Notes under the pieces: generated by a model | Database searches by the model: none | What the model saw: only the letters and a program-made list of their open reading frames with translations | Told to the model about the DNA's origin: nothing | Part shown: positions 1 to 25,403 of the stretch, piece after piece | Numbering within the stretch: the stretch's first letter is position 1 | How the letters are laid out: every line of letters starts with the position of its first letter | Assembly (NCBI GenBank): GCA_964632315.1 | Contig: CAZWEM010000056.1 | Location: 1-25,403 of the forward strand | From: an uncultured archaeon | Lineage (GTDB): Archaea > Asgardarchaeota > Lokiarchaeia > Sigyniarchaeales > SOKP01 | Direction: 5' to 3' | Length of the DNA: 25,403 bases | Program-made: the position numbers and the translations under genes

Positions 1-191
1 TAACCGCTAAAGGTGGAAGTGTACCTTTAATCAGTGAAAAAGTTAAGAAGGGGGAACTTGGTACAAAAACTGGTAAGGGACATTATGATTATGGTGGAAG
101 AAGTGAGATTGAGATATTAAGACAAAGAGATGTTCTGTATTTAAAACAATTAGAGTTCTTAGAAAAGGAAACCCAATTCAAAACAGTTTGA
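1..191 (+). CDS. 3' end of a 3-hydroxyacyl-CoA dehydrogenase family protein (partial, begins upstream of the window)
   Basis: Not in the ORF track. Frame 3 reads TAKGGSVPLISEKVKKGELGTKTGKGHYDYGGRSEIEILRQRD...TV, ending at TGA 189-191. GxLGxKTGKG(F/H)YDY is the typical C-terminal motif of 3-hydroxyacyl-CoA dehydrogenases. Confidence 0.8.
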   Translation, partial: TAKGGSVPLISEKVKKGELGTKTGKGHYDYGGRSEIEILRQRDVLYLKQLEFLEKETQFKTV

Positions 192-258
192 TTAGGTAAA
201 ATTTTTCACTAAATTTTCATTGGAATCGGACTCTGAATTGACCTTTTTGATAATCTTC

Positions 259-765
259 TTACTTTAATGAATTTTTACAAAGATAATTATAGACAAATTT
301 TAATAACTTTTTTTCCACTGCCCATCTTATTATTCTATAGGCTGTTTCGAAACTACACCACTTCCAATCTGTATGTTCAGTAGGATTTAGTACTGGATCC
401 TGTGGTTGACTTATAAGAGCTATGAAATTATAAAATTTAATCTCCCTTAATTTCTCCTGAAGATGAGGAGGAGATATATCACCTTCATCTTCTTCATCTT
501 CTGTGTATAAATCTCGTGGAATTTTTAATGGGAATATTTTAGATGGAATGTATCCTGTTTCTTCAAAGAGCTCTCTTGTTGCACAGTCAAGAGGCTTTTC
601 TATTTCTGGGTGATCTAATGCTCCCATACTTCGTCCTACTGAGCCAGATACACATTGCCAATTATAACTCGGAGTAGCCCTTTTTATCATTAGGAACTCT
701 AAATTATTGCGTATATATCTTATAGGATAAACATTGACCATAGCTTTCTGAACCATATTAGTCAC
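259..765 (-). CDS. Nudix hydrolase (NudB-like), with an insertion in the Nudix box
   Basis: Motifs FLMIKR, WQCVSGSV, E-x7-RELFEETGY and C-terminal LNPTEHTDWKW. The true start may be one of the downstream ATGs rather than GTG 765. Confidence 0.85.
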   Translation of the reverse strand: MTNMVQKAMVNVYPIRYIRNNLEFLMIKRATPSYNWQCVSGSVGRSMGALDHPEIEKPLDCATRELFEETGYIPSKIFPLKIPRDLYTEDEEDEGDISPPHLQEKLREIKFYNFIALISQPQDPVLNPTEHTDWKWCSFETAYRIIRWAVEKKLLKFVYNYLCKNSLK

Positions 766-939
766 TTTAAATCATATATACATAAAGAGTGCAAAACCAC
801 ATTAATCACAAAATCCTTAGAATTCGATCTCTTGAAATTAAGAAAGGTTTCGTTTTAAAGTATTCTAGATTTAATGAGTAAGTTTGAAATTTGACTTCAA
901 ATGAATTTTCATTGAACTCAGGCTCTAAAATTACATTTC

Positions 940-965
940 CATTCAAAAAGAAAAAATGAAAAAAA
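940..965 (-). terminator. Oligo-T tract terminator candidate after the glycyl radical enzyme gene
   Basis: Minus strand immediately after the TAA reads TTTTTTTCATTTTTTCTTTTTG, typical of archaeal intrinsic termination signals. Confidence 0.45.
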
Positions 966-3452
966 TTACATTTTATGAGATTCTCTGGCAATGATCTCAT
1001 CTTGGAGTTCCTTACCAATTGCATTGAAATACGCGTTATATCCCGTCACTCGCACGAGCAGATTTTTATAATTTTCAGGATGTTTTTGGGCATCTTTCAG
1101 CATCTCTGAGTCGAGCATATTTACTTGTAGACACGTACCTCCATTTTCAACATATCCTTTAAGATACGACTTGAATTTCTCTCGGTGTTCGGGGCTCTTA
1201 AGAATAGAGGGATTAAAAGTGATTGTATGACTAGCCCCATTCGGTAAGTAGTTTATATATTCTCCTTCTCCGTTTTTACCACCTAAAGCAATGCCCACTG
1301 AGTTTGTTACAGCGGTAGGTCCCTTTTCATCGGCACCATTGGTCGGACAAATCGCATTAGAGAGGAAGGTACCTTTGTTTCTTCCGTTTGGTGTGGCTAC
1401 TGTAAATTGGGCATCTGCTCCAGCCCAGTAATTCCATGAGAGCATACCTGGTCTATATTGAAAATTGGTTGGTGTTTTATATTTCCACGTTTCATCAGCC
1501 CATATTTCCATCACTTTACGAGCCATTTCATCAGCTTCATCATCATCATTACCATACTTCTTAGCTTTATTTTTCAAAACACTTTGCATTACAGAATATT
1601 CCTTTCCTTTGAAATCATTAATCAAAGCATCCTTTATTTGTGAAATTGTATACTTTTTCTCATCAAAAACAAATTGTTTTATTGCTAAAAGCGAGTCTAC
1701 TGTTGTTGCAAATCCCACTCCTTCGATTGTAATGAATCTTAACTCAGGACCACCACGTCTAACATCAAGCCCCTTATCAATACATCCATTTACAAATGTA
1801 GAAAGATATGGTGTTGGCATGAATTCACCACGCAATTCTTCAGTCATGTTATAAACTTCTACAGTTTTATGGATTATAAATTCTATTTGTTTCTTCCAAG
1901 CATTCCAAAATTCTTCCCATGAAGAAAATGTTTCTGGATCGCCCGATTTAGGTCCAATTTGTTCACCCTTTTTGGTTACTACTTCATTTCCAGGCATATT
2001 CTTTCCGTTCCATAGAGTTAATTCAATGCTCTTTGTTAAATTGGGATTACAATTTACAGTCCCTGAACGATCATTCCCTTGCATCGTGTTTTCAAGACAA
2101 CCAACGCAAGCATAATTCCATGCATCTTCTTTAGGGATTCCTTCTTTTATCATTCCAGCTATACTTCTCTCATCAAAATTAATCAAGAATGGAGCGCCTT
2201 GAGAACGTGATACTATATCAATAATAATATCAAGCAATTTCTCGGGGGAATTACGATGCAATCTAATATTAGGTTTTGGTTCAAGAATTGGACTCCATTC
2301 GTCTATAACTTCCAAGATTGTATAGGTTAATTCATTAGTGAGATCTTCACCATTAGCACCACAACCACTAAGTGTCATTAGCTGGCCAAATGCAGATGTA
2401 ATACCCTGCTTACCAACCATAATTTGAGCATCATATGCAGTATTACAATGAAACCAAAAACTACCTAAAATATCTTTGGCAAAATCTTTAGAAATTCTTT
2501 TTTTCTGTATAACATCCTTTTTGTATAATTCCCAAAGATGTTGATCCGTTCTTCCGAAAGAAATTCCGGGACCGGGGTAAGACTCTTCTGCCATAATGAG
2601 CATATGTGCTATCCAAATAGCTTGCAATCCTTGCCAGAATGTCTCGGCAGGCTCCCATGGTACTTTTTCAAGATTTAATGCCATTTGTTCGAGTTCGTCT
2701 TTTCTAATGGGATCAGAAGTTGACTCCTTTAGTCTTCTGCATTCTTCAGCATATTTTAGCGCTAATTTTCGGGGGATCTCGGTAGCACGTATCATGGCTC
2801 TCATTTCTGCTCCTTTATCGCTGTTCTTTTCCTTTTTAGATAAGGACTCATATCTTCGCTTTGCTTTTTCATTGAAGAATTTAAATCCTTTTTTCACGAT
2901 GTCCTCGTAATCAGGAATGATATGACCTGCTGTTGCTCCAGCATTACCAAAACCAGTTTTATGATATTGAAAGAATGATTTTCGAGATTGAATGTTTTTT
3001 TTCCAATATAAATTCGCTTCTTTTTTTGTAAAACATTTGCTTAATTGAGTATTGAATCTTCCTCCTGCGATTAAATCATTTTCGGAAATAATCTCCTGTG
3101 GGACATAATTAAGAATTACTTCTTCAAAGAAAGTAATTCTTCTTTCTGGTAAGGATAATTTCCAGAAATCTACCGGAAGATTTATAGGTACTGCCATGGA
3201 TCTCAATGAACTTTCAAAAACCCCCTTGCCTTTATTTCCTATATAAAAATGAACTTCGGGAGCTACATAGTAATCAGTTTCATTCCAAATGATATCCCAG
3301 TCAGTGCCGGTTGTAAAAGGCATGTATTGGTTGTTCCATTCCCTCTTTGCACCCTTGAAATAATAATCTCGCATCCATTTTGATCGGGGAGATAAATCAT
3401 GAGGTTCAGCAATCTTATATTTTTTACTTTCAGAATCACTCATTATTAACAA
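966..3452 (-). CDS. Glycyl radical enzyme (PFL-like superfamily, GCxE eliminase-type Cys loop; substrate unknown)
   Basis: 828 aa. C-terminal Gly loop LLVRVTGYNAYF, Cys loop YACVGCLE, plus SFGRTDQ and ATPNGR motifs. Likely start is the ATG of MSDSESKK at about 3443. Confidence 0.92.
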   Translation of the reverse strand: MLIMSDSESKKYKIAEPHDLSPRSKWMRDYYFKGAKREWNNQYMPFTTGTDWDIIWNETDYYVAPEVHFYIGNKGKGVFESSLRSMAVPINLPVDFWKLSLPERRITFFEEVILNYVPQEIISENDLIAGGRFNTQLSKCFTKKEANLYWKKNIQSRKSFFQYHKTGFGNAGATAGHIIPDYEDIVKKGFKFFNEKAKRRYESLSKKEKNSDKGAEMRAMIRATEIPRKLALKYAEECRRLKESTSDPIRKDELEQMALNLEKVPWEPAETFWQGLQAIWIAHMLIMAEESYPGPGISFGRTDQHLWELYKKDVIQKKRISKDFAKDILGSFWFHCNTAYDAQIMVGKQGITSAFGQLMTLSGCGANGEDLTNELTYTILEVIDEWSPILEPKPNIRLHRNSPEKLLDIIIDIVSRSQGAPFLINFDERSIAGMIKEGIPKEDAWNYACVGCLENTMQGNDRSGTVNCNPNLTKSIELTLWNGKNMPGNEVVTKKGEQIGPKSGDPETFSSWEEFWNAWKKQIEFIIHKTVEVYNMTEELRGEFMPTPYLSTFVNGCIDKGLDVRRGGPELRFITIEGVGFATTVDSLLAIKQFVFDEKKYTISQIKDALINDFKGKEYSVMQSVLKNKAKKYGNDDDEADEMARKVMEIWADETWKYKTPTNFQYRPGMLSWNYWAGADAQFTVATPNGRNKGTFLSNAICPTNGADEKGPTAVTNSVGIALGGKNGEGEYINYLPNGASHTITFNPSILKSPEHREKFKSYLKGYVENGGTCLQVNMLDSEMLKDAQKHPENYKNLLVRVTGYNAYFNAIGKELQDEIIARESHKM

Positions 3453-3688
3453 GTCTGTTTATTATATTATTATTTAATCTATAGGAATATCAGATTTTAA
3501 AATTTCAACTTATCTAAAATAAAAGTTTATTTAATAATACTTTAAATTACCTCGTGTAAATAAAATAAAACACCCAAATTAAGTTGTTGATTTAAAAAAA
3601 AATGAATTAGTGGAATATCTATGAAAATTCTTGAAACTTATGTTTTACAAAAATAAAACGAAATAAAAAAAAAGAAATTAGATATTTA

Positions 3689-4162
3689 TTATGAAACCGA
3701 TACGTATACAGACGAGAAGAATGTAGTAAACATCATCAAGAATAATACTAATCCTGCTATTATGAGCGAAATTTTCCTTGTATGTTCATCAATTTTTTCA
3801 TTGACTGCAAAGGAAAGGAACCCGATTAATACAAAGATGAGTCCAATGTTAATTCCAACTCTTGCTATATTCATAAAAATTACGTCTTGGAAAGCCATCC
3901 AATATCTAATTCTATAAATTTCAGCTTGATTATGAACGTAATCGTTATATCCATACGCACCATTCCAGTAAGCAATGTTATTTTCTTGGTTTGCTAAGTC
4001 GTACCATGCTGAAGCGTTTGACGCTATAGATCTACTGACCATCATCATTATTCCAAATATAACAGCTATCAATAAACCGTAAATTATGAATTTTGTAGCT
4101 CTGTTCTTATCAATCAATGGTAGCTTATCAAATAAAGATGCTTTAACTTGTTGCTTTTCCAT
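3689..4162 (-). CDS. Hypothetical membrane protein (about 3 TM helices)
   Basis: 157 aa with three hydrophobic segments and a Tyr/Asn-rich loop. Its ATG overlaps the upstream gene's stop (TAATG at 4162), consistent with translational coupling. Confidence 0.75.
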   Translation of the reverse strand: MEKQQVKASLFDKLPLIDKNRATKFIIYGLLIAVIFGIMMMVSRSIASNASAWYDLANQENNIAYWNGAYGYNDYVHNQAEIYRIRYWMAFQDVIFMNIARVGINIGLIFVLIGFLSFAVNEKIDEHTRKISLIIAGLVLFLMMFTTFFSSVYVSVS

Positions 4163-4806
4163 TATAACAGTCCCCTCCTTGTCTTTTTTAAATAGCTAAG
4201 AGTTAATAAGAACATAATTGCTAATAAAGCAACTATTCCTATCAATATTAATATTAATTCTAATATGGGTCCAGGTCCGTTGGTTTTAATCGTAATATCG
4301 AACTTAACATCAGTCCAGGTACCTCCACCATTATTTAATCCATACACAATTAGCACATAATCTCCCGGAATTGATATCAATGAAATTCCTGAAGTGTCTC
4401 CTGCAAATTCAATATACCAGTATCCATCATATTGGATACTCCTTACATTTGTTGAACTGACCAAATTATTCCCAAAAGCAAATCGCGTATAGACGAAATC
4501 TTCTCCAGTGATTCCACTGGAGGCTGATTCTGCTAAATATGCAGAATCATAAGCTCCCTTTCCTAATATCTTTAGATACGCTGTCACATTCAAATAATTC
4601 AAAGAGAATTCAACTATCAATTTTTGATCTTTTTCAAGGTGAAAAGGGACGCTATACGCTTGTGTTATGTTTGAGTAGCTTTCCTCAGGTATTGTAACAC
4701 CTGTTCGATCGACTAAAGTTATCTTATCAAAAGTAAGACCTAATATGGGGCCTGCTACGATTAAAACGATACTTATTATTAAAAACGCCTTATATTTATT
4801 TTCCAT
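4162..4806 (-). CDS. Hypothetical protein: N-terminal TM/signal, extracytoplasmic beta-rich domain, C-terminal TM; paralog of 5051..5746
   Basis: Hydrophobic N- and C-terminal helices, a basic tail, and motifs shared with the neighbouring ORF (EFS, LKIL, GEDFxY, PGxYVxxVYG, GPG). Confidence 0.78.
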   Translation of the reverse strand: MENKYKAFLIISIVLIVAGPILGLTFDKITLVDRTGVTIPEESYSNITQAYSVPFHLEKDQKLIVEFSLNYLNVTAYLKILGKGAYDSAYLAESASSGITGEDFVYTRFAFGNNLVSSTNVRSIQYDGYWYIEFAGDTSGISLISIPGDYVLIVYGLNNGGGTWTDVKFDITIKTNGPGPILELILILIGIVALLAIMFLLTLSYLKKTRRGLL

Positions 4807-5050
4807 ATAATCACGTCTAAATTGTTTTTAAAAGTTTTTTGATAGATTTCTTATACCTCAAATCGTGCAATAGTATAAAAAATTGTGTACTAACGACAAA
4901 AATCATAATCTTAGAAAATGATGAATAGAATCATTTTATGTGAAGAAATTTATATTGGGCAATTAATATGTCTATACTTCTGTAATTAATCTAATGGAGA
5001 AGTTATATGGATAAATGTATGTTTAAACTAAATTATCAATTAAATCTAAT

Positions 5051-5746
5051 TTATTTTTGAATGATCAGTATTTTTTTCTTTTTAACCCTTCTTTTATAAG
5101 GAAGTTCTATTTTTCGAATATAATTAATTGTTATGAATAAACCATAACATATAAGAACTATAAGACCTGATGTTATTAATAAAATTTGAATGAAATTCCC
5201 CGGACCATCTAAGGTAACTAATAAGTTAAAAAATAATAAAGAATCTTCGGATTGCTCTTCTTGAGAACCATAAACCAAGATCACATAATTACCCGGACGA
5301 TACACTAATTCAGAGCCATAAATTCCTCCACTAAACCTTATATGTCTTGATCCTTCTTCATGAATTGTTGTATAATTTGAGGGAGAATACCCAGCGTGAC
5401 GATATCCCTCTTGTACATAAAGAAAGTCTTCTCCGTTAATATCTATTGGGGAACTGTTTAGTAAATAATTAGATTCATAGGTTTCTTTTTCAAGGATCTT
5501 CAAGGTAGCGGATGAGTTTGGTAATGACATTGAAAATTCAATATCTGCTTTTTGGTAATCCTTAAGAGTAAGTGGATAGGCAAAAGCTTCTTGTATCGCA
5601 TTATCGTTAGAATCAGGGATAATAATCGGATCTTGTGATCTATCCAATATGATGATGCGATTTGTATAAAATCCTATTAGGGGGGCTAGTGCAATCATTA
5701 AAAATACGCTACAAAAGATTAGTAGCACGTTTCTAACTTTTCTCAT
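5051..5746 (-). CDS. Hypothetical two-TM protein with extracytoplasmic domain; paralog of 4162..4806
   Basis: Same architecture and collinear motifs as 4162..4806, with a Lys/Arg-rich C-terminal tail. Confidence 0.78.
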   Translation of the reverse strand: MRKVRNVLLIFCSVFLMIALAPLIGFYTNRIIILDRSQDPIIIPDSNDNAIQEAFAYPLTLKDYQKADIEFSMSLPNSSATLKILEKETYESNYLLNSSPIDINGEDFLYVQEGYRHAGYSPSNYTTIHEEGSRHIRFSGGIYGSELVYRPGNYVILVYGSQEEQSEDSLLFFNLLVTLDGPGNFIQILLITSGLIVLICYGLFITINYIRKIELPYKRRVKKKKILIIQK

Positions 5747-5946
5747 CCAAGGTCATTTTAATAAATCATTTAGCAAAAATGTCTATTATGATCTTTTTTT
5801 CACAAGCTTATAAACTTTATATTTATTTTTGTACTGTTTTTTTCATATCATAAACTATGAGATTATGAGTCAAAGCTTAAAAAAGATAAAATTTAAACCA
5901 GAATTTAATTTATTAAATAGTATAGTAAAGCATATGGGTTTATTTA

Positions 5947-6888
5947 ATGGAAGAATATAAATGTGAAGTGCTAATAATTGGATCTGGTCCCGCTGGATTG
6001 GCTGCTGGAGTACACTGTGGTAGATCTAATCGAAATACGATTATATTGAGCGGAAAAGAACCTTCTTCACTTGCAAAAGCAAAAGAAATAAGTAATTGGC
6101 CAGGTGAGAAGGAAATTACGGGTGAACATCTACTAGAAAAATTTAGAAGTCATGCAGCTAATCATGAGACCGTAAGAATTCTGGAGGGTGATGTTATCTC
6201 ACTCATGATTGGAATGGGAATGAACATGATCTCAACAAGAACAGCGAATATTTCATCCGACGTGGTGATTATTGCTACAGGTACTGGTAAAAGAAAAGAA
6301 ATAATAAAAAATGAAAGTAATCTGATTGGTTATGGTGTATCATATTGTGCTCTATGCGATGGTCCTCTTTACAAAGACAGAGATGTTTACTTATATGGAA
6401 ATGATGAGGAATTACTTGAAGATGCGCTTGCGTTGGATCAAATGGGATGCATTGTCCATGTTATTACTCCTGAAAGTAAAGAAAATCTTCCAGATAAAGT
6501 AAATGAATTAATTGAAAGAAAAATTGATGTAATTGACAAGATGGAAATAATTGAAGCTATTTCTGACTCAGATGGTATAATCCAAAAAATATTATGTAAA
6601 CCTATTGATAAGGAAATAACAGAAGAAGAACCCGCAAAAGAATTTGAGTTAAGTTGTTTATTTATTTTTACTCATGTTCCATCTAACTCGATCTTTAAGA
6701 AAGCTGGAATAGAACTGGATGATTATGGAAATGTAAAAGTGGACGAAAATCAAAAGACGAATATTGAAGGCGTTTATGCTGCGGGAGATGTAACAGGAGG
6801 CTTATTTCAGGTTGTTTTCGCCACTGCTGAGGGATCACGAGCAGGAATAAATGCTTGTAAGTATCTTCGCCATCTTAAAAAAGAATAA
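5947..6888 (+). CDS. trxB: Thioredoxin reductase family flavoprotein (low-Mr TrxR), NADPH site degenerate
   Basis: FAD motif IIGSGPAG, IATG, redox motif GVSYCALCDG and TNIEGVYAAGDV. Confidence 0.88.
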   Translation: MEEYKCEVLIIGSGPAGLAAGVHCGRSNRNTIILSGKEPSSLAKAKEISNWPGEKEITGEHLLEKFRSHAANHETVRILEGDVISLMIGMGMNMISTRTANISSDVVIIATGTGKRKEIIKNESNLIGYGVSYCALCDGPLYKDRDVYLYGNDEELLEDALALDQMGCIVHVITPESKENLPDKVNELIERKIDVIDKMEIIEAISDSDGIIQKILCKPIDKEITEEEPAKEFELSCLFIFTHVPSNSIFKKAGIELDDYGNVKVDENQKTNIEGVYAAGDVTGGLFQVVFATAEGSRAGINACKYLRHLKKE

Positions 6889-6952
6889 AATTAATCTTTT
6901 AAGTAGCTTATTTTGACGTTTTGAGGATGATACATGGATATTACATTCTATT

Positions 6953-7909
6953 ATGTATTATCACGATGACATTTGTGATATCATGGTTGATGGGTACAAG
7001 TTTTCTGATTTTTTAGATGATTTCTTAATTGCAAAAGAAGTAGAAGAAGGAGCAGCCAATTCCACTGTGAAAGCATACCGATACGATCTAAGAAAATTCA
7101 TAAAAATGGTCGGAGATATTGAATTAGAATCTCCAGTTATTCGACAAAGAATTAGATTGTTTCTCAAAAAGTTAAAGGATAAAGGATATTCAAAAAAAGG
7201 TATTAGTCGTAAAATCGCTTCTCTCCGTTCTTATTTTAAATTCCTAAGTCTCAATGAATTTATTACAAAAAACCCGATGTCAACAATTAAAAGTCCAAAA
7301 ATCAAATTAGAAGAAAATCTTCCGAAATTTCTAGATATCAAGGATGTTGAGTTAATTTTCAATAAACTAAAAGATAAGAGATTATTTCACTCTCGCAAGA
7401 GCGAAAGATATTATTTAATGATTAGACTACTCTATTCAACAATGGCGCGAGTCAGTGAAATATGTAACATACAAGTAAAAGACGTGGATTTTAATAGAGG
7501 CTATGTAAGGTTGCGTGGAAAAGGAAATAAGGAGAGAATTGTCCCGGTGGACCATAAAACAATTGAATTTTTTGAAGAAAACTTACGAGATAGAATTGAA
7601 TATACTCCCGAGGATTATTTATTAGTAAATACTAGAAACGAAAAATTGACACCTCGAGTGGTTCAACAAGACATAAAGACAATCAAAGAAAAATGTGGAT
7701 TCAGGGATTCTAAAGTTATAACGCCTCATGTCTTCAGACACACCGGAGCCACTCATCTTAGACGTTCGGGGATGGATATTAGTGAATTGCAAGACATTTT
7801 AGGACACAGTTCTCCAAATACTACAAGGATTTATGCAAAAAATGATATCGGTAAATTAAAAGAAGCATATTCAATGATGCATCCGCTTAATAAATCCGAA
7901 AACTTTTGA
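6953..7909 (+). CDS. xerA: XerA/XerC-type tyrosine recombinase
   Basis: N-terminal core-binding domain (NSTVKAYRYDL; SRKIASLRSYFKFL; NP) and complete catalytic residues: ARVSE, GKGNKER, HVFRH, LGH and TTRIY. The start may be the ATG at about 6983 (MVDGY). Confidence 0.9.
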   Translation: MYYHDDICDIMVDGYKFSDFLDDFLIAKEVEEGAANSTVKAYRYDLRKFIKMVGDIELESPVIRQRIRLFLKKLKDKGYSKKGISRKIASLRSYFKFLSLNEFITKNPMSTIKSPKIKLEENLPKFLDIKDVELIFNKLKDKRLFHSRKSERYYLMIRLLYSTMARVSEICNIQVKDVDFNRGYVRLRGKGNKERIVPVDHKTIEFFEENLRDRIEYTPEDYLLVNTRNEKLTPRVVQQDIKTIKEKCGFRDSKVITPHVFRHTGATHLRRSGMDISELQDILGHSSPNTTRIYAKNDIGKLKEAYSMMHPLNKSENF

Positions 7910-8027
7910 TCAACTAAATAAAATTATTCCTCCACTTTTTTTTAGTATTTAAAAGTTGATAAGAAAATTTATACTTAAAATATCCTATATTTAATTATTA
8001 AAAAAAAAAGCATGATAGCGGTTATTT

Positions 8028-9218
8028 ATGGACGAGGATGAATTTAGGAAACAATTCATGAAAAAGTCAGTGTTCAAGCAAGCAAGTTCTCTTGATTTTA
8101 GTTATGTTCCAGAGAAATTATACTGCCGCGACGAGACGATTAAAAGTTTAATATTTAACTATCGACACATTTTAGAGGAAGTAGAACAACCTTCAATTAA
8201 TTGTGTTTTATTAGGAAGGGGCGGAATAGGAAAAACGGTCACGGCAAGATATTTCGGAAAGATGTTTAAAAACGTGGCTTTAGAAAAGGATGTGAATTTA
8301 TTTGTCGAGTATTATAATTGTATTAATTTCCGTTCAAAAAGCAAGATAATTCGAGAACTTTTAGCTAAATATACTCATGGATCGGGTCGCGGATTTTCGG
8401 ATGATGAGGCATTAAAATTGATTTTAACGAAGCTAATCAATGATAAAGCTTACATGTTACTTATTGTTGATGAAGTACACTTGTTAAAACCAGATGAAAT
8501 ATTGGCACTTTTAGATATCGCGGAGACTTTTGGACATCAAAACGCTAAACTCTCTATTTTACTAATTTGCAGAAACCGGGATTGGATGAGAATTGAAAGT
8601 GAAAGAATTTTAAGCAGATTGAATCAAAAAATTAAGTTAAAACCATATAATTATGAAGAGGCATTTAAAATCCTGCAATACAGAGCAGAAATTGCTTTTA
8701 AAGAGAATGTTTTCAATGAATCTTTGCTTGAAATGGTTAGTCAAATTGTTACCGAACATAAGAATCTCCGTCATGGGATCGAAATATTTAGAAAAAGTGG
8801 ATTAATGGCAGATAAAAAAGGGATCGAAAGAGTGTTGGCAGATATGATTCGAGATGCGTCTAATGAAGTATATCCCACATTTAGAGCAGATATCATCGAT
8901 CGGGTCAATGATCAAGAATTATTAGCATTATATGGAATCACGGCATCCTTATTGCATAATGATGAGGCATTCACGGTAGTAGATGAGGCTTATGATGAAT
9001 ATGAAACCATCTGTGAAACATATGGGATAGAACCACATGTAAAGATGTCTTTCAGGAAGTACGTGAGGACATTAAACCAACTGAAGATAATTGCGTCAAA
9101 AACCGTAAGAATTGAAGATGCAGAAAGAGGGAGACATTTAGAAATCACTTTATTAGATATTTCTGCTGAGAAATTAGAAGAAGTATTGATTGATATTTTC
9201 GATAAAAAATTTGGATAA
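8028..9218 (+). CDS. cdc6: Orc1/Cdc6 family replication initiator (AAA+ plus winged helix)
   Basis: N-terminal LDFSYVPEKLYCR, Walker A GRGGIGKT, YYNC, Walker B LIVDEVH, RILSRL arginine finger and PYNYEE. The C-terminal wHTH has FRKYVRTLNQLKII and a GR wing. Confidence 0.93.
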   Translation: MDEDEFRKQFMKKSVFKQASSLDFSYVPEKLYCRDETIKSLIFNYRHILEEVEQPSINCVLLGRGGIGKTVTARYFGKMFKNVALEKDVNLFVEYYNCINFRSKSKIIRELLAKYTHGSGRGFSDDEALKLILTKLINDKAYMLLIVDEVHLLKPDEILALLDIAETFGHQNAKLSILLICRNRDWMRIESERILSRLNQKIKLKPYNYEEAFKILQYRAEIAFKENVFNESLLEMVSQIVTEHKNLRHGIEIFRKSGLMADKKGIERVLADMIRDASNEVYPTFRADIIDRVNDQELLALYGITASLLHNDEAFTVVDEAYDEYETICETYGIEPHVKMSFRKYVRTLNQLKIIASKTVRIEDAERGRHLEITLLDISAEKLEEVLIDIFDKKFG

Positions 9219-9314
9219 AATAACACTTATTTGAAGTTAATTTCCCATTTTTAACGGGACAAAAGTTTTAACTCTTTGTATATTTCTAATTTTAGGGGAT
9301 AATTACATTTTCTA

Positions 9315-10304
9315 TTGAACATGATAAAACTTAACGTGATGCTGACTGGAGCATCTGGGATGGTCGGTAAGAAAATCCTTGAAGAATTAATACATAGAGG
9401 ATTATTTTCTATACGTGTTTTTTTGCGAAATTCAAAAAAGAATAGGAAACTAATGAGTTCTTTCGAAAATAATGAGGTCGAAGTTGCATGGGGCAATTTA
9501 GAAAATCCTGAAGAGGTTATTAAAGCCGTGGAAAATCAAGAAGTAATCATTCACGCCGCAGCACTACAACCTTCTAATAAAAATTATGATGAAAATAAAG
9601 TGCATTTAGTTAATGTTGTAGGAACTGAAAACATTCTGAATGCTATGAAAAAGCAAAAAAGTTCTCGAATAATTTATACCTCATCGATTTCGGTATATGG
9701 AGATCGATTGGAAAACCCAAATATTAAAATTACGGATCCTCTCATAAAATCTGATCACGATCCCTACGCAAATTCAAAAATAGAAGCTGAAAATTTAATT
9801 AAGGAATCGGGTATGGATTATCTCATATTTCGATTATCTTATTGCACGTCCACAGAAATGCTGAGATTTCAGTCGTTAATGTTTGATATGCCTCTTGACA
9901 CGCCAGTTGAAATAATTGATACAAGAGATGTTGCAAAAGCAATAGTAAATTCAATTCCACTTAAGGAAATCTGGAATAGGGCTTTCAATTTAGGAGGAGG
10001 TCCGAAATGTCAAATAATATTTAGAGAACATTTTAATGATATTATAGAGATTATGGGATTTGGGAGAAATCTTTTACCTGAAGAAGCCTTTGCTAAGGGA
10101 GGATTTCACTGTGGGTTTTATGACACAACAGAAGTACAATCTCTGCTTAAATTTCAAGATCATACCCTTCAAGACTTCTATGATGATATCCGAAATTGGA
10201 TGGGGATAAAAAGGTATTTTGTGCCATTAATGAAACCAGTCATAAGATGGTATTTATTAAGAAAATCAAAATACTATAAAGAGTTCAAGAAGAACAATAA
10301 CTAG
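9315..10304 (+). CDS. Extended SDR: NAD(P)-dependent epimerase/dehydratase or 3-beta-hydroxysteroid dehydrogenase-like
   Basis: Motifs TGASGMVG, IHAAA, VNVVGT, YTSSISVYG and catalytic YANSK. Confidence 0.88.
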   Translation: MNMIKLNVMLTGASGMVGKKILEELIHRGLFSIRVFLRNSKKNRKLMSSFENNEVEVAWGNLENPEEVIKAVENQEVIIHAAALQPSNKNYDENKVHLVNVVGTENILNAMKKQKSSRIIYTSSISVYGDRLENPNIKITDPLIKSDHDPYANSKIEAENLIKESGMDYLIFRLSYCTSTEMLRFQSLMFDMPLDTPVEIIDTRDVAKAIVNSIPLKEIWNRAFNLGGGPKCQIIFREHFNDIIEIMGFGRNLLPEEAFAKGGFHCGFYDTTEVQSLLKFQDHTLQDFYDDIRNWMGIKRYFVPLMKPVIRWYLLRKSKYYKEFKKNNN

Positions 10305-10306
10305 TT

Positions 10307-11209
10307 TTACCGTCCTTTTTTCTTAAACCAAGGTATGAGTCGGGATATTTCAGCTTTATATTCTTTATACGAGGGTTTTTTCATCATGTTCTTTTTCTCC
10401 ATTAATGGAATGCTAACCGTCAAAAATAATAATGTAATTGATAAAGGTCCTATAATGAACCACCAAAACTCAAGTGAAGTTGATAAATTGAAAACGTACA
10501 ACCCCCACCAGAACAGTATCTCCCCAAAATAATTGGGATGCCTTGAGATCTTCCACAATCCGGATTTAATGATTTCTAATTGAGAGCTTCGATGTTTTAT
10601 GAAGTTCCTTAGTTGTTGATCAGCTATGGTTTCAAAAAGAATAGCCGATAAGGTGATAATGAAAGCTATTATATCTAATATAGTTAAATGTTGATGATTC
10701 ATGTAAAATACAGTATATATTGAGAGAGTTCCTAAATATACTAGTATTGTTGGCATCAATTGAATACCAATTAAATTTACAATCCAAAATTTATTTCCAT
10801 TCTTGGTTCTAAGATCTTTGTATCTCCAATCTTCATGAGAAAGGCCCTTCCATTGTCGAACCCAATTAAAAGTCAATCTAATAGACCAAACTAAAATTAA
10901 GATTGTTACCACAATACTTCTTAACGATAGATTAGCAGAGTCGAACGCATAGAAGATATTAATTATCAGTGGAATTATACTCCAATACGGATCATACAAA
11001 CTTGCGTTCTTGAAAATCGTGCTAAAGATAAAAATTATAAATGTGCCGATTATATCAGCTAAAAATACAAATAGAAGGATAGGAAGGCTTGAACTAATGA
11101 TCCAAAAAAGAATTATGATAATAAATGCCGACAAATAACTAAAAAGACAAACTAAGTAGGATTTAATTAATGTTTTCTCAATTTTCATCATAAAACTCGT
11201 AAAATGCAA
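10307..11209 (-). CDS. DUF1295 / steroid 5-alpha-reductase superfamily membrane protein
   Basis: Motifs NASLYDPYWS, WSIRL, EDWRY, ETIADQQL and GLWKISRHPNYFGEILFWWG; polytopic hydrophobic pattern. Confidence 0.88.
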   Translation of the reverse strand: MHFTSFMMKIEKTLIKSYLVCLFSYLSAFIIIILFWIISSSLPILLFVFLADIIGTFIIFIFSTIFKNASLYDPYWSIIPLIINIFYAFDSANLSLRSIVVTILILVWSIRLTFNWVRQWKGLSHEDWRYKDLRTKNGNKFWIVNLIGIQLMPTILVYLGTLSIYTVFYMNHQHLTILDIIAFIITLSAILFETIADQQLRNFIKHRSSQLEIIKSGLWKISRHPNYFGEILFWWGLYVFNLSTSLEFWWFIIGPLSITLLFLTVSIPLMEKKNMMKKPSYKEYKAEISRLIPWFKKKGR

Positions 11210-11210
11210 T

Positions 11211-11969
11211 TTAGTATATGAAAGGTATTAACGCCTTTCGATTTTTAGGATAATTTGGAAACTTTTGTTGATACCATTGATGAGTGGAACGTGCTCGAGG
11301 TGCTAGATTAGCAAAAGTCCAAGCCACGAATAAAAGTCCTGCAAAGGACCATGTCATTGTTGCCCAACCCGCCCACTCGGTTATTTCACCCAAATAACTC
11401 GGACAACTTACGAACCTAAACATCCCACCATAAGGAATTTTATGCTCATTTTCTCCAGGAACACGTAAATTACGGATTATGTTATCAGAATGCATATTGA
11501 TGATGAATCCAATAATGAAAATAATTATACCAATTATAAACATTGGAGATAAGAACCAACTTATAGGATAAGGATTAGAAAGGGTATTAATCCATCTCGC
11601 TTGAAGATATGTATTTATTCCATTAAATATTAAACCAAAGGAAATGATTGCAACTGGCATTTGTGATGCTCCCCGAATTAAGAATGGAAATACGAAAGTT
11701 CTCTGACCATAATGTAGCATCCATACTGCTAAAAATATTATAGCAATGATGTTTGTTTGCCGATTTCCTATTAAAAATAGCAATAGATAAATTATTACTG
11801 TGGGAGCCTCCATTATAAACCATCCTAATTTATTACTTATACTTGGACCCCAACTTTTCCTAAAATGTTGTCCATATGGAGCAGTAACGAAAAAAAGTAC
11901 AATAAACACCCCTACCGCCGTGATTCCAAAAATTAACATTAGGAAATCAAATATAACTAATTCATCCAT
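11211..11969 (-). CDS. 3-oxo-5-alpha-steroid 4-dehydrogenase (SRD5A1/2 / DET2-like enone reductase)
   Basis: Motifs APYG, GWFIMEAP, HYGQR, NMHSD..LR, IPYGGMFRFVSCPSYLGEITEWAG, ANLAPRA..HQWY and YPKNRKALIPFIY. Confidence 0.92.
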   Translation of the reverse strand: MDELVIFDFLMLIFGITAVGVFIVLFFVTAPYGQHFRKSWGPSISNKLGWFIMEAPTVIIYLLLFLIGNRQTNIIAIIFLAVWMLHYGQRTFVFPFLIRGASQMPVAIISFGLIFNGINTYLQARWINTLSNPYPISWFLSPMFIIGIIIFIIGFIINMHSDNIIRNLRVPGENEHKIPYGGMFRFVSCPSYLGEITEWAGWATMTWSFAGLLFVAWTFANLAPRARSTHQWYQQKFPNYPKNRKALIPFIY

Positions 11970-12158
11970 AAATATCCACCGAATCTATCTAAAAATTCAT
12001 GAGAATTTGTTAGATTTAATTATTAATTAGCTTCTAAATATATAAATCTTTATTATTAGAAGTAAAGGGACTAATAGTGTTGTTAATAATAGCTTATTTC
12101 AGAAGAAACTGAACTCAATTGCGTGGTTTGTATTTTTAATTCACGACGGATTATTTAT

Positions 12159-12389
12159 TTAGTAATTTTGTTTTTCTGATTTACTTTTCGAATACCAATC
12201 TAACCATTCTTTCCGACGATTTTTTGCTTTTTGCATGTCATCGTCACCAGGGGATTGCTCAGAGCGAACAGTTTCCCAATAATGATCCAAGTCATATCGT
12301 GTTAATGAAAGACCGCAAGAGTTACAAACCATTTGCCTATTCATGGGATTGAATGTCATCTTGCCAGCACATTCAGGACATCTTGCCAT
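12159..12389 (-). CDS. Small zinc-ribbon protein (TFIIB-like C4 ribbon plus charged helical tail)
   Basis: CPEC-x14-CNSCG at the N-terminus of a stand-alone 76-aa ORF in an otherwise empty interval. Confidence 0.75.
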   Translation of the reverse strand: MARCPECAGKMTFNPMNRQMVCNSCGLSLTRYDLDHYWETVRSEQSPGDDDMQKAKNRRKEWLDWYSKSKSEKQNY

Positions 12390-12651
12390 ATTATAGACAC
12401 TCTTCTTTTCGTTATTTTTTAATTATCTCAATAAATGGAAATTAATTACTTGTAAAAAGATTATTGGTTTATTCAATAATTTCAATCTTTTCAGCAAAAT
12501 CTGAAATTAGAATAAAGGAAAATCAGATAAATAGCATAATTAACCGAAAAATTATACTCTAAAAGAAGTTCAATTTCCAATAGGTAACGAAATAAAAGGT
12601 TAGGTGGGTCTCTTTTAAGGTTTGAAAATAATTTGTTCCTAATGTCTCTAA

Positions 12652-12665
12652 CGAACTTTTATATA
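12652..12665 (+). promoter_or_regulatory. Candidate BRE/TATA promoter of the fused permease gene
   Basis: CGAAC-TTTTATATA about 45-50 nt upstream of ATG 12710. Confidence 0.4.
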
Positions 12666-12709
12666 GGTTATTTTTTTTCTTAACTTAACAAAATCCATAA
12701 ATTCATTTT

Positions 12710-14527
12710 ATGACAAAAATGAAAGAATATTTCAAAAATTTGCTAATTACTGTTTTAATCTTTCCGATATTATTATTCATTGCGTTAGTTTTCTCATTCA
12801 TGATGTCGAGGTTCTTTCCAGGAGATCCCGTTTTGGCGTACCTTCCTGAGGGAACCTTTGATATGACACAGTATCTACAAATGAAAGAAAACTTGGGACT
12901 TAATGATCCACTCATATTACAATTTATTAGGTATTCACTTAACATGCTTTCGGGTAACTGGGGAATATCAGAATCAATCTTAAAATCCGCACCTGTAATA
13001 GAATTAGTTTCCAAAACCTTACCTCGAACTTTTGACCTATTATTGATCCCTTTATTAGTGAGCTTAGTGATAGGGTTTTATATTGGTAAGATTTCATTAA
13101 AAAGAACAAATCTAACAAGTAGGGTGACTCAAATTGTTTCACTGGTGATTCTGGCTATACCAATTATGATAATTGGGATTGGATTTCAATTCTCTTTAGG
13201 TGGTATTTTTCCAATTCAGGGTTATAAATCTGTAGGACATAAAGATCCTCCTTTTGTAACTGGATTCCTTATAATCGATTCGATGTTGTCAGGTCAGTGG
13301 TTCTTTATTTCTGATTATTTATATCACTTAATTTTACCTTGGATTACATTAACGATTGTATTGGTTCCTTTTATAATTTTTCTCACTAGATCATTTTATC
13401 TAAACATATGGTCTGAACAAACTTTACATCTAAGATATCCTGTTTCCTCACTCTTAGCTACTGTCGCACTGGGTTATGGAATGGTAATGTCATTCTCATT
13501 TTTGGTTGATCTGATTTTTGGATTAAATGGTTTTGGTCAACTATTTATCAACTCAATTTATAACTCTGATTATTGGGTTCTAAATATGTGTGGATTCATT
13601 TTTCCTCTAATTTTCACTTTCTTAATGTCTGGAAGCATGCTCATTCTCACAATTTACAGTTATATCAAGGGCGATCGTTCAAATAATTTTAAATCAGAAG
13701 AAATGGAAAGGAAAGAAAAAGATTTAACAGTTAAAGACAATATGCCTCGAAGTTTATTGTTCCAGAACTTTAAAAGTGATATACATGGCCTTGGAAAAGA
13801 TTTACTCATAAAACTAAAATCACCGTATTCAATTATTGGGTTAGGAATTACACTTTTCGCAATTATTGTTATCATTTTTCCAAATCTTTTGACACCATAT
13901 TCATACGCGGAAGTAATTGGAGTCTCTTCTAATCCATTACATATCCTTGCAAGGATTGTATATGCATTACCCGTCTCACTTATTCCAGTTTTTATCAGTG
14001 CAGGTTTTAGTTTAATTGGAGGATTAATCATTGGCATTATATTTAATTTAGTAAGAACTCGATATAAACGATCATTAGATGGCATAATGATTCCGTTTTT
14101 TATGTTTCCCATAATATTTAGCGGATTTTTTAGTTCTCTAATGTTAATATCATTTTATATGGGCATGCAATTACTCTATTTAGGATCAATCTATGGGGTA
14201 ATATTAATACCCATCTTCACGCTAATCATTACAAAAGCTAAATATAATTTCGTAGCGGTTTTGAAACAAGTGATACCTTATATTCCATTAATGATGGGAT
14301 TCGTTTTAACGATTGATACATTTTTAGGATTTTTACTATATTCTACTACTGATCTTGGGGGTGTTATTTCTACAGCAAGAATGTATCTACCAATAGCACC
14401 ATGGGCTACTTTCCTTCCAGGATTGGCGCTTTTCGTTTTACTATTAGGTTTTTATCTTCTTTATGCTGGATTAAGACAGATTCCAGGAGAAGTTCAAGAT
14501 GTTCAAGAAATTAAGAGAGATATTTAA
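12710..14527 (+). CDS. Fused DppB/OppB-DppC/OppC-like ABC permease with truncated EAA loops
   Basis: DppB hallmarks: PGDP, LGLNDPLILQF, GNWGIS, LPRTFDL, TGFLIIDS, HLILP. DppC hallmarks: LTPY, ILARIVY, DLG, APWATFLPG, GLR. Confidence 0.82.
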   Translation: MTKMKEYFKNLLITVLIFPILLFIALVFSFMMSRFFPGDPVLAYLPEGTFDMTQYLQMKENLGLNDPLILQFIRYSLNMLSGNWGISESILKSAPVIELVSKTLPRTFDLLLIPLLVSLVIGFYIGKISLKRTNLTSRVTQIVSLVILAIPIMIIGIGFQFSLGGIFPIQGYKSVGHKDPPFVTGFLIIDSMLSGQWFFISDYLYHLILPWITLTIVLVPFIIFLTRSFYLNIWSEQTLHLRYPVSSLLATVALGYGMVMSFSFLVDLIFGLNGFGQLFINSIYNSDYWVLNMCGFIFPLIFTFLMSGSMLILTIYSYIKGDRSNNFKSEEMERKEKDLTVKDNMPRSLLFQNFKSDIHGLGKDLLIKLKSPYSIIGLGITLFAIIVIIFPNLLTPYSYAEVIGVSSNPLHILARIVYALPVSLIPVFISAGFSLIGGLIIGIIFNLVRTRYKRSLDGIMIPFFMFPIIFSGFFSSLMLISFYMGMQLLYLGSIYGVILIPIFTLIITKAKYNFVAVLKQVIPYIPLMMGFVLTIDTFLGFLLYSTTDLGGVISTARMYLPIAPWATFLPGLALFVLLLGFYLLYAGLRQIPGEVQDVQEIKRDI

Positions 14528-14623
14528 ATTATATTTTTTTTACTATTTTGATAATGAAATAATATTTTCTTATACAAAGTAATCTCTATCTTTATTTTTA
14601 AAAGATAATTTATTATACTCATA

Positions 14624-15847
14624 ATGAAGTCTGACGTATTCTATTTTACTGCAAGATCTGAGTCACATCAACAAAGTATGAGTAAAATTAAAGGTCCTTT
14701 AGCGCTAAAAAAGTTAAATTTTGAAGAAAATGTAAATAAAGGAGATAAAGTCGTCATTAAAACTCACTTTGGAGCGTTAGAAAATACGCGGTATCTACGA
14801 CCGTCCTATTTACGGTTTTTATGTGATTTTGTTAAAGATTTGGGAGGAAAACCATTCTTAGCAGAATCTTGTGGATGGGGACTCCCTGAAAGCATTTCTG
14901 GAATGCATACTGAATATAGTGGGAGAGCTAACGAAAAAGAGTATTTAGAAGTGGCATTAATGCATGGCTTTACAGAAGAAACAATGGGAGCGCCTATATT
15001 GATGTTAGATGGTCCAAACGGAATTGATTATGAAATTCAAAAAATAAATGGAAATCGATTCGAGGAAGTATTAGTCGCAGGTCGCCTTCGAGAATTCGAT
15101 AAACTCGTGCTTGCTACTCATTTTAAGGGTCATTCAGGGGCTGGTTTTGGAGGATCCATAAAAAATCTTGGAATTGGGTGCGTGAGTAAGGGTGGGAAGG
15201 TTCAAGCTCATATGGGAAAAAAGTTTGATTTCGATTTTAGTAAATGTTCTGAAGATTGTCATAAGTGCGTGGATGTGTGTCCTACAGGGGCTTTGTCTAA
15301 AGATGGCAATAAAATCTTAAAAATGGATTGGGATAAATGTCGGTATTGTTACATGTGTAAATCTGTTTGTGATAAAAAAGTGATAGACATTGGGAATTCG
15401 ACGGGGGAACAATTTATCACGCAGTTGGTGGATAATGCTAAAGGAGTTGTGGATTTTTTTGGAAAAGATCGCATATTTTATGTGAATTATGCAATTGATG
15501 TCACGTGGCAATGTGATTGTGGATCATCGGATGTTCCTTTTGTTCCTGACATTGGAGTGTTATCTTCAAAGGATCCTGTAGCATTAGATCAAGCTTGCAT
15601 CGATCTAACTCACAGATCATATTACAGTCCTAATTCGATTCTTTCTGAAGTTAAAAATCTGTCAAGAGATCAACCTCAAGAGTGGTTCTCCTACATTCCT
15701 AGATTTGATGAGGGAAATTTAGATTTAAACCCTAATGGCAAGATTTCTAAACATTGGGAAATTCAGCTGAAAGCTGCTGAAAAAGTTGGATTAGGGACAA
15801 GAAATTATAACTTAATTAAAGTAAAAATAGATTCGAATAAAAAATAG
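14624..15847 (+). CDS. DUF362 protein with inserted 2x[4Fe-4S] ferredoxin-like domain
   Basis: Motifs IKTHFG, THFKGH..GFGGSIKNLGIGC, CSEDCHKCVDVCP, CRYCYMCKSVC, CDC and DPVALDQAC. Confidence 0.88.
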   Translation: MKSDVFYFTARSESHQQSMSKIKGPLALKKLNFEENVNKGDKVVIKTHFGALENTRYLRPSYLRFLCDFVKDLGGKPFLAESCGWGLPESISGMHTEYSGRANEKEYLEVALMHGFTEETMGAPILMLDGPNGIDYEIQKINGNRFEEVLVAGRLREFDKLVLATHFKGHSGAGFGGSIKNLGIGCVSKGGKVQAHMGKKFDFDFSKCSEDCHKCVDVCPTGALSKDGNKILKMDWDKCRYCYMCKSVCDKKVIDIGNSTGEQFITQLVDNAKGVVDFFGKDRIFYVNYAIDVTWQCDCGSSDVPFVPDIGVLSSKDPVALDQACIDLTHRSYYSPNSILSEVKNLSRDQPQEWFSYIPRFDEGNLDLNPNGKISKHWEIQLKAAEKVGLGTRNYNLIKVKIDSNKK

Positions 15848-15915
15848 AAATTTTTTATAAAATAAAACTCATTTTTCTTATTCATACACAGGTTAATTTT
15901 ACTCGATTTATTTTT

Positions 15916-17445
15916 ATGGGGATAGAGAGAATTATGAAACTAAATCAAATTGAAGTACTTACGAAAGATGAGATTGAATTTATTCACTCATCCACTTTAG
16001 AGTTATTGGAAACAATTGGAATCAAAATTGATGATAAAAACACCCGAAATTTGTTTAAAGAATACGGAGCAGAAGTAGATAATGATAGTAGTTTTGTTAA
16101 AGTTCCTGAATCGTTAGTAGAAGAAAAACTAAAACAAGTTCCAGATTCTTTTAAGCTATTCGGTCCAGACGGGACATATAATGTTAAAATTAATACTAAT
16201 AGTATTCATTTTGCGCCAATTGGAGCAGCTGTAAAAATTTATGATCCATCTCACAAAAATCAGGTAAGAAAATCGAAGTTAAGTGATACAATTAAGCAAT
16301 TAAGAATTGTGGATCAATTAGAACATCTCTCATGTTCACAGATAGATTTTTGGCCAGGAGATGTGAAATATACTACAATTCATGCGGTGTGTATCTATAA
16401 TTGGGCTAAAAATAGTCATAAACCATATGGTCATGGCTGCTTCGGAAGAATTGTTAGTGAAGACTCGATAAAAATGAGTGCCATAGTAGCAGGGGGGGAA
16501 GAAGAGATTATTGAACGCCCAAGATTATTTGGAATTTTTAATCCGACAAGTCCTCTCCATTTGCCTAAAATTATGACTAATGGCTTGGAGGTATTTGCAA
16601 AATATAAACAACCTACTGTAATAGCTCCAGAAGCATTAGCGGGAACTTCAGCACCAGTAACCTTAGCAGGATTGTTGACTCAAACTAACGCTGAGATCAT
16701 AAGTGGTATTATCCTCTCACAATTATATAATCCAAAAACTCCAGTATTTTATGGCACGGTATCACACGTAACCGATATGAGAACAGGAAATTCTGCGATA
16801 GGTTCGATTGAAACTGGATTGATTACTGCTGGTATAGCTCAATTAGCAAAATATTATAATATACCATCAAGAGGCTTAGGAAGCGTGACAGATTCAAAAT
16901 GCTTGGATTTACAAAATGGAATTGAACGATTTAATACATTGATGTTTGCAGCATTATCGGGAATCAACTTTATTACTTGTGCTGGAACGTATGAAGCAAC
17001 TTTATCAGGAGCATTAGAACTAACAATTATAGATAATGAGGTAATAGGAATGGTTAAGAGGGCTTTAAAAGGAATTGATGTAAGTAAAGATACTATTGAT
17101 CTAAGGACCATCGAGAGTGTGAGTAAAAAAGAAACTAAGGGAACAACTTTTCTGAGTGAAAAACAAACCAGAGATTTCATGAAAAAGGAATTATTTATTC
17201 CCCAGTTAATGGATAGAAACAGAAGAGCAACATGGAAAAAAAAAGGTAGTAAAGATCTCATAATTCTAGCTAGAGAAAAAGCAGATGACCTATTAAACAA
17301 TTTCACGGAATATGACCTTCCCAAAAACATAGAAAATGAGTTGAAGGAATATATAGAAAGCGTAAATAAAAGAACTTATGACGATTATGCTAAACTAGAA
17401 GGCATTTCTTCCACAGAAGTATCACTCCCAGACAGTGAAAAATAA
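15916..17445 (+). CDS. Trimethylamine:corrinoid methyltransferase (MttB) superfamily protein, non-pyrrolysine type
   Basis: Motifs IHSSTLELLETIGI, PTSPL, AGTSAPVTLAGLL..NAE, DMRTG..GSIE, AQLAKYYNIP, TDSKCLDLQNGIE and IIDNE. No in-frame TAG. Confidence 0.9.
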   Translation: MGIERIMKLNQIEVLTKDEIEFIHSSTLELLETIGIKIDDKNTRNLFKEYGAEVDNDSSFVKVPESLVEEKLKQVPDSFKLFGPDGTYNVKINTNSIHFAPIGAAVKIYDPSHKNQVRKSKLSDTIKQLRIVDQLEHLSCSQIDFWPGDVKYTTIHAVCIYNWAKNSHKPYGHGCFGRIVSEDSIKMSAIVAGGEEEIIERPRLFGIFNPTSPLHLPKIMTNGLEVFAKYKQPTVIAPEALAGTSAPVTLAGLLTQTNAEIISGIILSQLYNPKTPVFYGTVSHVTDMRTGNSAIGSIETGLITAGIAQLAKYYNIPSRGLGSVTDSKCLDLQNGIERFNTLMFAALSGINFITCAGTYEATLSGALELTIIDNEVIGMVKRALKGIDVSKDTIDLRTIESVSKKETKGTTFLSEKQTRDFMKKELFIPQLMDRNRRATWKKKGSKDLIILAREKADDLLNNFTEYDLPKNIENELKEYIESVNKRTYDDYAKLEGISSTEVSLPDSEK

Positions 17446-17464
17446 AAAAGAAAAAATAATAATT

Positions 17465-18793
17465 TTATGAAGAAACCGTCAAATCTTTAAACGCGATATA
17501 AGGAAAATAAGAATCCTGACAATAGTCTCGTTCTTTCGATATATATAAACATTGTTTAACCATCTCTAAGACATTTCCACTGACATTTCCAAGTTTAATT
17601 GGATACTTAAATTCACCGTTTTCTATATAATATCCATTCCGAATTTCTGCTCCGAAAAATCCTTGTACCGGATTAGGATTAAGCCAAGAGAATTTTTGGA
17701 TATAATATCCTTTCTTAATCTCTGAAATCATTTCTTTTTTGGAGATCTCCCCAGCATCAATTACAAAATTACTAATTCCGTTGGATACAGTACCACCAGA
17801 AGAACGTGTTGCATTCCCTGTTGATTTCATATCTTCTAATAACGCATACTTATAATCATATAAACGATTTTTAAATATTCCATTATCGATTACTACTGTT
17901 TTTTGATGAGGAATTCCTTCAGCATCCCAGGGATTTGAATCTAAACCCCCTTCAAGTAATCCATCATCCATAAGGGTGAATGGATTACTCGCTACTTGTT
18001 CATCAACATTAAATTGTGAAATATTCTCGAAATGTGTTTTTGCTAGTGAATGGTTGCCAATAACGGGATTAATCGCTTCTCTTAAGACACTCGGTGGAAA
18101 TATAACAATGGCTTCCTTTTCTGGGTCGGGCACTTTTGCCTTCAAGGTATCACGAGCCATATTCGCCCATTCTTTAATTCTTTCCTTAAATTTTAAGTGT
18201 TCAATATTTTTATAATACGAAGCATCCCAGAACTCCGATAGGGCTCCATTTTTTTCAGCTTTTAATGACAGTTCAATGAAATATAATGTTTTTAAAGAAT
18301 CGAGATCGATATTATTGCTGTTTCTCAGGTAATTATGATGGATGTGAGCTCGAAATCTGCCGAATGGTGCTTCAATATTTTTTTGATCTGCACAAATTGA
18401 AATTAATTCTTCAACCAAATCATTCTTAACTGCAACAGGATTTTTAATAAGCTTATCTTCTGCAGTAATAATCTTAGGAGGATTGCTTGTTTCTGGAAAA
18501 TGGTATTCTGGCCCCGAATTTACATTTGATAGCTCTAGACAACGAGAGATGTTTCGCTCTATTTGTTTTGAATCAAGAGAATTTCCTCTTATGACTCCAA
18601 TACCTGTACCATTCTCACGTTGAGAAAGAATTCGGATAAAGTATTCAAAGTCCGTTATCTCTCTTTCTACATCGCGCGTATTCTTTAGGAGTATAGTTTC
18701 AAAAAGATTTTTCTCAACAAGATAAATTTCATATTCTTCAATCTTTTGGGATTTCAGAATATTCTCAATTTGATTTAATTTTTCATTTGTCAC
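17465..18793 (-). CDS. tldE: TldE/PmbA family protein
   Basis: Motifs DDG..WDAEG, IDNG, STGNA and NPVQGFF...GYYIENGE. Lacks HExxH. Lies directly downstream of tldD. Confidence 0.88.
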   Translation of the reverse strand: MTNEKLNQIENILKSQKIEEYEIYLVEKNLFETILLKNTRDVEREITDFEYFIRILSQRENGTGIGVIRGNSLDSKQIERNISRCLELSNVNSGPEYHFPETSNPPKIITAEDKLIKNPVAVKNDLVEELISICADQKNIEAPFGRFRAHIHHNYLRNSNNIDLDSLKTLYFIELSLKAEKNGALSEFWDASYYKNIEHLKFKERIKEWANMARDTLKAKVPDPEKEAIVIFPPSVLREAINPVIGNHSLAKTHFENISQFNVDEQVASNPFTLMDDGLLEGGLDSNPWDAEGIPHQKTVVIDNGIFKNRLYDYKYALLEDMKSTGNATRSSGGTVSNGISNFVIDAGEISKKEMISEIKKGYYIQKFSWLNPNPVQGFFGAEIRNGYYIENGEFKYPIKLGNVSGNVLEMVKQCLYISKERDYCQDSYFPYIAFKDLTVSS

Positions 18794-18799
18794 TTTTTA

Positions 18800-20182
18800 T
18801 CACCCCGGACTAATTAATGCATTTTTTGCTCGAATATAAGCCCCTCCATCAGTCACTGGGACCATATCTTCAGAACCCTTTCCACATGTTCCTGCATGAA
18901 GATCTGTTGAATCGTTACTTATAGCATCTATATTCTGCAATAAATCAAGTACGGCCCCACTTAGAGCAATGCCCTTTAATATCTTACCCTTTTTACCGTT
19001 TTCAATCAAATAACCTTTTCTTGATGTGCATTGCATTCCTCCACCAAGTGGATCTTCCATCCCAAAGCTTCCATGGACTAACATGACCCCAAATTGAATT
19101 TCAGAGATCATTTCTTCAAGATCATAATCTCCAGACCCAAAGTAAGTGTTTGACATTCGGGGATGAACTGGATGAGCAAAACTCTGTCTTCTTCCATTTC
19201 CTTGAGGTTTTGCATTGAAAACAGAAGCAGAACGTCGGTCATAGATAAAATTTTTAAGAATTCCATTTTCGACTAATAAATTCGTGCCTGATTTTATACC
19301 CTCATCATCAAAATAGTATGAACCGAATTTTTCTTCAAATGAAGGTTTATCGTAGATGCTGCAGATATTTGACGCAACTTTTTTGTTTAGAAGTTTCTTC
19401 AAATAACTACGATCTCGTAAGACTTGATCTGCTTCCAATCCATGACCAAAACTTTCATGGGCAATCATTCCAGCCATTGAAGGATCCAAGATGACAGTAT
19501 GTTTTCCTGATGGTGGTAATTCTGCTTGTAGCATTTCAAGTGAGTCCTCAACCGCTTTATCAATAGCCTCGTTAGTGATCAAATCAGTTATTTCAAATCC
19601 CATTTCTCCAGACTTAATAAATACATCATAATCAATTACGTTTCCTTCTTTAGCTAAAGGCATAATCGCAAATCTAGTCCTGGGAATTAATTGCCGTAAT
19701 TCACATCCCTCGTTATTGGCGAATATTCGCTCTATTAAAGTTTCTAAATACATGATTCGTGCGTTAAAGATTCGTTCATCATATTTCATCACGTAATCAA
19801 AAACTTCTCGAACCTTATCCACTTTATCTTCAATTGAAACATCGTTTGGATTAATTTTTGGTTTAAGTTCTTTATTTAGCTTCCATCCTTCGAACTCTGC
19901 GATTGTATCTCCCTTTTTTTTAACTTTTGGGAGTCTTTGCTTGATGATTCCAATATCACTACTTATATCAATAGCACATTCCTCCCACTTTCCGGTAAAT
20001 GTACGTGCTACGACCCCAGATGTTTTGGTATTAACAGTAATATCCTCAGAAGAAGGAGTTTTCATTATAGTAGTGGAAGAAATAGAATCATATAAGATAT
20101 CGAAATATTGATCATTACGAGAATAATCATTAGTTATTTCTTCAAAAGTAGAAAATATCTCATCATTTGACATCTTACGCAT
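18800..20182 (-). CDS. tldD: TldD metalloprotease subunit
   Basis: Metal-binding motif HESFGHGLEAD, FDDEG, GNGRRQS..PRMSNTY and C-terminal CGK. Confidence 0.92.
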   Translation of the reverse strand: MRKMSNDEIFSTFEEITNDYSRNDQYFDILYDSISSTTIMKTPSSEDITVNTKTSGVVARTFTGKWEECAIDISSDIGIIKQRLPKVKKKGDTIAEFEGWKLNKELKPKINPNDVSIEDKVDKVREVFDYVMKYDERIFNARIMYLETLIERIFANNEGCELRQLIPRTRFAIMPLAKEGNVIDYDVFIKSGEMGFEITDLITNEAIDKAVEDSLEMLQAELPPSGKHTVILDPSMAGMIAHESFGHGLEADQVLRDRSYLKKLLNKKVASNICSIYDKPSFEEKFGSYYFDDEGIKSGTNLLVENGILKNFIYDRRSASVFNAKPQGNGRRQSFAHPVHPRMSNTYFGSGDYDLEEMISEIQFGVMLVHGSFGMEDPLGGGMQCTSRKGYLIENGKKGKILKGIALSGAVLDLLQNIDAISNDSTDLHAGTCGKGSEDMVPVTDGGAYIRAKNALISPG

Positions 20183-20295
20183 GATAATTATCTATTTTTA
20201 TGGTAATTAAACTAATAGATGAGATAATATGGCGAGAAATAAATAGATTTAGAACTAGAAGTTAAAATGAATTGAGTCTATAACCTTATTTATAT

Positions 20296-21225
20296 TTAAT
20301 TTTCTCCTTGGATCTCTGAATCAACTTCAGAGTTGTTTGGTTTCGATATAGAAACGTTTAATTTTTGTTCTAAATAAGATATTCTTTTCTCTAGAATTGT
20401 CATTGTTTCGATAATATTATTAATCGCATTATTGATTTCTTTTACTTCGCTTTGTAAATCACCTACTTGATTTAATGTAAATTTCATTACATTTGGTTCT
20501 TTTACCTCTAATAAAAGCCAGTCAATAGCATTTTGTAAAAATTGTTGATTATCAAAAGCATTGATACCAATTTTAGAATCATTTGTAAATATATCAATAT
20601 CTCCAAAAGCTAATACCTTACCTTGTCCATATTCGGTAAATGCAGCTAAAGTTTGTTTTTGTTCTTTTTCTTTTACCCATTCATCTTTAGAGTTATTAAA
20701 GACTTCGGACCATATATTTTTTTCACTAGTTTGAATTAAAGCCCGGGAATCATTATTTAAGAAAAGTGAACAAGTTCCTCCAAAAACTATTTCTCTTAAA
20801 TTATTTATGATTTTTATTTGATTAAAGTCTTTAACGTGAATTATGCTTGATTCTTTTCCATCGTTAAGTTCTTTTATGAGATTTCTCTCAAAAAAGATTC
20901 CAAAATTTTTTCCTGATAAGTCATTTAAATTAGTTTTTTGAAGAAAATCAGCGCCATATTCGCTAATCAACATTAAAGCTCCTCCAGTACGTACAAAATC
21001 GCAAAGTAATTTTATTTCTTGGACAGAGAAGTAATCATCTATTGGATTACCAATTACTATAATATCTATATTTTGAATTCCAAGCTTGGTTAAGCTTTCT
21101 GATTTGTTTATTTTATATCTTAAATTTAAATTCTTTAGAAGGTTTTTAAAATCAGAAAATTCTTCTTCTTCAATATTAAGCATTTCGTTATGACAGAGGT
21201 CGAATAAAATCGTTTTTTCAAGCAT
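20296..21225 (-). CDS. GIFT-domain (IFT52/GldG/DUF4350-like) protein with C-terminal coiled coil
   Basis: Motifs TILFD..HNE, IIVIGNP...FS.QE..L..FV..GG.L, TNLN.L...FGI and YGQGKVLAFGD.DIF.N...N..F..N..DWL. Heptad pattern at about aa 250-290. No signal peptide. Confidence 0.75.
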   Translation of the reverse strand: MLEKTILFDLCHNEMLNIEEEEFSDFKNLLKNLNLRYKINKSESLTKLGIQNIDIIVIGNPIDDYFSVQEIKLLCDFVRTGGALMLISEYGADFLQKTNLNDLSGKNFGIFFERNLIKELNDGKESSIIHVKDFNQIKIINNLREIVFGGTCSLFLNNDSRALIQTSEKNIWSEVFNNSKDEWVKEKEQKQTLAAFTEYGQGKVLAFGDIDIFTNDSKIGINAFDNQQFLQNAIDWLLLEVKEPNVMKFTLNQVGDLQSEVKEINNAINNIIETMTILEKRISYLEQKLNVSISKPNNSEVDSEIQGEN

Positions 21226-21254
21226 TGTTTCTATTACAAATCATAAAAACACTA

Positions 21255-21263
21255 CTATAAAAA
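21255..21263 (-). promoter_or_regulatory. Candidate TATA box for the GIFT-domain gene
   Basis: Minus strand reads TTTTTATAG about 30 nt upstream of ATG 21225, typical of archaeal leaderless or short-leader promoters. Confidence 0.4.
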
Positions 21264-21326
21264 TCAATCTTTTTCTTACCGATTTTTCCACAAGAAATCC
21301 CAAAAAGCAGTGATCTTAATAAAAGG

Positions 21327-21472
21327 AGACTCCTGCCACGTGGACCAAATAAGGTCCTGAAAAATTGTAGGGGGATTCCCCAGTTCCATGAATCTCATGG
21401 ATCTTGGAGGGCGAAATAAGAGTGCGTAACCGCACTACCAAAAGACAAAAATCCAGGGTATGGCAGGAGTCT
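21327..21472 (-). ncRNA. Putative novel structured non-coding RNA (about 146 nt); strand tentative
   Basis: Perfect 12-bp terminal inverted repeat AGACTCCTGCCA (21327-21338) / TGGCAGGAGTCT (21461-21472) enclosing four hairpins. About 48% GC (70/146 by hand count) within very AT-rich intergenic DNA. G-U pairs extend three helices on the minus strand. Confidence 0.65.
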
Positions 21473-21622
21473 TATCTTATATATTGAATTTTTTTCTTTG
21501 TTTTTAGAATATATTATTCCAATCTCATTTAAATATTATTATGAGTTATTGAGTCAGACTTATATTATTGCATTCTATTTAGTCATTTTTGTAAGCAAAA
21601 ATGAATTACTGGCGTCATTCAA

Positions 21623-21638
21623 CACGGATTTTTCCGTG
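21623..21638. promoter_or_regulatory. Inverted repeat CACGGA-N4-TCCGTG upstream of purA (candidate operator or hairpin)
   Basis: GC-rich palindrome in AT-rich DNA, about 110 nt before the purA start and upstream of the TATA-like TTTTTAAA at about 21667-21674. Confidence 0.35.
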
Positions 21639-21722
21639 AATAACCCTTAAATAGCTTAATGTAAAGTTTTTAAATCTTAAAATATAATCTTTTTTGGAAC
21701 TATTTTATCATTTATTTAGTAA

Positions 21723-23063
<1,341 letters not shown>

Positions 23064-23100
23064 AAACAATAATTTGCTTTTTTAATAAAATTCCTAAATA

Positions 23101-23658
23101 TTATTTAACACATGCTAAACTAAATCTGTAAGCATGGTTTTTAGGGGGCCATTCTATATCAAGGTTTAGATTTTTTACTGTTTCTGTAACATCTATTCCC
23201 ACAGCTTCCATTGAATAGTGGATATCATTTGGATATCTACATTCTAAACCCTCATCATGAGTGCACATTTTTTGCTCTTTTTCACAAACTCTACAATGTC
23301 CATCCCATAGTATGAAGATTTCTTTAAACTTACCCTCAAATTTTTTGATGAATCTTCTGATATCTTCTTCGATCCAATCTCGCATGAAATTCTCGCGATA
23401 AAATGAATTTATAATCTTTTCCTCATTATGAGTGGGAAATTTTGATTTTTTCTCCTTAATATAACCTTTAAGATCGAATTTTTCATAAATCAGGTAAAAT
23501 CGAGTATAATTAGTTAAAATATTATCAAGATAAGGGGCTTCTGGAGGGCAGGCCCAATTATGGCCATAATTGGGGCATCTAAATCTCGGATTATTACAAT
23601 ATGTTTGAACTTTGGGGTCAAAAATTATTTTTTCCCGCTTAATCTCGATCCTAGTCAA
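23101..23658 (-). CDS. DUF2284 predicted metal-binding protein
   Basis: Motifs C-x6-CPNYGHNWACPP, CRVC..C..CRYP and YSMEAVGIDV. Confidence 0.85.
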   Translation of the reverse strand: MTRIEIKREKIIFDPKVQTYCNNPRFRCPNYGHNWACPPEAPYLDNILTNYTRFYLIYEKFDLKGYIKEKKSKFPTHNEEKIINSFYRENFMRDWIEEDIRRFIKKFEGKFKEIFILWDGHCRVCEKEQKMCTHDEGLECRYPNDIHYSMEAVGIDVTETVKNLNLDIEWPPKNHAYRFSLACVK

Positions 23659-23822
23659 ATTGAAACAGAAGTTTATTAGTACATTTTAAAACTAGAGATT
23701 CAAGTTAAAGATTTTCATTATATTTGTTCATCTTAACTAAAAGGGTAAGAAAATCTTTTAAATGTTAAAAAAATAAAATAGATTATAATCTATTTCAAGG
23801 AAGAAATTCATAAAAATTACAC

Positions 23823-24476
23823 GTGAGAAATTTGAAATTTGGTAAAGATAAAGAAAATGAATTAGAAGGAATTAATCGAGAATTTCTATCTGAAACGTTA
23901 AATGGTTCAGTAATACTGCATAAAGCAGTTTCAGAATTTATCAATGGAAAATTAGATCATCAAGATTTAGATAAGATAATTGAAATCGAACACAAATGTG
24001 ATGAAATAAAAGATCAATATGTTAAAATTTTGTATAGAGATAAAAGAGCTCTTCCCTTTTTAGTCGAAGATCGATATAAAATTTTAATGATGATAGATCA
24101 AGTCAATGATAAGATGGAATTTTTTGCGAGGTTTCTAAAAACATTTCCTTTTAAATTATATACCGGGATAAAGGATGAATTCAGAGATTTATGTACTGCA
24201 TGCTCTCAAGCAGTAGAAGAATTAATTAACTGTGCCACTCTCATAGAAACAGATTTTGAAGGAGCATATAATACTACCTTTAAAATTGAAGAACAAAAAA
24301 GAAAGGCACGAACAGCTAAATTTGATCTTTTGGAAAAGTTATTCAAGATGGAAGATAATCCGTTGAAAGTGTATCTAACCTCTAAAATTGTCACATATTT
24401 ATACGATATTACATCTTGGGTTGAAGAGACCTCAGATTATTTAAGGGGGTTAATAATAAAGTATCCAAGCAGATGA
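23823..24476 (+). CDS. DUF47 / PhoU-like phosphate transport regulator
   Basis: Motifs IEHKCDEIK, LPFLVEDR..L...D and IEEQ; all-helical pattern; lies immediately upstream of a PiT transporter. GTG start. Confidence 0.85.
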   Translation: MRNLKFGKDKENELEGINREFLSETLNGSVILHKAVSEFINGKLDHQDLDKIIEIEHKCDEIKDQYVKILYRDKRALPFLVEDRYKILMMIDQVNDKMEFFARFLKTFPFKLYTGIKDEFRDLCTACSQAVEELINCATLIETDFEGAYNTTFKIEEQKRKARTAKFDLLEKLFKMEDNPLKVYLTSKIVTYLYDITSWVEETSDYLRGLIIKYPSR

Positions 24477-24495
24477 AACAAGGGTAGAATGGAAA

Positions 24496-25403
24496 ATGGC
24501 TTTGTTATACATTATCATTATATTTTTAGTAATTTCAATCATCATTAGCTTTGGCATTGGAGCCAATGACGAGACAATGGCAACCCTATATGGTTCTAAA
24601 ACCTTAACAATGAAAGAGTTACTTATCCTTGCTTCCATATTTGCAATTTTAGGTGCATTATTATTAGGAAACGCAGTTAGTGAAACTGTTGGTAAAGATC
24701 TATTATCTTTTTCTGTTACAAATGCTATTGTATTAACTATCTTAATATCTACGGCTATTTGGTTGATCTTATCTTCAGCACTTGGATTACCAATCTCAAC
24801 GACACATGCCACCATGGGAGCAATCATCGGAGTTGGTTTATTGTTAGGAGGTGGATTGGGAGTCAATTGGTTAACGATTTTAGAAATGAGTTTATGGTGG
24901 TTATTATCTCCAGTGATCGGTTATATCGTCACGTATATCACTTATAAAATAATACATAAATTCATCATCAATAAATTATCTGGCTTCAGAAGTTTTGTTC
25001 GAACAGAGAAGAACTTTTCTTACATACTACTTGGAGTTATATGTTGGACAGCATTTTCACGGGCAGGAAATGATTGCTCTAACGCAGTTGGAATTGTAGT
25101 GGGTGTTGGTATTGGAATTGACATTAATTTGTTGCTCCTATTTACTGGTTTGAGTTTCGCTTCTGGTATTGTAGTTTTAGGACGTGGCGTTATCAAAAAC
25201 GTTGGAACAATCACTGAATTGCATCCAAGCACCGCTTTTGCTAGCGAAATCCCAGCTGCGATTATCTTATTTTTCGGAACGTTATTAGGAATTCCCCTTT
25301 CTGGATCACACATGTTAGTAGCCTCCCTTATAGGATTAGCTAAGGCTCGGAGAGCCCCTACCAAAAAAGGTATAAGGAAAATAGTGTTGATCTGGTTATT
25401 AAC
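24496..25403 (+). CDS. Inorganic phosphate transporter, PiT family (partial, runs off the window end)
   Basis: Not in the ORF track because there is no stop in the window. ATG 24496 reads MALLYIIIIFLVISIIISFGIGANDETMATLYGS...GLPISTTH...RAGNDCSNAVG...GIPLSGSH, covering both PiT signature repeats. Confidence 0.9.
   Translation, partial: MALLYIIIIFLVISIIISFGIGANDETMATLYGSKTLTMKELLILASIFAILGALLLGNAVSETVGKDLLSFSVTNAIVLTILISTAIWLILSSALGLPISTTHATMGAIIGVGLLLGGGLGVNWLTILEMSLWWLLSPVIGYIVTYITYKIIHKFIINKLSGFRSFVRTEKNFSYILLGVICWTAFSRAGNDCSNAVGIVVGVGIGIDINLLLLFTGLSFASGIVVLGRGVIKNVGTITELHPSTAFASEIPAAIILFFGTLLGIPLSGSHMLVASLIGLAKARRAPTKKGIRKIVLIWLL

Follow-up and report, generated by a model that had tools for sequence, protein, structure and literature searches.

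A structured small-RNA family in one lineage of Asgard archaea and its copy between a GIFT-domain gene and purA

The intergenic region between a GIFT-domain gene and purA in this uncultured archaeon contains one copy of what is, on strong support, a conserved structured RNA. The window, i.e. the whole 25,403-nucleotide stretch of DNA that was analysed, carries the element at 21327-21472, with a 309-aa IFT52-GIFT-domain gene on one side (20296-21225, minus strand) and the adenylosuccinate synthetase gene purA on the other (21747-23063, plus strand). Several marks of a functional RNA come together here. Each helix covaries densely, one 22-nt joiner does not vary, and the RNA is present almost throughout a single family-level lineage but stops sharply at its limits; a syntenic 'home' copy is accompanied by variable paralogues. 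Computation very probably assigns the functional RNA to the window's minus strand, and it is rather likely that this is a stand-alone RNA that forms a small ribonucleoprotein and acts in trans, the window holding one of its paralogous copies.

To our knowledge, archaea have few described families of structured non-coding RNA apart from the universal ones, and no such family from Asgard lineages was found in Rfam 15 or in the literature searched. The RNA can be cloned and thus offers a tangible starting point for work on RNA-protein biology in archaea that are related to the eukaryotic ancestor and have not been cultured, and a covariance model of the family would fill a gap in genome annotation.

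Anatomy, covariation and distribution of the RNA

The window element is a GC island, with a GC fraction of 0.45 in 21300-21449 against about 0.24-0.27 in the flanks, in agreement with the rise over AT-rich surroundings described in the initial annotation. Its two ends, 21327-21338 (AGACTCCTGCCA) and 21461-21472 (TGGCAGGAGTCT), are exact reverse complements, so that the perfect 12-bp closing stem proposed there can be read directly from the sequence. The four inner hairpins of the same proposal are likewise all present, namely GGACC/GGTCC (21342-21346/21353-21357), GGGG/CCCC (inside 21370-21381), TCCATGA/TCATGGA (21385-21391/21395-21401) and AGTGCG/CGCACT (21421-21426/21431-21436), but the second and third are not general features of the family and lie inside a 30-nt insertion. 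RNAfold returns these same stems on the plus strand at -63.7 kcal/mol, compared to -38.8 +/- 4.2 kcal/mol for 200 dinucleotide shuffles (z -5.9), and does slightly better on the minus strand (-65.6 kcal/mol, z -7.1); on neither strand did any shuffle reach an energy as low as the real one. Two further elements of the proposed minus-strand fold are likewise not general features. The long helix CCUGGA-UUU-UUGU/ACAA-UUU-UUCAGG, which overlaps the 5' arm of the GGACC hairpin, forms 10 of 10 pairs in the window copy only and 5-8 of 10 in 31 other copies, and the suggested closure of a multiway junction is not conserved.

Read on the minus strand, the RNA folds as a three-way junction in which a closing stem (P1) and two hairpins (P2 and P3) are connected by two long, pyrimidine-rich joiners of about 26 and 34 nt. 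The conserved core of about 122 nt runs in the order P1 5' arm, J1 (ACCCUGGAUUUUUGUCUUUUGGUA), P2, J2 (AUUUCGCCCUCCUCCCCCUAUUUUAUUU), P3, a short joiner, P1 3' arm and NCC-YUUU. In the window, where an insertion extends it to about 150 nt, the whole gene copy with its short U-tail is placed at 21316-21475 by covariance-model matches (111.3 bits with model R1, 107.1 bits with R2), its exact ends being predicted. P1 is formed by the two ends of the RNA and is 10-13 bp long in the family. Here its 5' arm (AGACUCCUGCCA, 21461-21472) is the perfect 12-bp complement of the 3' arm (21327-21338), which is identified by the sequence, by the folds of both strands and by covariation.

The first joiner, J1 (21436-21459), is a U-rich segment of 22-24 nt defined by invariant columns in two alignments (A1 and A3). 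Its invariant stretch, GGAUUUUUGUCUUUUGGU, contains the Sm-site-like AUUUUUG and is unchanged even in the most divergent copies, which score only 26-40 bits; this invariance is partly a matter of ascertainment, because J1 itself adds to the detection score. J1 may close into a small ACC/GGU helix, which is 96% paired across copies, with variants that are mostly G·U on the minus strand (21 wobble cells) and with four double changes. The P2 hairpin that comes next, AGUGCG-GUUA-CGCACU (21421-21436), covaries across the family, where it appears as GUGCG/CGCAC, GUGUG/CACAC, GCGC/GCGC or GGGG/CCCC.

The second joiner, J2, consists of the near-invariant C-rich CGCCCUCCUCCCCC followed by a U-rich run. 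In the window copy, near-invariant columns delimit its first half at 21406-21420 (AUUUCGCCCUCC), a pyrimidine tract that resembles an anti-Shine-Dalgarno sequence, and alignment places its second half at 21358-21375 (UCCCCCUACAAUUUUUCA). Between them lies the 30-nt insertion (21376-21405), made up of the TCCATGA/TCATGGA hairpin and a strand pairing GGGG with CCCC(C). It is found only in the window copy and four relatives (L009-L012), among which its hairpin covaries, and is absent from the other two copies of this genome and from most relatives. P3, GGACC-UUAUUU-GGUCC (21342-21357), is 97.6% paired with double changes at five of its five pairs. No pseudoknot or tertiary pairing could be supported, the only candidates (GGA/UCC) being invariant.

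Beyond P1, homology between paralogues extends for about 30 nt on the minus-sense upstream side and for only about 10 nt on the other, which fits a core promoter travelling with the gene. The upstream block is A/T-rich (21476-21508) and is a candidate BRE/TATA promoter. On the other side, the 3' tail CC-UUUU-AUU (21316-21326) is a candidate oligo-U terminator for archaeal RNA polymerase; a Y-U-U-U at a fixed position after the stem occurs in 52-55 of 76 copies.

Throughout the family the helices vary freely and stay complementary, yet the joiners are near-constant. Across 102 sequences, 91.3% of cells are paired, compared to 76.5% after shuffling and 34-45% when the partners are slid. All 24 modelled pairs show double changes, and compensatory cells number 342 against 72 expected, a count reached in none of 500 shuffles. 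These sequences were aligned to the minus-sense model R2, and the pair figures therefore lean somewhat toward the structure. An independent MAFFT alignment of 32 sequences nevertheless gives the same picture, with P1 97.5% paired. P1 has two segments, for which the family-wide comparison gives 97.7% and 90.8% pairing, with double changes at 10 of 10 pairs; in one copy (L013), the closing stem differs wholly in sequence and is still complementary.

The element was initially annotated as a single intergenic feature. As a feature it is real, but it belongs to a multi-copy family. This genome has three full copies, in the window, on contig 18 and on contig 6, which are 70-83% identical to one another, as well as a fragment on contig 12. 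BLAST matches at E up to 1 occur in 36 of 36 sampled genomes of the genus. Within the family-level lineage to which this genome belongs (f1), model R1 detects the RNA in 120 genomes out of 131 and in 12 of 13 genera, with 1-18 copies per genome. By comparison, only one of 14 genomes of the sister family (f2) has a match, and two further families of the order (f3 and f4) have none with the same model. Phylum-wide, all 25 genomes of family f1 carry the RNA as against none of 125 genomes in 26 other families. Among the genomes searched, the RNA family is thus restricted to a single archaeal lineage of family rank. Metagenomes add at least 119 contigs with an exact match to a 24-mer of the invariant region, among them contigs from marine-sediment sets such as Ga0114925 and SDBS/SDBT/SDBU/SDBV.

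A few outlying matches deserve separate mention. The sole match outside the RNA-bearing lineage, the one in the sister family (G047:C1000:1507-1628, locus L090), lies on a 1.8-kb contig. The metagenome-assembled genome in question is split into about 1,150 contigs, and this one was probably mis-binned. On contig 12 of the present genome (32952-32978; about 1500-1545 of locus L005), the invariant motif CCCUGGAUUUUUGUCUUUU stands by itself in minus sense after a perfect hairpin, UUGGGU-CCCCUU-ACCCAA, and the remainder of the RNA is missing; this might represent a copy that has been truncated, or the smallest unit that still bears the same binding site. Three matches fall on contigs catalogued as viral. 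One is a weak, divergent copy (25.8 bits) at positions 9-135 of L203 (IMGVR_UViG_3300029288_000001, 224,826 nt), whose viral origin is doubtful; the other two are coincidences inside a lysine/proline-rich coding region.

Proposed action in trans

Covarying helices combined with unchanging joiners point to an RNA that acts in trans and has its joiners recognised in a sequence-specific manner. According to this proposal, the gene would be transcribed independently from the window's minus strand, giving a species of 120-160 nt that would start near AUGACUCC and end in the U-tail. The helices would serve as scaffolds only, leaving function to the joiners, and the RNA would act in trans as a small ribonucleoprotein. 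J1 would then be a binding platform for a sequence-specific or U-tract-binding protein, for which Sm-like archaeal proteins are the obvious candidates, while J2 would be exposed so that purine-rich (Shine-Dalgarno-like) RNA or a second protein could contact it. That the RNA is protein-bound is probable. The more specific mechanism, a putative Sm-type partner on J1 combined with a pyrimidine seed in J2, is offered tentatively and is doubtful as a whole.

Several searches bear on the reader of the joiners. When both strands of three relatives, including two single-contig assemblies, were searched for the invariant 17-mer, no further near match turned up, which makes a protein reader likelier than a long RNA duplex. 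LSM-domain genes number 3-4 in this genome, and the same count of 3-4 is found in the sister family, which does not have the RNA. The LSM counts being equal in families with and without the RNA, the idea that the partner is an Sm paralogue specific to the lineage was rejected. Sites complementary to J2 are not enriched near gene starts in a crude test (22 8-mers compared to 18.4 expected, 3 9-mers compared to 4.6). Anti-Shine-Dalgarno targeting was set aside on the basis of this k-mer result, and there is no such site at the neighbouring lipid synthase and membrane-protein genes either. GGAG or GAGG stands upstream of only about 8-9% of crude gene starts.

The boldest form of the proposal is that this relative of the eukaryotic ancestor possesses a lineage-specific Sm-type ribonucleoprotein, in which an snRNA-like molecule would be assembled on an archaeal Sm ring and act in trans. 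An Sm-site-like U-tract between helices and an exposed pyrimidine tract for RNA-RNA contacts would suit such a role. We consider this reading unlikely, if less so than the rival explanations that follow.

Strand, genomic context and rival explanations

The strand assignment draws on a tally in which G·U and A·C mismatches were scored alike, only at positions flanked by Watson-Crick pairs, across 113 unique copies. Neutral decay of DNA repeats should yield about 1:1. Instead, G·U exceeds A·C on the minus strand in each helix, by 44:7 in P1, 17:3 in P2 and 38:5 in P3, for a total of 99 versus 15. Single-sequence folding gives a lower minimum free energy for the minus strand in 67 of 78 copies, and consensus folding of one alignment with alifold gives -25.4 kcal/mol for the minus compared to -18.5 kcal/mol for the plus strand.

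The tally and the consensus energies stand against a plus-strand RNA, which would be A-rich and display a strong Shine-Dalgarno-like GGGGGAGGAGGG, acting either as a decoy for the 3' end of 16S rRNA or as the leader of a tiny ORF. The plus strand does fold well too (z -5.9), some copies have an ATG about 6 nt after GGAGGAGGG, and the T-runs after the element are longer in plus sense, runs of at least five occurring in the plus-sense 3' flank of 29 of 76 copies and in the minus-sense flank of nine. The strand is not settled by these flanking T-runs. In the window copy and many others, ATA or ATC stands in place of the ATG, and the hairpin loops change length without keeping the frame; no ORF is therefore conserved. 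A small ORF behind the plus-strand GGAGG was rejected since its start codon is not conserved, and a 19-codon ORF is not conserved either. The roughly 10 nt of plus-sense upstream sequence conserved between paralogues are, moreover, too little for a promoter. A plus-strand function is thus improbable.

Genomic context also bears on how the minus-strand RNA might act. At 27 of the first 32 loci, and in at least eight genera, the RNA occupies the same position, which we refer to as canonical. A gene for a four-helix membrane protein of about 135 aa is oriented divergently from it there, and in many genera the RNA lies 250-450 nt upstream of and co-oriented (minus sense) with a tetraether lipid synthase gene. 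Contig 18 carries the canonical copy of this genome, and the place of the lipid synthase gene is taken there by a gene for a 92-aa GIY-YIG nuclease that overlaps one for a 271-aa KTI12/PSTK-like kinase (L002, 1697-2768). Other copies sit in unrelated intergenic regions, with downstream genes co-oriented or convergent at about 60:40. The genes next to the copies encode, among others, zf-FCS proteins, small GTPases and a Schlafen AlbA_2 protein; transposases or integrases do not recur among them.

Comparison of orthologous spacers shows the window copy to be a recent arrival through a lineage-specific insertion. The GIFT-purA spacer measures 521 nt here (21226-21746) and 145-192 nt without the element in 28 other genomes of the genus, in all of which the two genes are adjacent and divergent. 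This comparison places an insertion of about 350 nt at approximately 21270-21665, and only about 21313-21508 of it resembles other copies of the RNA. The window copy is most similar (80-86% identity) to canonical copies from four other species, which have the 30-nt insertion in J2 as well; it is less similar to this genome's own canonical copy. The remaining approximately 160 nt of inserted DNA (21509-21665) have no relative in the genome or in the loci compared, and contain a hairpin, CACGG-AUUUUU-CCGUG, at 21623-21638. Next to its ATG, the GIFT gene has its own conserved promoter-like block, both here and in the element-free orthologous spacers.

The initial annotation had left the choice between a stand-alone RNA and a cis-regulatory leader. 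A cis-acting 5' leader, i.e. a riboswitch or attenuator of the minus-sense downstream gene, would control the GIFT gene here and tetraether lipid synthase at the canonical locus. Its appeal lies in the constant canonical position upstream of the lipid synthase gene in many genera, and in the window copy being about 100 nt upstream of the GIFT gene and co-oriented with it. A subset of canonical loci further shows a complementarity that crosses P1 and would allow a switch: 15-35 nt upstream of P1 in minus sense, a 13-mer, AAAUAAAAUAGGG, is the exact complement of the internal CCCUAUUUUAUUU in J2. It is seen, for instance, at L015, L022, L114 and L129, with apparent co-variation as C/G in L019, L029 and L026 and as UUAAAU in L123. 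Its pairing energy is -14.8 kcal/mol with its own partner, compared to -13.2 kcal/mol across loci and -11.9 kcal/mol after shuffling, which is modestly above controls overall. Either this 13-mer forms a pseudoknot or switch, or it is a promoter box that recurs in mirrored form within the gene. As a general feature it was rejected, being absent from the window and contig-18 copies, i.e. also from this genome's canonical copy. Outside the canonical locus, neither a constant position nor a coherent set of co-oriented genes was found: downstream genes are unrelated and roughly 40% of them convergent. The GIFT gene does without the element in 28 relatives and has retained a promoter-like block of its own, and the U-tract comes directly after the stem. 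A leader is therefore disfavoured and seems an improbable role for the RNA, while the unrelated and often convergent genes downstream of dispersed copies favour the stand-alone alternative.

Stand-alone DNA elements of another kind would be MITEs or foldback mobile DNA, whose terminal inverted repeats, here the closing stem, are acted on by a transposase so that the copies are products of transposition. Dispersed copies (1-18 per genome), the lineage-specific insertion in the window and terminal inverted repeats that differ between subfamilies with complementarity kept would all agree with this. One relative has an arrangement of similar flavour. In L198 (genome G132, contig 22), 300-nt direct repeats that are 94% identical (4410-4709 and 6540-6839), each with a copy of the RNA, flank a gene for a 403-aa protein with a Schlafen AlbA_2 domain, and the same genome has tandem copies about 290 nt apart at two loci (L200 and L201); this hints that the RNA gene is a hot spot for recombination or integration. 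Against mobility as the explanation, the inserted window DNA of about 350 nt is not bounded by the stem, and homology between copies runs 10-30 nt past it. An ATCTTA does occur close to the stem on either side, though away from the insertion boundaries, which the diverged orthologous spacers do not fix to the base. Rather than many near-identical dispersed copies with target-site duplications, which the initial annotation had named as the signature of a MITE, there are few copies within a genome (three full ones here), and these are only 70-83% identical. Variable termini around an invariant internal 22-mer are the reverse of the MITE pattern, the strand asymmetry of the mismatches (99 G·U, 15 A·C) is not expected of DNA repeats, one copy is syntenic across at least eight genera, and no transposase recurs beside the copies. 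A mobile-element origin is thus highly unlikely. Least likely of all is a new class of catalytic RNA such as a self-cleaving ribozyme with the invariant junction strands as its active core: the three-way junction of the element, in which the junction nucleotides are invariant while the helices covary freely, and its multiple copies, varied contexts and tandem pairs would be compatible with this, but no Rfam ribozyme family is matched, the joiners are long (about 26 and 34 nt) and pyrimidine-rich with no supportable pseudoknot or tertiary pairing, and nothing else points to cleavage.

Comparison with known RNA classes

The claim of the initial annotation that the element belongs to an undescribed class is supported. 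At the gathering score, Rfam 15 has no match in the whole window and seven related loci, and the best permissive match, YenS, reaches 20.2 bits against a threshold of 80 bits; such sub-threshold matches are noise. ARAGORN finds no tRNA or tmRNA gene in the window, and no description of the RNA family was found in the literature. A tRNA(Sec) or tRNA-related RNA was considered because a KTI12/PSTK-like gene adjoins this genome's canonical copy, and was rejected for want of a cloverleaf in the ARAGORN search. In the genome as a whole, ARAGORN reports a tRNA-SeC on contig 35 and only 11 tRNAs, which makes intron-containing or masked tRNAs likely. The genome's contigs are broken by 26 runs of exactly 100 N, and the 3' end of 16S rRNA was not found in its assembly.

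Ribosomal 5S RNA is similar in its size of about 120 nt, its end-to-end closing helix and its three-way junction. The element differs in having neither the loop C nor the loop E motif, and 5S rRNA was rejected as its identity, with no match to RF00001 on the element at E up to 10. A true 5S rRNA does exist elsewhere in a relative, on the minus strand at G087:C28:194172-194283 (L167, 1501-1612). It is AT-rich, carries the CCAUCC-GAAC and UAGUACUG motifs and scores 32.2 bits compared to a gathering score of 38 bits. RF00001 finds no 5S in this genome or in four other near-complete relatives. The 5S of this lineage falls below the Rfam threshold, and standard annotation pipelines will consequently miss it here. 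Likeness to MITEs and foldback elements is limited to the terminal inverted repeat, the dispersed copies and the insertion in the window, and is countered by an insertion that is not bounded by the stem, divergent copies, an internal invariant part and strand-asymmetric mismatches.

Three further classes of RNA offer parallels. Bacterial and archaeal trans-acting small RNAs with C/U-rich anti-Shine-Dalgarno seeds, such as those of the RsaE type, share an exposed, conserved pyrimidine tract containing CCUCC, a 3' end made of a stem and a U-tail, and a stand-alone gene with paralogous copies. The element differs from them in lacking both homology and an enrichment of complementary sites at gene starts, and in having its most conserved part in the U-rich J1 and not in the C-rich tract, which is altogether missing from one copy in this genome. 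Y RNAs and bacterial YrlA, which associate with Ro60, resemble it in their length of about 100-150 nt, in paired ends that form a long closing stem with a bulge, in pyrimidine-rich internal loops, in a short 3' U-tail and in the presence of several paralogues per genome. On the other hand, the element matches neither Y_RNA nor YrlA in Rfam and has no tRNA-like module. The Ro60/Y RNA pairing was rejected, as no TROVE gene (PF05731) was found in this 99.5%-complete genome, whereas the domain was detected in two control genomes.

The third parallel is with eukaryotic Sm-class snRNAs, including U7, and with archaeal RNAs bound by Sm/Lsm proteins. The element has no homology in sequence or structure to any Rfam snRNA family, its lineage has no lineage-specific LSM paralogue by count, and its tract, the invariant GGAUUUUUGUC between P1 and P2, ends in U and not in a purine and may sit inside the ACC/GGU helix. 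Even so, these RNAs and the element are alike in being small RNAs with a U-rich tract (GAUUUUUGUCU) flanked by helices, a tract that we take to resemble the Sm site RAU4-6GR and the U7 site AAUUUGUCUAG, and LSM-domain genes are present in the genome that carries it.
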